A program made the translations under genes and the position numbers. Shown piece by piece: positions 1 through 64,000 of a DNA stretch of 64,000 nt (position 1 is the stretch's first letter; every line of letters begins with the position of its first letter). This DNA is from Candidatus Magasanikiibacteriota bacterium. GTDB lineage: Bacteria; Patescibacteriota; Patescibacteriia; Magasanikbacterales; GWA2-37-8. Below the pieces are notes generated by a model. The model was not told the DNA's origin. It did not search any database and saw nothing but the letters and a program-made list of their open reading frames with translations. The stretch covers positions 76,782-140,781 of the forward strand of contig JBAYGI010000003.1 of NCBI GenBank assembly GCA_041666745.1, written 5' to 3'.

Positions 1-623
1 GAAATATGACCAAAACTACCTGTTTTTTTACCTCTATAGTCCGAACCAAGTGCGTCACAGTTGTCTTCTATAAGCCACAGGCCTTTTTCTTGACAAAATT
101 CAGCAATTTTATCTACTTCATAGGGATTACCAAGTGTGTGTGCAATAATCACCGCTCTTGTTTTATCAGAAAATGCTTTTTTAATTGAATCTAAACTCGG
201 ATTATAGTAACCAAGCTCAACATCAACGAATACTGGAACTAAACCATTGGTAATTATAGGATTAATAGTAGTTGGAAAACCAGCAGCAACAGTTATAACC
301 TCGTCACCTGGTTTTAATCTTTTATTTTCCGGTAATTTTTTTGAGGTTAAAGCCGTAATAGCTATTAAATTAGCAGAAGAACCAGAATTCACCAAAGAAC
401 AACTTTTAACCCCAATAAATGAAGCGATTTTTTGCTCTAACTGTTGAGAATATGTTCCTTCTGTCCACCAACCCTCCAAAACCGCTTCAGTGGCCATCAA
501 TATTTCATTCTCATCAAAAATTTTACCGGAAACTGGAACAATTGATTCTCCTGGAATGAATGTTTTTCCAGGGAAATTATTTTTATATTCATTTATTAAT
601 AGCGTTTTAAGATCTTGATTCAT
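1..623 (-). CDS. rfbH: CDP-6-deoxy-D-xylo-4-hexulose-3-dehydrase (E1; RfbH/DdhC-like DegT-family PLP enzyme), N-terminal ~207 aa only; the C-terminus lies beyond the window start
   Basis: Manual minus-strand translation from the ATG at 623-621 gives MNQDLKTLLINEYKNNFPGKTFIPGESIVPVSGKIFDENEILMATEAVLEGWWTEGTYSQQ...SGSSANLIAITALTS...KPGDEVITVAAGFPTTINPI...VPVFVDVELGYYN...IIAHTLGNPY...LWLIEDNCDALGS. It is collinear with the E1 dehydrase and open to position 1. It is absent from the ORF track because it runs off the edge. The start overlaps the stop of the 607-1866 ORF by 17 nt. Confidence 0.7.
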   Translation of the reverse strand, partial: MNQDLKTLLINEYKNNFPGKTFIPGESIVPVSGKIFDENEILMATEAVLEGWWTEGTYSQQLEQKIASFIGVKSCSLVNSGSSANLIAITALTSKKLPENKRLKPGDEVITVAAGFPTTINPIITNGLVPVFVDVELGYYNPSLDSIKKAFSDKTRAVIIAHTLGNPYEVDKIAEFCQEKGLWLIEDNCDALGSDYRGKKTGSFGHI

Positions 624-1866
624 AGGTTTTTTTAGAATATTCTTTAAAAATTATAATTAAAAATATCAAGATATAAATTGGTCTAAATACGAATAATAAC
701 GAGCCAGGCATTGTTTGAAACCATGTCACTAACAACGGTTCTGAAAAAATTAGAAATATCAAAATATCTAAAAAAAACTGTTTTTTTAAACTAAAAATCT
801 TACGTTCTCTCAACCACCACCAGATTAACAACAAAAATAACAAGTGGACACCGTTGTATATCAGGGAAACACTCGGTATCAATATCATCAAGCTGGTAAA
901 AAACGCAAACTCAGCCAATACAAAAAATTCATCAGTTGAAGTTTTGTTTATTTTTATCCGACGATACAATGCGAGGAAGAAAAAAGCAACACTAAATAAT
1001 ATTAATATTGAATAAACTGATCGACTGGTAGAAAACGACATTATTGAACGAGTTAAGCGATTATAAAATATGCCCATTAGGCCGTTATTAAATATGGAAG
1101 AAGTTGCCCAACTACCTGAAAATAATGTTAAATTATCGACGAATTTCAATAAACGATCAACTCCTAACAATACTGATCCAAATATTAAAGTAAATAAGGA
1201 TGCAAAAAATGCTTTTTTATTTTTAAGAAATAAATATGGAATAAAAATCACTGGCGTCAGTTTAAGTAACGCAGCGATACCAATAAAAAATCCAGCCGAT
1301 TTTGAACTATTTTTAGTTAAAAAATAGAAAGACAAAGCAAGACAAAACAACACCAATATATCAGTTTGACCGTGCGCTAAATGCATCCAAATAATTGGGG
1401 ACAATAAGAACAACGTTCCAATAACCAAACGAGTTAAAACCTTATTGACTGCAAAATTAGTAACTAGAAAAATAGATACTCCAAACATTATCAAAATTAA
1501 ATATGAATACCAGGTAAATGCTGTATGCAGAGAAAAAAAAGACAATGGAACAAAAATAAAAGCCAACAATGGAGGGTAAATAAAGCGCGAAATACCGCGT
1601 TCGTGTTCGCCAGGTAAAAATTCATTATCATTTTTAACAACATAAAATTCACCTACAGTGCGCAATCTATATCCAGCAAAATAAAATGTAGTAAAATCTC
1701 TTCCACCACCTGCCAAACCTTCCCCATAAATATGATGAAAATTTAGTGGTGAAATATTAAACGCTGCAACTTCCACTACTAAAATTGCTAAGCCTAGCAA
1801 GTAAAGAATCCAAATATAAAAAGAACGATAGTTTAATATATTGGCCATTAATTTTTTAAGAAACAT
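607..1866 (-). CDS. Polytopic integral membrane protein, GT-C-fold glycosyltransferase-like (DUF2029/GT87-like)
   Basis: 419-aa ORF with more than 10 hydrophobic helices. Motifs HGQTDILVLFCLALSFYF...GIAALLKLTPVIFIPY are typical of GT-C/DUF2029 membrane glycosyltransferases. It sits in the glycan operon. Confidence 0.45.
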   Translation of the reverse strand: MFLKKLMANILNYRSFYIWILYLLGLAILVVEVAAFNISPLNFHHIYGEGLAGGGRDFTTFYFAGYRLRTVGEFYVVKNDNEFLPGEHERGISRFIYPPLLAFIFVPLSFFSLHTAFTWYSYLILIMFGVSIFLVTNFAVNKVLTRLVIGTLFLLSPIIWMHLAHGQTDILVLFCLALSFYFLTKNSSKSAGFFIGIAALLKLTPVIFIPYLFLKNKKAFFASLFTLIFGSVLLGVDRLLKFVDNLTLFSGSWATSSIFNNGLMGIFYNRLTRSIMSFSTSRSVYSILILFSVAFFFLALYRRIKINKTSTDEFFVLAEFAFFTSLMILIPSVSLIYNGVHLLFLLLIWWWLRERKIFSLKKQFFLDILIFLIFSEPLLVTWFQTMPGSLLFVFRPIYILIFLIIIFKEYSKKTYESRS

Positions 1867-1898
1867 ACTGAATTTTTATTAATTTATTCAACATATTA

Positions 1899-2846
1899 TC
1901 ACTCAAAATTTACTCTTTCTTTTTCAATTACCATTGGCCGATGCTTAACTTGAGTATAAATAGCGCCGATATATTCCCCCAGTATGCCAATAAAAAATAA
2001 TTGCACAGAAGAAAAAAAGAAAATACCAATTATTAAAGGGGCGAGACCGAGCTGAAATTCTTGCCAATACAACAATTTATATGCCAGATAGATAATGGCA
2101 ATAATAAAACTAATTACCGAGATAATAAAACCTATAAAACTAGCCATGCGCAAAGGAACTTTTGAGTGGTTAACAAAGCCTAACATCGCCACATCATACA
2201 AAGTATAAAAATTATTTTTTGACTTGCCTTTTTTTCTCTCGAATTGTGTATAGAATATCTCAGTACGCTCAAAACCAATTTCGTTAATAAGACCGCGAAA
2301 ATATGGATACGGATCATTTATCTGTCTCAATACTTCAATAAATTTACGATCATATAATCCATACCCAAAAAAATTATTTATCTGTTCAATTTCTGCAAAT
2401 TTTTTAATTAGGGTATAGTATATTTTTCTAATAAAAAACATTAGCGGATTTTCAAGGCTTTTGTTTTTAATACCTATTACAACTTTATAACCTTCCTCCC
2501 ACTTCTTAATAAATTCTTTCATCAAAATGGGCGGATCTTGCAAATCGCTAAGCAACATGATAACGGCATCACCTCGTGCTTGCAATAAAGCATGGATAGG
2601 CGAACAGATATGACCAAAATTACGAGTATTTACAATAATTTTTACATTTTTATCCAATTGTGCTATTTGTTTCAAAATACTCACTGTCCTATCTGTAGAG
2701 GCGTTATCGATGAAAATATGTTCATAATCATAATGTAACAAACCAACAAATACAGCCTTCGTTTGTTCATACACATCGCTAACGTTGTCCTCTTCATTAA
2801 AACATGGGGTAACTACACTAATTTTTTTTCTTTGATCAACTATCAT
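1899..2846 (-). CDS. GT2-family glycosyltransferase, polyprenyl-phosphate sugar synthase type (DPM1/ArnC-like) with C-terminal TM helices
   Basis: ISVVTPCFNEEDNV...IFIDNASTDRT...DAVIMLLSDLQDPP GT2 signature plus two C-terminal hydrophobic helices. Confidence 0.7.
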   Translation of the reverse strand: MIVDQRKKISVVTPCFNEEDNVSDVYEQTKAVFVGLLHYDYEHIFIDNASTDRTVSILKQIAQLDKNVKIIVNTRNFGHICSPIHALLQARGDAVIMLLSDLQDPPILMKEFIKKWEEGYKVVIGIKNKSLENPLMFFIRKIYYTLIKKFAEIEQINNFFGYGLYDRKFIEVLRQINDPYPYFRGLINEIGFERTEIFYTQFERKKGKSKNNFYTLYDVAMLGFVNHSKVPLRMASFIGFIISVISFIIAIIYLAYKLLYWQEFQLGLAPLIIGIFFFSSVQLFFIGILGEYIGAIYTQVKHRPMVIEKERVNFE

Positions 2847-2858
2847 AAATTATTAACA

Positions 2859-3746
2859 TTATTCAAATAAAATATCCTCTTTTTTAATAGTATTAATTTG
2901 TTTGGAGTAAAATAAAAATAATTTACTAATCGCCTCGTCAATTTTGGTAAATTTTAAATCAGGTATTTCTTTCCTTAAACGAGTAATATCACAGGAATAT
3001 TCTTTATTAAAACCGTCTTTTTTTATTTTTATTTCTAAATTTTTCCCCGACTGTTGTTTTATCTTTTTGGCAACATCTGACAACAAAACCCTCTGGCCGG
3101 TGCCGACATTATATGTTTTTTCTTTTCCTTGGTGGATGATAAAATAATCAACAATTTTAACAAAATCATCCACAAAAATATAATCAAAATATACATCCTG
3201 ATTAATTGAAATTGGTAAATTTAATAAAGCACGACAAATATTGTTGGAAATAAATCGAATACAACAATCTTCATATTTTCCAAATATTCCAAAAATTCTC
3301 AAATGAGTAATAAAATCTACTCGTTGCGCATATTGGGCACAAATATATTTATATAAACCATACCTATCAGTCGGAACTTTTTTGTCAAAATCAACTTCTT
3401 GAACATGAGAGATGTCATCTTGTTTACCATATTCAGCGCCAGAACCAAATGTTATCATTCTACCAAAATATCTATGACAGCGAGCAATATTAAAAAACAT
3501 GCTCAAATTCATCGATAGAACATCATCCGAATCTTTTTGTAGTCGGGTGCCACCCAAATTTGCTCCATGAATAACAAGATCAGGGCGACAGTTTTTTATA
3601 TAATTCTGCACTGCCGTGGAATCGCACAGATTTAATTCCGTACTACGCGGAGTAATAAAATTATATTTGTCACCAAGCAAATTTAATATGTTTTTGCCAA
3701 TAAACCCCCCACTTCCGGTGAGTAAAATTTTTATTTTATTTTTCAT
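2859..3746 (-). CDS. NDP-sugar 3,5-epimerase/4-reductase (GDP-L-fucose-synthase-like SDR)
   Basis: N-terminal Rossmann motif LLTGSGGFIGKNI. The pattern ...PRSTELNLCDSTAVQNYIKNCRPDLVIHGANLGG... matches Fcl/GER-type epimerase-reductases. Length 295 aa. Confidence 0.6.
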   Translation of the reverse strand: MKNKIKILLTGSGGFIGKNILNLLGDKYNFITPRSTELNLCDSTAVQNYIKNCRPDLVIHGANLGGTRLQKDSDDVLSMNLSMFFNIARCHRYFGRMITFGSGAEYGKQDDISHVQEVDFDKKVPTDRYGLYKYICAQYAQRVDFITHLRIFGIFGKYEDCCIRFISNNICRALLNLPISINQDVYFDYIFVDDFVKIVDYFIIHQGKEKTYNVGTGQRVLLSDVAKKIKQQSGKNLEIKIKKDGFNKEYSCDITRLRKEIPDLKFTKIDEAISKLFLFYSKQINTIKKEDILFE

Positions 3747-4381
3747 ACCAAAATATCTAATATTTCTTGAGGATTATCAACAACATACTCCGGCTCAGCA
3801 GCATTCAACTTAATTTTATCATGAAACCCCCAAGTAACTGCCAACATTTTCACACCAACACACTTACCATCAATAATATCACCCACGGTATCAGTAATAA
3901 AATAGCAATCAGAAGGTTGGAGTTTTAAACTTTCAACCAAAGACTCAACAACACCAGCCTTACCGTTTTTGTTAATTCCTAAAATTTCAAAGAATGATGA
4001 ACGTAAGCCATTCATTTCTAATATTTTTTCAATTTGAATTTTGGGAGCACTCGAAACTATAGCCATATGATCATAACCCGCTAATTGTATTTTTTTTACC
4101 ATTTCCTCCGCAAAATCATATAACTTGGTTCGCGAATAGTAATTATCGAAAACAGAATATTTTAGCACTTTGAATTCTTCTAATTTTCTCGGCTCTAAAG
4201 CCAAGAGCTTTTCCAAATTACCATGAAAATTTGAATTCAAAAAAAGGTTAGAATATTCTACCGCTGATATTTCCCGATCAAAGTGTGAACAGACAAAAAC
4301 ATGCATTTTATGTAACTCGTCAAAAGAGTTGTTTAACACCCCATCAAAATCAAATATTATAATCTTTTTTCTACTAATCAT
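3743..4381 (-). CDS. HAD-superfamily hydrolase (phosphatase, HAD-IA-like)
   Basis: N-terminal IIIFDFDGVLNNS (DxDG motif I). 212 aa. 4-nt overlap with the downstream gene. Confidence 0.6.
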   Translation of the reverse strand: MISRKKIIIFDFDGVLNNSFDELHKMHVFVCSHFDREISAVEYSNLFLNSNFHGNLEKLLALEPRKLEEFKVLKYSVFDNYYSRTKLYDFAEEMVKKIQLAGYDHMAIVSSAPKIQIEKILEMNGLRSSFFEILGINKNGKAGVVESLVESLKLQPSDCYFITDTVGDIIDGKCVGVKMLAVTWGFHDKIKLNAAEPEYVVDNPQEILDILV

Positions 4382-4382
4382 A

Positions 4383-4949
4383 CTAAAATCTTTTTATAAT
4401 AGCTTTCATAAAAGCTCCAACATCACGCGGATGGCGACAGGTAATAATATTGTCATCTTCCACAACCGGCTGATTCTCATAAATTGCACCACAATTTTTC
4501 AAATCATCCATTATACCTACATAACAAGTAGCGTGCTTATTTTTTAAAATTCCAGCAGAAATCAATACCCATGGGCCATGGCAAAAAGCTGCAATGATTT
4601 TTTTTGATTCATACATTTTGCGCACAAAATCCAAAACTTCCGGTATCTGTCGAACACGATCGGGAGCTTCAAAACCACCTGGTATTAAAACAAGATCGTA
4701 ATTGTCTAGATTTAACTTGGTAGAATCGATTAACTGTCCATAATATCGAATTAACAGTTCTAGAGGAAAATTCAAACGACCATTTACCATTTTTTTATCT
4801 TTTGTAGCGATGTCTATTTTAAACCCTTCTTCATGCAAACGAATAACGGGATAGATTACCTCCTCATCTTCAAAACCTTCAGCTGTAATTATCACGGCTC
4901 TTTTTGTCAGGTTGCTCATATTATTAAAATTCCTAATTAATTTAAACAT
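4383..4949 (-). CDS. DJ-1/PfpI-family protein (class I glutamine-amidotransferase-like / intracellular protease fold)
   Basis: RAVIITAEGFEDEE...LVLIPGGFEAPD...IIAAFCHGPWVLISAGIL, with the conserved nucleophile-elbow Cys in CHGP. Confidence 0.7.
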   Translation of the reverse strand: MFKLIRNFNNMSNLTKRAVIITAEGFEDEEVIYPVIRLHEEGFKIDIATKDKKMVNGRLNFPLELLIRYYGQLIDSTKLNLDNYDLVLIPGGFEAPDRVRQIPEVLDFVRKMYESKKIIAAFCHGPWVLISAGILKNKHATCYVGIMDDLKNCGAIYENQPVVEDDNIITCRHPRDVGAFMKAIIKRF

Positions 4950-6732
4950 TATTCATATTTTTTGAATATTCATCCCTTTTCAAAAACGGAAACATATCTT
5001 CCAAGGGTTTACTATCCATAGTACCATCAGAATTTTTCATGGAATATACTTTTGGAATCAGAGGCTGGAAAGCAGACATATTGATTTCGCAAACAACCGG
5101 CCCCTTACTTTTTAATACTTTATCTATTTTTTTTTCGATACCCTTATGATCTTTTATTCGAGAATATTGAATACCAAAAGCAGCAACTACTTTTCTAAAG
5201 TCTGGGAAACTCACCCCCGAAGAAGGATCGCTCGCTTCTAGGTCGCCGCCAAAAAATGAATTCTGGGTATTTCTGATAGCCAAATAACCTTGGTTGTTTA
5301 ACAAAAATACTTTTATTGGGAGATTGTGATGTTTGATAGTCTGTAGCTCCTGAATATTCATCATGATACTACCGTCACCGGTAATGAGGATGACTCTTTT
5401 TTTGTCATTTGCAAAACAAGCTCCAATCGCAGCTGGCAAATCATAACCCATGGCAGCACAACCAACATTGCTAATCAACCTTTGATTTTTCTTTATTTTA
5501 AAACACTGTAAAGTGGCGGTGAATGATGTACCAACACCAGTCAAAATTATTTCACCTTTTTTCAACAAAGAGGCTAAAACTTCGGTGAAATAATATGAAT
5601 TTACAAAATTCTTTTCATCTTTATACTCTGGTAAAACTACTGGATATTTTTCTTTCCACGCAATACAACGACTAACCCAATCGCTTGAATCTTTCCACTC
5701 ACCATCACTGGTCATGTTTAGTACCTCATTTAAAAAAACCTTGGCATCAATATTAATTGGCAAATCGGGATGAATGGTTTTTTTCGATAATTCCAACTTA
5801 TCAATATCAATAACTATTTTTTTGGATTTTTTGGCAAATTCGTTATAGTTATATCCAATATTCCAAAGATGATGCCGAACTCCAACACTAATTAATAAAT
5901 CACAATTTTGTACGGCAAAATTTCCGGCACGATCGCCAAATACACCTGGCCGCCCAACGCACAAACCATGTTCGCTTGGTATTAAATCATGCGCTGACAT
6001 AGAAGTAACTACCGGAATCTGTAATTTTTCAATAACCTTCATTAAAACATCTTCACCCTTTGCCAACCTAATACCATGACCGATAAATAACAAGGGGCGT
6101 TTTGCTGAATTAATCATTTTTTTAAAATCAGAAATTTTTGGAGACAAACTATTATCAACAAACTTTTCCTCCATGTCCGGTTTAAAACCTAATAATTCGT
6201 CTGTATTTACTATAGCCGATTGAACATCTGACGGTACATCAATGAGTACTGGCCCCGGTCGGCCAGATTTTGCCAAATAAACAGCTTTTTCTAGGTGATA
6301 TCTTATATCTTTTTGATCTAATACAACTACAGCATATTTGGAAATAGTTTTTACCAAATTAGGAGCATCTACCTCTTGAACCCCTAATTGCCTCAAACCA
6401 CTACCCCCGATCATATTGTCCCTTTTGACTTGTCCCGAGATATATAAAACTGGGATAGAATCAAGCCATGCGCCGGCAATACCGGTGATGGTGTTAGTTA
6501 ATCCTGGTCCAACAGTAGCCATACAAACCCCAATATTTTGATTTATTCGAGAATAACTTTCAGCGGCCATAGCTGACGCTTGTTCATGGTGATTGCAAAC
6601 ATATTTTAATTTATTATTTTTGGCTATCGAATCAATCATTTGCACGTTGCAACCACCAGAAATCAAAAAGACGTGCTTTACACCAAGTGTTGAAATAAAT
6701 TTTGCTATATAATCGGATACTTTAATTTTCAT
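4942..6732 (-). CDS. Thiamine-diphosphate-dependent enzyme, acetolactate-synthase large-subunit-like (YerE-like candidate branched-chain-sugar synthase), paralog 1
   Basis: 596 aa. The N-terminus reads SDYIAKFISTLGVKHVFLISGG...CNHHEQASAMAAESYSRI...GVCMATVGPGLTNTITGIAGAWLDSIPVLYISGQ, the ThDP pyrimidine-binding domain. The C-terminal ThDP-binding region reads GDGSIMMNIQELQT. Confidence 0.75.
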   Translation of the reverse strand: MKIKVSDYIAKFISTLGVKHVFLISGGCNVQMIDSIAKNNKLKYVCNHHEQASAMAAESYSRINQNIGVCMATVGPGLTNTITGIAGAWLDSIPVLYISGQVKRDNMIGGSGLRQLGVQEVDAPNLVKTISKYAVVVLDQKDIRYHLEKAVYLAKSGRPGPVLIDVPSDVQSAIVNTDELLGFKPDMEEKFVDNSLSPKISDFKKMINSAKRPLLFIGHGIRLAKGEDVLMKVIEKLQIPVVTSMSAHDLIPSEHGLCVGRPGVFGDRAGNFAVQNCDLLISVGVRHHLWNIGYNYNEFAKKSKKIVIDIDKLELSKKTIHPDLPINIDAKVFLNEVLNMTSDGEWKDSSDWVSRCIAWKEKYPVVLPEYKDEKNFVNSYYFTEVLASLLKKGEIILTGVGTSFTATLQCFKIKKNQRLISNVGCAAMGYDLPAAIGACFANDKKRVILITGDGSIMMNIQELQTIKHHNLPIKVFLLNNQGYLAIRNTQNSFFGGDLEASDPSSGVSFPDFRKVVAAFGIQYSRIKDHKGIEKKIDKVLKSKGPVVCEINMSAFQPLIPKVYSMKNSDGTMDSKPLEDMFPFLKRDEYSKNMNNV

Positions 6733-6735
6733 AGA

Positions 6736-7476
6736 TTATCGAATTAGTAGAAATCGAATTGAATTTTGGGACAAACAATCTTGTTCCAACTTACTACCAA
6801 CATGCAGTACTTCACCTAATAAAGAATAATTATTATCATCGTGCGCAATCGGACAAATTATATCACTCGGATGCAAAATAGTACAGGCGAGATCGGTGGT
6901 ACTTATCAAAGACATGATTCTATTTTTAAAACTTTTTTCGATATCAGTTTTGGCAAAGGCGTGATACTCAAAACCACTAAGATCTCTAGTTGTTTCTGAA
7001 ACACCCTCATAACCTTTATTTTCTCTCCCATAAGCATCCCTCAGACGTATAAGATCACCTTTGTTGGGTGGATTTTCTATTTCAATCACATATGCACCAC
7101 CATTGGATATGGCCAAGGTAGAATGAAAAACTCCATTATCTATCATAATAGCCTCTTTTTCTGACAACAAAAATGTGTCGGTGAGGGACGAAGTTTCAAT
7201 TTTCCCATGCAGATTTATCAATGATGTTTTCTTGTTGGGGTGACAATGCATAGAAGTCTTCATACCATTTTTTATATACAAAAACCAAATTGCCACATGT
7301 TTATTTTCAAAAAGCAAATATTCGTAACCCCATGGTTTGCGCACTACCAGCCCATTATAATCGGGATTATCAGAGAATATCGGTACAGACTTTTGCAAGG
7401 ATAGATTAGCCAAGTCAAATTGTGAACGAAAGATTTTGTTAATCATACAAGCCAAGGAGCGCAATTTTTGTCGCAA
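6736..7476 (-). CDS. Cupin-domain protein (sugar isomerase/epimerase-like bicupin)
   Basis: VVRKPWGYEYLLFENKHVAIWFLYIKNG...MHCHPNKKTS matches the cupin motifs seen in mannose-6-P-isomerase-type proteins. 34-nt overlap with the upstream rfbF paralog. Confidence 0.45.
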   Translation of the reverse strand: MRQKLRSLACMINKIFRSQFDLANLSLQKSVPIFSDNPDYNGLVVRKPWGYEYLLFENKHVAIWFLYIKNGMKTSMHCHPNKKTSLINLHGKIETSSLTDTFLLSEKEAIMIDNGVFHSTLAISNGGAYVIEIENPPNKGDLIRLRDAYGRENKGYEGVSETTRDLSGFEYHAFAKTDIEKSFKNRIMSLISTTDLACTILHPSDIICPIAHDDNNYSLLGEVLHVGSKLEQDCLSQNSIRFLLIR

Positions 7477-8231
7477 AGATCATTTAAGAATTTATACTCT
7501 CTGTCATTGTCCAAACACTGCCAGAAACCACTATGATGGTAAATTTTTAATTGGCCAGTGGTAGATAATTTTTCAAAAACACTATTATTGTGCTCAATTG
7601 AACATTCGTCAAAAGTAGTTAAATAATTAAAGATACTTTGTCGTAGAACTATAAAACCACCACTAACAACACCAGCCAAGCTATTTAATTTGGAAACCGG
7701 ACTATAAAATATTGATGTGTCGTTTTTTAGGACAAACTCACCATAGCGAAAGGGAGGCAAAACTCCAGTGACAGTGACAGAAAGATTGTGATTCTTGTGA
7801 AAATCTAGAAGTTTATTCAAATCTAAATCTGACAAACAATCAGCATAAGTGGCAAAAAAATCACCTTCATCTAAATATTTTTTACAACGGTACAGACGAG
7901 CACCCGTACCCGCCGATTCACCCGTATCAACGAAAGTTATTTTCCAATCATTTTCTTGGTTGGATGTTAGATGTTCTACCTCCTGATTAGAATTTTTTAA
8001 ATCCAAAACAACATCATTAGTATTGCGATTGTAATTAAAAAAATAATCTCTAATCGACTCTCCCCCACTACCCAAAGCGAGCACAAAATCTTTGTGACCA
8101 TATTTGGCAAAAATTTTCATTACATGCCACAATATTGGTTTACCGGCAATTTTAATCATAGCTTTTGGCACAAAGCTATTCATATTTTTTAAGCGCATCC
8201 CTTGTCCACCACAGAATATTACGGTTTTCAT
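7443..8231 (-). CDS. Glucose-1-phosphate cytidylyltransferase-like nucleotidyltransferase (RfbF/DdhA paralog 1)
   Basis: MKTVIFCGGQGMRLKNMNSFVPKAMIKIAGKPILWHVMKIFAKYGHKDFVLALG, the NTP-transferase signature shared with RfbF. 262 aa. Confidence 0.7.
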   Translation of the reverse strand: MKTVIFCGGQGMRLKNMNSFVPKAMIKIAGKPILWHVMKIFAKYGHKDFVLALGSGGESIRDYFFNYNRNTNDVVLDLKNSNQEVEHLTSNQENDWKITFVDTGESAGTGARLYRCKKYLDEGDFFATYADCLSDLDLNKLLDFHKNHNLSVTVTGVLPPFRYGEFVLKNDTSIFYSPVSKLNSLAGVVSGGFIVLRQSIFNYLTTFDECSIEHNNSVFEKLSTTGQLKIYHHSGFWQCLDNDREYKFLNDLCDKNCAPWLV

Positions 8232-8237
8232 ATATAT

Positions 8238-10037
8238 CTAAGATAATATTTGTTTAATTTCTTTCATTTCTTTTTCTGACAAGAAGGGGTACATGTCATC
8301 AATTGAAGTAGAAACAAGCTTGCCGTCTGGCAATTTTTTCGAAGACACTGTGGGGATAATCAAATGATTTGTTTGACAAATAATTTCGCAAATTTCCGGT
8401 CCGGTAGAATCTAAAACTTTTTTAAGTTTATTATTTATATTAATACTATTGCTAATTCTAGTAAATTTTATGCCATAGGCACCAGCAATCTTCTTTGTTG
8501 AAGGAAAACTTACTCCACTGGATTCGCTTTCTCCAATTAATCTTTTTTCTAAAAATAGAGACTGGGTATTCCGAATTGAAAGATAACCGTTGTTGTTTAA
8601 TACAAAAATTTTTATTGGCAATTTATTATAAACGATTGTTTGTAATTCATGGATATTTGTTTGAAACGAGCCGTCACCAACTATACAAATTACTCTGTTT
8701 TTTTTATTAGCCAGACAAGCACCAGTACTCGCGGGCAGTGCAAAACCCATTGATCCGCTAGAACTTGGTAATATCAAACGCTGACCTTTCTTAATTTTTA
8801 TTGCTTGTCTAACTACGTAAAAGGCGGAGCCGGCATCGGTCGTTATAATATCTTTGTTATTCATAACGTCAGAAATTTTATCAACAAAGTGATGAATATT
8901 CAAAGGAGTTTGTTTGGCATATTCTGGCAAACAAACCGGATATGATTCACGTAAATTACGACAAATATTTGACCAATTTGATTTGAAGCTAAATGTTAAA
9001 TTGTTTAGCCGTTCCGATAATTTATCAAGAAACACTTTGGCATCAGAGATAACCAGAAGATCTATCTTGATAGTTTTTTTCTTGTGTTCAGTACCATCTA
9101 TGTCCACCACAATCTTTTTTGCATCAGGCGCAAATTTTTCATATTCATAACCGATCAGAGGAACACTTAAACGTGAACCAATACTTATAATAAGATCGGA
9201 ATTTTGAATTGTCATATTAGCAGCCCTTTCCCCTTTCGTACCAATTCGACCAACAAAAAGTGGGTGAGAATCATGTATTATATCTACCCCCATAATGCCA
9301 GAAACAACTGGAATGTTAAGCTTCGCTATTAAACTATTAAATTCATCTACGGCACCAGCTATGCGAATACCATTACCCGCTACTATTACCGGTTTGCGAG
9401 CTTTTTTGAGTAATTTTATAATTTTTTCTATTTTTTTATCTAATTCAGTGTCGTGGTCACTTATTGATTTAACATCGGGATGAAAACCTTTTAATTCTTC
9501 AACATTAATGAATGACCCTTGAATGTCTACTGGTATATCAAGCCAGACAGGACCCGGTCTTCCATTTTTAGCGAGATAAATCGCCTTTTCTAGATGATAC
9601 CTAATTCCTTTAGGATCATCCACTACAACCGCATACTTAGTCATACTCTTAACTACCGGTAATATATCAACGGCTAGAGCACCAAACTGTCTCAAACCGG
9701 GAATGTGTGCTTCGTGGACAGTTTCCTTTTTTTTGCATTGCCCAGAAATAATTAGACAGGGAGTAGAGTCTTGCCAAGCACACATCAAACCCGTAATGGT
9801 ATTGGTGCCACCTGGGCCAGAAGTTACCATTGCTACACCAATTTTGCCTGTTATCCGGGCATAGCTATCTGCAGCCATTACTGATGCCTGCTCATGATGA
9901 TTACATGTGAATTTTATTTTTTTATGACAAGCCACAGCATCATTTAGATACATCGCACCACCACCAGTAACTAAAAATATATGACCAACGCCTAAATCAT
10001 ATAAAGTAGAAACAATGTAATCACTTACTCTTATCAT
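8238..10037 (-). CDS. Thiamine-diphosphate-dependent enzyme, acetolactate-synthase large-subunit-like, paralog 2
   Basis: 599 aa and collinear with the 4942-6732 paralog: SDYIVSTLYDLGVGHIFLVTGG...CNHHEQASVMAADSYARI...GPGGTNTITGLMCAWQDSTPCLIISGQ...GDGSFQTNIHELQT. Confidence 0.75.
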   Translation of the reverse strand: MIRVSDYIVSTLYDLGVGHIFLVTGGGAMYLNDAVACHKKIKFTCNHHEQASVMAADSYARITGKIGVAMVTSGPGGTNTITGLMCAWQDSTPCLIISGQCKKKETVHEAHIPGLRQFGALAVDILPVVKSMTKYAVVVDDPKGIRYHLEKAIYLAKNGRPGPVWLDIPVDIQGSFINVEELKGFHPDVKSISDHDTELDKKIEKIIKLLKKARKPVIVAGNGIRIAGAVDEFNSLIAKLNIPVVSGIMGVDIIHDSHPLFVGRIGTKGERAANMTIQNSDLIISIGSRLSVPLIGYEYEKFAPDAKKIVVDIDGTEHKKKTIKIDLLVISDAKVFLDKLSERLNNLTFSFKSNWSNICRNLRESYPVCLPEYAKQTPLNIHHFVDKISDVMNNKDIITTDAGSAFYVVRQAIKIKKGQRLILPSSSGSMGFALPASTGACLANKKNRVICIVGDGSFQTNIHELQTIVYNKLPIKIFVLNNNGYLSIRNTQSLFLEKRLIGESESSGVSFPSTKKIAGAYGIKFTRISNSININNKLKKVLDSTGPEICEIICQTNHLIIPTVSSKKLPDGKLVSTSIDDMYPFLSEKEMKEIKQILS

Positions 10038-10040
10038 ATA

Positions 10041-10790
10041 TTAAACTAATTTTTTTATTTTTAAAAACTCATCAAATATAACACCTGTGTCTACTTTATA
10101 ACACAAAAACTGAACACCAATATTTTTATAGAATTCTAACTCGCTATCCGAATGAAACATGCAACCAACACTCTTTCCTGTGGCACGAATAATTTTTACC
10201 ATATTTTCTAGTTCGTTCAAAACTTTTTTATTACTAGTATCACCACTAACGCCGAGAGCAACGGAAAGGTCATAAGCACCAATATACACCATGTCGATAT
10301 TATCATCGCTAATAATTTCTTTTAACATCTCAATCCCGTCTTTATCTTCAATCATGATGGCTGTTAGCAGCTCATCATTTTGCATATTTAGGTCAAATGG
10401 ACGTGCACCATAACCGCCGGCACGAATATAAGGATTAAAACTCCGATTGCCAATTGGAGCGAATTTTGCACAGTGAACAACTTTTTTTCTTTCCGCCACA
10501 GAACTGATATGCGGTACCAATATTCCAGAAGAACCAATTTCCAACGCTCTTAAAATATCTGATTCATCATTCCTAGAAACACGTATCAAAGGGCAACATC
10601 CTTCTACTTGAGCAGCCATCACCATTTGACCGGCTCGCTCAAAACTCATAGACCCGTGTTCCATATCGATTATTACAAAATCTAAACCGGCTTTAGAAAT
10701 AACATTCACAACTTCTGGTGACGGTAGTTCACACCATGTTCCTAAAATATTTTTGCCCTGAGCTAATTTTTCTTTTAAATTTTGGCGCAT
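10041..10790 (-). CDS. HpcH/HpaI-family class II (pyruvate) aldolase
   Basis: 249 aa with a TIM-barrel aldolase pattern: FVIIDMEHGSMSFERAGQMVMAAQVEGCCPLIRV...IMIEDKDGIEMLKEI...VYIGAYDLSVALG. Confidence 0.65.
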   Translation of the reverse strand: MRQNLKEKLAQGKNILGTWCELPSPEVVNVISKAGLDFVIIDMEHGSMSFERAGQMVMAAQVEGCCPLIRVSRNDESDILRALEIGSSGILVPHISSVAERKKVVHCAKFAPIGNRSFNPYIRAGGYGARPFDLNMQNDELLTAIMIEDKDGIEMLKEIISDDNIDMVYIGAYDLSVALGVSGDTSNKKVLNELENMVKIIRATGKSVGCMFHSDSELEFYKNIGVQFLCYKVDTGVIFDEFLKIKKLV

Positions 10791-10801
10791 AAAAATATGT
10801 T

Positions 10802-11812
10802 TTAATTATTTTTTGTTTTTGAGAGTTGTAAAGCCACTTCAATCACCATATCCTCTTGCCCACCAACAATATTGCGTTTACCTAATTCAGTATAAATGTC
10901 TCTGACGTCAACGTTGTATTTTTCAGCGGCACGTTTAATGGGTAAAGCGTAGAGAGAAAACACCCCTGTCAATCCACCCATCAGGCCTATCATGTCAATC
11001 TCTTGTGGTTTTTTCATAATCTTGGCGACTACTTGCTCGCTAACATCCATCATTTTATATAGATCCAAACCACTTTCAATATTCATTTTTTTTAATAAAG
11101 TGCCTAAAGCTTCCAATTGGCAATTGCCGGAGCTGGCGCCGAAACCTCTGATAGTACCATCAATAATAGTTGCACCATTTTGCAGAGCAATTAGAGAATT
11201 AGCCACGGCCATACCAAAATTATTGTGAGCATGAAAACCAACGGGAATATCCAAATGTTTTACTAAATGACTTATTGTCTCGGTTACTAATGATGGAGTT
11301 GAAGAACCGGCTGAATCCATAATAATTATACCACGAGCGCCGTAAGATTGCATTTTAACAGCTTCTTCAACTAAACGTTCTTTGGTGGTCATATGATACA
11401 TCATCAAAATTCCGTAAACTTCTTTGTTATTATCGTGCAAATATTGAATATATTGTTGAGTAGTATCAGCCTCAGTACAATGGGAACCGACACAAAATAC
11501 ATCTACCCCAATATCTATAGCTGGCTGCAAATCGTCTTTGATCGTTGCAAACCCAGGAATTAAGAACACTCCTAGTCGGGTTTTTTTTAAGGCTTTTCTC
11601 GCGACCGCTAACATTTCAGCGTCTTTGATGACAGCAAAACCCACCTGATGAGAAGATGCCCCCAAACCGTTGCCGTGGCCGACAATGACAGTATAAATTC
11701 CAGAACCATCAATTTTTTCGCAATACTCGCGAATTTGGTCAGCAGTAATTTGGTGAGAAACTGCGTGAGATCCATCTCGAAGCGTGGAGTCAAAAAATTT
11801 CAGATTATTCAT
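10802..11812 (-). CDS. 4-hydroxy-2-oxovalerate aldolase-like (DmpG/MhpE/BphI family, DRE-TIM metallolyase)
   Basis: FFDSTLRDGSHAVSHQITADQIREYCEKIDGSGIYTVIVGHGNGLGASS is the N-terminal DmpG signature. The start is reassigned to the internal ATG at 11812-11810 (MNNLKFFDSTLRDG), 2 nt after the stop of the DmpF-like gene. The 19-codon extension to 11869 is composition-atypical. Confidence 0.75.
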   Translation of the reverse strand: MNNLKFFDSTLRDGSHAVSHQITADQIREYCEKIDGSGIYTVIVGHGNGLGASSHQVGFAVIKDAEMLAVARKALKKTRLGVFLIPGFATIKDDLQPAIDIGVDVFCVGSHCTEADTTQQYIQYLHDNNKEVYGILMMYHMTTKERLVEEAVKMQSYGARGIIIMDSAGSSTPSLVTETISHLVKHLDIPVGFHAHNNFGMAVANSLIALQNGATIIDGTIRGFGASSGNCQLEALGTLLKKMNIESGLDLYKMMDVSEQVVAKIMKKPQEIDMIGLMGGLTGVFSLYALPIKRAAEKYNVDVRDIYTELGKRNIVGGQEDMVIEVALQLSKTKNN

Positions 11813-11814
11813 AT

Positions 11815-12708
11815 TTATTTGATTAGTTTGTAATACGCATATTCCTCGGCCACATGCACAGCAGCACAAGTGATAATATCTAAATTACCAGCGTAGGGTG
11901 GTAAAAAATCGCCACTACCAATTACCTGTACCATCATCACTACTCGCCCTTTATCCAATACTGGACCTAAAGTAAGTTTGTAACCAGGAATATATTTTTT
12001 TATTTCTTCAATTTTAGATTCAATTTTTTCTTTTAATAAATCAATATTTAAATTAGGTATAGTGGCATAAATAGTATTGTGCATATTAACTGGCGGTTCA
12101 GCGGGATTAAATACTAAAATTACTTTTGCCTTTTTAACTCCAGAAAATTCTTCTAGCGCGTTTTTGGTAGTCTGCATATACTCTTCAATATTGGCACGCG
12201 TACCTGCCCCCGCCGACTTGGAAGCGATACTACCGGCTACCTCAATATATTCAGTATCAGGATGCGTATCCATAATAACCTTGGCTAATGGTATGCAGGC
12301 TTGTCCTCCACAAGTGACCATATTTACATTATCAACAGCGAAAGCAATGTCTGGATTAATTGCTGGTACACACATTTGACCAATTCTCGAAGGTGTCAAA
12401 TCAATCACAAACTTACCAAGCTTCTTTAAAATTGGAGCATGCTCAAGGTGATTTTTGGCAGAGGTAGCGTCAAAAACAATCTCACAAGATTCTGGATTGT
12501 CAATAATAGCTTGAATTGAATTAGTAGAAGTGGGCACCCCCATCTCTTTTGCTCTTTTCAAACCTTGCGAATCAGCACTACGCCCAGTAAACAAACCACA
12601 AGTTAAATACTTTGATTTTTGTACTTTTAACAATAAATCACTGCCAATATTGCCTGTTCCAATAATTGCTACTTTAATTTTATTCATAAAATCCAGCTTA
12701 TTTTTCAA
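11815..12708 (-). CDS. Acetaldehyde dehydrogenase (acetylating), DmpF/MhpF family
   Basis: KVAIIGTGNIGSDLLLKVQKSKYLTCGLFTGRSADSQGLKRAKEMGVPTS closely follows the DmpF N-terminus. It is immediately upstream of, and coupled to, the DmpG-like gene (the classic dmpFG arrangement). 297 aa. Confidence 0.8.
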   Translation of the reverse strand: MKNKLDFMNKIKVAIIGTGNIGSDLLLKVQKSKYLTCGLFTGRSADSQGLKRAKEMGVPTSTNSIQAIIDNPESCEIVFDATSAKNHLEHAPILKKLGKFVIDLTPSRIGQMCVPAINPDIAFAVDNVNMVTCGGQACIPLAKVIMDTHPDTEYIEVAGSIASKSAGAGTRANIEEYMQTTKNALEEFSGVKKAKVILVFNPAEPPVNMHNTIYATIPNLNIDLLKEKIESKIEEIKKYIPGYKLTLGPVLDKGRVVMMVQVIGSGDFLPPYAGNLDIITCAAVHVAEEYAYYKLIK

Positions 12709-13774
12709 ATAAGAAAGAATTAATTTGATTATTTGTCAAATCATTCATATTTTTTGAACCGCTATAAAATTGACGATACCAATCAAACGTTAACTCTAAA
12801 CAATTTTTTAAATTTAACTGTGGTTTCCAACCCAATTCATTCGTCGCTTTTTTAATATCTAACTTGAGAATATTAGCTTCATGTTTGGCGTTGTCAGGAA
12901 CTATTTTGTATTTTCCTCGTTTCAAAATTGAAATACCGGAACGAACCAAATCTTCGACACATACAAAACCCTCTTCATACGGACCAAAATTCCAAGCGCC
13001 AGATAAGTTTTTTTTACCATTATACAAATGTTCTGCCAATAATAAATAGCCTCGAAGTGGTTCTAAAACATGTTGCCACGGTCTGATTGATTTTGGGTTT
13101 CTAATAATAACATCTTCCTGACGCTCAAAAATTGCTCGCATCATATCCGGAATCAAACGGTCTTTTGCCCAATCCCCACCTCCAATTACATTGCCAGCCC
13201 GAGCAATACCAACCAAAGTATGGTGTTTGGTACCAAAGTCAGGTGGACTAAAGAAAGAACGGATATATGAGTAGGAAACAATATCAGCGGCAGCTTTGCT
13301 GGCACTATATGGATCATACCCACCTAAAGAATCAGTTTCGCTATATGGTTCTGGTCGTTCTTTATTTTCATAAACCTTATCAGTAGTAATAATAACAGCT
13401 GATTTAACACCACCAACTTCTTTGATAGCCTGCAAAACATTGGCGGTACCGATGATATTGATATTGTAGGTAGTCAATGGATCATCATAGCTGTCGCGAA
13501 CAAGTGGTTGGGCAGCCAAATGAAATACTATTTCTGGTTTTGTTTTACTTACTATTTCTTTTAATTTTTTATAATCACAAATATCAACAAAATAGTTATT
13601 TTTTATTTGGTTGGACAATTCCAAAGTATCAAATAAATTGGGAATAGTATTGGGAGGAAGCGAAATGCCAGTAACTTCAGCACCCCAATTACATAAAATT
13701 TTAGTCAACCAAGCGCCTTTAAAACCAGAGTGACCAGTAATCAAAACTTTTTTGTGGTTATAAAAATTTATCAT
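12698..13774 (-). CDS. rfbG: CDP-glucose 4,6-dehydratase
   Basis: KKVLITGHSGFKGAWLTKILCNWGAEVTGISL...IVFHLAAQPLVRDSY...SYSASKAAADIVSY is the extended-SDR dehydratase pattern typical of RfbG/DdhB. 358 aa. Confidence 0.8.
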   Translation of the reverse strand: MINFYNHKKVLITGHSGFKGAWLTKILCNWGAEVTGISLPPNTIPNLFDTLELSNQIKNNYFVDICDYKKLKEIVSKTKPEIVFHLAAQPLVRDSYDDPLTTYNINIIGTANVLQAIKEVGGVKSAVIITTDKVYENKERPEPYSETDSLGGYDPYSASKAAADIVSYSYIRSFFSPPDFGTKHHTLVGIARAGNVIGGGDWAKDRLIPDMMRAIFERQEDVIIRNPKSIRPWQHVLEPLRGYLLLAEHLYNGKKNLSGAWNFGPYEEGFVCVEDLVRSGISILKRGKYKIVPDNAKHEANILKLDIKKATNELGWKPQLNLKNCLELTFDWYRQFYSGSKNMNDLTNNQINSFLFEK

Positions 13775-13779
13775 AATGA

Positions 13780-14460
13780 TTATCTTTTTTTCTGAATATA
13801 GTAGATGTTGCTACCATCGTACAAAACCTTTTTATATCCATACTTTGACAAAAATTGGTCATAGTTCTTTCCCTCAATACACAAGACCGAAGCACCGTAT
13901 TTAGACCAATTGTTGCCACTTAAAATTTCATTTTCAAATCCTTCCACATCCATGTTAATAAAATCTATATGGGTCAAATTATTGTCACTAAAAATCTTAC
14001 TCAGAGTTGAAACTTTAATTTTTTTAGATTGTAGATCATATTTTCTTTCATTGTATACTTTTTTAGAAAATGTGAAACCAGTACTGTCGATGAGAGTGGC
14101 GTTTGGTTTGTAATAATAATCCAACTCACCTTCTTGGCCAGCTAATCCAATATTTAAATTTATATCACGTGGTCTATCTTTTAAAAATAATAGATAATTA
14201 TCAGAATTGGGTTCTATGTTTATACCGCTCCACCCTCTTTCATAAAACTTCTTCGTTACACTTATCTTGTGTGGATTGTTGGCTCCAATATCAATATAAG
14301 ATCCAGTATCTTTAAAACCGGTAAGAATATCAATTATTTGATCTTCCTTATTTTGGGCATAAGTAATCTTATCTTTAGAGAATAAACTCACAAATAAAAA
14401 AGCAATACGGTGATAAAATTGATATAAAATCTTGTTTAAAATATTTTTAAAGTATTTCAT
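13780..14460 (-). CDS. FkbM-family SAM-dependent methyltransferase (sugar O-methyltransferase candidate)
   Basis: YIDIGANNPHKISVTKKFYERGWSGINIEPNSDNY matches the FkbM domain signature. The start is taken at the internal ATG 14460 (MKYFKNIL), 2 nt after the rfbF stop. The longer 14499 start would overlap rfbF by 37 nt. Confidence 0.65.
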   Translation of the reverse strand: MKYFKNILNKILYQFYHRIAFLFVSLFSKDKITYAQNKEDQIIDILTGFKDTGSYIDIGANNPHKISVTKKFYERGWSGINIEPNSDNYLLFLKDRPRDINLNIGLAGQEGELDYYYKPNATLIDSTGFTFSKKVYNERKYDLQSKKIKVSTLSKIFSDNNLTHIDFINMDVEGFENEILSGNNWSKYGASVLCIEGKNYDQFLSKYGYKKVLYDGSNIYYIQKKR

Positions 14461-14462
14461 AA

Positions 14463-15248
14463 TTATTTCCAAATTTTCCAAAAAGGATCTTTGTTCCACA
14501 TTTCATTTAAATCATCTGCCTCTTTTGCTGTATCCATACATTTCCAATTTCCTGAATGTTTGTATACTGATAGTTGTAATTGTTGAGACAAAGGAGAGAA
14601 AACAGATTCAATCATACTGTTTGGCGTGATTAAATCCAGTACTTGTTTTTCGAACACCATAAAACCACCATTGATATAATCTTTTGGGCGACAATCTTCA
14701 TTGTCAGTAATTTTATGTTGAAAAAAATCTACTACTTTACTGGACTCATGATGAATATTTAACATACCAAAACGAGTTGAAGGATGGATACCGGTAATAG
14801 TACCAACAGTTCCCTGTCGATTATGAAATTCCACCAACTCTTTAATGTTAATATCACTCACACCATCACCATAGGTAACCATAAAAGGCCCGTCATCTAA
14901 ATATTTTGCCGCCTGTAAAACACGTTCACCTGTCAACGAAGCTTGTCCAGTTTCTGCAAAAGTAATTTTAAAATCATCACATTCATTATTATGAAAGGTT
15001 ACTTCGTTGGTTTTAGTTGATAAAGTAAAATCATTTAATAATCCACGCCAATTCAAAAAATATTCTTTAATCATATTGCCTTTGTATCCGAGCGCTAAAA
15101 CAAATTCATTATAACCATAATGAGAATAAATTTTCATTATATGCCATAGCATTGGTTTACCGCCAATTTCCACCAAAGGCTTCGGTTTGAATTCTGTTTC
15201 CTCTTTCATGCGGGTGCCGGTGCCACCGCAAAGTATTATAGTTTTCAT
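14463..15248 (-). CDS. rfbF: Glucose-1-phosphate cytidylyltransferase
   Basis: MKTIILCGGTGTRMKEETEFKPKPLVEIGGKPMLWHIMKIYSHYGYNEFVLALGYKGNMIKEYF is near-collinear with RfbF/DdhA. 261 aa. Confidence 0.85.
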   Translation of the reverse strand: MKTIILCGGTGTRMKEETEFKPKPLVEIGGKPMLWHIMKIYSHYGYNEFVLALGYKGNMIKEYFLNWRGLLNDFTLSTKTNEVTFHNNECDDFKITFAETGQASLTGERVLQAAKYLDDGPFMVTYGDGVSDINIKELVEFHNRQGTVGTITGIHPSTRFGMLNIHHESSKVVDFFQHKITDNEDCRPKDYINGGFMVFEKQVLDLITPNSMIESVFSPLSQQLQLSVYKHSGNWKCMDTAKEADDLNEMWNKDPFWKIWK

Positions 15249-15285
15249 ATTTTTATGATTATTAATTTTCTAATTTAAATTATTA

Positions 15286-16284
15286 TTAAGCGCTTGCATT
15301 AATATTTTTTCGAGAATCCCTAATTAACTTAATAAAACTGTTTGGTACAAAAAATATTATCACTGCCAACAATAAATAGAAGGGCGAACAATAGAATTCA
15401 TCAATCATCATCTTTAAATCATTCATTTTACAATTGAGGCCGTTGGCCTTGGCTCTTAGTAGCATGAGGATTAATTTTTTTGGAAATGAAGACAATATTT
15501 GATTAACATAATTTATATTATAACCAAAACTCGGTAGTTTTTTAAGTATTCTATTCCAATTGATAAAATAATAAAACTCTGTACCACCCTTAATCCAATC
15601 ACACGATTGCATAGTGGAAACTAACGAAGCGCCATTGTGTTCGAACGGTAAATTGGATTGAGCGATCATTTTTAGTGCAATTTCATAGTATGACCAACCT
15701 ACAAAATATCCTGTTCTATCTACATCTAGCCACATTTGTCTATTAAAAATCATAGACGACAACAAACCAATACAATAATTTTTTGCAAAAAATTCATTGT
15801 GTGCTTTTGGCGCGAAATGTTCGACATTTTCCAGATAATTTCTCTTTTTGTATACAGTCGCCATATCAACAAACTTCTCAGTTTGTACAGTATATAGGGC
15901 GAGAATATTATTTTTCAAATATTTAACTAGATAATCCAAAGCACCGTTAAGGATAAAATCATCGTCGCCAATAATCCAAGCGTACTTGCCGTTTGAATTA
16001 ACAACAGACTCTATATAATTTGCGTCACAACCAAGATTTTCTTTATTTATAAAATATGTAATATTGGAATATTGTTTGATAAACTTTTCAACAACTAATC
16101 TAGTATTATCTGTACTAGCATTATCAGAAACGACAATTTCTATTTCCGATAATAAATCTGGGTTTTTACCAATCTGCGCAAAAATAGTACTCAAACACTG
16201 GTCGAGATTGTTGGCACGGCAATAGGTAGGTATACAGATACTTAATGTTGGTTGATTTGACATAATTTCTTTTACAGTTTTCAT
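15286..16284 (-). CDS. GT2-family glycosyltransferase
   Basis: LSICIPTYCRANNLDQC...EIVVSDNASTDNT...AWIIGDDD motifs. Confidence 0.7.
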   Translation of the reverse strand: MKTVKEIMSNQPTLSICIPTYCRANNLDQCLSTIFAQIGKNPDLLSEIEIVVSDNASTDNTRLVVEKFIKQYSNITYFINKENLGCDANYIESVVNSNGKYAWIIGDDDFILNGALDYLVKYLKNNILALYTVQTEKFVDMATVYKKRNYLENVEHFAPKAHNEFFAKNYCIGLLSSMIFNRQMWLDVDRTGYFVGWSYYEIALKMIAQSNLPFEHNGASLVSTMQSCDWIKGGTEFYYFINWNRILKKLPSFGYNINYVNQILSSFPKKLILMLLRAKANGLNCKMNDLKMMIDEFYCSPFYLLLAVIIFFVPNSFIKLIRDSRKNINASA

Positions 16285-16287
16285 TAA

Positions 16288-17211
16288 CTAACGCCTCAGA
16301 GCCGACTTAATGGTTTTAATAATATTTTCAACTGATAGACCGGCTTGGGAACGCATAAACTCTTGTGACCCAACAACCGAATAATAAAGATCAGGAACTC
16401 CCAAACGTTTAAAACGACCCTTAAAACCCAATTCACATAGCTCTGCACCGACCGTGGTTCCAAATCCACCAATTATATTCCCCTCTTCTAGGGTTATTAT
16501 AAAGTTACTTTGATTAGCTAATTTAAGCAACCGTCCTCTATCAAGAGGTTTGATGGTATTGAAATAAATTAGTCCAATATCAATACCTTCATTAATTAAT
16601 TGTTGAACAGCGATATAAGCACTATTAACAATCGTGCCAATACACAATAACATTACATCATTGCCAGATTTTATAATTGAGCTAACGCCCAACTTAGCAG
16701 GTTCCTCATGTAGCCATGATAACGATGGATCACCACCTTTACTAAGACGAAGATAACACGGTCCAGCTGAGGACACGATCTGCGAAATGAGCTGAGCGGA
16801 TTGAATGGCGTCGGCAGGTACAACTATTCTCATGTTCGGCAATGATTGCATAACTGCTATATCTTCGATAGCATGATGAGTTACTCCAGCAGAACCATAA
16901 GTATACCCAGCACCAACACCAATTATAGTAACATCTAAATTTTGATAACAAACGTCAACTTTAATCTGTTCTAAACATCGCAAGGTTACAAACGGCACAA
17001 TAGAATAAACAAAAACTTTTTTTCCAGACAAGGCTAGCCCTGCCGCCAAGCCTATCATATTTTGTTCAGCAATACCAACATTGATAAACTGTTTGGGAAG
17101 TTCTCTTTGAAAATTTTCTACTACAGAGTAACCTAAATCTCCAATTAGTAAAATAATATTGGGATTCTTTTTAGCCTCCTCAAATATGTTGTTTATGACA
17201 GTGTTTCTCAT
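16288..17211 (-). CDS. Transketolase, C-terminal (pyrimidine-binding plus C-terminal domain) subunit of a split transketolase
   Basis: GDLGYSVVENFQRELPKQFINVGIAEQNMIGLAAGLALSGKKVFVYS. 307 aa. Confidence 0.8.
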   Translation of the reverse strand: MRNTVINNIFEEAKKNPNIILLIGDLGYSVVENFQRELPKQFINVGIAEQNMIGLAAGLALSGKKVFVYSIVPFVTLRCLEQIKVDVCYQNLDVTIIGVGAGYTYGSAGVTHHAIEDIAVMQSLPNMRIVVPADAIQSAQLISQIVSSAGPCYLRLSKGGDPSLSWLHEEPAKLGVSSIIKSGNDVMLLCIGTIVNSAYIAVQQLINEGIDIGLIYFNTIKPLDRGRLLKLANQSNFIITLEEGNIIGGFGTTVGAELCELGFKGRFKRLGVPDLYYSVVGSQEFMRSQAGLSVENIIKTIKSALRR

Positions 17212-18026
17212 ATGCTATCCAATTCTCTAATGGCCATATCCAATTCCAATTGATTAGGGCTCTTATAATGCCATTCTACTTTATTCTCCATAAAGGAGAC
17301 CCCTTTACCCTTAATGGTGTTCGCCAACAAGAGTTTTGGATTTTTGTTTTTTGAACTATTTAAAATCGCAAATGATCTTTCTATTTCTTCAAAATTATGA
17401 CCAGAGACTTCAACTACCTCCCACCCAAAAGCCTGCCAACGTTCCGCCATATTTTCAAAATTCATTATAGTACCTGAAAATCCCATTCCCTGTTGTTTGT
17501 TATAATCAACGATCGCTACTAAATTATTCAATTGATGGTGTTTGGCAAACATGGCCGCCTCCCATACCGAACCTTCGTTACATTCTCCATCTCCCATGAG
17601 ACAATAAAAACGTCGATTATTGTTGTCACCTGCCTTGGCCGCCCAAGCCATGCCAGCGGCCATTGATAAGACATGCCCCAATGAACCAGCTGTATTTTCG
17701 ACACCTGACAAGCAATTTATGGTTACATGATTGGCCAAAACTGTTCCATCTTTACCAAATGTATCTAAAATTTTTGAAGAAACAAAACCGAACTCTGCCA
17801 AAACAGCATACAAAGCAACAGCTGCGTGACCTTTACTAAGCATAAAAATATCGCGATTAGGATCTTGCGGTGCAGTTGCTTTGATATTTAAAATTCTACT
17901 ATATAGAACCACTAACAAATCCACAATACTAAAACAGGAGCCAATGTGCGAAGATTTGCTTCTACTCAGTATTTCTAAAATATTTTTCCTAATAATTTTC
18001 GACCTTTGATGTAAATCATTTTCCAT
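17208..18026 (-). CDS. Transketolase, N-terminal (ThDP-binding) subunit of a split transketolase
   Basis: HIGSCFSIVDLLVVLY...LSKGHAAVALYAVLAEFGF...GDGECNEGSVWEAAMFAKHHQLNNLVAIVDYNKQQ. 4-nt overlap with the C-terminal subunit gene. Confidence 0.8.
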   Translation of the reverse strand: MENDLHQRSKIIRKNILEILSRSKSSHIGSCFSIVDLLVVLYSRILNIKATAPQDPNRDIFMLSKGHAAVALYAVLAEFGFVSSKILDTFGKDGTVLANHVTINCLSGVENTAGSLGHVLSMAAGMAWAAKAGDNNNRRFYCLMGDGECNEGSVWEAAMFAKHHQLNNLVAIVDYNKQQGMGFSGTIMNFENMAERWQAFGWEVVEVSGHNFEEIERSFAILNSSKNKNPKLLLANTIKGKGVSFMENKVEWHYKSPNQLELDMAIRELDSI

Positions 18027-18027
18027 A

Positions 18028-19104
18028 TTAGCTCAAAAAACTTTCAATGGTTCTTTTAAATCCTGTTTTAATATCGAACACCGGTTCCCATCCTAACTGT
18101 TTTATTTTTTCAATCGATGGGCAAGAAATATTAAATTCACTGGCAAGATAATAATCATTCTGTTCCCTGATCTTCACAACAACCTTTAGTTTTTTTTCTG
18201 GATACAACCCAACTATCAAATTAGCTAAGTCTCTAATTGATAAAGCGGCGCGTGGATTGCCTAAATTATAGACTTCGCCTGCCTGTCCCTTTAATAATAC
18301 TGACAAAGCACCCACAACAAAATCAGCCACATAACAAAAAGCCCTAACATTTTTACCGTCACTTTTTAACACTAAATCACGGTTGTCAATTACATCAGAA
18401 ACAAAATCGGCGAAAACGCGCCCATCATCTAACGCAAAACCGGGGCCATAAGTATGAAACGGCCTAATAATATTGACAGGAAGGGCATATTGTTGAAACC
18501 ACGATAAACACAAAGTTTCTCCGGCGCGTTTACCTTCAGCATAACACGAACGAATCTTGGCTGGGTCAATTTTACCCACATCGTTTTCTTTAATCAAACT
18601 TCCACCATCGCCCATTGTTCCATATATTTCCGAGGAGCTAAAAAAAAGAAAATTTTTAATTTTTTTTAAAGCACCCTCTGCTAGTAAATTATATGTACCA
18701 AGCACATTTGGCAAAAAAGTTCCAACCGGATCAGTATAATAATATTTTGGGCTGGCCTGACTAGCGGCATGAATCACATAATCAATATTATCATCGGGTA
18801 AAGATAGTGGTACACAAACATCTTGTACAATTATTTTAAGATCCTCCCTATCCTTATAATGTGCAAACCGCTTAAGTGCTTTATCCTTATTTCTGACCAA
18901 TGCAATAACTTTTAATTTTGAAAATAATTTTTTTTCATTCAAATATAATAGCGCCCCCACTATGTATGACGGTAAAAAACCATTTGCGCCGGAAATTAAT
19001 ATCGTACTACCTGCCAGTTTGTCCCATGGCAAATTAGCATCCGTAATAAATTTTAGGTCTTCCTCAATAATAATATTTCTCATAATTACTAAGAATTCAT
19101 ACAA
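18028..19104 (-). CDS. NAD-dependent epimerase/dehydratase-family SDR (NDP-sugar modifying)
   Basis: ILISGANGFLPSYIVGALLYL Rossmann motif, downstream YAEGKRAGE (YxxxK). 358 aa. Confidence 0.7.
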   Translation of the reverse strand: MYEFLVIMRNIIIEEDLKFITDANLPWDKLAGSTILISGANGFLPSYIVGALLYLNEKKLFSKLKVIALVRNKDKALKRFAHYKDREDLKIIVQDVCVPLSLPDDNIDYVIHAASQASPKYYYTDPVGTFLPNVLGTYNLLAEGALKKIKNFLFFSSSEIYGTMGDGGSLIKENDVGKIDPAKIRSCYAEGKRAGETLCLSWFQQYALPVNIIRPFHTYGPGFALDDGRVFADFVSDVIDNRDLVLKSDGKNVRAFCYVADFVVGALSVLLKGQAGEVYNLGNPRAALSIRDLANLIVGLYPEKKLKVVVKIREQNDYYLASEFNISCPSIEKIKQLGWEPVFDIKTGFKRTIESFLS

Positions 19105-19139
19105 TACTGCGAACAGCTATTCGAAAAAAAATAATATTT

Positions 19140-20600
19140 TCATATTTCACTTTGATTAAAATAAGTGTTTAATTTAATTCTAATTGGATTAAAGAAAAAT
19201 ATTAAATCATCCCTGACTATAATACGTAAACGGAACAATAACCAAATATTTATCAAACATAATAATATTCCGAAATAATAATTATTCAGCTGACCGCCGT
19301 ATTTTAATCCAAAAAGTATTAACATATTAATAAAACTCACACACAAAATCTTAGCAAGAAATATTTTATCTTTTTCCCACACAGAAAAATGTTGTAATAA
19401 CAACAAATTAAATACTTCAGCGATCACAGTGGCCCAAGCCGCGCCATACAATGAATATCTTGGAATTAATATTAAATTAAGAATAATATTCAATATCAGA
19501 CCAAAACTAACAATAAACAGACTAAAATATTCTCGACGCTGAATAATTAATAAATTATTAAAAAGCAAACTAATAGTAGCCACTATTTGAACTAATATTA
19601 AAATACGCAGGGCCAAAACGCTGGGCATAAATGAAGCAGGAAAAAATATACTAATTATAGGAGGCGCGAAAAAAATAAAAAATAATGTTATTATCAAACT
19701 ATAAGAAAACATAATGCGCATCGCTCTGTAAAAAAAATCAGTGAATTGCTGACGCTTACTGACATCGTTCCACATAGAAGACAGGGCAGGAAAAATAGAT
19801 GGCATAAATAAAATTGCAGTAAACAAACCGGCAACTTCTAAAAATTTGTAGGCAGTACCATACCAACCAACCGCTTCAAAATTCCCCAAATACCGCAACA
19901 TCACAATATCAACCCTGGCATACAAGCTAGCAAAAAGAGTAATGAACAAAAATGGCAACCCTTTCTTAATCATGGCAAATATTTTTTTGCCATCAAAAAT
20001 TAATCTAAACTTAAATGGTAATGCAACTTTGAAATAATAAAATAAAGAAAATATTTGGCTAAGTAAAATAGCAAAAAACACCGTTTCTACTCGTGGCCAA
20101 AAAAATAATCCAACTGATCCGAGAATGATTATTACCACTTTCTCAAACACCTGTCTAATTGATGGGTATTTAAACAGACTAGCTGACTGGAAAAAAGCAT
20201 CCGCAAGATTGATATATGTTGCGAGAAAAGTTGAAACAAAAAAAGTAATCAAAGCCAATAATATCCTAAAATTGGAAAAATAATTAACAAAAAAGAATGG
20301 CACAAACAAAATCAAAACCGTAATAAGACGCAGAGTAAAAATCAAGAAAAAATCATCTTCAATCTGATTGAATGTCTTGGGACTCTTCGACCATTCTCTA
20401 TACAAATGCCCACTAGCGCCAAAATCCAAAAAAATAAACCACATTATCACGAATGAAGAGATAAAATTGTATTGACCCATGCCAACATCACCCAAAAGAT
20501 GCGACATTAAAACAAAAAAAACGAGACCTAGAATTCGCAAAAAAAACTGTGAAAATAGTGACCATGCAAAATTTTTCCCGGCTTGTAATTCATTGTCCAT
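19140..20600 (-). CDS. Polysaccharide biosynthesis / oligosaccharide flippase (Wzx-like, MOP superfamily)
   Basis: 486 aa with about 12-14 TM helices. N-terminal FAWSLFSQFFLRILGLVFFVLMSHLLG is typical of Wzx flippases. First gene of the glycan operon. Confidence 0.65.
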   Translation of the reverse strand: MDNELQAGKNFAWSLFSQFFLRILGLVFFVLMSHLLGDVGMGQYNFISSFVIMWFIFLDFGASGHLYREWSKSPKTFNQIEDDFFLIFTLRLITVLILFVPFFFVNYFSNFRILLALITFFVSTFLATYINLADAFFQSASLFKYPSIRQVFEKVVIIILGSVGLFFWPRVETVFFAILLSQIFSLFYYFKVALPFKFRLIFDGKKIFAMIKKGLPFLFITLFASLYARVDIVMLRYLGNFEAVGWYGTAYKFLEVAGLFTAILFMPSIFPALSSMWNDVSKRQQFTDFFYRAMRIMFSYSLIITLFFIFFAPPIISIFFPASFMPSVLALRILILVQIVATISLLFNNLLIIQRREYFSLFIVSFGLILNIILNLILIPRYSLYGAAWATVIAEVFNLLLLQHFSVWEKDKIFLAKILCVSFINMLILFGLKYGGQLNNYYFGILLCLINIWLLFRLRIIVRDDLIFFFNPIRIKLNTYFNQSEI

Positions 20601-20616
20601 AAAATCAAATTATACT

Positions 20617-20862
20617 TTACCAATCTTTGGTCTTCTCTATTGTTTTCATTTTTATCTTCTGATAAACATCGGTGGCTTTTTCATCAACAACCGGAGACAA
20701 CATTCTGAGTAACTCATGCCCCAGAATCCTGTACTGTTTACCAATTTTATTGGCTCTCAACAGGCCACTCTTGAATAAACGTTTCATGGTGCTGTTGCTT
20801 ATTTTCAACAATTGTTCGACCTCAGCGGTTGTATAAACTTCATTGGGGTTGATTTCGACCAT
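20617..20862 (-). CDS. Small helix-turn-helix DNA-binding protein, excisionase/AlpA-like (HTH_17-type)
   Basis: 81 aa. VYTTAEVEQLLKISNSTMKRLFKSGLLRANKIGKQYRILGHELLRML. Confidence 0.5.
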   Translation of the reverse strand: MVEINPNEVYTTAEVEQLLKISNSTMKRLFKSGLLRANKIGKQYRILGHELLRMLSPVVDEKATDVYQKIKMKTIEKTKDW

Positions 20863-20921
20863 ATTTTATAGCATAAGATTTCAGTCTTAATTATACTCTT
20901 AGGTGTCATTGGGTGTCAATA

Positions 20922-23012
20922 TCATTTTTTCTTAGCATTTAAAGCTGCAGCAGGCATAGAAATTTGGGCAAATACACTTTTATCTTGATCAGTCAAAACC
21001 GCATTATTCTTTGTGGCTAAGTCCAAAACTTCTTTCATCTTTTTTTCATCACCAGTCATTTTGTAGGTATAAGCTAACCTCCAATAACTTTCACCTATTC
21101 TAGGATTATCCAGAATGGTCTGTTCTAACATTTTTATCGCCTCAGCTGGTTTGTTTATTTGCAGCTTTATACCAGATAAACTATAAATAATCTGTTGTCT
21201 TTTTGGAGATTTTACTAGAGCATCTTCAAGTACACTTTCAGCTTTAACTAAATATATACTATTATTATTCATGGTCGCCTCCAATTGATACATCTGAGCC
21301 AAAGTCAACTGATTGCGAATATCCAAAGGATGTAATATTAAATTTTTTTCTAAATGATTAGAAACTACCGTTAACAACTCATTTGATTTGTCTTTTCCTA
21401 TTTTTTGCCAACCACTATTTAAAGATTGGACTACCGAACGACCAATATCACTACGAATATCATCAATATGAGGTGAAGTAAATTCTAACGCTTCTTTCGC
21501 TACCGGTAAACCGGCTATAGGGTCAGTCATTAAAGCACGAATGGCATTTAGAGTTTTTTGATTAGCTCGCGCCGGTTGGATATTAAAAATAAAAATCAAC
21601 AAAAAACATAACAACCCACAACTGGTTAAAACTCCATTACCGATTTTTTTATCTAGTGTTTGGGGTGGTACCGTCTGGATTCCCGCTTTCGCGAGAATAG
21701 CAGTGTTTGGATTCCCGCTTTCGCGAGAATGACAAGCTATAGAGCTGATTAATGATAGCCAAAAAAATAAATAAACATAGGAAGTCGGATCTTCAAAAAC
21801 AGTAATTACACCAACAAAATGCGCTGCTATAAAAGCTCCACCAATTATCATAAAATGACAATCGATTGTTTTTTTACGATAAGATGATATCAACCCAATA
21901 ATCGCTACTGCAAAGACACCCAGATAAACCAACAATCCAAAAGCACCCTGAACAGCCATAGTATTTACCACAATATTGTGAGCGTTATCAAACCAAGTTT
22001 CACCATAACCAAAATCCAACGATTTTGGATTATAATGCTCATTAAAAGCGTAGAAATAATTATTTGGCCCCCAACCAAAAATTGGTTTTTCTTTCCAGCT
22101 TTCTATGGCAATTTGCCAAGCGACCCATCTAGGACTTGCCTGTACATCACCAAGAGATGTATTGACCGCTCGACCAACTGCTGGGATATTTTTTACAAAA
22201 GATGTTTGTTTAAAAGCATAGAGCAGAGAAATAGCTACTATTCCTAATATGGTTACAGCCAATAAGCTATAACGTATTTTAGGATATTTTTTTAACACCA
22301 CAATATACCCTATCAGTGCAAAAGCCATTCCAGCCACTAAACCCAACATCGTGCCTCGATTGGCACTCCAAAACATCCCCATAAAACCAAAAAAACCCAC
22401 CGCACCGTAAAACCATTTCCACAAAGTATTTTTTTCACGAGTAAATAACAATATTGACAAAAACATCAAAAACAATCCGTAACCACCAACATAAATTGGG
22501 TTTCCTAATGTACTACTCACACGCGTTGATCCCTGATTCAGCAATAGATCAGGCATCTGAGTTTGTAGCCAAGCAATAAACATCACCAAAAATCCACCAA
22601 CTAAAAATATTCTACCGGCCCATTTCCAATCCTTCCAATCTTTTAAAACACCGGCACATACGAAATAAAACGAAACATAATGCAACAGAGTAAACAACCC
22701 CAACATGCGTTCATGATTATCCCAAAAACTATGGTAAACATCAGTACCAACAAAAGTAGACACTGCAAAACTTAATAAAAATAAAAATACCGCAATATTT
22801 AAATAATTAAATTTTGGTTTGTATTGTTGCCAATTAATAGCTAACAACAACACATATAGTACTACTATAATTTCCACCAACGAACGAAAGAAAATAATCT
22901 TTGGGACGATAAACGGAAAAATATATGAACTCGGAAACACTAATAGGGGCACGAAAAATACTGCGTAAATAAGCCATTTTATCACCTGTTCGATTTTTTG
23001 TTTCATAAACAT
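20922..23012 (-). CDS. O-antigen-ligase/polymerase-like (Wzy_C-type) polytopic membrane protein with a C-terminal TPR-repeat domain
   Basis: 696 aa. An N-terminal ~420 aa with about 10-12 TM helices includes the loop WDNHERMLGLFTL. An extra TM follows, then a C-terminal soluble TPR-like region (LAYTYKMTGDEKKMKEVLDLA). Confidence 0.55.
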   Translation of the reverse strand: MFMKQKIEQVIKWLIYAVFFVPLLVFPSSYIFPFIVPKIIFFRSLVEIIVVLYVLLLAINWQQYKPKFNYLNIAVFLFLLSFAVSTFVGTDVYHSFWDNHERMLGLFTLLHYVSFYFVCAGVLKDWKDWKWAGRIFLVGGFLVMFIAWLQTQMPDLLLNQGSTRVSSTLGNPIYVGGYGLFLMFLSILLFTREKNTLWKWFYGAVGFFGFMGMFWSANRGTMLGLVAGMAFALIGYIVVLKKYPKIRYSLLAVTILGIVAISLLYAFKQTSFVKNIPAVGRAVNTSLGDVQASPRWVAWQIAIESWKEKPIFGWGPNNYFYAFNEHYNPKSLDFGYGETWFDNAHNIVVNTMAVQGAFGLLVYLGVFAVAIIGLISSYRKKTIDCHFMIIGGAFIAAHFVGVITVFEDPTSYVYLFFWLSLISSIACHSRESGNPNTAILAKAGIQTVPPQTLDKKIGNGVLTSCGLLCFLLIFIFNIQPARANQKTLNAIRALMTDPIAGLPVAKEALEFTSPHIDDIRSDIGRSVVQSLNSGWQKIGKDKSNELLTVVSNHLEKNLILHPLDIRNQLTLAQMYQLEATMNNNSIYLVKAESVLEDALVKSPKRQQIIYSLSGIKLQINKPAEAIKMLEQTILDNPRIGESYWRLAYTYKMTGDEKKMKEVLDLATKNNAVLTDQDKSVFAQISMPAAALNAKKK
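21677..21730. repeat. Two tandem copies (32-bp period) of the imperfect hairpin unit GGATTCCCGCTTTCGCGAGAAT inside the ligase-like CDS; related to the hairpin at 45831-45850
   Basis: Read directly: 21677-21698 and 21709-21730 are identical 22-mers. The stem is attcccgc/gcgagaat and the loop is tttc. Confidence 0.6.
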
Positions 23013-23087
23013 AATTTATAATAAAATAAAATTTTATACTTATAAATTATACTATCTTCATCCAAAAAGGTCAATAAACAAATACAA

Positions 23088-23114
23088 AAACCCACCCCCT
23101 GAGAGGGTGGGTTT
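23088..23114 (-). terminator. Rho-independent terminator of the 1239-aa surface-protein gene
   Basis: AAACCCACCC-ccugaga-GGGUGGGUUU 10-bp stem, followed on the minus strand by a T-rich tract (ttgtatttgttt). Confidence 0.65.
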
Positions 23115-23154
23115 AAGTTTGCGATTTTTAGTCGCGACAATTCTTAACTAAAGA

Positions 23155-26100
23155 TTAGTTAGCAATTGTTACACCAGTAACTGTGGTGACACCAGGGATA
23201 CGTAGAGCATATTTAGGAGTAGCACTATTACTACCACTATCTGTACCATCTGCGTCTGTCCATGTGACAGCAGCACCAGCAGCATCGTTTGATTCTGAAG
23301 TGCCGTCCAATCCAACCATACTAACAGTAACTGCAGAATCACCAGCGATAGTAGCAGTAAAGGTTGGAACAACTTTTACTAAGAAGTATGCGGTAACTGC
23401 ATTACTAGAATTTGGAGTAATCTTATAGTCTGTTCCATATAAACTACCAAAGGTCATATAACCTGGGGTACCTGGAGTATATGCAGAAGTACTGGTAGCG
23501 ACCGCGGAACCACCAATTCTTTCTAGTGTAGCGGTTAAGTCAGTAATCCTTGAACTGGTTGCAACTTGAAACTTCATGTTACTGATCGCAAACTTAAGCG
23601 CAGAACCGTCAGAATTTGTATTACCAGTTGCTGGTAATGTAATTGCAACGATAGCAGCGTTTGTACTTTGACCACTATACAATTTGGTAGCAAGAGCGGT
23701 AGAACCGTAAGAAGTTGGTAGCGACACAGAACCAATCTTAGTGGCAACTATACCAGCAACCTTAGAAACAGCTGTTTGATTTACAGTACCTACTTCATAG
23801 CCAATAGTACCAGCATCATTGCTTGTGCCATAAACTAGAGTATAACCAGAGCTTATACCTTCAGCTGTAGCAGCAGCAGCTCTCCAAGTAGCAGTCTTAT
23901 TCAACAAACCAGCCTTATCTTGACCGATTGGTAAATAATTTACTTTCAATGTGTAATATTTTTGACCAGAAACTGTGAAATCTTGATCCAATGTAGATGT
24001 AGTAGCACCAACTTGAGTAGTATAAGCTACTTCAGTGTCACCGTCATACAATGAAACGCGAGAAACAGATCCGGACATATCAGCACTTGAAACAATTTTT
24101 AACTGAGTTACTTTGACATCTTCGTTACCAGCTTTAAATTTAAAGGTAGCAACTGGAACGCCATTTGTACCAGCCAAATTGTATGTATCGTATTTGGTAG
24201 CATCAATAGTGTTATCTACTGCGATATCCAAATATCCGTAACCACGAATGGTCACTGTGCGAGCAGAAGTGAAAGCACTAGTAACAACAACGCCATTTGA
24301 ATCACCATCGATAGCAGTATCGTACACAGCTGTACTCTTTAGAGTTTCTTCAGCTCCATAATTACTTAGTTCCCATTGCATGGATTTATTATTCTGATTT
24401 ACATCATTTACAAGAGAAGTAACTAACTTATAGCTAGCTGTTTGATCAGCTTTAATCAATTCACTCAAATCGTTAAAGGAAATCTTGTAAGTTGCCAAAT
24501 CATTTGCAGAAACAGTCTTTATTAGGTCAGTGCCTTTATAAAGTTTGAACTGAGAAACAACAGATTTAGTAGATGTGGACAGAGCATCACGGAATTCCAA
24601 AGATGTTACTTTCACATCAGAAGCAGTACTAGCTTTGATGTTGAAGTTCAATACTTCCACATCTTGAGTACCTACAACAGCGTTGTAAGCAGCTGATAAA
24701 GCATTCTTGGAGAAAGACAATGAAGAAGTTTCAACAGAAACTTTGTTCAAAGATACAGAGTTTGGAGTGATGTCTGTAACCGTTGTGTCGTTACCAGTCT
24801 CTTTCAAGACCATATCGCCACCGGCGGCATCAGCTATAGAAACAGTGTAATCGCCAGTAGTAGCTGTGGATTTGGTGTCGCAGCGAACTACAAATTCATA
24901 TGTAGTACCACTGGTCAATACCAAGCCCATGCTTGCATTCTTGTAAACACCATTACCGGTAGATGATGTGAGATCATATACAGTATTGGTATTTTTTAGA
25001 TATACTTGGAAGTTCTCAATTTGAGAACCAGCAGGATCGTTTGTTGAAGCAACAGTCAATTTCAAAGTAGAAAGTTCAGTAGTTTTACCACTGTTTACAG
25101 TAATTTTGAAAGTACCTAATTCAACATTAGTTTGACTTTTGTTCAATTTAGTAACAGTAGCATTTACTTTTACGATAGATACTGCACCAGCAAGGATTCG
25201 TAATGTATCACCTGTAAATGTACCGGCCATTTTAACTGGGAATTTGTAATAATTTCCAGTTGCAACTAAGTCGGCGTTGTTATCAAGTATCAAGTTTAAG
25301 TCCTTGCCAGCACCGGAAACAGCGTCAGCTTTCACTGTGAAACTCTTTGTAGCATTCTTCACGATTGTTACAGGAGTAGTCAGGTTGAAAGTAACGTAAC
25401 GATTTGTCATAGCAGCTGCGGTAGCTACTACAGCGCCATCAACAGACAATGTATAATTTACATAATCTGTATCAGCAATAGTACTATTTGTACTATCCTT
25501 TTTCAACATGATGGAGTTGAGAGTTACGTCTTCGTAGTTATTGTTAGCTAATTTCAGTTTAGCAACAGTTCCTTGAACATCACCAAGTTTAACATCGGCC
25601 AAAGTGCCGTTGGTAGAAATGGTAAGAGTAGCTGTGTTTACAGTAGAACCTGTTTGTTCATTACCAACGATTGGGAAAGAACCACCAACAGATACATTTG
25701 CAGTGACATCAGCAGCAGCATTCAAAGACAATGCATAGTGACTTACCATAGCATCAAGAATAGTAGCTTTTACTACTACAGTCTCTGTTGTACCTTTCTT
25801 AACTACCAAAGGAGTAGTGAAGTTGATCTGAGCAACTTTGTTTGAATCTACATCACGAGATGTGCCGTAGCGTACACCTTTGTTCAAGATGGTAACAGCA
25901 TCAATATCAGTATAAGTACCCAAACCGGCAGCGCTCAATTTGATACCGGTAACATTGACATCATTGTCGTTACTAGCAGCCAAATTTAGAATCAAAAATT
26001 CTACAGATGTGTTATTTGGTACATTTCTAGCAACTGGAGTAGTCGCAGCCAAAGAAACAGTCAAAGCGCCTGCAACAATAGCTGGTCCAGTTGTAGTTAC

Positions 26101-26874
26101 TACCGGGCCCGCAGCACCCTGTGTGCGATCAACCAAAGTAGCTACAGCAGCTTCAACCTTAGTACCAACGGTATAACCGGTAGTAGCGGCCAAAGTCTGA
26201 GCAAACTTAGTTTGGAAGCGATTTGCTGTCAAACCAGTAGCTGTTACTTCTTGTAAAGCTTTGTTTGCACCTACTACATAGTAAGTAGTACCAACTTTTA
26301 CCAAAGCGCCTTCCAAAGGTTCATTTACAGTCACTTTGGCAGGAACGGTAGTTGGTTGTAATTGGGAATAGAAAGTCCAAGATGGATCATCCATAGTAAT
26401 GGTGAAACCACCTTTGGCTGGCATCTTGGCATAGTTTGCACCATATAGAGCTTTGGCAACTTCAGCAGAAACTTCTACTAATTTGTTGCCTGGCAATACG
26501 GCGTATACATTGTCAGTAGCCTGTTGTTTTACCAAGTAAGTACCTGGGCGAGGTAAAATGGCAGTAGCAGACTTCAAAGAAGTCATACAAGCTTGATTGA
26601 TAGTCTTGTATGAATATTTGTTGTCGCCAGTCCATGATTTGAAGATATCACCTTGTGGGAAGTAAGATTTTGTCTTGTCAGCATTTACAGCATAGATTAC
26701 TGGGGAAACAGTAGTCTTCACCAAATCTCCAGCAACCAAAGTGGCGCAATCAGTCTCAGTAGCAGCATTAGCTACGGCTGGTACCAATGCGGCAACACCT
26801 AGGGACCAGAAGATAGTAGTGGCTACAACGCCAACGGTAAAAATCTTCTTACCTAATTTTAATAAATTGTTCAT
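23155..26874 (-). CDS. Large secreted Thr/Val/Ala/Ser-rich cell-surface protein (S-layer/adhesin-like, predicted beta-rich repeats)
   Basis: 1239 aa. The N-terminal signal peptide MNNLLKLGKKIFTVGVVATTIFWSLGVAALVPAVANA is followed by a low-complexity T/V/A/S/G-rich sequence throughout. No enzymatic motif recognised. Confidence 0.55.
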   Translation of the reverse strand: MNNLLKLGKKIFTVGVVATTIFWSLGVAALVPAVANAATETDCATLVAGDLVKTTVSPVIYAVNADKTKSYFPQGDIFKSWTGDNKYSYKTINQACMTSLKSATAILPRPGTYLVKQQATDNVYAVLPGNKLVEVSAEVAKALYGANYAKMPAKGGFTITMDDPSWTFYSQLQPTTVPAKVTVNEPLEGALVKVGTTYYVVGANKALQEVTATGLTANRFQTKFAQTLAATTGYTVGTKVEAAVATLVDRTQGAAGPVVTTTGPAIVAGALTVSLAATTPVARNVPNNTSVEFLILNLAASNDNDVNVTGIKLSAAGLGTYTDIDAVTILNKGVRYGTSRDVDSNKVAQINFTTPLVVKKGTTETVVVKATILDAMVSHYALSLNAAADVTANVSVGGSFPIVGNEQTGSTVNTATLTISTNGTLADVKLGDVQGTVAKLKLANNNYEDVTLNSIMLKKDSTNSTIADTDYVNYTLSVDGAVVATAAAMTNRYVTFNLTTPVTIVKNATKSFTVKADAVSGAGKDLNLILDNNADLVATGNYYKFPVKMAGTFTGDTLRILAGAVSIVKVNATVTKLNKSQTNVELGTFKITVNSGKTTELSTLKLTVASTNDPAGSQIENFQVYLKNTNTVYDLTSSTGNGVYKNASMGLVLTSGTTYEFVVRCDTKSTATTGDYTVSIADAAGGDMVLKETGNDTTVTDITPNSVSLNKVSVETSSLSFSKNALSAAYNAVVGTQDVEVLNFNIKASTASDVKVTSLEFRDALSTSTKSVVSQFKLYKGTDLIKTVSANDLATYKISFNDLSELIKADQTASYKLVTSLVNDVNQNNKSMQWELSNYGAEETLKSTAVYDTAIDGDSNGVVVTSAFTSARTVTIRGYGYLDIAVDNTIDATKYDTYNLAGTNGVPVATFKFKAGNEDVKVTQLKIVSSADMSGSVSRVSLYDGDTEVAYTTQVGATTSTLDQDFTVSGQKYYTLKVNYLPIGQDKAGLLNKTATWRAAAATAEGISSGYTLVYGTSNDAGTIGYEVGTVNQTAVSKVAGIVATKIGSVSLPTSYGSTALATKLYSGQSTNAAIVAITLPATGNTNSDGSALKFAISNMKFQVATSSRITDLTATLERIGGSAVATSTSAYTPGTPGYMTFGSLYGTDYKITPNSSNAVTAYFLVKVVPTFTATIAGDSAVTVSMVGLDGTSESNDAAGAAVTWTDADGTDSGSNSATPKYALRIPGVTTVTGVTIAN

Positions 26875-27108
26875 AGTTATAGTTAATATATCTCATTGTT
26901 TTGCGCGCGTCATATAAATACAACGGTCAAACGCAATGAAATTTGTATTCCGACTCATCTACCGAAAGGCAAATTGAATCGAAATACGTACAAAAGTTTT
27001 GCAAGTTCATATTGAACCCTCGACCTAAGGCAAAACTGTATTTAATTTTTTCTCTCTCCGGGAATAATAACGTCACTAGGCGACACAATCATTCCCCGAA
27101 AAAGAAAC

Positions 27109-28434
27109 TTATTTTATTTTTGGTTTAATATCTGAAACATTTGGAACTATCACTTTCAAAGCAGGCACTGTGGTGGATGTGGCCGGAACTATAATTACTT
27201 TGATATCTTTTACATCTACAGCGTCTTTTTTGAGATCAGTAGCCGCAATAATTGGAGCTACCGGCACCAACTTTTGAACATCGTTTACCATTTGATCAGA
27301 AATTTTTTCTGCTTCTTTGGTGGCGGTGTTGGCCTCTTTTACTTTTTCCATTACTTTTGTGAGGTCGCCTTTGCTGAGTGCATCTACCGCTTCAGTGACT
27401 TTCTTGTCTACATTATCTGTCACGGTTTTGTTTTGCGCGGCGGCATCATTGGTAACACTGGCCACTTCGGAAATTTTCAAATTGAGAGCAACAGTCGAGG
27501 TAGCGCTAGTCGCCGGTTTGGTGGCCAAATCTTTGGCTTCGATTTTGGCGGCAGTGACTACTGCTTGAACACCCGCTACGCTTTGTTTGGACTGTTGCGC
27601 GTCTGTGGTAGCTGATTGGAGAGTATTGTTGATCTCTTGTTTCACTTCTTCTACCGATACTGTCTTATCCCCTTCCAGATGTTTGGTAACAATCACTTCT
27701 ACCGCTTTTACCGAAACATCCTTGGCCAAATCCTTGGCTTCATTGATAGCGATAGCATTTTCTTTGGTGGAGCTGGTGTCATTGATATTGGAAGTGGTGA
27801 GCAATGTCGCCTTTACTTCTTCTAGGGTATTTTTTACCTGTTCAGTGTCTTGTTTGACATCTTTTACTACATCAGCTGATACCGCATTGTTTGCCGATGC
27901 AATTTTTATTTCTTCCAAATTTTGGTTAACATTGGCTATTTCATTTTTTAAATCTTGGATGGATTCTTTTACTTTTTCTTGTTTTTGAGGATCTTTGCTG
28001 GCTACCAATTGTTTGGTTTCCGAAGCGCGACGTTTGGCAAATTCAGAATGTAAAATGGTTTCACTTTTTTTCGATCCGATCATACCGGCGACAGTCACCT
28101 GAGTTTTTTCACTGGCGCGTTTGGCTGGATACAAAAAGTCACCTGGCAAAGCATTGTAGGAGGCGTCCACACTGGCTACCCAACCGCTAGTCGCTACTAT
28201 AGATACTACCAATAGGACAGCAATCGGACGAACTACATTGAATACCAAAGCGCGTGGCACAAACAATGACATGGTGTTCCAGATGCTATCGAAGTTTAAT
28301 TTTTGGACTTCCGGAGTAACGGTGTTTTTTATTTGGGATAGCAAAAGCGCGCGGTTGTTTTCCAACCACTCTTGTCGAGGTTTCACTTCCCCGTGCTTGA
28401 GCTGTTTAAGTTTTGCAATTAAATCTTGCGACAT
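27109..28434 (-). CDS. Membrane-anchored putative anti-sigma-factor-like protein (DUF5667-like)
   Basis: 441 aa. A cytoplasmic N-terminus and one TM (PIAVLLVVSIVATSGWVA) are followed by the motif ALPGDFLYPAKRASE and a long A/K/E/T/V-rich extracytoplasmic tail. It lies 5 nt downstream of the ECF sigma gene. Confidence 0.45.
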   Translation of the reverse strand: MSQDLIAKLKQLKHGEVKPRQEWLENNRALLLSQIKNTVTPEVQKLNFDSIWNTMSLFVPRALVFNVVRPIAVLLVVSIVATSGWVASVDASYNALPGDFLYPAKRASEKTQVTVAGMIGSKKSETILHSEFAKRRASETKQLVASKDPQKQEKVKESIQDLKNEIANVNQNLEEIKIASANNAVSADVVKDVKQDTEQVKNTLEEVKATLLTTSNINDTSSTKENAIAINEAKDLAKDVSVKAVEVIVTKHLEGDKTVSVEEVKQEINNTLQSATTDAQQSKQSVAGVQAVVTAAKIEAKDLATKPATSATSTVALNLKISEVASVTNDAAAQNKTVTDNVDKKVTEAVDALSKGDLTKVMEKVKEANTATKEAEKISDQMVNDVQKLVPVAPIIAATDLKKDAVDVKDIKVIIVPATSTTVPALKVIVPNVSDIKPKIK

Positions 28435-28439
28435 ATAAC

Positions 28440-28997
28440 TTAACTTTTTCCCAATATTTCTTTTAATTTTTTTAACGCGCGATGCAATGTAACTCGAACC
28501 GCGATCTGTCCTTTGCCGGTGATCTCGGCGATCTCTTTGATCTCGAGCTCATCAACATATTTTAATGTCAGAACTTCCTGATATTCTTGTTTCAATTTTT
28601 TGATCGTTTGAATGATTTTTTCGGTTTCCATTTTATCACCAAGTTGTCCGTACCATTTTCCACTGTCACTCACTTCGGTATCTTCATATATAGGTACTTC
28701 ATTTTTGGTTGTGCGCGCTCGATAAAAATCTATAATACTGTTACGCGCGATGCGATAAAGTAAACCGCTAAAACTTTTTACTTCTGACGCGGAGTCTGTA
28801 CCGCCTATCAGATATTGCCAAACTTTGAGAAATACTTCCGATGTTACATCTTCGGCATTTTCGTGACTGCCAACCTTAAAAAAAACGAACCGATAAATTC
28901 GTTTAACATATAGATCGTAAAGTTCAGCGTAGGCATCCGTATCTTTCTTTGTATAGATCTTGTAGAGAAGAATCTTCTCTTTAATAACGTTTGACAT
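28440..28997 (-). CDS. ECF-type sigma-70 family RNA polymerase sigma factor
   Basis: 185 aa. Region-2-like YVKRIYRFVFFKVGSHENAEDVTSEVFLKVWQ and region-4 HTH VLTLKYVDELEIKEIAEITGKGQIAVRVTLHRALKKL. Confidence 0.8.
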   Translation of the reverse strand: MSNVIKEKILLYKIYTKKDTDAYAELYDLYVKRIYRFVFFKVGSHENAEDVTSEVFLKVWQYLIGGTDSASEVKSFSGLLYRIARNSIIDFYRARTTKNEVPIYEDTEVSDSGKWYGQLGDKMETEKIIQTIKKLKQEYQEVLTLKYVDELEIKEIAEITGKGQIAVRVTLHRALKKLKEILGKS

Positions 28998-29132
28998 TAT
29001 AGAAGACGAGAGAAAGTTAAAAGTGTTACACTTACCTATCGATGTAGTCTAGCCTGCCAAAAGTGATAATGCATATGATAGCAAAAAAGGGGGCGGTGGT
29101 CAAATATTACTTTTTCAAACTTTGAAACGCTT

Positions 29133-29264
29133 CGTATAATTTGTGACTCGTTTTGCTCTGGCTCTGAACTCGCCTGAGGGCTCAAACAGCAGAGCCAGCG
29201 ACGCAAAATTCGTCTACAAATTATTACTCAGCTTTTTCAATGTTTTCAAAAATAATATTTATTA
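29133..29264 (+). ncRNA. Copy A of a ~130-nt conserved noncoding element (candidate structured cis-regulatory RNA / repeated leader module); copy B is at 41843-41977
   Basis: About 75% identity to 41843-41977. Shared blocks are AATTTGTGACTC...CTCTG.CTCTGAACTCG...CAAACAGCAGAG.CAGC.ACGC...GTCTACAAATT...TTTTCAATGTT...AATATTTATT. The compensatory change is CTGGCTCTG/CAGAGCCAG (A) versus CTGACTCTG/CAGAGTCAG (B). Confidence 0.4.
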
Positions 29265-29290
29265 TTTGTATAGACTAGTGTATACAAACT
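29265..29290. promoter_or_regulatory. Operator-like 28-bp imperfect palindrome, site 1 (TTTGTATAGACTAGTGTATACAAACT)
   Basis: The inverted copy is at 29383-29410. Each is palindromic about ACTAGT except for a symmetric G/C pair. Confidence 0.5.
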
Positions 29291-29382
29291 TCGGGTAATT
29301 GACCATCTAGCCGATAGGTCAGAATAGCAGAAAATTGACTTGTGGTCAATAGATGGGCTTGACAAAACTCCAAAAATCTGGT

Positions 29383-29410
29383 AGTTTGTATACACTAGTC
29401 TATACAAACT
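29383..29410. promoter_or_regulatory. Operator-like palindrome, site 2 (AGTTTGTATACACTAGTCTATACAAACT), the exact reverse complement of site 1
   Basis: It lies ~20 nt downstream of a TTGACA box (29359-29364) and ends 2 nt before the ATG of the HTH gene at 29413. Confidence 0.5.
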
Positions 29411-29412
29411 TT

Positions 29413-29748
29413 ATGGAAGACCAAAAAATTACAACTCCGACTGCAGACCAAAAGCCCAAAGAAATGATTCGAGTGTCTATTTCTGAGGCGGCGCGTTTAT
29501 TTGGGGTAAACTCACAAACTATCCGTCGGGCTATCTCTGCACAAGAAATCACCTATGTTATTGTGTCCGGACGTTACAAAGTAAATTTTGAAAGTTTGGT
29601 GAAGTGGTCACAACACCACACAACCGTCAAAAACAAACTGGCCAATAAAGGGATCGGGCAATTCGTAGAAAAATGGAAAATTAAAAATCCTCTCTACTCC
29701 CCCAACCCAAAATCACTTAATGTAAAAAAAGATGAAATCCCTCAATAA
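29413..29748 (+). CDS. Small helix-turn-helix DNA-binding protein (excisionase/AlpA-like HTH_17-type), probable autoregulator
   Basis: MEDQKITTPTADQKPKEMIRVSISEAARLFGVNSQTIRRAISAQEITYVIVSGRYKVNFESLVKW. The start is moved from 29353 to the internal ATG 29413. The longer form would read through the operator palindrome and the TTGACA box. Confidence 0.5.
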   Translation: MEDQKITTPTADQKPKEMIRVSISEAARLFGVNSQTIRRAISAQEITYVIVSGRYKVNFESLVKWSQHHTTVKNKLANKGIGQFVEKWKIKNPLYSPNPKSLNVKKDEIPQ

Positions 29749-29767
29749 TTTGAGGGATTTTTTGTTG
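29735..29767 (+). terminator. Rho-independent terminator of the HTH gene (stop codon in the loop)
   Basis: AAATCCCTCAA-taa-TTGAGGGATTT 11-bp stem followed by TTTTGTTG. Confidence 0.65.
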
Positions 29768-29793
29768 CCACTTGGCTGGATTAGGCGTATAAT
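29765..29793 (+). promoter_or_regulatory. Sigma70-like promoter for the 29821 gene (-35 TTGCCA, 17-bp spacer, -10 TATAAT)
   Basis: TTGCCA at 29765-29770 and TATAAT at 29788-29793. The gene ATG is 28 nt downstream. Confidence 0.5.
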
Positions 29794-29820
29794 AAAAACA
29801 TAAAATACTTTCTATGTTTT

Positions 29821-31593
29821 ATGTTTAAAGCTATTTATAATTTATTCAACCGTCACTACCATTTACGCTACCACGGGGTTTACAATCACGCCAAGAAGCT
29901 TTTTGTATTTGATTTATTTTTATTAGCTACCGCCATTATCACACTCGGGGCTGGTTTGTTTTTCTTTTTTTGGAATCCGGGTTTAACCGATCAAATTGAT
30001 TTAAAAATATCTTTGGGGTCAAACAGGATTAAAAGTGGTGAGTTGGTTAAAGTAACTATCGATTATAAAAATCGTAGCAAATACTATCTGCGCGAGCCGG
30101 TATTGGCTTTACATTTGCCGATTGGTTTTGTGGTTGACCGCGAACTCACTCCTGTTAATATTTTCAAAACTGATTCTACTTTTGAACTCCCAGAATTACG
30201 TCCGGGCGCCAGCGGTCAAGCGGAAGTATATGGCCGACTTTGGGTATCACCAAAACAGGAAGAAAAAATCTCCGCCCTACTTTCCTACCTACCGGAAAAA
30301 TCCAACAACCGCGAACAGAAAATTGGGTTATTTTTGGTAAACCTATCTGACAGTATTTTGAGAGCTTCATTGGAGTTATCCACAACCTCTTTTGCCAATA
30401 CACGAGTGCCGTTTGTTTATAAACTTATCAACACCTCGGATTCCAAACTTGAAGGTCTCAATTTCAATTTTAATTTCCCAGGCACAATTATTGGACTAAA
30501 AAATAGTGATTTGCAAAATATTACTTTAGAAAAAAATAGTGAAAAATTAATTACCGGTGAAATCGTCATACCAAACAAATCCGGCGAATATAGCCTGAAT
30601 GTTATTGTTGGCGCAAGTATCAACAACCAATCAATCAACATTTTAAATAATCAATCGACCGTCAAAACTTTTTCACCTGAAATTAGTATATCGGCCAAAC
30701 TAAAAGATAACCCTACTTTTGCGCAACCAAACCAAACATTGAACGCCATCATAAGTTGGCAAAATAACGGCCAATATGAACTACAAAATTCATATGTACG
30801 AATTGCGTTTACTCCTGGTGTTGTAGATATCAAAACCACCGCCAAAGAAAACGGGTTTAAAATAGACGGCAATGATCTGATAGTTGGCGCGAACAATTTA
30901 TTGATTAGCGCAAAAGAACGTACTGCCCTCTCCAACGGCAAACCGCAAGCCAACGATCAGTTTGATTTCAAAATTTATTTATTACCAACCTTCAATGTCG
31001 GCACTACAGAAAACGCTGTATTGGAAATCAAACCATCATTTGTTTCTGAATTAAAAAATATTTCCGGACAACAGTTTACCTCAACCGGTGAATCGGCCAA
31101 AATTATTTTGGCGACTGAGTTGAGTCTAAAAGCCGAATCCAGATATTACACCGATGAAGGTGACCAACTAGGTCGCGGTCCACTGCCACCACAAGTTGGC
31201 GAAACTACCAAATATTGGATTTTTATCCGCGCCAACAACACCACCAATCCGGTTCGTGACGCGATGTTTTCCGCCACTCTGCCAAATGGAGTGAATTTTA
31301 CTGGCAAACAAAGTGTGTCTATCGGCCCCGCTCTAACTTTTGACGAAACCAACCGAACCGTAAGCTGGAACTATCGCGAACTACCGGCCAATAGTCAAAC
31401 CGGATTGTATTTTGAAGTAGCTGTAACACCAACACCGGAACAAATGGGCAAAACTATCAACTTGGTAAATAGTATTAAATTTACTGCCAGTGATAAAAAT
31501 ATTGGCAAACAGTTTGTATTGAATAAAAGTGTTGTGAATAATGTTTTGTCGGCAAATGACTTGGGGAATAAAAAAAGTAGTTTGGTGCAATAA
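29821..31593 (+). CDS. Membrane-anchored hypothetical protein with repeated beta-sandwich (DUF11/CARDB-like) domains
   Basis: 590 aa. An N-terminal TM (LFVFDLFLLATAIITLGAGLFFFFW) is followed by several ~100-aa segments with recurring patterns (e.g. VKVTIDYKN, EYSLNVIVGASIN, YELQNSYVRIAFTPG, LYFEVAVTP). Confidence 0.35.
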   Translation: MFKAIYNLFNRHYHLRYHGVYNHAKKLFVFDLFLLATAIITLGAGLFFFFWNPGLTDQIDLKISLGSNRIKSGELVKVTIDYKNRSKYYLREPVLALHLPIGFVVDRELTPVNIFKTDSTFELPELRPGASGQAEVYGRLWVSPKQEEKISALLSYLPEKSNNREQKIGLFLVNLSDSILRASLELSTTSFANTRVPFVYKLINTSDSKLEGLNFNFNFPGTIIGLKNSDLQNITLEKNSEKLITGEIVIPNKSGEYSLNVIVGASINNQSINILNNQSTVKTFSPEISISAKLKDNPTFAQPNQTLNAIISWQNNGQYELQNSYVRIAFTPGVVDIKTTAKENGFKIDGNDLIVGANNLLISAKERTALSNGKPQANDQFDFKIYLLPTFNVGTTENAVLEIKPSFVSELKNISGQQFTSTGESAKIILATELSLKAESRYYTDEGDQLGRGPLPPQVGETTKYWIFIRANNTTNPVRDAMFSATLPNGVNFTGKQSVSIGPALTFDETNRTVSWNYRELPANSQTGLYFEVAVTPTPEQMGKTINLVNSIKFTASDKNIGKQFVLNKSVVNNVLSANDLGNKKSSLVQ

Positions 31594-31600
31594 ACAAAAA

Positions 31601-31702
31601 CACCACGCACATATAACCACCTTTTCGCTTTTTTCAGCCGCGAGGCTGAAAGGATGAGCCTCGGCTCATAACCCGCTCAAAGGTAACTATATGTGCGTGG
31701 TG
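31601..31702. repeat. Structured intergenic repeat, copy 1: conserved two-hairpin core nested in a 15-bp outer inverted repeat, between convergent genes
   Basis: Outer IR CACCACGCACATATA (31601-31615) / TATATGTGCGTGGTG (31688-31702), flanked by an A-run and a T-run. Core TTTTCAGCCGCGAGGCTGAAAGGATGAGCCTCGGCTCATAACCCGCTCAAAGG. Confidence 0.6.
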
Positions 31703-31724
31703 TTTTTTGATCCTTCTGTAAATA

Positions 31725-32876
31725 CTACACTCCAGCTGACTTTTTCAGGTCTTCGACTTTGTCAGTTTTTTCCCAAGAAAACTCTGCGCGACCAAAATGT
31801 CCATAAGCCGCAGTGGCGCGATAAATCGGTTTCAACAAATCAAGCTGCTCGATAATCTTACCTGGTCGGAAATCAAATACGGCTTTGACTGCTTCCTCCA
31901 ATTTTTCATCAGCCACTTTTCCAGTTCCGAAACTATCCACACAAACACTGGTTGGTTCAGCTCGTCCGATAACATAGGATACTTGTACTTCACATTTATC
32001 AGCCAACCCGGCTGCGACGATGTTTTTGGCCACATAGCGAGCCATATAAGCGCCGGAACGGTCTACTTTACTTGGATCCTTGCCGGAGAAACAACCACCA
32101 CCGTGACGCCCCATTCCGCCATAAGAATCCACGATAATTTTTCTTCCGGTTAATCCGGTATCACCTTGTGGACCACCAATAACAAAACGGCCAGTCATGT
32201 TGATAAACAAATCAGTTTTGTCATCCATGTATTTTCCACAAATCGGCTTAATCACCTTTTCGGTGATATCAGCGCGAATCTGCTCATTGGTGGCGCTGTC
32301 GTGGTGTTGAGCGGATATTACCACATTTTGCAAACGGGTTGGTTTACCGTCGACATACTCCACGGCTACCTGAGATTTACCATCTGGACGCAAATATGGA
32401 ATCTCACCATTTTTGCGCACCTCAGCCAAACGTTTGGATAATTTATGTGCCAAAGAAATTGGCAAAGGCATCAATTCTTCGGTTTCGTTACAAGCGTAAC
32501 CAAACATCAAACCTTGATCCCCGGCACCCTGCTCTTCGACTGCTTTCTTTTCCACCCCTTGCGCAATATCCGGAGATTGTTCGTGAATAGAAACCAACAC
32601 ACCGGCATGTTCACCGTCAATTCCGTAAGCCGGATCAGTGTAACCAATATCCGTCAAAACTCCACGCACGATTTGTTGTACATCGGCATAACCATTGGTA
32701 GTAACTTCACCACCAACAATCACCAAACCGGTAGTAGTAAAACATTCTACCGCCACATGAGATTTTGGATCCTGACCAATCAGTTTATCTAGAACCGCAT
32801 CAGAAATCTGGTCGCAAATTTTGTCTGGGTGACCTTCAGTCACCGATTCTGATGTAAAAACAAATTTATTAGACAT
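31725..32876 (-). CDS. metK: S-adenosylmethionine synthetase
   Basis: [26 protein letters not shown]...[12 protein letters not shown]...[23 protein letters not shown]. 383 aa. Confidence 0.9.
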
Positions 32877-32961
32877 AATTTATTTATAAAATTAATAACC
32901 GACAGACAGAAGGAAGTTGTTGACAAGTAATCGACCTGTCACCTAGCAACAACAAACACCG

Positions 32962-34140
32962 TCAAAAACGAATGAATTTCATTATACTAACTACTGTAGC
33001 GATTGTAAATACCAAAAAAACTAAAACTGTTAATAAAGTTGTCAGCGGTAAACGGTAACGATCAGCTGGCAAATCACCAAGTTTTTTTGCCTTCCAATAA
33101 ACCATCATCATCAGTATCGCTTCAATCCCCAAAAACAAACCACCAACTACTCCTAAAATATTTACAAAATCGCGCCAACCGGCCATAAAAAAAGTCAGTG
33201 GGGCTAAAATAACCAAAAAGGTAGATAACAAAGAAGGTATTTTCCAATCCCACACTAAACTCTGTTTGAGCGCTACCCCCAACCCCATAAATCCGGTGCC
33301 CATTGCAAATATTGCAAATACATTGGCCAAAATCCTAACCCAAGAGCCAAATTTATTTCCCAAACCCAGAGTCGCAATTTCGGTTGTTTCTTTTCCCATC
33401 ACCCCAACCACCGCCAAAGCGAATATGATATAAACAAAGATCGGAATGAGTGTGCCAATAATCAAAGCTTTTCTAAAATGTTTTTGACTCCCCGGCAACA
33501 ACGCATGTGCCTCAGCAATCGCCGGTGAAGCATGAAGAGCAAATAAAATTACACCATAAGGCAGAAAAATTTTACCCCAATTTAAGTAACTAAAATTTAC
33601 TGCTTGGACATGTGGTAAAAAAGCCAGAGACAAACCCACGATAATACTGATCACCAAAATACTCAAAACTTTTTCAAACACTTTGACTGTTTGTAATCCC
33701 CGCCACACCAATACACTTCCAATTGTCCAAAATATCACCGTCCACCAAGCCGGATCACCGCCAAAAATACCGGACAACGATTCACCCTCGCCCACCAAAT
33801 ACGCCAACAATGTTCCAAGACCACTGAAAACAATAATCACCGACATTAAAATTTTCGCGGGACCACCAAGATATTTTCCTACCAATCCGGGCAACTGAAA
33901 ACTTTCTTTGGTGCGAATGGTCACTTCGCCAATCATGAGATTCAAAAACAACATCACTATTCCCAATATTAAAATATACGCAATACCAACCCAAATCCCC
34001 ACTTGCGCCACGACATACGGAACACCCAAAACACCCGCACCAATCGTCATGCCGGTAATCATAAACACCGCACTGCTAATGCCCAATGGTTTTTTGTAAA
34101 CTCCGCCGTGCAAAACCAACTCCGATTCTTTTTTAAACAT
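32962..34140 (-). CDS. Amino-acid permease (APC/HAAAP-superfamily transporter)
   Basis: 392 aa with about 11 TM helices. N-terminal LGISSAVFMITGMTIGAGVLGVPYVVAQVGIW. Confidence 0.55.
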   Translation of the reverse strand: MFKKESELVLHGGVYKKPLGISSAVFMITGMTIGAGVLGVPYVVAQVGIWVGIAYILILGIVMLFLNLMIGEVTIRTKESFQLPGLVGKYLGGPAKILMSVIIVFSGLGTLLAYLVGEGESLSGIFGGDPAWWTVIFWTIGSVLVWRGLQTVKVFEKVLSILVISIIVGLSLAFLPHVQAVNFSYLNWGKIFLPYGVILFALHASPAIAEAHALLPGSQKHFRKALIIGTLIPIFVYIIFALAVVGVMGKETTEIATLGLGNKFGSWVRILANVFAIFAMGTGFMGLGVALKQSLVWDWKIPSLLSTFLVILAPLTFFMAGWRDFVNILGVVGGLFLGIEAILMMMVYWKAKKLGDLPADRYRLPLTTLLTVLVFLVFTIATVVSIMKFIRF

Positions 34141-34189
34141 AAAAATATTTAGAGTGCCTTTATTTTATCATAAAATAATAAAAACAAAA

Positions 34190-34210
34190 AGCCCCGAACA
34201 GGTCGGGGCT
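34190..34210 (-). terminator. Rho-independent terminator downstream of tRNA-Val
   Basis: AGCCCCGA-ccugu-UCGGGGCU 8-bp stem followed on the minus strand by TTTTTGTTTTT. Confidence 0.65.
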
Positions 34211-34231
34211 GAAAGTGTTTGAAAAAAAATG

Positions 34232-34305
34232 TGGGTGATAAAGGATTCGAACCTTTGGCCTCCTCGGTGTAAACGAGGCGCTCTAACCAACTGAGCTAAT
34301 CACCC
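34232..34305 (-). tRNA. tRNA-Val (anticodon UAC)
   Basis: Minus-strand read: GGGTGAT TA GCTC AGTTGGTTA GAGC G CCTCG TTTACAC CGAGG AGGCC AAAGG TTCGAAT CCTTT ATCACCC A. The 7-bp acceptor stem, D arm, anticodon loop with TAC at 34-36, GTTCGAAT T-loop and discriminator A are all present. 74 nt. No encoded CCA. Confidence 0.85.
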
Positions 34306-34340
34306 AAATTAACAACAGTAATATACCTAAAAATAAAATT

Positions 34341-35336
34341 TTAGTCAATGGGGTGAAAATAATCAGCCATTCCGCTATACCCATGGATTTTCAACCAATA
34401 CCACCACTCCGCTCCCCATAGATAAGCTCGGCTAAATCCAGTTTGTTTGGCAAAGTCTATTTGTTTTTGCATTCGATCCAAATTCATCGACTTCAACTGC
34501 TCATCAATATTTTCAACAGAAATGGCCATATTGGGCATCCAAGGTTCGGCTTGTAATTCGGAAATATAAACATTTTTTAAATTCAATCCATATAACTTGG
34601 CGTGCGCGCGATAAAAAGCCGCCGGTAACCAGTCATAATTAAAATACCCGCTACGTTTACTCCATACCACCCGATAGGCAGTACTACCAAAGATATCCCC
34701 TGCTTTGGCGGTTTTATTCCAAAAACTTAATTCGCCACTATCCGTAACCATAACCAAATGTTTTGGGTCAGTATTTTTGATGGTGCTGATCTCAGTTTGT
34801 AATTTTTTTACATCGAGCGTGCGACATTTGTCACCAAACTCCAAAAACGGTTCATTTTCCACCTGCCAAGTTTCGAGTGCTGGATTATTTTTGAAATGCT
34901 CGGCAACATTTTTTAAATAATTATTTAAGGCTACATGGTATTGATCATCAGAAAGATTTACCGCCCAATCCGGCACATTACATTCCGGCCAGCGCGGTGT
35001 TTTTTGACCCGCCGCCAATACTACTTTGGCATTGCGTTTGGCAGCCTCATTCAGCAAATAATCCAATTCTGAAAAATCAAATTTGCCACTTTTTGGCTCT
35101 ACTTCATCCCAACGAGCGGTCAAACGCAAATAACGAAATTTCCAATCATCTAAAATAACTTTATAAACTTCGCCTACATCTAAACCCAAATAACGCGCGT
35201 AATCCGGACTAAACGATGTACCCAAAATAATCTTTTCATTTTTGGGATTAGCCGAATCAGAAAATAAATACCAGACATTGGCCGCTATCAACAAAACTAT
35301 TCCAAAAAATATTAATAGTTTTTTTTGTAAACTCAT
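34341..35336 (-). CDS. Membrane-anchored glycoside hydrolase, clan GH-A TIM-barrel (GH5-like)
   Basis: 331 aa. N-terminal TM. ARWDEVEP and the catalytic-acid-type WQVENEPF (NEP) motif are typical of clan GH-A. Confidence 0.5.
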   Translation of the reverse strand: MSLQKKLLIFFGIVLLIAANVWYLFSDSANPKNEKIILGTSFSPDYARYLGLDVGEVYKVILDDWKFRYLRLTARWDEVEPKSGKFDFSELDYLLNEAAKRNAKVVLAAGQKTPRWPECNVPDWAVNLSDDQYHVALNNYLKNVAEHFKNNPALETWQVENEPFLEFGDKCRTLDVKKLQTEISTIKNTDPKHLVMVTDSGELSFWNKTAKAGDIFGSTAYRVVWSKRSGYFNYDWLPAAFYRAHAKLYGLNLKNVYISELQAEPWMPNMAISVENIDEQLKSMNLDRMQKQIDFAKQTGFSRAYLWGAEWWYWLKIHGYSGMADYFHPID

Positions 35337-35337
35337 A

Positions 35338-36261
35338 CTAAACTAGTAAGATTAAACCGGCGGCAATCACCACCACCGCCAATGTTTCTAATATTATTTC
35401 TCCAACCGTGTAATATTCTTTGAATTTTTTTGGCCAAAATTTACTAAGCAATAAAACTAAAATAATTAAAAGCGCGTATTCCAAACCATTCAAAGCATTA
35501 ACCAATGATACACTGCCGATTGCCACGGCGTATTGCACAACCACTACCCCTACTGAACCTAAAATTTTATTTACTACCACTAAAATAATATTATCTTTTT
35601 TTGCTTTGACGGACAATAATTTATTTTTAACTTTATCCAAAACACTGGTTTTAAAAAGTGAACGATAAACAATTGGGTGTAATAATAAAACCAACCCTAA
35701 TAAACCAGTAGCCGCTCTCGTCCAAACAAAACCGCTGTAAAAATCATAATGACCGTAAATATATTTTGCGCTGACATGTGAAATCGCAAATAATAGGCCG
35801 GCTAATATCCCCCACACCAACCCCAAATGCAGGCCGGACTGTTGTTTGCTTTTTTCGAATGAAACCAACAGTGAACCAACAATCAGCAAACCTGAGGCTA
35901 TCAATTGACGAGTGGTTAAAATTTCTAACAAAAATACATTGCTGAATAATAATACAAATAATGGAGTGGCCGCGCCTACCAACGGTCCAATGTGGCTGAT
36001 CTCGCTTTTTTCGAAACCTAAAAACATTGTCCATAGTGCAAAGGCGAAAGATAGGCCGGATAATACCGCTACACTCCAATCAAATGGGGTGTGTAAAAAA
36101 TTTACTCCGAATGGGATTAGTAATAAGAGCGGTAGAACGAAAATTGCGGAATAAAAAGTATATAGGACTGGTTGGATTTTGGCTGAGGAAAGTAGATATT
36201 TATCCATTATTGCTACTATGGCCAGAATTGTGTAACCGATTATTGAGAGTATTAGCCACAT
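35338..36261 (-). CDS. DMT-superfamily (EamA-like) membrane transporter
   Basis: 307 aa with 10 TM helices in two 5-TM halves. 1-nt gap to the downstream GH gene. Confidence 0.6.
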   Translation of the reverse strand: MWLILSIIGYTILAIVAIMDKYLLSSAKIQPVLYTFYSAIFVLPLLLLIPFGVNFLHTPFDWSVAVLSGLSFAFALWTMFLGFEKSEISHIGPLVGAATPLFVLLFSNVFLLEILTTRQLIASGLLIVGSLLVSFEKSKQQSGLHLGLVWGILAGLLFAISHVSAKYIYGHYDFYSGFVWTRAATGLLGLVLLLHPIVYRSLFKTSVLDKVKNKLLSVKAKKDNIILVVVNKILGSVGVVVVQYAVAIGSVSLVNALNGLEYALLIILVLLLSKFWPKKFKEYYTVGEIILETLAVVVIAAGLILLV

Positions 36262-36427
36262 ATACTATTGGGTCTGTTTAATTTTACGCCTCGTAGATAT
36301 AAATTTTCTTGCGCTCAGACTTGTAGCGAATTTGTCGTTTAGCAGACAGCTAGTTTGGTTCTCGCTACTTCGGACAATTCGCGCGGCGAAAATTTTTATC
36401 TACTCGGCTATTAGTTTAGTCTTACTA

Positions 36428-36438
36428 ATTATAGCACA
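36428..36438 (-). promoter_or_regulatory. Extended -10 promoter element TGTGCTATAAT for the DMT transporter gene (leader of ~160 nt)
   Basis: Minus-strand read of 36438-36428 is TGTGCTATAAT, a perfect TATAAT with TGn. Confidence 0.45.
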
Positions 36439-36473
36439 AAAAAACGTCGCGATCTAATTGCGACGTTTTTTTT
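36438..36473. terminator. Bidirectional intrinsic terminator hairpin (A-run / 9-bp GC-rich stem / T-run)
   Basis: AAAAAAACGTCGC-gatctaatt-GCGACGTTTTTTT. It terminates the minus-strand transcript coming from the GC-rich island and the 36870 gene. Confidence 0.65.
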
Positions 36474-36516
36474 GATCCACATCCAATATTTACTTTTGGA
36501 AATAAACATTGGACGT

Positions 36517-36840
36517 GGAGAGTAGTGCGCAACTACCAACCCCACTCCCGATCAGCCAGTTAATGGCGATCGAACTTTGTGAACCGCGGTCAGCGCGGCC
36601 ACACCTCCTTCGCCGGCTTCTTGACGACCGGTGAAGATGGACGACGATCAGACGCCGGCGGATTCCACCGCGCTTCCTCGTCGTGTTGGAAAAGCTCCTC
36701 CTTGCCGCCACGGACCACAGTGGTCACAGGCGGCGGCGTGTTGTCTGGAGTGGGCCGCACGACAAATTTGACCTCGCAACTGACATCCTCAGTCATAGTG
36801 TCCTTCCTTGAAGAAATGGTGGTACTTAACGCACTACTCT
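36517..36840. other. 324-bp GC-rich island (~60% GC in a ~35% GC context) bounded by ~20-bp imperfect terminal inverted repeats; carries a 68-codon ORF
   Basis: Left GAGAGTAGTGCGCAACTACC (36517-36536). Right GGTACTTAACGCACTACTCTA (36820-36840). The 11-bp perfect core is AGAGTAGTGCG / CGCACTACTCT. Confidence 0.5.
36590..36796 (-). CDS. Hypothetical small Pro-rich protein (68 aa) encoded in the GC-rich island
   Basis: ATG preceded by AAGGAAGG at a 6-nt spacing (the strongest SD in the window). MTEDVSCEVKFVVRPTPDNTPPPVTTVVRGG.... Composition is atypical for this genome. Followed by the terminator at 36438-36473. Confidence 0.3.
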   Translation of the reverse strand: MTEDVSCEVKFVVRPTPDNTPPPVTTVVRGGKEELFQHDEEARWNPPASDRRPSSPVVKKPAKEVWPR

Positions 36841-36869
36841 AACAGTTTTGCATACTCTCAAACTATCAC

Positions 36870-38018
36870 CTAACTGTCAATAAAGTTATCCACACTAAAT
36901 CTCTTTTCCAGTTTTAAACCGGCCGAAGTGTAGCGATTGGATGCATTCCAAAGCAACCAGCCGGCATTGGGATATTTTTCTACCATATCTATCTCCGCGC
37001 GGATATTTTTTGCGCCGTAAACTGCCCCAATATTAAAAGCTTGCAACCACGGTCGCACTTGGGCACGTTTGTCCACAAACAACGGCGCGCCTTTTTTCAT
37101 TCCATTATCAATTACCTTTCCCGGGTTCGCTGCCGGATTGGATAAACCCAAATGTCCTTTGGCATAGTGCGACGGATACATCATCGGCGAAATAAAATCG
37201 ACCACATCTACCGCCGTATCAATTTTTTGACCAATACTCATACCGGTATTATTTTCCATCACCAATCCAAAAAAATCTACTGACGTGTAGGCCGGTTCAT
37301 CGTTGAGTTGTTCGGATAAAAATTTAAAAAAATCAGCCATCACCGCGTTGCGTTCAGTTGTTTTTGGAATTACCGCATTTGCCATATTGCCATCGGTAGG
37401 AAAACGTACATAATCAAAATTGATTTCGTCAAAACCCAACGCTATTACTTCTTTGGCAATGTCCATATTATATTGCCACAAATCTTGGCGCGCGCTATCT
37501 ACCCAAGATAAACCCTTTTTATCTTTCCAAATTCCACCCTTTTTATTCTTAATCGCCCACTCCGGTTTTTTTTCTGCCAAAATAGGATCTTGAAAAACTG
37601 TTTGGCGGGCAATCACATAAATACCGTGGGCGTGTAATTTTTTAATTAAATCCGGAATATTTTTCAAAACAACCCGCTTAGTTTTTAATTCTTTAACAAC
37701 CGGTATTTGGCTGTTGTATAAAATATAACCGGTATAATCTTTGATATCTATCACTACTGCATTGAGCTCGGTGGTGTCAATTAATTTAATAATCTCGTCA
37801 ATTTTTTTAGTATTATTGGCTGAATTAGCAGTCAGATATATTCCTTTGACAATTTGTTGAGGAACCTTTTCGCGGGGTGGCAAAACAACTTCAGATACAT
37901 CTGCGACCGCTTGCGCCTTCGGTAAAAAATGAGGGCAACAGAATACCACAAAAACAGTCAGCCAGGCCAATGGTAAACCAACAATCAATACTTTCCAAAA
38001 CTGTCCCCTTTTCTCCAT
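36870..38018 (-). CDS. Putative glycoside-hydrolase-like TIM-barrel protein (GHL/DUF4015-like), membrane-anchored
   Basis: 382 aa with an N-terminal TM. Motifs FDEINFDYVRFP and ISPMMYPSHY are as in GHL-family predicted glycosidases. Confidence 0.45.
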   Translation of the reverse strand: MEKRGQFWKVLIVGLPLAWLTVFVVFCCPHFLPKAQAVADVSEVVLPPREKVPQQIVKGIYLTANSANNTKKIDEIIKLIDTTELNAVVIDIKDYTGYILYNSQIPVVKELKTKRVVLKNIPDLIKKLHAHGIYVIARQTVFQDPILAEKKPEWAIKNKKGGIWKDKKGLSWVDSARQDLWQYNMDIAKEVIALGFDEINFDYVRFPTDGNMANAVIPKTTERNAVMADFFKFLSEQLNDEPAYTSVDFFGLVMENNTGMSIGQKIDTAVDVVDFISPMMYPSHYAKGHLGLSNPAANPGKVIDNGMKKGAPLFVDKRAQVRPWLQAFNIGAVYGAKNIRAEIDMVEKYPNAGWLLWNASNRYTSAGLKLEKRFSVDNFIDS

Positions 38019-38086
38019 ATTAACTCGATTTCTTGAAACTTACTGCTTGGATTATACCACACCTAGCCAAAATCCGCACCTCCCCC

Positions 38087-38115
38087 TTGACAAAACCGGC
38101 GATTTGTGCTATTAT
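38087..38115 (+). promoter_or_regulatory. Near-consensus sigma70 promoter for the GT4 gene (-35 TTGACA, 17-bp spacer, extended -10 TGCTATTAT)
   Basis: TTGACA at 38087-38092 and TATTAT at 38110-38115 with TGC immediately upstream. The ATG is at 38148. Confidence 0.55.
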
Positions 38116-38147
38116 TACCGGTTAATTTTATTTAATCCAAGCCAAAT

Positions 38148-39308
38148 ATGCGGATCGCCATGATCGGACAAAAAGGGATTCCGGCAATCTACGGAGGCAT
38201 CGAACGCCACGTGGAAGATTTGTCGCGCGAACTGGTCAAACAAGGCCACGATGTTTTGGTATATGCCCGCGCTTGGTATACTTCTACCGCTTTAAAAAAT
38301 TACCACGGTGTAAAAATTGTCCATACTGCTACGATTCACACTAAACATCTAGACACTATCGCTCACACCTTTACCTCCACTTTAAATGCTTTGCGTCAAA
38401 ATTGTGATGTGATTCATTACCATGGTGTTGGTCCGGCTTTGTTGTCTTGGATTCCAAGAATATTTTCTCCAAAAACCAAAGTGATAGTTACTTTTCACTG
38501 TATTGATCGCTACCACCAAAAATGGGGCGTGCTAGCCAAACTCATGCTTTGGCTCGGTGAAAAAGCCGCTTGTACTTTTCCTCATCAAACGATCGCCGTT
38601 TCCAAAACAATCCAAAGTTATTGCTTGAACGAATATCATACCAAAACAGACTATATTCCAAACGGCGTAGTTATTTCCAAAAATAACAACGACGTCTTAT
38701 TGGAAAAATATAATCTCAAAACAGATAAATATATTTTGATGGTATCTCGTTTGGTGCGCCACAAAGGTGTCCATTATTTATTGGAAGCCTGGCAAATGGC
38801 TCGTCAGCAATATCCGGAATTGTTAAAAGATTATAAATTGGCAATTGTTGGTGGCAGTACATTTACCGATGACTATATTGAAGAATTACATTACATCGCC
38901 CGCGGTGATAAAAGTATCGTGTTTACCAATTGGTTGCACGGACAAATCTTGGAAGAAATTTATGCCAACTGCGCTTTGTATATCAATCCTTCGGAAAACG
39001 AAGGGATGCCGATAACGGTATTGCAAGCGATGGCTTATGGTAAGCCGGTGTTGTTGTCTGATATTCCTGAACATCTGGAATTGATTAATGACCGCAATTT
39101 CTTATTCCACAGTGCCAGTATCGTAGACTTGGCGGATAAAATAATCCGTTTGATTAAAGACGAAGATTTACGTGCTACGGCTGGATTGGAAAATAAAAAA
39201 CTTACCAAGAAGAACTTCAATTGGAGTGAACTAAGCAAACAAACTTTGGCTGTTTATTCTCCATTAGAAAAAATTAAAGCGGCTCGATTTAAGATTGCGC
39301 ATGTTTAA
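38148..39308 (+). CDS. GT4-family glycosyltransferase (glycosyl transferase group 1)
   Basis: MRIAMIGQKGIPAIYGGIERHVEDLSRELVKQGHDVLVYA. The C-terminal GT4 fold reads NPSENEGMPITVLQAMAYGKPVLLSDIPEH, an EX7E-type motif. 386 aa. Confidence 0.8.
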   Translation: MRIAMIGQKGIPAIYGGIERHVEDLSRELVKQGHDVLVYARAWYTSTALKNYHGVKIVHTATIHTKHLDTIAHTFTSTLNALRQNCDVIHYHGVGPALLSWIPRIFSPKTKVIVTFHCIDRYHQKWGVLAKLMLWLGEKAACTFPHQTIAVSKTIQSYCLNEYHTKTDYIPNGVVISKNNNDVLLEKYNLKTDKYILMVSRLVRHKGVHYLLEAWQMARQQYPELLKDYKLAIVGGSTFTDDYIEELHYIARGDKSIVFTNWLHGQILEEIYANCALYINPSENEGMPITVLQAMAYGKPVLLSDIPEHLELINDRNFLFHSASIVDLADKIIRLIKDEDLRATAGLENKKLTKKNFNWSELSKQTLAVYSPLEKIKAARFKIAHV

Positions 39309-39339
39309 TTAACTGCGACAAAAAATAGAGAGAGATTAT

Positions 39340-39403
39340 ATTTTTGCTTTTTTTGCCCGCGAGGGCAAAAGGATGAGCCTCGGCTCATAACCCGCAAAAA
39401 CAT
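39340..39403. repeat. Structured intergenic repeat, copy 2 (between the GT4 gene and the convergent methyltransferase gene)
   Basis: TTTTTTTGCCCGCGAGGGCAAAAGGATGAGCCTCGGCTCATAACCCGC. Outer IR TATATTTTTGC / GCAAAAACATA. The 3' end is truncated relative to copies 1 and 3. Confidence 0.55.
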
Positions 39404-39427
39404 AACTTATCCCGATTTTTTTATATT

Positions 39428-40138
39428 TTATTTTTTAGCAGTGACGATTAAATTTCTGGCGCTTTTGTCATCCTTAGTGTTTTGTTCATCATCATAGAAC
39501 AAATTGATCTTTTTAAAACCGGTTTTTTGTAGAAGACTGTTTAATTCCTCTTTTGAAAAATGGTGATAGTATCGCTCGGAAACAATTTTGCCATCATTAT
39601 TTTTCCAAGGAACCATAAAATCATTATCCCCGATCTTTTGCCAATCTTTTTTTAACTTGCTTTGTGCCCAATCGGATTCCAGATTCCAAACGGTGATTAT
39701 TATCTGTCCGCCGGATTTCATCTCTTTGTAAACTTTTTTTAATAAATCTAGACGAGTTTTTTCATCCGGCAAATGATGGAACGAAGCGATCATAAAAACT
39801 AAATCGAAAAAATTGTCAGTAAATTTTTTATCGCGTGTGGCTGTTGAAAAAAAATTTACTTTACCGGACTCGATATCTACCGACCATTTTTTACGCGCAA
39901 TCTTTAACAATTCACCACTTTGATCCAACCCAAAATATTGGATTTTTTTATCTTTTAACAAAAATAATAGCCGTCCATTACCACAACCCCAATCCAAAAT
40001 ATTTTGACCGTCTTTAATTAATTTTTTAAACTGTTTCAGCTCATCCCAGAGATCAAAACGGGTACCTGAAAAACGTTCGGCAATGCGGTTGTAATCCTCG
40101 CGAGTTTTGTGTATAATGGCCTTTGAATCCATATGCAA
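39428..40138 (-). CDS. Class I SAM-dependent methyltransferase
   Basis: NILDWGCGNGRLLFLL (motif I) ... FDLVFMIASFHHL. 236 aa. Confidence 0.7.
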   Translation of the reverse strand: MHMDSKAIIHKTREDYNRIAERFSGTRFDLWDELKQFKKLIKDGQNILDWGCGNGRLLFLLKDKKIQYFGLDQSGELLKIARKKWSVDIESGKVNFFSTATRDKKFTDNFFDLVFMIASFHHLPDEKTRLDLLKKVYKEMKSGGQIIITVWNLESDWAQSKLKKDWQKIGDNDFMVPWKNNDGKIVSERYYHHFSKEELNSLLQKTGFKKINLFYDDEQNTKDDKSARNLIVTAKK

Positions 40139-41731
40139 ACAATTGAAGAAAAAATTATCCTAGACTGTTATAAAAAACAGCCCAAAGACGCGGAGGCGCT
40201 CAATAGTATTAAGCGTCGAATTTTACGTACCGAAAAACCCGGTTACATCCCTACTTCCACCCAACTGCTTAAAGCATATCACAAACTGGTCAAACAAAAC
40301 AAGATAAAGATTAGTCCACAGCTCGAAAAAAATCTTTTGCGCCGAGCCGTACGGACTTTGTCTGGGGTGACTATAGTGACGGCGCTCACCAAACCGTTTC
40401 CTTGCCCCGGACAGTGTGTCTACTGCCCTACCGAAGCCCGTATGCCCAAAAGCTACCTATCAGACGAACCAGCCGCGGCTCGAGCTTTGTCTTTGCAGTT
40501 TGATCCTTACGAACAGGTCGCTCGCCGTTTGGATAGTCTGGAAAAAAACGGACATCCGACCGACAAAATAGAACTGATTGTAAAAGGTGGCACTTGGAAC
40601 GCTTACCCAATAAAATATCAATACTGGTTTATCGCTCGTTGTTTTGAGGCTTGCAATCATACCAAAAAAACTATCGTATCCGAAAAAATGTCTTTGGAAG
40701 AACTGCGAAAAAAGATGATCAAAATTCAAGCTAAAAACGAACTGGCCAAACATCGAATTATTGGTTTGACTTTGGAAACCAGACCCGACTTCATCAATGA
40801 AAAAAATATTACTGACATGCGTAATCTGGGATGTACTCGCGTGGAAATGGGCATACAACATACTGATGAAAATATTTTGAAATTAACCAAACGTGGACAT
40901 GGAGTAAACGAATCCGTGCAAGCCAGCAAACTTTTACGAAAATATGGTTTTAAATTGGATTATCATCTCATGCCACAACTACCGGGGAGCACTCCCAAAA
41001 AAGACCTCAACATGTTACGTAAAATATTTTCCGATAGTCGTTTTCGTCCGGACATGATTAAAATTTATCCATGCACGGTCGTAGAAAATTCCGAACTATA
41101 TTCTTGGTTGGCTGAAAAAAAATTCAAACCGTATTCAGACAAACAATTATTAAAAATTCTCAAAGAATTTAAATCAGACGTGCCATATTATGTTCGAATT
41201 TCCCGTTTGATTCGAGATATCCCTTCCAATCATATTAAGGCGGGAAATATGATGACCAATTTGCGTCAAGTTATCCAAGCCGAAATGATCGCCGAAGGTA
41301 AAAAATGTTCATGTTTGCGCTGTCGAGAAATTGGACATCAAAAACCAATTGATTGGTCCAAAGAAAAAATAAAATTCTTTATCGATATATACGAATCCAG
41401 TGACGGCACCGAATATTTTTTAAGTTTTGAAAACACTAAACGCAGTGCAGTGTTGGGTTTTTGTCGTTTACGTATCGATAAAAATGGAATCTATCCGGCC
41501 TTTATACGCGAATTGCATATCTACGGACAATCACTTGAAATAGCCCAGAAAGAAAAAGGTGCCAGCCAGCACACCGGACTGGGTAAAAAACTGATGCAAG
41601 CGGCAATAAAAATTTGTAAACAAAATAAAATACCGCGCTTGGCAGTAATTTCCGGTGTTGGGGTGCGCGATTATTATCGTAAACTGGGAGCAAAGTTGGA
41701 AAATACTTATATGGTGTTTGACATTAAATAA
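40133..41731 (+). CDS. ELP3-family radical-SAM / GNAT acetyltransferase (bacterial Elongator-protein-3 homolog, tRNA-modification candidate)
   Basis: 532 aa. Radical-SAM CxxxCxxC is present as CPGQCVYCP. A C-terminal GNAT fold follows (GLGKKLMQAAIKICKQNKIPRLAVISGVGVRDYYRKLGA). Confidence 0.65.
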   Translation: MQTIEEKIILDCYKKQPKDAEALNSIKRRILRTEKPGYIPTSTQLLKAYHKLVKQNKIKISPQLEKNLLRRAVRTLSGVTIVTALTKPFPCPGQCVYCPTEARMPKSYLSDEPAAARALSLQFDPYEQVARRLDSLEKNGHPTDKIELIVKGGTWNAYPIKYQYWFIARCFEACNHTKKTIVSEKMSLEELRKKMIKIQAKNELAKHRIIGLTLETRPDFINEKNITDMRNLGCTRVEMGIQHTDENILKLTKRGHGVNESVQASKLLRKYGFKLDYHLMPQLPGSTPKKDLNMLRKIFSDSRFRPDMIKIYPCTVVENSELYSWLAEKKFKPYSDKQLLKILKEFKSDVPYYVRISRLIRDIPSNHIKAGNMMTNLRQVIQAEMIAEGKKCSCLRCREIGHQKPIDWSKEKIKFFIDIYESSDGTEYFLSFENTKRSAVLGFCRLRIDKNGIYPAFIRELHIYGQSLEIAQKEKGASQHTGLGKKLMQAAIKICKQNKIPRLAVISGVGVRDYYRKLGAKLENTYMVFDIK

Positions 41732-41842
41732 CAAACCTCGCTATTTGCCTGTCTATTACCGGCGTGGTAATATAGATACTAACGATAAATATTACATATG
41801 ATCTAAAAATAAATATTTCCCTTCACTCACAGTGAAAATACT

Positions 41843-41977
41843 CGGTAAATTTGTGACTCACTCGGCTCTGACTCTGAACTCGTCGCTTGACGCTCCTCAA
41901 ACAGCAGAGTCAGCCACGCCTCGTTTGTCTACAAATTTTACCTCATATTTTCAATGTTCGTTCAGGAAAATATTTAT
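41843..41977 (+). ncRNA. Copy B of the ~130-nt conserved noncoding element, immediately upstream of glyA
   Basis: See copy A (29133-29264). It ends 25 nt before the glyA ATG. Confidence 0.4.
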
Positions 41978-42001
41978 TTTTTTCTTAATTTTTACAATAT
42001 T

Positions 42002-43249
42002 ATGTATACACATACTTTGAGTGAGTTCGATCCGGATGTTTTGAGCAGTATTAAAAAAGAACAACAGCGCCAAGAAGAAGGACTGGAAATGATTCCTTCG
42101 GAAAATTTTGTTTCGCCGGCGGTTTTGGAAGCGCTCGGATCTGTATTGACTAATAAATATTCTGAAGGCTATATTGGAAAAAGATATTATGGTGGTTGTG
42201 AATTTATTGATGAGGTAGAGCAATTGGCGATTGATCGCGCTAAACAACTGTTTGGAGCTGAACATGTCAACGTTCAACCGCTTTCCGGCGCGCCGGCCAA
42301 TATTGCGGTGTATTTTGCGTTGATGCAACCTGGCGACACAATATTAGGGATGGATTTGTCTCATGGCGGACATTTGACCCACGGACATCCGGTAACCTAT
42401 ATGGCCAAAGTTTTTAATTTTATTCGTTACAAAACTGACGCGGAGGGAAAAATCGATTTGGACAATTTACGACAAATTGCAATCGAGCACAAACCAAAAA
42501 TTGTTTTAGTTGGATACAGCGCCTACTCTCGTGAAATCGAATATGAAAAAATAAAAGCTATCGCCGATGAAGTCGGCGCGATTACTATGGCGGATGTGGC
42601 TCACATCGCCGGACTGATTGCGGGAGGAGTTATGAATAATCCAGTGCCAATTTTTGATGTGGTTACCACCACCACCCACAAAACATTACGCGGTCCGCGC
42701 GGTGGTATGATTATGTGTAAAGAAAAATTTGCCAGCGCTATCGACAAAGCAGTTTTTCCGGGTCTCCAAGGTGGTCCACATGAAAACAATATTGCCGCCA
42801 AAGCGGTTGCTTTCAAAGAAGCTTTGTTACCTGAGTTCAAAGAATACGCTGTCCAAATAAAAAAGAATGCCAAAACATTGGAAGAAGAATTTAATAAATT
42901 GGGATACAAATTATGTTTTGGAGGCACCGACAATCATTTACTGTTAATTGATGTAACTATAAAAGGCATTGGCGGAAAACAAGCCCAAATCGCCCTAGAC
43001 AAAGCCGGCATTACAGTAAATAAAAACATGATCCCCGATGACACCCGCTCACCATTTGACCCATCAGGCATTCGTCTGGGCACACCAGCCCTCACCACTC
43101 GCGGGATGAAAGAAAATGAAATGTGTAAAATTGCGATTTGGATAGATGAAGCGATTTTAAATTATAATAACGAAGAAAAACTAGCTGACATAAAAAACCA
43201 AGTAAAAGAACTAACAAAAAACTTCCCGTTATACCCAACCATAAAATAA
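42002..43249 (+). CDS. glyA: Serine hydroxymethyltransferase
   Basis: [30 protein letters not shown]...[12 protein letters not shown]...[14 protein letters not shown]. Start assigned to ATG 42002 ([14 protein letters not shown]). The upstream 16 codons of the track ORF overlap the conserved element. Confidence 0.9.
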
Positions 43250-43280
43250 ACAAAAAAAATACAAAAAACAAAACACAGAA

Positions 43281-43372
43281 GTAGCGATAGATGGTCTTTG
43301 AGCGGGTTATGAGCCGAGGCTCATCCTTTTGCCCTCGCGGGCAAAAAAAGCGAAAAGACTATCTATCACTAC
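43281..43372. repeat. Structured intergenic repeat, copy 3 (reverse orientation), nested in a 16-bp outer inverted repeat between glyA and pyk
   Basis: Outer IR GTAGCGATAGATGGTC (43281-43296) / GACTATCTATCACTAC (43357-43372). Core GAGCGGGTTATGAGCCGAGGCTCATCCTTTTGCCCTCGCGGGCAAAAAAA is the reverse complement of the copy 1/2 core. Confidence 0.6.
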
Positions 43373-43425
43373 GAAAAAAAAATTGGAACAAAAAAACTCG
43401 TTTAATGTAAACGAGTTTTTATTTG

Positions 43426-44865
43426 TTATTTTACATCACGTACTTCAAGTAGATTTATCGTTCCCGCCTCTCCTACTGGTTCCCCCGCCACCACAATCAC
43501 CTTATCTCCTTTTTTTACCAAATGTCTCTTTTTGATATAACTGACGGAATTTTCAACTAACTCCTCAATCGTACGACAAGGATGCAAAATGAACGGACGA
43601 ACTCCCCAAGATAAATTTAATTGACGTTGGACACGCTCACTCGTAGTGGCCACCACAATGTGAACATTGGGTCGAACACTACTGATCGATCTACCGGTAT
43701 CTCCAGAAATAGATGCCACCAAAATAGCTTTGGCTTTTACTTCTTCAGCCAAAACTCGTGATAAATTTGTAATAGCATTTTCCGAACTGACATTGCTTTC
43801 TTTAATAATCGGTATCAACATGTCATCGTAGTGAGATTTTTCAGTCGTAGCGATAATATCCGCCATAGTTTCCACTACCAATATTGGGTGTTCACCGACC
43901 GATGTTTCATTGGAGAGCATCACCGCATCGGCATGATCAATAACCGCGTTGGCCACATCAGACACCTCAGCGCGCGTAGGACGACGGCTGGAGCTCATAG
44001 AATCAAGCATCTGGGTCGCCACAATCACCGGCTTGGCGGCTTTATTGGCCGCTTCGATAATTCTTTTTTGCACCAAAGGTACTTCGGCCGCTCGAATCTC
44101 CACTCCCAAATCACCACGAGCCACCATTACACCATCGGCGGCGGCCAAAATTGATTCAATATTTTCGACAGCTTGCGGACGTTCGATTTTGGCAATAATT
44201 TGAATCGGATGTTCTGATTTCAAACCCAACTTGTCTTCGTATTCTTTAATCAAAAAACGGGTATCCAAAATATCTTCGGCGCGATTTACAAATGATATCG
44301 CTACCATATCCACTCCCATCTTTACACCAAAAAGTAAATCCTCTTTGTCTTTGATGGTCAATGAAGATAAAGAAATATTACTGTCAGGCAAATTCACTCC
44401 TTTGTGAGAAGTCAACAAACCACCTTCAACTACTTTGGCAAATATTTTACCATCGGCTAGTTTGTCAATTTTGGTTTCACAACGCCCGTCATTGATAAGC
44501 AATCTATCCCCCGGTTTCAAAAAATTATACAATTCCGGATGATTAAAAGGAATGGCGTCTTTTTTGTATTTATCAATCTTGGTATCAAAAATAATTTCTT
44601 GATCATCTGTTATCTCCACGCCCGCTTCCGGCATTTCTCCTATTCTAATTTTTGGACCTTGCAAGTCTTGTAAAATAATAATCGGTTCATCCATTTCTTT
44701 TTCCAACTCTCGAATATTGTTATAAATTTTTGTAAACTCGTCATAATTGCCGTGAGAAAAATTTAAACGAGCGCAATTCATACCGGCATGAACCATTTGT
44801 TTCAAAATCTCTTTGTCTTCGCAAGCCGGACCGATAGTAGCGACAATTTTGGTGTGTTTGTGCAT
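43426..44865 (-). CDS. pyk: Pyruvate kinase
   Basis: KIVATIGPACEDKEILKQMVHAGMNCARLNFSHGNYDE...MVARGDLGVEI. 479 aa. Confidence 0.9.
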   Translation of the reverse strand: MHKHTKIVATIGPACEDKEILKQMVHAGMNCARLNFSHGNYDEFTKIYNNIRELEKEMDEPIIILQDLQGPKIRIGEMPEAGVEITDDQEIIFDTKIDKYKKDAIPFNHPELYNFLKPGDRLLINDGRCETKIDKLADGKIFAKVVEGGLLTSHKGVNLPDSNISLSSLTIKDKEDLLFGVKMGVDMVAISFVNRAEDILDTRFLIKEYEDKLGLKSEHPIQIIAKIERPQAVENIESILAAADGVMVARGDLGVEIRAAEVPLVQKRIIEAANKAAKPVIVATQMLDSMSSSRRPTRAEVSDVANAVIDHADAVMLSNETSVGEHPILVVETMADIIATTEKSHYDDMLIPIIKESNVSSENAITNLSRVLAEEVKAKAILVASISGDTGRSISSVRPNVHIVVATTSERVQRQLNLSWGVRPFILHPCRTIEELVENSVSYIKKRHLVKKGDKVIVVAGEPVGEAGTINLLEVRDVK

Positions 44866-44869
44866 AAAA

Positions 44870-45289
44870 TTATTTTAATAACACTTTTAGCTGTTCTTGT
44901 TTGGCCGGATCAAGTGGTAAAATTTTTAATAGTTGATCAATCGAATTGGAATTGTTGGTATTATTGGTATCAGTCGTAGTCTTGCCACCCAACAAACCGC
45001 CATAAGTATTTTGCAAATCTTTGATCAGTGGTGGCAAAAACCAAATTGCCAAAACTAACGGTATTACAATAATCAAAATTCGAAACCAATTGGCAATCGC
45101 CGACCACATCAATTTGTTGTTTATTTTACGATTTTGTTCGTAGATTATTTGCGACCATTTTAAATTTTTCTCCAACAACTCTTTGATGGTTTCGGTGTCA
45201 GTTTTTGGAGTGAGTTTTTTCTCCTCGGTAGAAGTGGAAATGGTTTTGTTTTCCTCTTTTGGGTCGGTCGTATTTTTATGTCTAAACAT
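44870..45289 (-). CDS. Hypothetical small membrane protein
   Basis: 139 aa. One TM (FRILIIVIPLVLAIWFLPPLI) and low-complexity termini. Confidence 0.3.
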   Translation of the reverse strand: MFRHKNTTDPKEENKTISTSTEEKKLTPKTDTETIKELLEKNLKWSQIIYEQNRKINNKLMWSAIANWFRILIIVIPLVLAIWFLPPLIKDLQNTYGGLLGGKTTTDTNNTNNSNSIDQLLKILPLDPAKQEQLKVLLK

Positions 45290-45290
45290 A

Positions 45291-45740
45291 TTATTTGCTT
45301 AAACGCTTTAATTCATTTTCAAAATTTTTAACATCTTTGAAATCCCGATAAATACTGGCAAAACGAATGTAGGCGACTTTATCAAATCCGCGTAAATTTT
45401 TCATCACAATTTCACCCAGCTCGCCACTGCTGATTTCGTGTTTTTTCTTTTTTTGGATATCACGCTCAATCCCGTGTAAAAGCTGATGAAAATTTTCTTG
45501 TGTAAATGATCGTTTGGTCAATGATCTTTTGATACCATTTTCCAATTTATCACGCATATACGCTTCACGACGACCATCGCGTTTTACTACTATCAAATCC
45601 AATAATTCATTTTCTTCAATGGTAGAAAATCGATAATGACACTTGTCACATTCACGACGCCGACGAGTAGCCAGATCATTTTCCGCAGAACGAGTATCTA
45701 CTACACTGGTATTCTTGTGATTACAAACTGGACATCTCAT
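45291..45740 (-). CDS. nrdR: Transcriptional repressor NrdR
   Basis: MRCPVCNHKNTSVVDTRSAENDLATRRRRECDKCHYRFSTIEE zinc ribbon plus an ATP-cone. The start is taken at MRCP (45740) rather than 45761. Confidence 0.85.
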   Translation of the reverse strand: MRCPVCNHKNTSVVDTRSAENDLATRRRRECDKCHYRFSTIEENELLDLIVVKRDGRREAYMRDKLENGIKRSLTKRSFTQENFHQLLHGIERDIQKKKKHEISSGELGEIVMKNLRGFDKVAYIRFASIYRDFKDVKNFENELKRLSK

Positions 45741-45792
45741 ATAAACTACAAACTTTACCAAATAATAATACCATTTTTCCTTTTAAAAAACA

Positions 45793-45850
45793 ATCCCGAC
45801 TAAGTCGGGATATGGAAACAGACTTGTTAGATCCCCGCTTTCGCGGGGAT
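45793..45850 (-). terminator. Tandem hairpin terminator downstream of ftsZ
   Basis: Minus strand: the ftsZ stop, then ATCCCCGC-GAAA-GCGGGGAT, then ATCCCGAC-TTA-GTCGGGAT followed by TGTTTTTT. The first hairpin (45831-45850) shares the GATCCCCGCTTTCGCGGGGATGAC unit with the in-CDS repeat at 21677. Confidence 0.6.
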
Positions 45851-45861
45851 GACAAAAATAG

Positions 45862-47097
45862 TTAAATACCCATTTTTTTACGAATAAAAGCCGGAATTTC
45901 CAATTCATCGTCTGCTTTGGTTTTTGGAGCGGATATCGGCGCTGGTCTGACTTCTTCTTTTGGTAAAACATAACTGGTTGGGGGCGGAGTCGGTGCAACC
46001 GGTTTTTGAGTAAATTGCTTAAACTTCTTTTCCTCTTCTTCTTCCTCTTTTTGGGCTCGACGCAAAAAATTGGTATTACCAAATTTGCTAGCGCCAAAAA
46101 ATGAAGTGCTTTCTTCGTCGCTATTATTGATCAAACTAGCTTGACGATCATCAAACCCACTGGCGATTACTGTAATACGAACACTACCGGTCAGAGTTTC
46201 ATCGATAGTCGCGCCAAAAATAACTTTGGCATCTTCAGCGGCTGAGCTGGTAATAATCTTGGCCGCTTCACTAACTTCACTCATTGCCAAATCAGCACCG
46301 CCGGTAATAGTAAACAAGATTCCATGAGCACCATCGATCGACAGCTCCAACAACGGACTGGAAATGGCCATCTTGGCGGCATCAATCGCTCTATTATCTC
46401 CGGTACCGGTACCAATGCCCATCAAAGCCGAACCGGTGTTTTGCATAATAGTTTTGACATCGGCAAAGTCAACGTTGATCAGTGATGGTGTAGTGATAAT
46501 TTCAGAAATTCCTTGAACACCTTGACGCAAAACATCATCAACAATTTTGAACGCTTCAAGTAAAGTAGTTTTTTTATCAATGACTTGTAAAATACGATCG
46601 TTTGGAATAGTAATAATAGCATCGACATTGCGCGCCAATTTTTCCCAAGAAGTGTCTGCAATATCGCGACGTTTTGGACCTTCAAATCCAAATGGTTTTG
46701 TAACTACTGCGACGGTCAATGCGCCCAACTCTTTGGCTACTTCCGCTACTACCGCACTAGCACCAGATCCGGTGCCACCACCCAAGCCACAGGTGATAAA
46801 CACCATGTCGCTATCTTTGAGAATATCTCGAATTTCATTTTGCGATTCCTCGGCCGCTTTTCTACCAACTTCCGGATCCATTCCAGCCCCCAAACCACGA
46901 GTAACACTTTTGCCAATATGTAATTTCTGAGGAGCAGAATTGTGATGCAAAGCCTGCACATCGGTATTTAATACCACAAAATCCACACCACGAATTTTGG
47001 CCGCCACCATACGATTGACAGCCGAACCACCAGAGCCCCCAACTCCAACGACTTTAATTTTTGCAAAGGTTTCCATTTCCGGTTTAACTTGGGGCAT
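45862..47097 (-). CDS. ftsZ: Cell division GTPase FtsZ
   Basis: IKVVGVGGSGGSAVNRM...GLGGGTGSGASAVVAEVAKE, the tubulin-signature GGGTGSG. 411 aa. Confidence 0.9.
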   Translation of the reverse strand: MPQVKPEMETFAKIKVVGVGGSGGSAVNRMVAAKIRGVDFVVLNTDVQALHHNSAPQKLHIGKSVTRGLGAGMDPEVGRKAAEESQNEIRDILKDSDMVFITCGLGGGTGSGASAVVAEVAKELGALTVAVVTKPFGFEGPKRRDIADTSWEKLARNVDAIITIPNDRILQVIDKKTTLLEAFKIVDDVLRQGVQGISEIITTPSLINVDFADVKTIMQNTGSALMGIGTGTGDNRAIDAAKMAISSPLLELSIDGAHGILFTITGGADLAMSEVSEAAKIITSSAAEDAKVIFGATIDETLTGSVRITVIASGFDDRQASLINNSDEESTSFFGASKFGNTNFLRRAQKEEEEEEKKFKQFTQKPVAPTPPPTSYVLPKEEVRPAPISAPKTKADDELEIPAFIRKKMGI

Positions 47098-47226
47098 AAA
47101 GAATGTTAGTGTGAATAATTTTTGTATTCAACCTCTAAAAATAAAAATAGTGGAGGTTATCCGCTATTTAGTTTATACGAGGCGACTGTAGATGTCAAGA
47201 AACAAATTTGTATTCAATGTGAACAA

Positions 47227-48507
47227 TTAAGGTAATAAGGCTTTGAACCAATCTTTTACAGCTGTCGCGGAACCGCCCATTTTTTTGATTCCACCCAACA
47301 CGCCTGCGCTCTTTGTTTTTTTACTACCTTGAGACATCATACTGCCCCATTTTACCAAACCAACCACATTTACAAAAGACAAATCATTGATCTTGTCGGT
47401 AGCACTAATAAAATTCAACGGGTAACCAAGAGTGGCCGGTAAACGTAAATACTTTTTTGCCGCTTCAATCAAACCGGGCAGTTTCGCCCCGCCACCGGTA
47501 AACACTACTCCGGCCGGAAGCATGCCACTACGTTGTACTTTTCGTAATTCGCCATCTATTTTTTGCATGATTTCTTCGACGCGCGCTTCGATGATTTCGC
47601 TTAAATATTTTCTCTTGATCAATTCGTGTTCTCCGTTGCCCAATTCATACAAATCAATTTCGTCTTTTTTGGACACAGTGTTGGCAAAACAATCACCGTG
47701 TTCTACCTTTACACGTTCGGCTACCTCGATTGGAATTCGCAGACCGATAGCGATATCATTGGTAATGTGTTCAGAGCCAATCGGCAAAATCGTCGAATGC
47801 AATATCTCCCCTTCTTCATATATCGCCAAACTGGTGGTCGCGGATCCAAGGTCAACTATCGCTACTCCCAAATCTTTTTGACGGTTGGTCAAAGCCGCTT
47901 CGCTGGTCGCCAAAACCGACAAAACCAAATCTTCAATCTCCAACCCGGAACGATAAATCGCTTTTGTTAAATTTTTAATTTGCGCTGATGCTCCCAAAAT
48001 AATCTGGGCGTCCACTTCGAGACGAATACCGGTCATGCCAACCGGGTCTTTGATACCGGTTTGACCATCAACTGAAAATCGCTTTGGTAAAACATGTAGC
48101 ACTTCGTAATTTAATGGCGTAGAAATAGATCGTGCCGCCTCTAGCGCTCGCTGAACATCCGCTTCAGAAATTTCATTTTCAGATTTTGAAGCCGCCACTA
48201 CTCCTTTGCTGTTTTGTGACATGATATGCAAACCCGATACCCCCACCCAAACAGTATCTATCGGCATACCCACTGTGCGTTCCATTTTTTCCAAACATGA
48301 CGATACTGATGACACTACATCTTCAATACTACTAATCGCGCCCTTGTGCATCCCCTCGGCTACTACCTCGGCTGCCCCCAAAATCTGCATATCCGGCTGT
48401 AAATCATCATGGCCGTTGTAAACCAGCTGACCAACTGCCATACGCACCATACTAGACCCGATATCCAACCCGGCAATTAAATTGTTTTTGGCTTTGGCCA
48501 TAATCAA
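47227..48507 (-). CDS. ftsA: Cell division protein FtsA
   Basis: IAGLDIGSSMVRMAVGQ...actin-fold...VFTGGGAKLPGLIE. 426 aa. Immediately upstream of ftsZ. Confidence 0.85.
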   Translation of the reverse strand: MIMAKAKNNLIAGLDIGSSMVRMAVGQLVYNGHDDLQPDMQILGAAEVVAEGMHKGAISSIEDVVSSVSSCLEKMERTVGMPIDTVWVGVSGLHIMSQNSKGVVAASKSENEISEADVQRALEAARSISTPLNYEVLHVLPKRFSVDGQTGIKDPVGMTGIRLEVDAQIILGASAQIKNLTKAIYRSGLEIEDLVLSVLATSEAALTNRQKDLGVAIVDLGSATTSLAIYEEGEILHSTILPIGSEHITNDIAIGLRIPIEVAERVKVEHGDCFANTVSKKDEIDLYELGNGEHELIKRKYLSEIIEARVEEIMQKIDGELRKVQRSGMLPAGVVFTGGGAKLPGLIEAAKKYLRLPATLGYPLNFISATDKINDLSFVNVVGLVKWGSMMSQGSKKTKSAGVLGGIKKMGGSATAVKDWFKALLP

Positions 48508-48532
48508 ATATTTTACGAACTCCTATTATACA

Positions 48533-48898
48533 CTATTTTATCAATCTAATAAAGTGGGGTATGAATATTATCAATCCGATTATCAATGCTCCAAGCGATG
48601 TGATCAAAACAGCGGCTGCCATAGTGTCTTTGATTACTAATACATAATGATGCAAACGCGGTTTTAATAAATCAGTAAAATATTCCAGCGCGGTATTTAA
48701 TAATTCCATCGCCAACACCGCCACCAATAATAAAATAACCAAAATAATTTCCCAAGCTTTTAGAGGAAAAATTGCCGAAGCAATCAAAACTACAATCGCC
48801 ATTAAAATTTGCAAACGAAAATTTTGCTCGTGTTTAAAAGTGTGTTTTAAACCGGCAAAGGCGGACGAAAAACTGTTAAATAAACTTTTGACTGACAT
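48533..48898 (-). CDS. dgkA: Diacylglycerol/undecaprenol kinase family membrane protein
   Basis: 121 aa and 3 TM. AFAGLKHTFKHEQNFRLQ...AMELLNTALE, the DgkA signature. Confidence 0.65.
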   Translation of the reverse strand: MSVKSLFNSFSSAFAGLKHTFKHEQNFRLQILMAIVVLIASAIFPLKAWEIILVILLLVAVLAMELLNTALEYFTDLLKPRLHHYVLVIKDTMAAAVLITSLGALIIGLIIFIPHFIRLIK

Positions 48899-49322
48899 AA
48901 CCCAATTCTTTAATTATCCCCTCTTGAATTTTAAACATTTTTTTTGCCATTACTTTTTTTATATGATCATGACCGGCCAAATGCAATAGTCCGTGAATCA
49001 ACATCCGAGCCAACTCTTCGTTTTCTTTTACTTCATACTCTTTGGCCTGACGCTTGATCTGCGGATAACAAATATAAATTTGTCCAAGCAATTGGGATTT
49101 TATTTTTTTATCCTCTTTCCATGCAAACGACAAGACATCGGTTGGATTTTTTTTACCGCGATAATGAAAATTCAAATCAATCATTTCTTTGTCATCAATC
49201 ATATTTACTTCCACCACTCCATCAACTTTCTTTTCTTTTTTGGACACTAACTTGGTAATTTTTTGTAAATCTTTCTCGGAATACTTATTTTTAATATTGG
49301 AATTGTAGTTAATCTTGATCAT
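48876..49322 (-). CDS. ybeY: rRNA maturation endoribonuclease YbeY
   Basis: LIHGLLHLAGHDH metal-binding motif. 148 aa. Overlaps dgkA by 23 nt. Confidence 0.8.
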   Translation of the reverse strand: MIKINYNSNIKNKYSEKDLQKITKLVSKKEKKVDGVVEVNMIDDKEMIDLNFHYRGKKNPTDVLSFAWKEDKKIKSQLLGQIYICYPQIKRQAKEYEVKENEELARMLIHGLLHLAGHDHIKKVMAKKMFKIQEGIIKELGYVSQKFI

Positions 49323-50416
49323 AATGTAGTCGTGGCGCTTTCTTCAACAGTACGAGCCGGCACTTCAGTAGCACTTCCAAATTGGAAACTACGCGCCAAC
49401 ATTTTGATTACCATATGATAATTCACCACATTTGAGTCGGTGGTGTGATAAAGAATCGCAAAAACTTGATTTCCTTTTGGAAAGAAATATACCAAATTAT
49501 CTTTACGGGCAAATCCAGTCTCTTTAAATACTGATTCAAACGGCAGATAATCCGCCAACTGTTCGCCACTGGCATTGCGAGCAAACCAATCGTTGAAGCT
49601 TTCTCCTGCATTCATATCCATAGCTCTAACTTCGATATTCTCACCAGTCAAAGTACTAAACAAAACATCTTTATTGCCAACATCCACAATACCCACCGCC
49701 CAACTTTTTGGATAATATATTTTATACAAAAACACCGGATTGGCATAAACATTTACCAAACCTGAACCCACCAAACTCATCGGTTCTTTGCCAGCCGGAT
49801 TGTATAAATAAAAAACTTCATGACCATCGGTAAATTTGTCATTATCGCTATCCGGTATAGCGGGATCAGTACCAAATAATTCTTCGGCCACATCGGTTAT
49901 ATCATCTTTGTCGGTATCAACACTATCACCCAACAGAAATGAGGGAAAATCTAATTTTACCTCTGTGGAAACAGTTGGAAGAGTAGCGACTGGTTCGGGC
50001 TCAACAGTTGAAGTTGGTGAAATTTCCTGTTCTGCAGGCGGTGTGACGACCGGTTCGGTAACCACCGGCTGAATTGGTTCGGGGGTTACCGTCTTACGAT
50101 ATTGCCACCAATAATAAAAACTGATTATCGCCACGCCAACTATTAAAATCCCTAAACCGGCGACAATTAAAAATTTCCAATTCGTAAACAAATTTATTGG
50201 ATGCAATTTATTACCGGCACCGGTAGACGTCTTTTGATCCAAAAGTTTTTTATCCGCCGATGACAAAACCGACTTGACTGTTTGAGTCTGTTTGATTACC
50301 TTTTCTACATTTTTAAATTTTACAATCGGATTAGTACCGGCATAAAAATCATCCGGCATCTTGGTTATTTTTACATCCGGTAGAGTTTGTTTTTTTTGCT
50401 CTGGCTTACCGAACAT
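49319..50416 (-). CDS. Membrane-anchored protein with thrombospondin-type-3-like Asp-rich Ca-binding repeats plus a C-terminal domain (paralog 3 of 3)
   Basis: 365 aa. One TM (FLIVAGLGILIVGVAIISFYYWW) is followed by a P/T/E/V-rich linker, then DSVDTDKDDITDVAEELFGTDPAIPDSDNDKFTDGHEVFYLYNPAGKEP. Confidence 0.45.
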   Translation of the reverse strand: MFGKPEQKKQTLPDVKITKMPDDFYAGTNPIVKFKNVEKVIKQTQTVKSVLSSADKKLLDQKTSTGAGNKLHPINLFTNWKFLIVAGLGILIVGVAIISFYYWWQYRKTVTPEPIQPVVTEPVVTPPAEQEISPTSTVEPEPVATLPTVSTEVKLDFPSFLLGDSVDTDKDDITDVAEELFGTDPAIPDSDNDKFTDGHEVFYLYNPAGKEPMSLVGSGLVNVYANPVFLYKIYYPKSWAVGIVDVGNKDVLFSTLTGENIEVRAMDMNAGESFNDWFARNASGEQLADYLPFESVFKETGFARKDNLVYFFPKGNQVFAILYHTTDSNVVNYHMVIKMLARSFQFGSATEVPARTVEESATTTL

Positions 50417-50419
50417 AAA

Positions 50420-51223
50420 TTATTTTTTATTTTTTACACTAGTTGTAGTTTTAGGAAGTGTTGTTTTGGTAGACGTACTCACCTTGATCGTAGATGTACT
50501 AACACCGGACGGCATGTTGAAAAGTTTGCCCGGACCCAGTGGGTTGTAGGCATTGCGCACTTCTTGACCATCCGGATAACTATCCCCATCAGTATCAGGG
50601 TTCAATGGATTTGTTTTCCAAATAATCACTTCATCACCATCACTCAGACCGTCTTTGTCGGTATCGGCATTGTATGGATCAGTTCCCAATTCTTTTTCAC
50701 GCACATCATCCAGTCCGTCTTTATCACTATCTACCGACTCACCAAATAAAATTTTATCATTGTTCATTTTGGCGGTAACGTCACTGGAAGTTGGTGCGGT
50801 AGTAGTTGCGATATTTTCTTCAACCGGCACTATTACCGACGGAGTTTCTACAACCGGCTGTTGCTCGGTAGTAGTTGGTACAACCACAGGTGTTACAACT
50901 GGTTTGACTTTAATAAATTTACCATAAGCATACCAACCGCCGAATCCGACCGCCCCCAAAATTATGGCTATAAAGAAAAATAATAAAACTTTTCCAAGGA
51001 CAGGCTGTTTTACCTCATATAGCGAAGGCGCGACCGATGGAGCGGTGGAAATATTTGGCGTGACAGCATCTTTTTTCTTTAACAAACCAGCACCAAGAGC
51101 ATCTGGAGTTTTTTCAACCGGATTTAATTCGGCGCCTTCTTTTTCAACGCCGGCGAACATATCATCAGGCTCAGTAGGCAAATTTGTCGGTGGATTTGTT
51201 TTTGTTACTTGATCATCAAACAT
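50420..51223 (-). CDS. Membrane-anchored protein with thrombospondin-type-3-like Asp-rich Ca-binding repeats (paralog 2 of 3)
   Basis: 267 aa. The TM (VLLFFFIAIILGAVGFGGWYAY) is followed by a T/P/V linker, then SVDSDKDGLDDVREKELGTDPYNADTDKDGLSDGDEVIIWKTNPLNPDTDGDSYPDGQEVRNAYNPLGPGKL. Confidence 0.45.
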   Translation of the reverse strand: MFDDQVTKTNPPTNLPTEPDDMFAGVEKEGAELNPVEKTPDALGAGLLKKKDAVTPNISTAPSVAPSLYEVKQPVLGKVLLFFFIAIILGAVGFGGWYAYGKFIKVKPVVTPVVVPTTTEQQPVVETPSVIVPVEENIATTTAPTSSDVTAKMNNDKILFGESVDSDKDGLDDVREKELGTDPYNADTDKDGLSDGDEVIIWKTNPLNPDTDGDSYPDGQEVRNAYNPLGPGKLFNMPSGVSTSTIKVSTSTKTTLPKTTTSVKNKK

Positions 51224-51245
51224 ATATTTATTTTAAAAAATTATT

Positions 51246-51671
51246 TTATTTTTTTAATTTTCCCGAACCGGTTGGACTATATCCGCGCTCTACTTCATAT
51301 CCATCTTTATACCCATCACCATCGGTATCTGCTTTGAGTGGGTCGGTGTGATAAAATTTCACCTCGTCACTATCCATGAGCCCGTCGCCATCGGTATCTG
51401 AATTATTCGGATTGGTGCCAAGTTTTTTTTCTTCTTCATCTGACAATCCGTCTAAATCTTTGTCCGTCTGTCTGGCTTTATCTAGAGAAACATCCAACGA
51501 TTTCATGATTTCTACGTCCTTTTTGGCTTCATCCAACTTTACAGCCGCCTGTTCAGTTGGAGTAGTGGTATTTTTTTGCGGTAAATTGATTTTTTTTCTA
51601 AATATCAAAAATACAACTCCCACTAAAACCACTACCACTACTATAATTATAATATATTTTTTATTATTCAT
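51246..51671 (-). CDS. Membrane-anchored protein with thrombospondin-type-3-like Asp-rich Ca-binding repeats (paralog 1 of 3)
   Basis: 141 aa. The TM (IIIVVVVVLVGVVFLIF) is followed by DKDLDGLSDEEEKKLGTNPNNSDTDGDGLMDSDEVKFYHTDPLKADTDGDGYKDGYEVERGYSPTGSGKL. Confidence 0.45.
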   Translation of the reverse strand: MNNKKYIIIIVVVVVLVGVVFLIFRKKINLPQKNTTTPTEQAAVKLDEAKKDVEIMKSLDVSLDKARQTDKDLDGLSDEEEKKLGTNPNNSDTDGDGLMDSDEVKFYHTDPLKADTDGDGYKDGYEVERGYSPTGSGKLKK

Positions 51672-51676
51672 AAAGT

Positions 51677-54600
51677 CTATGGCGCGTAATTCATTTTAAT
51701 AAAACTACGGATCATATTTATTTCTCCGATTCTATTTGGTATTTTAGCAACAACACTATCTGGCGCTTTTTTAATATTGAACACATGCCAAAACTGCGCC
51801 GCATCATTATCTGAAGGTATAGCTTGATTTAAATAATAAGTTTTCGCAGGACGAGCAAAATGTCTAAGATTATCATCGCTCTCCGGCACATATACTTCCA
51901 CTTTTAATTTTGCCGAATTTTTGAGATTTTTCATCGTGTCTGCTGTTTTTATATAAAAAGCATAAGATGAGGTAACCATTTTTGAAGTGTCGATAGTGAA
52001 GGATTTTACATTAGAGGTGTTGGTATTTTTAAAACCGTGGTACCAAATACTAGCCAACGGATTGATATTTGGGGCTGTATAATAATTGATCCCGGTAGAA
52101 ATATTGATAGCAGGTGAATTATCTTCCAACGAAGTGATGATACCAGTTTGCGAATTAACACCACCTGGCACAAGAAAACCAGTATTAAATCCAACATCTC
52201 CAACCCAGCTAACCACTACACGCACATCCTGTGGCCTAGTATCGTCGAAAATTACCGGCGACAACAGCAGATTATATTTATCCGGAGTAGTAGTGCCAAA
52301 AACCGGAAAATCTATCATATGCTCGGTGGCAAAATCGGAATTAATTGCTAGGCGGTAAATTTTACTTTGAGACTTATCAGAACAAACCGGATCACTATTT
52401 ATACTAGCAACCACAGACTGATCACCTAGATAAGGGTGTAGTTTATAATCAAAAATGTTGTCATTTAACTTATACGAGAAAAACGCTACGCCCGTTGTAT
52501 CTCCAATAGAAGACAACGACTGTGTAGTGCTGACATACAGCAATCCAACGTCACCATCCTCACTATTGTTAGATAAAAGCGGATTGTTTGATAATGGTTC
52601 CAACACATTTATTAACGCGCCAGATATTGGTGATCCGCCGGTTTTTAAACCACACTCAACACATTTATTGCTGATACTACTACAATTATTAATACAAGTT
52701 TTGATGCCGATCTGAGTTGTGAGATTGGTCCAAGTTTTGTCCTTATAAAATTGTAAGCTACCAGAATTCAAATGCAAATTGTATTCTTGATCACAAGGTA
52801 AAACTATATAACCATTTTGATCTGGATGTTTTTCTAAAACTAATTTATTCCACCAATCATTTGTAATATATGTACTAGTTACGCTGGAATACAAAGAATT
52901 GCCACTCACCTCACATTTTTCTGTACCATTTATCACTCCATCGCCACAATATCCTGAAGCATCAACGGAAATATTATTTTTACAATCCCAAGAACAATAA
53001 ACGCACGGCTTATTATATCCTGATGTACAAGCCACACCATTTTTATTTCCATTATCACAAGCTTCACCGGTTTCTATTTTGCCATTTCCACAACCTGTCT
53101 CAGTTGTTGGTTTTACTTCTTCGGCTGTAGCTATTTTTGCCTGACAAAAATTTTCACCATTGTTATACAAATCTGTGATTTCACCAGCGGTTAAAGTGCG
53201 ACCAAACAGATGCATTTCATCCATACTACCTTTGAACCAATTGTCAGCCCGCCCAATCCAAATTGGATAATTATTGTCCGCTTTTAATTTTGTACTACCA
53301 TTGACAACTCCCGTTCCTTTATATTGCCCATCTACATAATATTTAACTTGACGTTGCGCGTCAACCGTAACCGCAACAAAATACCACACACCGACTGACA
53401 AATCTACCGGAACAGAACTAATACCAAAAATATTGTCAGTTTTGGATCCTGGTGGCGGTCCAGAATAAAAATGTAAAAGATTTATTTTATTTCCACTTTT
53501 AACAATGTAAAAATTATAATCACGATTGTTACTAATAGCTTTACCCTCTTGTTTGCTTATAACCGCATGATATCCGTCACTACTATCCCCATCCACATTT
53601 ATCCAAGTAGCGAAAGTTAGTTCGTTTACATCAAAACTTGCACTATGATCAATAGTAAAATAATTTGATATGCCGTTGAAATGCATCGCTTGGTTTTTAT
53701 CTCCATTAAATGACGAGATTGGGGTCGGGCAACCGGTGTTGGCAACACCAGAGCAATAAGCTGAATTTAATAAGGATATACCTGATTTGGCCTGCCCTTT
53801 ATTTAAAATATAACTTAAACCACCAATGTTGCCTGTCTCGTATTTCGGCCACCCAGCATGATATGTAATTACATCATCAAAATTAAAATATAATATTGGG
53901 GAGGTGGTAACCGAATTGTATACCCAACGACAACCAGAACCACACACTCTATTGCATGTCACACCGCTAATCGTATCAACTTTGTTTCCATCACATTCTT
54001 CACCAAAATCTTTTTGTACAATAGCATCACCACAATATGGACCGTGTGCTTGACAATCTAAATTACAAGATGTAGTTGGTGTTAAACCATAACGACTGTT
54101 GTTGAATGAAACTTGAATACATTTTCCTACAATTCCAACCAACGCGTTATCTTTGAAACTACCCCAAAGATTTTGTTGTATTTTGCAATCGTCATCAACA
54201 TTACATGGCTTTGCTCCTACAACACCACTGGCACACCAACCAAGATCCTTATCTTTTCCGGCTTTGTAAAAATCAAAATTCGTATCACAAACTTCATTGC
54301 CTTTTGTATCAACATCTCCATTTCCGCAGCTAGAAGACAAACCACTACAAGTTGGATTACAATGATTATATTTTCCATTCAACGCACCCTCATCACAAGT
54401 TTCCCCCACTTCAACTTTGCCATTTCCACATTTGGATAATATGCCACATTTTGTAGTCGTTGCATTTTTTGACCATTTACAATCACTGGAACAAATATCT
54501 CCCTTCAAATCATCTGCAAAACTTCCCCCAACACAATCAGCCTGATTCCACACCACACTACCTTTTGGATCACATTCTTCTCCTTTGTTTAAATTTACTT

Positions 54601-57600
54601 TTCCATCACCGCATGTTCCTTGATTCATCGTGGAAATTTCATTATTTTGGTTACAAATACCATTGCCACTGGTATCCAAAATATTAAAGTAAGCAGGTTT
54701 GGTGATCAAATCTTTCACTAGATTTCCCAGATTGTCTATCACCAATCCCGAATCTTCCATGCGTAATTTTACTAAATAACCCGGAGTTTTTGGATCAGTA
54801 GAAGTGGCAAAATAACGATAGGCTAAAGAATTGTTGGCACACGCAAAACTAAATCGCTTGTCAGCGGTGCTCCAACCGGTATCCGGAGCGTGCAATACAC
54901 AAGTCTCAGTCTGTGAGCCGGTTTTTGTTTGACAAGTTTTATCATCGATACAGAAAATTCCGGTGGAAGACGCGCAAGTACCAGCAACACCGAGTTTGTT
55001 TATCGGATCAGCTGGTATTGCCGTACCAGTCAGTGTTGACCAAGATGGCCAGGTACTAACGGTTTGTCCGGATAAATATGATCCCACTTTGAGATCCGGA
55101 TATGTATTGCCGTGCCCACTACTATAATCAAGCAAATCTTTTTCGATAGTGCTCATATCCTGAATACGCGAGAAGTTTCTTTTTATTTTATCTTTTTGTA
55201 CCGAACACACTTCACCGTTTGCGCAATCAAAATCTGAAATACACACAGTAGTATCCCCCGGATTTTTCATATCTTTGCCACAATATCCGTAGTTGGTCAA
55301 ATTGATATTAAATTTCAAATTCTTTATCAAATTTTCAAATACTTTTCTAGTTTCAGGGGCGGCATTTTCATTGATACTAAACAAATAAATATTGGTTTCC
55401 AAATTACCGTGACCAATAAGACCGGTTGAATCAAAATTTAAAGCATTTACATAAATATTACTACCGTCGGATATGGCCGGATATCCATCGATAGGTGGAA
55501 GGTTCTGCACTGTCGGAGCAAAACCTTTGGCCTTGGTAAACCAATCACTAGGTGACAAATGTGCCTTGTTGGATAAAACTTGAATACCAATCGCATCATT
55601 ATTTTTATTATTAGTGAAAATAAAGCGTTTGAAAACTTCGCTATCTTGGAAAAAACTGACAGCGCTCTTTGTGCATGTCTGTTTGGTTTGGCTACCATTT
55701 GTTCCCAGACAAGAGGCACTATCATGACTATTTTTCCAAGCCAGATAATCAGCTGAACCGGAATCAGGACAACTCCAACCACTGCAATACATTGGATTTT
55801 TATTACTATCTACATAAAAAACATTATCCAGTTTATCTGAATCATAATACGCGCAGGTAACAGCGTAATAACTAGACGAGAAAAAGCTTTTTCCATCGCC
55901 TGAAGAAAACTTATAAAAATCTTTACAATCAGTATCAGAATTACAGTGGAGACCGTCAAGATCGCACACTCCGGATTTTGTGGCTACTGTATCCCCTGTC
56001 TGAACAACCGGTCGCAAGTATGGCAGATCATCTGTATAACCATGATCACCATTATCCGCGCAATAATAAGTACTAAAATTGAAGTAGCCTTTACCAACAT
56101 TGGCGGCTGGTATTTCTGTGCTATCAAAAATATTTTTATCTAAATCAAAACCATCGTTATTTCCCACTTTATCTTCATATGGGAAAATAATAGTTGGTTT
56201 GGTTTGACCTTGAACAATCGCCTGTTTTGGTGGCCAAGGATTTTCGCATAAAAATACAATGATATGAGATTTTCCCGTACCAACCAATCCGGTTTGTGGA
56301 GTATATGTATTTTCGGTTAGATTGGCGGCGGCATGCACATCCACTTCACCATTGTTATTTTGTGAAGTAATAATATTAACGGAAGAAGTAGCGCCGGAAA
56401 TTAATACATAAGGATTATTTTTTGGACCCCACTGGTATTCCCAACTATATCCTGATACCGGTTGAATCAACTGAAGGTTTTCAGTAACACCTTTGGCGAC
56501 CAAACTGGCATCGGCATTTGGAACAGAAAAATAATATTGATCCGGATCAATCGACACGTCAGAAATAGCACAAATTGTTTTTCCGGTTTTAAACCTCCAA
56601 CCAACCGCCTTACCGTCCGATTTGCTTTCAATACTTACCCCTTGAATATTTTTTATTCCTTTTTTCAAAATCACCACGTATTCGGTCGAAGGAGCTAAGG
56701 GATTATTTAGACTAAACAAAACTTGTGAGCCACCAGTATCATCTCTTACTACCTCTACTCCACCAATATCCGCGCCGGCACACCAAGTGTTGGCAGTAAC
56801 TTTGTTGCCAAAAATACTTTTAATGGTAATGATTATTTTATTCCAAATGTTTTGATACCATGGCAACAAAGAATCAGACGAAGCTAAAAATGAAGTAGTC
56901 TCATGGACATCTTCTAGACCGCCAGAACATGGGGAAGCCGCACTGCGAGCGATGACAAAATTACCCGGTAAAGTGGCCGGATCAATAATACTATCAAAGC
57001 TAGCTGAAATAAAAGTATTGATACAAACATTTGTGGCAAATTTACCTGGATCAGTACTGGTATTACCCGGATACACATCAATTAATTTTGATTTGAAATA
57101 ACAACAAGAATTCAGCCCTACTCCGACATTTTTATCGCCTTTGTAGGCTTCTTGACATTGCTCATCGGTTTTATAACCACACAAAACTTGGTATTTACCA
57201 ATTCCACTGACATTTTTATCAGTTATCGCGCCTTTAATATCACTTACTTGAGCGGATAATGTAGAACTCACAATATTTCCCACCGATCCAGCTTGACCAA
57301 TGGCCAACACCCAAGGATCAACCAAATCTTTGTGCCAAATATTAGTCAAATATTTATCTGTTTCGCAAATCTCATCCTCACCAACACCGACGACACCGTC
57401 ACCACAAACTGATGGTTTACTATACATCAAAGACGATCCGACATGTTGCGCATTTTCATCACAACCTTCTTTGTTGGCAGAACAGGTTGTGTCCGGATTG
57501 GTTAAATTTTGGTCAAAATTACTTTTGTTCGCTACCAAACATCGATCATTACACCAATCACTGTGCTTGCCATTGGGGATACCGTTTGTTGTTTCACAAC

Positions 57601-60600
57601 CCACATCTTCGTCTGGACTGGTGACCCCATCACCACATTGACTGTATGATTGACTGCAGAAAAAATTGTAATCTTTTTGTTCAAAACCTCCAAAAGCCGG
57701 AGCTATTTTGGCGTCATTGGCAAAACACCATTGCGAAGACAATCTAGTTCCCAAATGCAAACATTGAGCCGAACAAAGTATCGATGAAGTGGAAACATTT
57801 TGATCCGCTGACACTCCAACATCACAATCTTCACCACTACCAATCATACCATTGCCACAAATCGAAGCACTGACCTCTTTGGCAGCGGTTTGCATTTTTG
57901 AACCAGTGTGCAAACAAAAAGTATTGCAACCTTCTTTGCTTTTTGGATCATTGATATCACAGGCTTCACCTTTTTCTTGTGTAACAAAACCATCACCACA
58001 CAATCCCACATCAACTTTACTAATCGTAGTGGTGGCATTTGGATTGCCAATAAATCTACAATTCAAACCACAGCCTTTTAGTTTCAAAGGTGGATCACAA
58101 TCTTCGCCGGCTTCTACTTTTCCATTCCCACAAACCGGATATGCCGCGCTTCCCTGTCCGGATGGAACAGTACTGCCTTTCAAAATACAGTTGGCAGTAC
58201 AAAATGCTGACGATCCTTTTGTTTTAAATGATTGTACTGTAGCCACACCGACATCTGAAGATGACCAACTCCAATTTTGATTCCAAGGGTTTAATTTTTG
58301 TCCGGTCACACTACAAGCATCCGGAGCGGCAAAAGGCTGAGCTTGAAATATAGCCAAATCTTTTAATTTTTTGGCGGTAAATACCTTTGGCAAAATCGAA
58401 ACATGATCAACTTTACAAGCTTCTTTTTTTGTTCTAAATCTCCAGGTAAATATTTTATTGTATGGTTTGGAAAAACTTTCCGGATCATTCGAAAAAGCTA
58501 CAGACCACAGTTGAGCGCCATTATCCACTCCGGAAGCGCTGACCGATGACAACATTACTTGATACAGAGTGTTTGGTTTCAAACTTTCAGAACCTTTGTC
58601 GTTGGCGATTTTTAAAATTGTATGACCGGATGCTTCATCAAAAGAACTATCCAAAGCAACCGGCTCACTGGTACTAAAACAATTTTCATCATTACACTGA
58701 ACTAATTTTATTGCCGGAGAATCTTTGGTAACATTGTGGTTGGACATTGTAATATTAAATTTGGCGCCAACGGATGCATTGGTACAGGCTTCCAAACAAT
58801 TTGGCCAATAATCCACTACTTCCGGATTGGATAAATCAATGGTTAATGGGCTACTGCCGGTTTTACTAACAAAAATTTTATCAACAGAAGAAGTGGAGGC
58901 GGTCGCTTTTACATCGACGCTATCATTGGCCACACCTACACCTACAGTATTGCCCAAAGTATTTACTTGAGTGTTTATTTTATCACCTGCTCCATCGATG
59001 GTCGCGTAAATTTTTCCGGCATTTTTATTATCCACAACCCATTTCCAATCAAAACCGGATACATCCATCATGGTGCAATATTGAGTACTTAGACCATTGC
59101 CTTTATAAAAAATATCAAACACATCTCCACCGGTTGAGTGGTAACGCATTGGAGATTCAAGAATTTTTGCCCAAAATTCATTTGGAGTAACGACTACTTT
59201 TTTCAAAGCACAATCACCAATTCCGGTTTTAAAAGAAAAACAATAGGCTGTTCCAACACCACATGGATTGGAGGCTACCAACTTTACCGATTGTCCTTTT
59301 TTATCCGGTACTGAAGAAATACTATCCTTCAAAACAACTTGAAAAAGTGTGCTTGACGCCCATTTTCCATCCTGAGATTTTATTAACAAATAAGGACGCG
59401 CATTTTGAGACGCGTCAACAGCCGCAGAATTTAATTTATAACTATCATCGGTTAACAAAATATTTTTTGCCTTCTGACACACACCGTCGACATCGATACT
59501 TTCACAGGCATTAATAGTAACTGAATTATTGTTGACAGTGGCTGGGTTTAAATCCGCGCTAAATTCAACTGTCACCAATGCAGTTTGACAAACTTTGCTG
59601 GCATCATTACTACCACCTTCATTCCACTTGGTTGAAGGAGATGGTGAAGGTAAATTTTTGCCCAATTCAGTGTTGTGATCACAACGCTCTATTACTTGTG
59701 GTGGTGGAACAATTTCCTTGGTAGAAAACATCCAAACAAAACCGCTGGATTTAAACTCTCCTTTACATAACTCCCCTTTTGGTTTGCACATGCCGGCTTC
59801 ATCGCCTGTTTTACAGCATTTATCACTATTGGAAACACAGTCATTTTTGGTACAATCACTGGTAGAAAATAATAAACCATTACTTTGTTTTTTGTCTGAT
59901 CCACGATAAGCAAATACCAAACCGGAGGTAATATTTTTATCATTTGGCACCGATGAAAAGGATTGCGCGCTAACATTTGTAACACTGTTGCCGATGAGAG
60001 TGTTGAGAATATCATTGGATGCACCGCCGGTTTTCCAAAAATAAAATTTGGTGACTTTGTCCAAATATTCACCGGATACTGTGACTGTGTTTGGAAAAAC
60101 AAACGGCACCGCTCCGGATACCGGAGAAATTTTACAAATTCCCGGACTTGGATCACCGGTATTTATCATGACAAATTTATTATCATCCAAAACACTGCCC
60201 AATTCACTGACTGAATTGTAAACTTGAATGGTATATCTTTTGCTGTTTGTATCTAATCCCGGTGGAACTTTCACCACTATTTGATTATCTTTCCAAAATG
60301 AATTTTTACAAGCAACTGGAAAATTGAATACACCGTCAGGGGCGGCCGCGCCATTGAGTTTGAACCAGACACTGCCGATTTGATTACCGAAATTTTTGCC
60401 GGTAATGGTGAGATAATCACCGATAGTAGTAATAGCCGGAGCAGAAATTTCAGAAATTAATGGAGCGTCTTGGTTTGATCCGGAAATAGTGAACAGAACC
60501 GAATTGCTAGTTTGATTATTGCTGTTGGTCACCTTCACCCCATAATTGCCATTGCCCAAAGAAGTTGGCGCTACAGATAATATAGTATCATCAGCCCAAC

Positions 60601-62437
60601 CTTCGATTTTGGTTTTTGTTTTATCACTGAAAGTAACAAAACTTTTTACGACATCAAAAGCGCCAAAATTTTTACCTTTCACTGTTATGCTGGTACCGAC
60701 CGATCCGTTGTTTGGATTTAATCCGCAAATACCCGGATGAGAAATATTTGTTAAAGTAAAATTGGAAACTTTTTTAAAACCATCGCCGGTGGTATCAAAA
60801 TATTTAATATTAAAAACATCTGAACCGATAGCATTTGGACTAAATACCGCAATTTTACCGCTGATTATATTTTCCGGAACCAAAACAATAATTTGGTTAT
60901 CACTCCAATTATTGAAGCTGGCGCCACAATTTACCACTTGAGCCTCGACCCAATCGGTTGGTTGTTTTACATCCGGATTTGGGACTTTGGCAAAATAAAC
61001 ATGCCCTTTTGTGCCACCGAAATTTTTACCAAAAATTGAAATATAATCACCGACGGCAGCGCTAGATGGAGAAAAGTCGGTGATATAAGTTTTTTCTACA
61101 CAAGTACCTTCCGAATCACCGGCATTTTGTTTTTGACAAAACCCACTGTAACAATCGACATCTTTTGTGCATTTATCTCCGGAACAAACCCCGCACTCCC
61201 CACCACAATCAATAAATTTCTCTCCCGGATCAAGAGTCAAATCAAAACAGTGCTTCGGTTTTAAAACAACCGTAGAATTGTCCTCATTACTATTGGCCGC
61301 CCAATCCAAACCAATAGCTTTTAGAGAATGCTCGCCGATATTTAATTTGTTGGTAGGCCAAATAATCGTGGCGGTATCAGATTTTTTACATCCGCTAAAT
61401 GGAACACTATCAACCAACATGCCATCGGAATTCAAAACTATATTTTGCAAACCGCCATCATCTTCAAAATGAACTTTTACACTGATATTATCCCCTTGTT
61501 TTAAATTGGTATCGGAATTTTTTGGATATAAAATATTAATAACCGGATTTTTTCTATCCACTCCGTCACCGGAAGTAAAATTTACATCGGCGCATTTTCC
61601 GGTACTGAAAATACAATTCAGGTCTTTTCCACCGGCGCTTTGAATTCCTTTGCCTCCATCTTTTATTTTTATTTTATAAGTGGTAGACGCGGCAAAACAA
61701 TCTTTGCCGGTGTCTGGAGTAGGACAAACTCCGTTGGTCGGTTTGAAATATGCGATATGATGATGACTGGTCTGTATCGACCATTCACCAACCACCGGCA
61801 CAGAGGTAGAGGCGTTTTCTACAACGATTCTATCTTTCAAAGAGTCCACATCCACATCCAGATTAAAAACAATTACCGGTGCCACATTTTGCACACAAAC
61901 ATTTCCCGTTGCCGGCATTTGAACAATCGCGAACTGCCCGGAAGCGCAATTGTCATACGCACACGATGAAAAACAAGATGGACAATCTCCACCACAACTA
62001 GCCCCACCATTAGCTTTTTGCGCTTCACACAATGCACTAGAAACATTTCCCGTGGTTGCCTCCACTAATTTATTCATTACAAAACTCACGATGGCATAAG
62101 CGGATAAAATAATAACCAAACCAATCGTGGCATTAATCAATATCTTTTTTGATGTAGCGACTTTTTCATCATCACCACCGGCCGTCATCCATAAATAACC
62201 AGCATACAAAATCAGACACAAAGCTACTATCCCCAATAGTCCCAGAGCGGCTTTGATGATTTTGGCAACAATTGTACGAATATCAGTAGTCGGCAGACCG
62301 GTCGCCGCGGCTTCTTTCAAACCAACATCCAAATTGGAAGCTTGAGCGTGGACCAAACTATTAAACGCCAAAAATCCGGTTACAAAAAACAATGAGAAAA
62401 TTAAACACAAAACTAATTTTTTATTTACAAATTTCAT
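51677..62437 (-). CDS. Giant (3586 aa) Cys-rich cell-surface protein: signal peptide, two adjacent TM helices (pilin/VirB2-like hairpin), IPT/TIG domains, >10 CGxGxxxxGExCD cysteine-rich repeats, LamG/ConA-like domain
   Basis: N-terminal MKFVNKKLVLCLIFSLFFVTGFLAFNSLVHA, then LGLLGIVALCLILYAGYLWM / ATIGLVIILSAYAIVSFVM. IPT/TIG patterns (ITDFSPSSAAVGDYISIFGKNFGG; ISAPAITTIGDYLTITGKNFG). Repeats CGNGKVEAGEDCD, CGDGFVTQEKGEACD, CGNGKVEVGETCDEG and others. LamG_3-like ...WYFVAVTVDAQRQVKYYVDGQ...IWIGRADNWFKGSMDEMHLFGRTLTAGEITDLYNNG. Confidence 0.7.
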   Translation of the reverse strand: MKFVNKKLVLCLIFSLFFVTGFLAFNSLVHAQASNLDVGLKEAAATGLPTTDIRTIVAKIIKAALGLLGIVALCLILYAGYLWMTAGGDDEKVATSKKILINATIGLVIILSAYAIVSFVMNKLVEATTGNVSSALCEAQKANGGASCGGDCPSCFSSCAYDNCASGQFAIVQMPATGNVCVQNVAPVIVFNLDVDVDSLKDRIVVENASTSVPVVGEWSIQTSHHHIAYFKPTNGVCPTPDTGKDCFAASTTYKIKIKDGGKGIQSAGGKDLNCIFSTGKCADVNFTSGDGVDRKNPVINILYPKNSDTNLKQGDNISVKVHFEDDGGLQNIVLNSDGMLVDSVPFSGCKKSDTATIIWPTNKLNIGEHSLKAIGLDWAANSNEDNSTVVLKPKHCFDLTLDPGEKFIDCGGECGVCSGDKCTKDVDCYSGFCQKQNAGDSEGTCVEKTYITDFSPSSAAVGDYISIFGKNFGGTKGHVYFAKVPNPDVKQPTDWVEAQVVNCGASFNNWSDNQIIVLVPENIISGKIAVFSPNAIGSDVFNIKYFDTTGDGFKKVSNFTLTNISHPGICGLNPNNGSVGTSITVKGKNFGAFDVVKSFVTFSDKTKTKIEGWADDTILSVAPTSLGNGNYGVKVTNSNNQTSNSVLFTISGSNQDAPLISEISAPAITTIGDYLTITGKNFGNQIGSVWFKLNGAAAPDGVFNFPVACKNSFWKDNQIVVKVPPGLDTNSKRYTIQVYNSVSELGSVLDDNKFVMINTGDPSPGICKISPVSGAVPFVFPNTVTVSGEYLDKVTKFYFWKTGGASNDILNTLIGNSVTNVSAQSFSSVPNDKNITSGLVFAYRGSDKKQSNGLLFSTSDCTKNDCVSNSDKCCKTGDEAGMCKPKGELCKGEFKSSGFVWMFSTKEIVPPPQVIERCDHNTELGKNLPSPSPSTKWNEGGSNDASKVCQTALVTVEFSADLNPATVNNNSVTINACESIDVDGVCQKAKNILLTDDSYKLNSAAVDASQNARPYLLIKSQDGKWASSTLFQVVLKDSISSVPDKKGQSVKLVASNPCGVGTAYCFSFKTGIGDCALKKVVVTPNEFWAKILESPMRYHSTGGDVFDIFYKGNGLSTQYCTMMDVSGFDWKWVVDNKNAGKIYATIDGAGDKINTQVNTLGNTVGVGVANDSVDVKATASTSSVDKIFVSKTGSSPLTIDLSNPEVVDYWPNCLEACTNASVGAKFNITMSNHNVTKDSPAIKLVQCNDENCFSTSEPVALDSSFDEASGHTILKIANDKGSESLKPNTLYQVMLSSVSASGVDNGAQLWSVAFSNDPESFSKPYNKIFTWRFRTKKEACKVDHVSILPKVFTAKKLKDLAIFQAQPFAAPDACSVTGQKLNPWNQNWSWSSSDVGVATVQSFKTKGSSAFCTANCILKGSTVPSGQGSAAYPVCGNGKVEAGEDCDPPLKLKGCGLNCRFIGNPNATTTISKVDVGLCGDGFVTQEKGEACDINDPKSKEGCNTFCLHTGSKMQTAAKEVSASICGNGMIGSGEDCDVGVSADQNVSTSSILCSAQCLHLGTRLSSQWCFANDAKIAPAFGGFEQKDYNFFCSQSYSQCGDGVTSPDEDVGCETTNGIPNGKHSDWCNDRCLVANKSNFDQNLTNPDTTCSANKEGCDENAQHVGSSLMYSKPSVCGDGVVGVGEDEICETDKYLTNIWHKDLVDPWVLAIGQAGSVGNIVSSTLSAQVSDIKGAITDKNVSGIGKYQVLCGYKTDEQCQEAYKGDKNVGVGLNSCCYFKSKLIDVYPGNTSTDPGKFATNVCINTFISASFDSIIDPATLPGNFVIARSAASPCSGGLEDVHETTSFLASSDSLLPWYQNIWNKIIITIKSIFGNKVTANTWCAGADIGGVEVVRDDTGGSQVLFSLNNPLAPSTEYVVILKKGIKNIQGVSIESKSDGKAVGWRFKTGKTICAISDVSIDPDQYYFSVPNADASLVAKGVTENLQLIQPVSGYSWEYQWGPKNNPYVLISGATSSVNIITSQNNNGEVDVHAAANLTENTYTPQTGLVGTGKSHIIVFLCENPWPPKQAIVQGQTKPTIIFPYEDKVGNNDGFDLDKNIFDSTEIPAANVGKGYFNFSTYYCADNGDHGYTDDLPYLRPVVQTGDTVATKSGVCDLDGLHCNSDTDCKDFYKFSSGDGKSFFSSSYYAVTCAYYDSDKLDNVFYVDSNKNPMYCSGWSCPDSGSADYLAWKNSHDSASCLGTNGSQTKQTCTKSAVSFFQDSEVFKRFIFTNNKNNDAIGIQVLSNKAHLSPSDWFTKAKGFAPTVQNLPPIDGYPAISDGSNIYVNALNFDSTGLIGHGNLETNIYLFSINENAAPETRKVFENLIKNLKFNINLTNYGYCGKDMKNPGDTTVCISDFDCANGEVCSVQKDKIKRNFSRIQDMSTIEKDLLDYSSGHGNTYPDLKVGSYLSGQTVSTWPSWSTLTGTAIPADPINKLGVAGTCASSTGIFCIDDKTCQTKTGSQTETCVLHAPDTGWSTADKRFSFACANNSLAYRYFATSTDPKTPGYLVKLRMEDSGLVIDNLGNLVKDLITKPAYFNILDTSGNGICNQNNEISTMNQGTCGDGKVNLNKGEECDPKGSVVWNQADCVGGSFADDLKGDICSSDCKWSKNATTTKCGILSKCGNGKVEVGETCDEGALNGKYNHCNPTCSGLSSSCGNGDVDTKGNEVCDTNFDFYKAGKDKDLGWCASGVVGAKPCNVDDDCKIQQNLWGSFKDNALVGIVGKCIQVSFNNSRYGLTPTTSCNLDCQAHGPYCGDAIVQKDFGEECDGNKVDTISGVTCNRVCGSGCRWVYNSVTTSPILYFNFDDVITYHAGWPKYETGNIGGLSYILNKGQAKSGISLLNSAYCSGVANTGCPTPISSFNGDKNQAMHFNGISNYFTIDHSASFDVNELTFATWINVDGDSSDGYHAVISKQEGKAISNNRDYNFYIVKSGNKINLLHFYSGPPPGSKTDNIFGISSVPVDLSVGVWYFVAVTVDAQRQVKYYVDGQYKGTGVVNGSTKLKADNNYPIWIGRADNWFKGSMDEMHLFGRTLTAGEITDLYNNGENFCQAKIATAEEVKPTTETGCGNGKIETGEACDNGNKNGVACTSGYNKPCVYCSWDCKNNISVDASGYCGDGVINGTEKCEVSGNSLYSSVTSTYITNDWWNKLVLEKHPDQNGYIVLPCDQEYNLHLNSGSLQFYKDKTWTNLTTQIGIKTCINNCSSISNKCVECGLKTGGSPISGALINVLEPLSNNPLLSNNSEDGDVGLLYVSTTQSLSSIGDTTGVAFFSYKLNDNIFDYKLHPYLGDQSVVASINSDPVCSDKSQSKIYRLAINSDFATEHMIDFPVFGTTTPDKYNLLLSPVIFDDTRPQDVRVVVSWVGDVGFNTGFLVPGGVNSQTGIITSLEDNSPAINISTGINYYTAPNINPLASIWYHGFKNTNTSNVKSFTIDTSKMVTSSYAFYIKTADTMKNLKNSAKLKVEVYVPESDDNLRHFARPAKTYYLNQAIPSDNDAAQFWHVFNIKKAPDSVVAKIPNRIGEINMIRSFIKMNYAP

Positions 62438-64000
62438 GGGGTTGACAATGGATTTTTAACTTTAATATTTTCAATACAATTTTTGATTCCATTTTGAGAA
62501 GACACCACTTGTCCGTTACAACAAAATTCACTTCCGACTTCATCTTTGGTGTCGCAACAATTTTCCGGTGAATTGACTATGTCACAAACTTTGGAATCCA
62601 ACGATCCGTTTGGTACGACATCTTTTGGCCCTTTACCCGGATAAAAACAATTGAAATGAGCATCCTCAACGCTGGAACTAACTACCGGAATATACATTTG
62701 TTTAATATTGTCCAAAAATGGACCATGATGAATTTCCACCGTCTGATAATCTAAATACACGAACGGAACTTTCCACAATGGAATATTGTTGGTCGGCGCC
62801 GGATATTCTTGAATTTCAATATTGTTCATCGAGTCGGCTCGCATGCGTTTACTAAACACCAAACTTAAATTCGCATCTTTTGGAACATTTTGCGCGTTTA
62901 CCCCTGGAGTAATTTTATTTATATATGGAGATTCTTTGTCGATTTCATCTCTAATTTTAAAAGTCCAAAAATAATTATCCGGCTTTTTCCAATTGTCAAA
63001 TACCGGCAAAGTGATGACTGCTGTTTGAGGACTACCATCGCCGTTTCCATCCAAAGCATTTCCGGACATGTCCGCTATACCACTAAATGGCACACTCTCA
63101 AAACTACCAACCAAGGTTTTGGCGGCTTCCAACAAAACTTGGTAATTATCATTTTTTGGTGAATCACTGCAAACAGCACCTGGCTTATCACAAACCGGCA
63201 AACAATAAATCGGATTTCCGCAGGCATTTTTCGCACATTCTTTGTTTGGAGCAAATTCCAATGTCTGGTAATTGTTTATCAAATTAAAACTACCGAGCGG
63301 TACCGTACTATTTTGTGCGTCAGAAAATATTTTATTTCCGGTCAAAGCATAATAAGTTTTCGCGCCAACGGTGGCGGTACTAAAAATTCCTTGCACACCG
63401 GTCGGATCCATCGGTTTGCTGAAAGAAATTTGGATTACCGAATTTTTGGCTTCGCCTTTTGGATTTTTTTCAATTGAATCCGGAAATACACCCGTCACAT
63501 GAGGTGGCGTATTGTCTAATAAATTACTGCAAGTAAACTGCCAATAATAAAAATCATTGCCGATTTTTTGATTTTGAAAAATTGAAGGATTGTTGTTTAC
63601 AGAATCATCAGCCGAAATACTACTACCCAGACGAACAATATATGATACAAAATCATTGGCGTTTCCCAAATAACCACCTTCACTATCGGTGATTGGTTTT
63701 AAAACAATCGTATAAACTCCAGTAATATTGTTGACTGTACTAGTGGTGGCGACTATTATCAACGCTTTGATGGATTGACCGTTATCCGCCTGTGAAACAT
63801 TGATAAATTTATCGGATAATTTATTATTTTCCAATTTGATATGATCACAATCATTGAACCAATTGAAGTTGTCTTTGTCGGTGTTTTTACAATCACCAAA
63901 TATTGGATTTCCACTACCATCTACACTGTCATTGCTGTTGTCTACAAAACTAGACAACAAAATTGGTTTATTAAATGTAATAACAATCTTGGTGTTGCGT
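62434..64000 (-). CDS. C-terminal ~520 aa of a second large Cys-rich surface protein; ORF open past the window end, ATGA-overlapped with the 3586-aa gene
   Basis: The minus-strand frame is open from 64000. The track M at 63960 is a TTG. It reads ...RNTKIVITFNKPILLSSFVDNSNDSVDG... and ends ...CCDTKDEVGSEFCCNGQVVSSQNGIKNCIENIKVKNPLSTP. The stop TGA (62436-62434) overlaps the ATG at 62437-62435. Confidence 0.5.
   Translation of the reverse strand, partial: RNTKIVITFNKPILLSSFVDNSNDSVDGSGNPIFGDCKNTDKDNFNWFNDCDHIKLENNKLSDKFINVSQADNGQSIKALIIVATTSTVNNITGVYTIVLKPITDSEGGYLGNANDFVSYIVRLGSSISADDSVNNNPSIFQNQKIGNDFYYWQFTCSNLLDNTPPHVTGVFPDSIEKNPKGEAKNSVIQISFSKPMDPTGVQGIFSTATVGAKTYYALTGNKIFSDAQNSTVPLGSFNLINNYQTLEFAPNKECAKNACGNPIYCLPVCDKPGAVCSDSPKNDNYQVLLEAAKTLVGSFESVPFSGIADMSGNALDGNGDGSPQTAVITLPVFDNWKKPDNYFWTFKIRDEIDKESPYINKITPGVNAQNVPKDANLSLVFSKRMRADSMNNIEIQEYPAPTNNIPLWKVPFVYLDYQTVEIHHGPFLDNIKQMYIPVVSSSVEDAHFNCFYPGKGPKDVVPNGSLDSKVCDIVNSPENCCDTKDEVGSEFCCNGQVVSSQNGIKNCIENIKVKNPLSTP

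Follow-up and report, generated by a model that had tools for sequence, protein, structure and literature searches.

A GC-rich island in a Magasanikbacteria contig most likely carries a small protein gene whose mRNA ends are predicted to pair

The island, its slot and its relatives

The locus lies between a DUF4015 gene and an EamA gene in a 64-kb window (the whole stretch of DNA analysed here) from a Magasanikbacteria genome. Over positions 36517-36840 the GC content is 0.58, and the richest 200-nt stretch of the window (36564-36763) reaches 0.645. Compared with the mean of the window (0.375, sd 0.054) this corresponds to z=5.0, and the deviation described in the initial annotation stands when GC is computed by windows. 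The rise itself was confirmed, while the background is 37.5% instead of the about 35% given there. Every feature described earlier was recovered where it had been placed. The features of the locus are listed below in the order of the minus strand.

36875-36880, minus strand: putative -35 element TTGACA, overlapping the last DUF4015 codons, at the same position in 7/7 loci
36852-36860, minus strand: putative extended -10 element, TGA plus GAGTAT, 17 nt past the -35 element
36830-36840, minus strand: 5' arm of helix P1, AGAGUAGUGCG, part of an 11-nt perfect inverted repeat, conserved in 7 loci
36802-36815, minus strand: small hairpin formed by the Shine-Dalgarno (SD) sequence AAGGAAGG (36802-36809) and an upstream anti-SD UCUUC (36810-36815)
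36590-36796, minus strand: coding sequence of 68 aa, Pro/Ser/Thr/Arg-rich, GenBank hypothetical protein WCT11_02365
36550-36571, minus strand: small 3'-UTR hairpin, GAUCGCC...GGCUGAUC, from the alignment fold (columns 34-67)
36530-36549, minus strand: near-invariant 3' box GGGAGUGGGGUUGGUAGUUG, pairing with a C-rich 5'-UTR piece
36519-36529, minus strand: 3' arm of P1, CGCACUACUCU, followed by an invariant CCA; invariant in 8 loci
36477-36518, minus strand: AU-rich hairpin of about 19 bp, CCACGUCCAAU...AUUGGAUGUGG, directly after P1
36438-36472, either strand: intrinsic terminator, bidirectional in form, which ends the unit

The same unit was found in seven further loci, all on metagenome contigs of the Magasanikbacteria type, and because of this conservation the arrangement is not a product of chance. 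The comparison set consists of these eight sequences, which are close relatives; comparisons of the 5' arm and promoter region cover the 7 loci that include them, and those of the 3' arm cover 8. The gene order GT4-DUF4015-unit-EamA-GH is common to 8/8 loci, with constant orientation, and the neighbours include glycan-related genes. Flanking proteins are 69-86% identical to those of the window, whereas the small protein is only about 25-45% identical. Among 80 DUF4015 loci of GTDB genomes, nhmmer and fuzzy-motif searches detected a single homologue (L002), which is also the only one of the 80 in which DUF4015 and EamA are adjacent. The unit is present wherever DUF4015 adjoins EamA, and the 79 other Patescibacteria loci are without that adjacency. 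GC peaks in other DUF4015 loci lack the 3' motif. No relative outside the clade was detected among 1.84 billion representative proteins, including none from a GC-rich organism, and viral contigs scanned with the 3' box gave no match. The island is most likely a gene for a small, rapidly evolving protein of a restricted Magasanikbacteria group, and not a mobile element.

The small protein gene and its codon choice

The 68-codon ORF reported in the initial annotation is present as quoted (36590-36796, minus strand). Its frame is the sole frame open in every locus tested, namely six loci; in L087 and L088 the ORF came from the ORF calls, outside this frame test. The encoded protein measures 68 aa in the window and 75-95 aa in relatives, and two protein subfamilies can be distinguished among the eight loci. 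Within subfamilies, BLOSUM scores of the ORF frame surpass those of the other frames (81 vs <=59, 101 vs <=44 and 89 vs <=76); this frame-specific signal vanishes in comparisons between the two subfamilies. In a trio of close loci, the differences at codon positions 1/2/3 amount to 23/15/30, 26/16/40 and 28/23/40, and protein-guided alignments yield dN/dS values of 0.37-0.53. Judged from these alignments, the ORF is probably real as a coding gene, because its frame is open across loci with SD and ATG retained, and the substitutions show a codon-position pattern. On the opposite strand, an ORF of 87 aa (36579-36842, plus strand) was rejected as a gene, as it is closed in relatives.

The 68-aa protein includes the peptides FVVRPTPDNTPPPVTTVVR and WNPPASDR. 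It is hydrophilic and without a hydrophobic segment, and its AlphaFold2 model contains no secondary structure (pLDDT 64, pTM 0.15), by which the small protein is predicted to be disordered. Searches of Pfam, NCBIfam, PHROGs, PADLOC and PDB sequences gave no match to the family.

The codon choice of this ORF is atypical for the genome. GC3 ranges from 0.62 to 0.84 in the eight loci (0.69 for the window ORF) vs 0.35-0.40 in the flanking genes, and the CAI of 0.459 is 9 sd lower than that of the genome's genes (0.690+-0.025). The same protein recoded with the usage of the genome would have a GC3 of 0.33 and a GC content of 0.49, compared with the observed 0.69 and 0.62. Thus, the foreign composition suspected earlier holds in so far as codon usage is atypical, but the GC-rich choice has been kept in all eight lineages despite near-saturated synonymous sites. 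The high GC3 looks to be under selection, since it is high in all eight loci. Native sequences are about as stable as their synonymous-codon shuffles (fold z of 0.08, -0.35 and -0.46; -1.98 for the window), indicating that GC-richness and not a specific fold is kept; any purpose assigned to it would be a guess.

Of the 63 predicted pairs within the coding sequence (CDS-CDS pairs), the close trio has 26 broken and 3 compensatory ones. Conserved RNA structure in the coding interior was rejected from the shuffles together with these broken pairs. The long-range stem of a GC-rich structured RNA, which had been offered as an alternative for the island, is retained as a stem, but its interior is coding and the pairing there is not conserved. 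Rfam 15 gave no match at gathering score in the 64-kb window, and at E<=10 only chance-level, terminator-driven matches over 36300-37000 on both strands. Five relatives yielded tRNA only in Rfam, and ARAGORN detected no tmRNA.

Transcription signals and predicted pairing of the transcript ends

The pattern TTGACA-N14-TGn-hexamer recurs in 7 loci, with the hexamers GAATAT, AATAAT, CAAAAT, GAACAT and GAGTAT. TTGACA may act as a promoter element, and its conservation may reflect the coding sequence instead. A promoter consensus scan of the window did not pick up the putative -35/-10 pair. Transcription is predicted to start 3-5 nt upstream of the 5' arm. At the other end, the bidirectional terminator was confirmed as a 16-bp stem (36438-36453 / 36457-36472) that is flanked by an A-run and a T-run, one on each side, and that covaries among loci. 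Directly after it comes the TGTGnTATAAT promoter of EamA, which is conserved. In relatives, a terminator-containing leader lies upstream of the unit. The leader was rejected both as a trans-antisense partner of the mRNA, for which duplex energies were no better than shuffled controls (z -1.6 to +0.5), and as a widespread regulatory RNA, the covariance model R1 matching this locus only in 709 kb.

The inverted repeat AGAGTAGTGCG (36519-36529) / CGCACTACTCT (36830-36840) is 100% complementary over 11 nt, and 5-7 more pairs past an internal loop bear out the extent of about 20 bp ascribed to it earlier. Both arms of P1 lie outside the ORF, and the coding parts of these loci are 25-45% identical. 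The 5' arm is identical in 7 loci save position 10, where 3 loci have C and 4 have U; this position faces an invariant G, so that only the minus strand yields a pair in each case (G-C or G.U). The predicted pairing probability of P1 is 0.84-0.98 in 7/7 complete loci. Variation in P1 is one-sided (wobble) only, with no double compensatory change in 7 loci. As far as the sequences tell, the inverted repeat behaves as a minus-strand RNA helix; the invariance of P1 would also be compatible with a protein or DNA site. A promoter-like site on one side and a terminator on the other lead us to infer that the two arms belong to one transcript. Folding favours the minus strand over the plus strand by 24 kcal/mol, and the fold has a z-score of -8.5.

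The 3' box, in this window, also pairs with CCCACUCC inside the ORF. The stretch GGGGUUGGUAGUUGCGCACUACUCUCCA, comprising the box core, the 3' arm and CCA, contains 2 variable positions in 8 loci, and a U-to-C change in the box of L088 turns a G.U pair into G-C. This strict conservation over 31 nt exceeds the need of simple end pairing. By itself the box can form a local 3' hairpin (GUGGGG..GGUAGU / ACUACU..CUCCAC, -12.4 kcal/mol), which would compete with P1 and the next hairpin; the equilibrium probability of this hairpin is about 0. Compensatory changes among loci were observed in the small 3'-UTR hairpin (36550-36571) and in the AU-rich hairpin, which is kept in 8/8 loci (e.g., CCAC/GUGG to CCAA/UUGG). 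Over the 3' region as a whole, 19/47 pairs show such changes. Within the 5' UTR of the close trio, 35 pairs are invariant, 4 vary on one side, 1 is compensatory and 1 is broken.

The SD sequence AAGGAAGG is located 5 nt upstream of the ATG. Scored against a generic anti-SD, as were all SD energies, its duplex reaches -7.4 kcal/mol and beats each of the 41 window ORFs of at least 150 aa (best -5.6, median +0.4), which agrees with the unusually strong ribosome-binding site noticed initially. The host genome otherwise appears not to use SD sites, and a literature search on Shine-Dalgarno usage in Patescibacteria gave nothing relevant. In 8/8 loci the ATG has an SD-like run of purines ahead of it; the run is strong in subfamily 1 and weaker in L002 and L084 (GGAG/GGGG). 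The unpaired probability of the SD bases is 0.05-0.14, and the SD is predicted to be paired in all loci. An equivalent SD hairpin takes the form CUUCC-N4-GGAAG in L083, L086, L087 and L088, and CUCC-GCA-GGAG in L085.

Interpretation and comparison with known systems

The island is probably a minus-strand unit whose small-protein mRNA is structurally locked and stabilised. Homology and synteny, the coding signature, a P1 that is conserved with wobble-type variation, covariation in the UTRs, the unconserved pairing of the CDS and the atypical codon usage are computed results; where the transcript ends lie, how stability and translation are affected and what the protein does we infer only. The independent transcription unit would be about 410 nt long. 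P1 would join the first 11 nt of the mRNA to 11 nt in the 3' UTR, and the adjacent 3' box GGGGUUGGUAG would find its partner in a C-rich part of the 5' UTR; the coding region would therefore lie wholly within one closing helix. The strong SD would be held in its small hairpin by the local anti-SD, and the long AU-rich hairpin followed by the intrinsic terminator would close the unit. Closure between the UTRs would bury the 5' end and may shield the mRNA from end-dependent and AU-directed RNases, while GC-rich codons may keep the body of the message generally compact. Together, closure and the SD hairpin may render translation initiation low or conditional.

Alternatively, the RNA itself may be the main product, acting as a riboregulator or as a dual-function RNA like RNAIII, SR1 or SgrS. 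The ORF would then be secondary or only occasionally translated, and contact with another RNA or a protein would be made by the 3' box or by the G-rich and C-rich segments of the UTRs. Several observations are consistent with this: the non-coding 5' arm and the 31-nt 3' box are near-invariant with a protein only 25-45% identical, the box is conserved beyond the need of pairing, GC-rich synonymous sites are kept against the genome bias as in structural RNA genes of AT-rich genomes, and the fold z-score is -8.5. However, the broken CDS-CDS pairs of the close trio (26/63), a native sequence no more stable than its synonymous shuffles, the coding signature and the lack of an Rfam match on either strand render this explanation unlikely.

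Rather improbable is a further proposal, a lock that depends on folding or processing, made up of the 5' arm and the 31-nt 3' box and acting as more than a stabiliser. It would be a new RNA switch that times translation of the SD-led ORF, with synonymous GC kept by selection on the RNA; the locus would then represent a new family of dual-function or toxin-like locked RNA. The 3' arm would pair either with the 5' end or with its mimic inside the box. The closing helix and the invariant CCA would constitute a minihelix-CCA of the kind recognised by RNase P, and in relatives the leader precedes it.

An mRNA locked like that of a type I toxin, in the manner of hok or aapA1, is less probable again. 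Such a message would be inert at full length through 5'-3' pairing and SD sequestration, and 3' processing (e.g., at the AU-rich hairpin) or refolding into the local 3' hairpin would free the message of a harmful protein. The predicted long-range 5'-3' pairing, the sequestered SD and the small ORF are in line with the precedents aapA1 (PMC5416894) and hok/Sok (PMC9841398). In addition, the self-fold of the 3' box (-12.4 kcal/mol) competes with P1 and the next hairpin, and the invariance of the box would be explained because it is part of two alternative structures. Nevertheless, the local hairpin is predicted to be virtually absent at equilibrium (probability about 0), the protein is hydrophilic, Pro-rich and predicted to be disordered, unlike known type I toxins, and there is no PADLOC match. 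No conserved antisense promoter or antitoxin RNA was found at the loci, and complementarity between leader and mRNA stays within shuffled controls (z -1.6 to +0.5).

A miniature mobile element, or a foreign cassette gained recently, with terminal inverted repeats as its borders, as favoured in the initial annotation, is very improbable: its GC of 0.58-0.65 in a 0.375 background, its CAI 9 sd under the genome's genes, the 11-bp perfect inverted repeat and a tiny, clade-restricted family are outweighed by a single copy per locus in the same slot and orientation in 8/8 loci, flanks without direct repeat or target-site duplication (AACTGTT|AGAGTAG... vs ...ACTCT|CCACGTC), arms that vary in RNA fashion from G-C to G.U, GC-rich codons that persist though synonymous sites are near saturation, and the lack of a GC-rich homologue in 1.84 billion representative proteins and of any match in viral contigs or PHROGs. 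A search of the 64-kb window for extra copies of the termini (<=1 mismatch, 0.32 expected by chance) found only the single pair.

If the locked small-protein mRNA is correct, an inverted-repeat-bounded GC island in an AT-rich genome need be neither a mobile element nor a non-coding RNA. Two puzzles accompany it. A protein gene has kept a GC3 of 0.62-0.84 across several species of about 37% GC, and it is the sole strong Shine-Dalgarno gene in 64 kb of a genome that otherwise appears not to use SD. The predicted end pairing of the mRNA is unusual, yet its principle, 5'/3'-UTR pairing, is already known.

Dual-function RNAs include RNAIII/hld of S. aureus, SR1/SR1P of B. subtilis and SgrS/SgrT. 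Like these, the unit would be a structured RNA of several hundred nt with a small conserved ORF and better conserved non-coding parts, whereas the structure within its ORF is unconserved. The full-length aapA1 transcript impedes its own translation and is activated by 3' processing and rearrangement (PMC5416894). With hok and aapA1 the island shares a small ORF and, by prediction, a closing 5'-3' interaction, a sequestered SD and possible metastable 3' structures (PMC5416894, PMC6733600, PMC9841398); here, however, the product is not a small hydrophobic peptide, and no antisense antitoxin was found.

The icaR mRNA of S. aureus is controlled by pairing of its 5' and 3' UTRs, in which an anti-SD motif of the 3' UTR meets the SD of the 5' UTR (PMC3868564). 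The predicted island mRNA would resemble it in a cis interaction of its own UTRs that acts on translation and in a long duplex as a potential RNase III substrate. Whereas the 3' UTR of icaR pairs with the SD itself, in the island a local anti-SD upstream would sequester the SD, and the pairing partners of the 3' box would be other C-rich segments of the 5' UTR. In B. subtilis hbs, a small-protein mRNA with a strong SD, a 14-bp interaction of the 5' and 3' UTRs modulates cleavage by RNase Y, restricts attack by RNases and links the stability of the message to the initiation of translation (PMC5737220). The likeness lies in the UTR pairing, here 11 bp plus an extension. The island unit has no sequence homology with hbs; its pairing would begin no more than a few nt from the inferred 5' end and enclose the entire message, its coding region is GC-enriched relative to the genome, and its host otherwise appears to do without SD use. 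If this reading is correct, an uncultivated bacterium of the candidate phyla radiation (CPR) has an mRNA whose ends are joined by a strongly conserved helix, and a mechanism known from a few Firmicutes and toxin mRNAs (hbs, icaR, hok/aapA1) reaches a very different lineage.

The probable small gene of the GC-rich island

The initial annotation reported a GC-rich island bounded by inverted repeats, carrying a Pro-rich reading frame and followed by a bidirectional terminator. All of these features were recovered, including the compositional peak in windowed GC, which is the highest of any 200-nt stretch in the 64 kb (0.645; mean 0.375, sd 0.054, z = 5.0).

36438-36472, bidirectional terminator, 16-bp stem with A- and T-runs
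36517-36840, GC-rich island, GC content 0.58
36519-36529 and 36830-36840, perfect 11-nt inverted repeat, AGAGTAGTGCG and CGCACTACTCT
36564-36763, 200-nt stretch of highest GC content
36590-36796, minus strand, Pro-rich ORF of 68 codons

The peaks ranking next, 40339-40538 and 43945-44144 (both 0.57, z = 3.6), are not comparable islands; they lie inside long ORFs (40133-41731, plus strand, 532 aa, whose counterpart at locus L001 is a radical-SAM protein of equal length; 43426-44865, minus strand, 479 aa).

The window belongs to a 144-kb metagenome contig, and its neighbour genes assign it to Candidatus Magasanikbacteria (Patescibacteria/CPR, candidate phyla radiation). A homologous unit is present at seven more loci. 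L002 was the sole carrier found among 80 GTDB-genome loci encoding the upstream DUF4015 protein, L082-L085 emerged when metagenomes were scanned for the conserved 3' motif, and L086, L087 and L088 were reached by protein searches; L082 and L086 have one ORF in common and enter the count as a single locus, with the full-length element taken from L086. Slot and orientation are constant in all copies (glycosyltransferase, DUF4015, unit, EamA transporter, glycoside hydrolase), and the flanking proteins of the relatives share 69-86% identity with their window counterparts. L002 and L086 also have tRNAs at the corresponding site downstream, which confirms the extended synteny; in the window, tRNA-Val (anticodon TAC; 34231-34305, minus strand) is the sole Rfam or ARAGORN match. 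The protein search proposed earlier did return homologues of the 68-aa product, all of them within one clade-restricted family. Only five true member clusters were found by profile search of 1.84 billion representative proteins, and a word-indexed search of 5.8 billion proteins gave five members, all from the unit-bearing loci; therefore, the family is very narrow. For the window's ORF a database entry already exists, 'hypothetical protein WCT11_02365'. Its product is a hydrophilic protein with a high content of Pro, Ser, Thr and Arg, has zero matches in Pfam, NCBIfam, PHROGs, PADLOC and PDB, and shows no secondary structure in an AlphaFold2 model (pLDDT 64, pTM 0.15).

GC-rich DNA readily yields long open frames. 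Several frames are open in individual loci, and the ORF frame alone is open in every locus tested (six compared directly, L087 and L088 recovered as called ORFs). An antisense ORF longer than the small gene (36579-36842, plus strand, 87 aa, GTG start) was rejected as a by-product of GC-richness, because stop codons interrupt the relatives' versions. The translations share the motifs PP(P).T.V, G.EE.F, RW, RRPSS and C-terminal VWP[TRS] and fall into two subfamilies, identity between loci being only about 25-45%. When the same DNA was translated in six frames and scored locus against locus, the ORF frame ranked top within subfamilies (81 vs <=59, 80 vs 61, 90 vs 71, 101 vs 44, 89 vs 76), and this frame-specific signal fades between them. 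In the closest trio (L086, L087 and L088), differences at codon positions 1/2/3 number 23/15/30, 26/16/40 and 28/23/40; position 2 is the least and position 3 the most changed, as expected for the sense frame only, and dN/dS is 0.37-0.53. Across these eight sequences, in protein-guided alignments, the ORF probably represents a genuine gene on which purifying selection is weak.

In every locus an SD-like purine run and then an ATG precede the ORF: GGAAGGAG(G) in four loci, AAGGAAGG in the window, GGAG in L085 and L002, and GGGG in L084. Relatives carry GGAAGGAGG as the Shine-Dalgarno (SD) sequence. The ribosome-binding site of the window, noted earlier as exceptional, is indeed so: AAGGAAGG gives -7.4 kcal/mol with a generic anti-Shine-Dalgarno sequence, against a median of +0.4 and a best of -5.6 kcal/mol in the 41 window ORFs of at least 150 aa, where the first ATG was taken as start, so individual energies may be off. 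From these 41 ORFs, the genome appears to use almost no SD sites. The SD is predicted to lie in a small hairpin, CUUCC-N4-GGAAG (CUCC-GCA-GGAG in L085), while in subfamily 2 it is predicted to pair downstream instead.

Putative transcription unit, leader and predicted closing helix

A promoter-like TTGACA-N14-TGn-hexamer overlaps the DUF4015 stop codon in 7/7 loci that include the region.

36875-36880, TTGACA of the putative promoter
36852-36860, TGA-GAGTAT of the putative promoter

From this site, the window transcript would start 3-5 nt ahead of P1, the predicted helix joining the two arms of the inverted repeat. Directly after the unit's terminator stands a conserved TGTGnTATAAT, presumably the EamA promoter. 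With its own promoter-like site, and a terminator followed by the presumed promoter of the next gene, the unit thus seems to be transcribed separately.

Between the EamA promoter and start codon of the window (36288-36408) lies a 79-nt core between 21-nt imperfect inverted repeats, GCCTCGTAGATATAAATTTTC and GAAAATTTTTATCTACTCGGC. The element also occurs in L085 in the same orientation, and in L087 (1676-1792) it is wholly inverted relative to EamA; it is not present in L002, L083, L084, L086 and L088, where the EamA 5' UTRs are just 14-50 nt, and no second copy was found within the window. Because it is patchy and orientation-variable, it looks MITE-like or invertible. It is this element, and not the GC island, that is the mobile-looking, repeat-bounded one of this neighbourhood.

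Six relatives carry a conserved leader of about 175 nt between the putative promoter and P1; the window has lost this leader by a clean deletion at about 36841-36851.

L002, 5210-5405, leader
L084, 6469-6671, leader
L085, 993-1187, minus strand, leader
L086, 2793-2989, leader
L087, 889-1086, leader
L088, 2294-2489, leader

The leader consists of three stems and a terminator hairpin at its end (AUCACCCUGG...UUAGGGUGAUUUU). An upstream GGGUGA could serve the 5' half of this hairpin as an alternative partner and so form an antiterminator; in L084 the register of this pairing is shifted and complementarity is retained. No match was found in Rfam, and a covariance model matched only at the small-ORF locus in 709 kb. 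The leader may act as an attenuator or in the manner of a riboswitch, or may be a small RNA in its own right.

The ORF includes neither arm of the inverted repeat: one stands where the 5' UTR begins, the other within the 3' UTR. The 3' arm shows no variation in 8/8 loci, and the 5' arm is identical in 7/7 loci that include it, bar position 10 (C in three, U in four); the arms thus barely change between loci, in contrast to the divergent small protein. The variable base faces an invariant G, giving G-C or G.U on the minus strand and a C.A mismatch on the plus strand, which fixes the minus strand and argues for RNA pairing over a symmetrical DNA site. The minus-strand fold is better than the plus-strand fold by 24 kcal/mol, and in partition-function folding of full units the mean pairing probability of P1 is 0.84-0.98 in 7/7 complete loci. 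On these comparisons and folds, the inverted repeat is a predicted RNA helix closing the message.

Directly 5' of the 3' arm is the 3' box, GGGGUUGGUAGUUG. Box, arm and trailing CCA make 28 nt with only two variable positions across the eight loci. A C-rich 5'-UTR stretch, not always the same one, is the predicted partner of the box in every locus, and a U-to-C change in the box in L088 turns a G.U pair into G-C. The 3' UTR comprises a small hairpin, an AU-rich hairpin of about 19 bp directly after P1, and the terminator; compensatory changes affect 19 of their 47 predicted pairs. Together with the SD hairpin, this remaining untranslated architecture is conserved as predicted structure. The CCA (36517-36519 in the window) is invariant in 8/8 loci and the rest of the following hairpin covaries. 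By analogy, a long helix with CCA after it is similar to the minihelix substrates of RNase P, which could matter where the leader needs removal.

Composition of the coding part

The fold z-score against dinucleotide shuffles is -8.5, a value driven by the perfect hairpins and GC content. When protein and codon composition were both held, native RNAs were no more stable than synonymous-codon shuffles (z = 0.08, -0.35 and -0.46 in L086-L088; -1.98 in the window). In the fold of the close-trio alignment, the 63 CDS-CDS pairs comprise 28 invariant, 6 with one-sided change, 3 compensatory and 26 broken, and the 41 5'UTR-5'UTR pairs comprise 35, 4, 1 and 1, respectively. A conserved fold of the interior was therefore rejected, and the conserved feature of the coding part is GC-richness itself.

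GC3 of the eight small ORFs is 0.62-0.84, against 0.35-0.40 in four flanking genes. Codon adaptation of the window ORF is aberrant (CAI 0.459 vs 0.690+-0.025 in 39 reference ORFs, z = -9). Written in the genome's usual codons, the protein would have a GC3 of 0.33 and total GC of 0.49, against the observed 0.69 and 0.62; therefore, roughly half of the island is attributable to amino-acid composition and the remainder to codon choice. Synonymous sites are near saturation between loci (pS 0.44-0.75) and GC3 is high everywhere, which makes the bias look selectively maintained and not the remnant of a recent transfer.

A proposed self-closing message and its known counterparts

The best-supported reading, from comparative and folding data, is that the unit would be the mRNA of a small disordered protein, closed by 5'/3'-UTR pairing. 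Of the earlier alternative, a long-range stem closing a structured RNA, the stem stands, but the RNA closed would be an mRNA and not a non-coding RNA. Closure would bury the 5' end; with the generally compact GC-rich body it may shield the message from RNases, and with the SD hairpin it may restrain translation initiation.

A riboregulator or dual-function RNA would suit the fact that conservation is highest in the non-coding parts and, in the 3' box, exceeds pairing needs, but it has no known target and the interior structure is not conserved, and we consider it unlikely. Much less probable is a type I toxin-like lock, in which the 3' box folds on itself into a -12.4 kcal/mol hairpin competing with P1 and the next hairpin; membership in two structures would explain the invariance of the box, yet the equilibrium probability of this local hairpin is about 0, the product lacks hydrophobic character, the leader is no more complementary to the mRNA than shuffled controls, and an antitoxin RNA was looked for and none found. 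The mobile or foreign cassette favoured initially hardly deserves credence, the unit being single-copy in the window (0 other repeat termini at <=1 mismatch, 0.32 expected by chance), without target duplication, fixed in synteny and orientation, wobble-type in arm variation and confined to the clade in its relatives.

The unit would thus be an orphan gene for a small protein, restricted to the clade and set in an SD-poor genome, with a self-closing mRNA architecture that is unusually conserved and with selectively maintained GC-rich codon usage. Comparable designs are known. For instance, the strongly SD-led small-protein mRNA hbs of B. subtilis has a 14-bp 5'/3'-UTR interaction that modulates RNase Y cleavage (PMC5737220), and icaR of S. 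aureus also shows 5'/3'-UTR pairing (PMC3868564). In addition, the type I toxin mRNAs aapA1 and hok are kept inert by a long-distance interaction until 3' processing (PMC5416894, PMC9841398). The likeness to these four is functional analogy, not homology, and the unit would extend this known post-transcriptional design, 5'/3'-UTR pairing, as a variant.

Follow-up and report, generated by a model that had tools for sequence, protein, structure and literature searches.

Two related stretches of DNA in a Candidatus Magasanikiibacteriota genome are, in the reading that we favour with moderate confidence, copies of a widespread family of non-coding, non-autonomous foldback (long-hairpin) mobile elements. 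Both lie in one window, by which we mean the whole 64,000-nt stretch of DNA that was analysed, and we refer to them as copy A and copy B. The element is conserved and structured, it occurs in many copies, it is found with duplicated targets and in filled and empty sites, and it is located at gene ends. According to the mechanism that we propose, it would spread within genomes, with recent insertions landing at intrinsic-terminator palindromes and duplicating the entire stem-loop, which would imply that an extruded hairpin or cruciform is broken in a staggered way at both of its feet. The invariant tip of the hairpin would be a cis-acting site that is read in a folded single-stranded state, either as a DNA hairpin or cruciform or as an RNA copy, by a trans-acting factor, and this factor would be encoded away from the element. 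The original prediction had taken the two stretches for a 5' leader RNA upstream of glyA and of an HTH gene, or else for a small RNA gene duplicated together with its promoter.

The two copies share 79% mean column identity over about 200 columns (alignment of 29100-29300 with 41810-42010), and their similarity, earlier put at about 75%, is real. The 64-kb window holds exactly two matches to the pattern CTCTGAACTCG-N(5-30)-CTCAAACAGCAGAG, 100 dinucleotide shuffles hold none, and neither mismatch searches nor two covariance models found a third copy anywhere in the window. Over the extents first assigned to them (29133-29264 and 41843-41977) the hairpin folds of the two copies have z = -4.2 and -4.6. 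These extents give the correct location and too short a length. When 75-nt flanks are included, copy A folds with -53.5 and copy B with -56.5 kcal/mol and the pairing extends outward, so that each copy is an imperfect hairpin of ~160-180 nt, reaching on the plus strand from about 29102 to 29260 in copy A and from 41805 to 41981 in copy B. The R1 covariance model matches 29102-29254 with 153.7 bits and 41812-41968 with 140.3 bits. The feature first described as a small 3' hairpin belongs to the outer arms, of which it forms the 3' half, and it pairs with sequence 5' of the start then chosen; the shared AATATTTATT, at which the match had seemed to end next to the gene, is the outermost stem and no gene-proximal signal. 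The compensatory pair noticed between the copies (CUGGCUCUG/CAGAGCCAG versus CUGACUCUG/CAGAGUCAG) is genuine and is one among many: in a set of nine CPR-type homologues, 15 of the 33 predicted pairs carry double changes that keep the pair. The view of a conserved, structured, covarying and non-coding element is supported, and both copies indeed share the strand of the downstream gene.

The conserved part of the element is the tip of the hairpin, which reads CUG-AACUC-[variable mini-hairpin]-(C)UCAAACAG-CAG. The apical module built around it occupies 29155-29201 (plus strand) in copy A, where the cross-phylum core model R2 scores 38.7 bits (E = 1e-7) and the exact pattern matches as well. In copy B it occupies 41865-41916 (plus strand), as judged by the R2 match (34.1 bits, E = 2e-6), the pattern match and a comparison of P2 subtypes. 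A 9-bp closing helix, P1, is formed by CTGGCT+CTG / CAG+AGCCAG in copy A and by CTGACT+CTG / CAG+AGTCAG in copy B, and the 5' junction strand J1 is AACTC in both. The mini-hairpin P2 is GCCTGAGGGC in copy A, followed by the junction strand J2 TCAAACAG (exact core 29164-29192); in copy B, P2 is GTCGCTTGACGCTC, a subtype shared with another CPR genome (L004), and J2 is CTCAAACAG (exact core 41874-41907). On the 3' strand P1 is followed by a bulge, CGAC in copy A (29202-29205, plus strand) and CCAC in copy B (41917-41920, plus strand).

The anatomy of the module was compared in 56 sequence-distinct families among the matches listed, anchored on the invariant core. The six P1 positions outside the CUG/CAG are Watson-Crick paired in 86% of cases, versus 30% with shuffled partners, and all four pair types are seen at every one of these positions. 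Pairing ends after 6+3 bp with an abrupt stop at the seventh position, and hence P1 is always 9 bp long. It is followed by a pyrimidine-rich 3' bulge of 4-6 nt, whose position is conserved in all 56 families and after which the next helix (P0) resumes. The internal loop is asymmetric, with the two near-invariant strands 5'-AACUC and 5'-UCARACAG (13 nt), and non-exact relatives recovered with the core model show which positions can vary and leave AACUC and UCARACAG as the invariant strands. P2 can be as small as two base pairs and a triloop or as large as a 14-bp hairpin, and where the copies of a genome are otherwise near-identical they vary most in the P2 loop. The arms outside the module are lineage-specific and imperfectly complementary. 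Judged by these alignments, the predicted structure is as well supported as comparative data allow, and the same data would fit a folded molecule of RNA or of single-stranded DNA.

The tip motif is widespread in bacteria. Scanning one genome per species for the exact pattern CTGAACTC-N(3-33)-CTCAAACAGCAG gave at least 119 stretches in at least seven phyla, often many per genome; as this search used the exact motif, the breadth is a lower bound, the invariance of the motif is an upper bound, and ascertainment accounts for part of the universality that the core seems to have. Among the matches listed, the hosts belong to the CPR, the Clostridia, the Bacteroidota, the Beta- and Gammaproteobacteria, the Desulfobacterota, the Myxococcota and the Margulisbacteria. 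They include, again among the matches listed, Patescibacteria (Magasanikbacteria, Kazan and others), Clostridia (Anoxynatronum, Tindallia, Thermoclostridium, Blautia and Lachnospiraceae), Bacteroidota (Flavobacterium, Draconibacterium, Perlabentimonas and Parabacteroides), the gammaproteobacterium Thiomicrorhabdus, the betaproteobacteria Pseudazoarcus, Variovorax and Achromobacter, as well as Desulfobacterota, Polyangiaceae and Margulisbacteria. Hairpin arms surround the motif in about 104 of the 119 stretches among the matches listed, and the remainder are chance matches in coding sequence. A BLAST search of plasmids with the core added Variovorax, Paraburkholderia, Butyrivibrio, Parabacteroides and the megaplasmids of Ralstonia solanacearum, the last with 2-13 copies of an unannotated ~240-nt unit, and a metagenome scan with a CPR-specific pattern added three usable copies. 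The motif is absent from E. coli. A phage origin was considered and rejected, as an IMG/VR scan returned seven chance matches in coding sequence, none with a hairpin, and BLAST against phages returned nothing. Several genomes hold at least 10 near-identical copies, which contain no ORFs; in Thiomicrorhabdus, Anoxynatronum, Flavobacterium, Draconibacterium and Clostridiaceae the copies of one genome are near-identical over 200-560 nt. As a separate matter, the taxonomic labels 'uncultured Gammaproteobacteria' and 'Candidatus Udaeobacter' are probably wrong for several contigs (L004, L014, L064 (contig CAYHBZ010000002.1); L093; P0052), which have elements of the CPR type, the HTH operator seen in CPR, or an SHMT with 85% identity to that of the window.

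As far as checked, the element is undescribed, since it matches no family of Rfam 15 (4227 models). At the gathering score there was no match over the element, and the window yields a tRNA-Val only. A permissive E-value scan of both copies stayed below the threshold, with lactis-plasmid (E = 0.033, 26.7 of 70 bits) as a spurious match. No family covered the element in 18 related loci from six phyla, and eight related loci searched at E <= 1 returned generic miRNA-hairpin noise only. The ZTP/pfl, THF and glycine riboswitches, which had been singled out for such a check, are thus not assigned, nor is any other known family; of the undescribed leader motif that had been suggested, the first word holds within these searches and the second does not. 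Exact-sequence and keyword searches of the searchable literature found neither a name nor a description of the element. Several known structures were compared by their descriptions and set apart, those of them that are in Rfam being also unmatched there: the hammerhead, twister, pistol and hatchet ribozymes, and SRP, 6S, boxA/boxB, the sigma-54 promoter, attC and dif. The multicopy sRNAs FopS/GibS of Bacteroides are different, being 65-70 nt long with a single-stranded seed and a terminator and present in Rfam, and the PG_RS02100/DUF4248 transcript of P. gingivalis is unrelated.

Evidence for mobility comes from Anoxynatronum, where a ~205-nt unit with sharp boundaries is present in 11 copies. 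All 11 are flanked by a direct duplication of 15-27 nt that spans a copy-specific intrinsic-terminator stem-loop, and in the eight cleanest pairs the duplication (19-27 nt) comprises the whole stem-loop plus one to four flanking A/T. Alignment places these flanking duplications, which differ from copy to copy, outside the repeat unit. The duplication is therefore a target-site duplication as long as a hairpin and a footprint of transposition, demonstrated in this one genus. Its length points to breaks at the two feet of the palindrome, with insertion right after the terminator stem and in a fixed orientation to the transcript. All 11 copies are co-directional with the terminated transcript, and hence their sense strand is probably transcribed. 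The T-tract is mostly lost from the left terminator copy and intact in the right one; since the left copy has no U-tract, read-through RNA should contain the motif. The termini of the unit (GAGGTTGAAGAC... and ...TCTACAGTCTG) are not inverted repeats, and hence the element is no classical MITE derived from a DDE-type transposase.

Other hosts show other outer sequences. Thiomicrorhabdus and Draconibacterium have the hairpin embedded in larger units of ~560 nt that end in terminal inverted repeats and for which no parent IS was seen. Unlike those of Anoxynatronum, CPR copies (L036, 7795-7820 / 7895-7920; L135; L137) are flanked by perfect inverted repeats of 20-27 bp, which differ from copy to copy and lie beyond the arms, themselves older and imperfect; these foot repeats could equally stem from insertion into pre-existing palindromes or from outward growth of the palindrome. 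Tail-to-tail pairs of hairpins (plus, then minus) that are 200-400 nt apart occur in Ralstonia, Variovorax, Parabacteroides, an Eubacteriales genome and several CPR, and are bounded on the outside by small 12/13-6-12/13 palindromes such as CTCACTTTCTTTG-tcttgc-CAAAGAAAGTAAG. Palindromes of 12/13-6-12/13 bp have the geometry of a tyrosine-recombinase core site. Paired-hairpin loci include a Parabacteroides distasonis plasmid (plasmid 9; L122, 1415-1975), the Ralstonia GMI1000 megaplasmid (L120, 1350-1830) and the CPR loci L042 (2340-2800), L026, L093, L114 and L063. In the Parabacteroides pair a gene for a 'smalltalk' mini-protein (NF033879) lies between the two hairpins, and in CPR a ~430-nt composite adjoins unrelated genes in different genomes.

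A second line of evidence comes from the site of copy B: the window carries the element there, whereas three close relatives have an empty site. On one side of copy B a radical-SAM/GNAT (ELP3-like) gene ends at 41731, on the other glyA begins with its start codon at 42002, and the element sits between the conserved -10-like box of glyA and this start codon. The SHMT of the window is 100% identical to a protein encoded in a Candidatus Magasanikbacteria (CPR) genome. The site that received the insertion is the conserved ATATGATCTAAAAA at 41791-41804 on the plus strand, located by a promoter scan and by alignment of filled and empty sites. It contains the promoter-like hexamer TATGAT (41797-41802), and the promoter scan calls TAGATA-18-TATGAT. 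We compared the orthologous loci of the three closest relatives (L123/L124, L125/L126 and L127), whose SHMT is 93, 92 and 91% identical. All three keep the radical-SAM/glyA gene order and the ATATGATCTAAAAA box, which lies about 7-65 nt upstream of the glyA ATG within an intergenic spacer of 83-148 nt. By site alignment the element is absent upstream of glyA in all three, and covariance models found no copy anywhere in 85 kb of the relatives' glyA loci. Since the element is missing in the relatives, copy B is an insertion/deletion polymorphism inside the glyA 5' region and no conserved leader. The same spacer holds a ThiD2/TMP-TENI gene on the minus strand in two of the three relatives (L123, 8916-9917; L127, 8868-9869), which is absent from the window (41731-42002) and from L125, and the spacer between the radical-SAM gene and glyA has thus been remodelled more than once. 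In our reading copy B would be an insertion, or the survivor of a deletion elsewhere, between the -10 box and the ATG of glyA, and it would either lengthen the glyA leader by a hairpin of ~180 nt or displace the glyA promoter. Both window copies would be old, being ~79% alike, and are probably immobile relics.

Copy A lies in the divergent spacer between a gene for an ECF-type sigma factor (28440-28997, minus strand) and an HTH_17 gene (about 29413-29748, plus strand). Another Magasanikbacteria genome (L036), syntenic with window positions 21334-29288 at ~70% nucleotide identity, carries an orthologous copy A at the same site and in the same orientation. A related genome (L027) has the orthologue of the sigma-factor gene with the element at the same site, there with the whole element, arms and tip, inverted, which we count as further evidence for mobility. 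Copy A would have been inherited together with the sigma/HTH spacer. The promoter region of the HTH_17 gene is bracketed by a feature of its own, a pair of near-perfect palindromes (TTTGTATAGACTAGTGTATACAAAC and a variant) at 29262-29289 and 29384-29411. They are 100% conserved over 25-27 nt in L004 (6100-6248), also occur in L036 (about 7950-7980), and probably serve the HTH protein as its operator. The hairpin element of L004 is 3 kb away from them, and the two features are hence independent.

Where the copies lie relative to genes was counted for 65 of them among the matches listed, on crude ORF calls: 25 are between convergent genes, 19 in tandem and co-oriented, 13 in tandem and anti-oriented, and 8 between divergent genes. 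Copies prefer the 3' ends of genes; divergent spacers are rare, and any orientation occurs. They are dispersed and not arrayed, and a bias for one replication strand, as judged by GC skew, is not significant (53 versus 37). The neighbours examined are ordinary housekeeping genes. All-against-all clustering of 1460 locus ORFs gave generic superfamilies only and no recurrent neighbour family, and Pfam showed no transposase, integrase or reverse transcriptase among the neighbours of the copies examined; no transposase turned up in the 119 flanking regions covered. As no protein family recurs beside the copies, the element is non-autonomous. Against mobility it counts that neither a mobilising enzyme nor an autonomous master copy was found.

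The alternative that survives best is a structured RNA module that acts in transcripts, by binding a protein or by catalysis, for instance as a new motif of self-cleavage or processing. The long stem would then merely present the invariant loop, and the module would hitch-hike on various repeat elements or have been spread by them. We regard this explanation as rather improbable, although the module itself speaks for it: a 13-nt invariant loop and a fixed helix length are met more typically in functional RNAs than at the ends of transposons and count against the mobile element, and the positioned bulge, the free choice of P2 and the heavy covariation fit as well. The co-directionality of the Anoxynatronum sense strand with the upstream transcript (11 of 11) points the same way, as do the arm mismatches, which on the sense strand are pyrimidine-pyrimidine in 190 and purine-purine in 85 cases, and the hypervariable loop of P2 among near-identical copies, which resembles peripheral RNA loops. 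However, G-U pairs on the sense strand are not in excess over A-C (38 versus 58), and orientation in tandem contexts is nearly random (19 co- versus 13 anti-oriented). Convergent (+/-) pairs are common, and hence half of the motifs in any one transcript would be antisense. There is no likeness to any Rfam ribozyme or RNA family. Neither a conserved promoter nor a conserved terminator was found, and consensus scans of both copy regions for an own promoter or terminator did not rise above shuffles; a small RNA gene duplicated with its promoter, as the original prediction had it, therefore finds no support.

We consider it less probable still that the element is an extragenic palindrome like REP/BIME that serves its host and owes its amplification and retention to a use at gene ends, be it as a 3'-UTR stabiliser, as a bidirectional terminator or as a binding site for a nucleoid or replication protein. 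Such a role would agree with the enrichment at gene 3' ends and between convergent genes, with the T-rich tracts that follow long hairpins (for example at 41982-41995 of the window) and with the presence of other terminator-associated repeats in the same window. The conservation of copy A at an orthologous site, where the genes are ~70% identical, counts against mobility and also fits a host function. Known REPs, by contrast, are lineage-specific and have no motif that crosses phyla, and a stabiliser or terminator needs no invariant asymmetric loop. Moreover, both window copies lie upstream of genes, copy A in a divergent spacer and copy B 5' of glyA, positions at which termination would be detrimental, and a terminator scan found none in either window region.

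Other small repeats share these surroundings. A second conserved family, ~67 nt long, forms two small GC hairpins (CAGCCGCGAGGCTG and ATGAGCCTCGGCTCAT) and has copies at window positions 31622-31688, 39341-39407 and 43297-43356 (minus strand) and at 5772-5839 of an unrelated metagenomic CPR contig (L137). Each copy lies directly 3' of the stop codon of a gene, and the window copies are 84-87% identical to one another and to the copy in that contig. At 21672-21734 the window holds two tandem copies of a small hairpin repeat, GGATTCCCGCTTTCGCGAGAAT(G/A), which matches another Magasanikbacteria genome (L080, 7796-7828) at 100% over 27 nt. Similar 'GTCAT...hairpin' repeats (GTCATTGCGAG... and GTCATCCTGACGATAGGAAGGATCTC) crowd the flanks of the element in Flavobacterium and Clostridiaceae loci.

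A cis-regulatory 5' leader, that is a riboswitch controlling glyA and the HTH gene, is very improbable and already contradicted by the relatives' empty glyA sites and by the gene-context counts: that both window copies lie on the strand of the downstream gene, that the structure is stable and covarying and that glyA is riboswitch-regulated in other phyla would favour it, but the element is missing upstream of glyA in the three nearest relatives, is inverted in L027, adjoins unrelated genes in every orientation and mostly at their 3' ends, is multi-copy with target-site duplications, has no match in Rfam and shows no evident alternative terminator/anti-terminator in the folds of the window copies.

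Taking the element as a mobile foldback repeat, we place it among the interspersed palindromic mobile repeats: like REP/REPINs and MITEs it would be a small extragenic palindrome that is mobilised in trans, and it lacks features that define them. With the REP/REPIN elements (RAYT, Y1 HUH) it shares that it is a short, non-coding extragenic palindrome that forms hairpins, has many copies per genome and lies between convergent genes, and that it is non-autonomous, the REP enzyme being encoded by a single-copy gene elsewhere. However, REPs are species-specific and conserved at the foot (a GTAG tetranucleotide and stem), whereas here a tip of ~25 nt is conserved across phyla including the CPR. The element has no conserved GTAG foot, and its conservation at the tip argues against membership in REP/REPIN. 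We also know of no hairpin-wide target duplication for REP/REPIN.

Bacterial MITEs (Correia, ERIC, RUP, SPRITE, Nezha) are likewise multi-copy, non-coding sequences of 100-600 nt with long stem-loops, insertion polymorphism and target-site duplication, and the TIR-bounded ~560-nt units of Thiomicrorhabdus and Draconibacterium resemble them further. A MITE descends from a cognate IS, with which it has its terminal repeats in common, and it duplicates a fixed short target of 2-10 bp. Here, in contrast, the duplication is a whole terminator hairpin of variable length (15-27 nt), the Anoxynatronum ends are no inverted repeats, no IS came to light as a parent, and what is conserved lies in the interior, within outer sequences that are unrelated to one another. 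The element is thus small, non-coding and multi-copy as a MITE is, and it shows a filled/empty polymorphism and a target duplication, the latter unusually long and of variable length. No terminal inverted repeats in common with an autonomous IS were seen.

A third likeness is to attC, to attP(+) of the CTX phage and to the end hairpins of IS200/IS605, all of them imperfect hairpins of 60-150 nt that conserve structure over sequence and in which bulges have fixed positions, the terminal structure varies and one strand is specifically used. In these substrates an enzyme reads the folded single-stranded state, and we propose that the same may hold for the element. attC differs in being conserved at its base (R''/R' boxes, RYYYAAC/GTTRRRY), and these boxes are absent from the lineage-specific bases seen here; nor are copies of the element found in cassette arrays or near an integrase. 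IS200/IS605 elements make no target duplication, and their hairpins lie on one strand at both ends. Two further systems offer mechanistic analogies only. Group IIC introns target terminator stem-loops in a fixed orientation to the transcript; the present element is far too small and contains no intron domains, as there is no Rfam group II match. Cas1-Cas2 and casposases make a staggered attack at the borders of a palindrome, which duplicates the whole palindrome. Neither a Cas1 nor a reverse-transcriptase gene is associated with copies of the element, in contrast to Cas1-Cas2 and group IIC systems.

More tentatively, the apical module may be an unrecognised functional motif of pan-bacterial range, which we consider possible rather than probable. 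It could be a new small ribozyme or processing signal, or else the recognition hairpin of a DNA-structure-specific transposition pathway whose attack on the feet of terminator cruciforms would leave the whole stem-loop duplicated, in bacteria from the CPR to the Proteobacteria and Bacteroidota. There is a substantial chance that the module is mechanistically new. To our knowledge, interspersed palindromic repeats are normally confined to one species or genus, while here an almost invariant 13-nt loop and a fixed helix geometry recur in at least seven phyla.

For the host of the window, the finding means that copy B has remodelled the 5' region of glyA compared with its closest relatives. It also bears on annotation: conserved, covarying hairpins upstream of metabolic genes in CPR bacteria can be mobile repeats and not riboswitches. 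For the family as a whole, the motif points to a conserved partner, be it an enzyme or an activity at the level of RNA. The discovery of this partner could reveal a new mechanism of transposition or RNA processing and would make sense of a class of unannotated 'long hairpins' that thousands of genomes carry.
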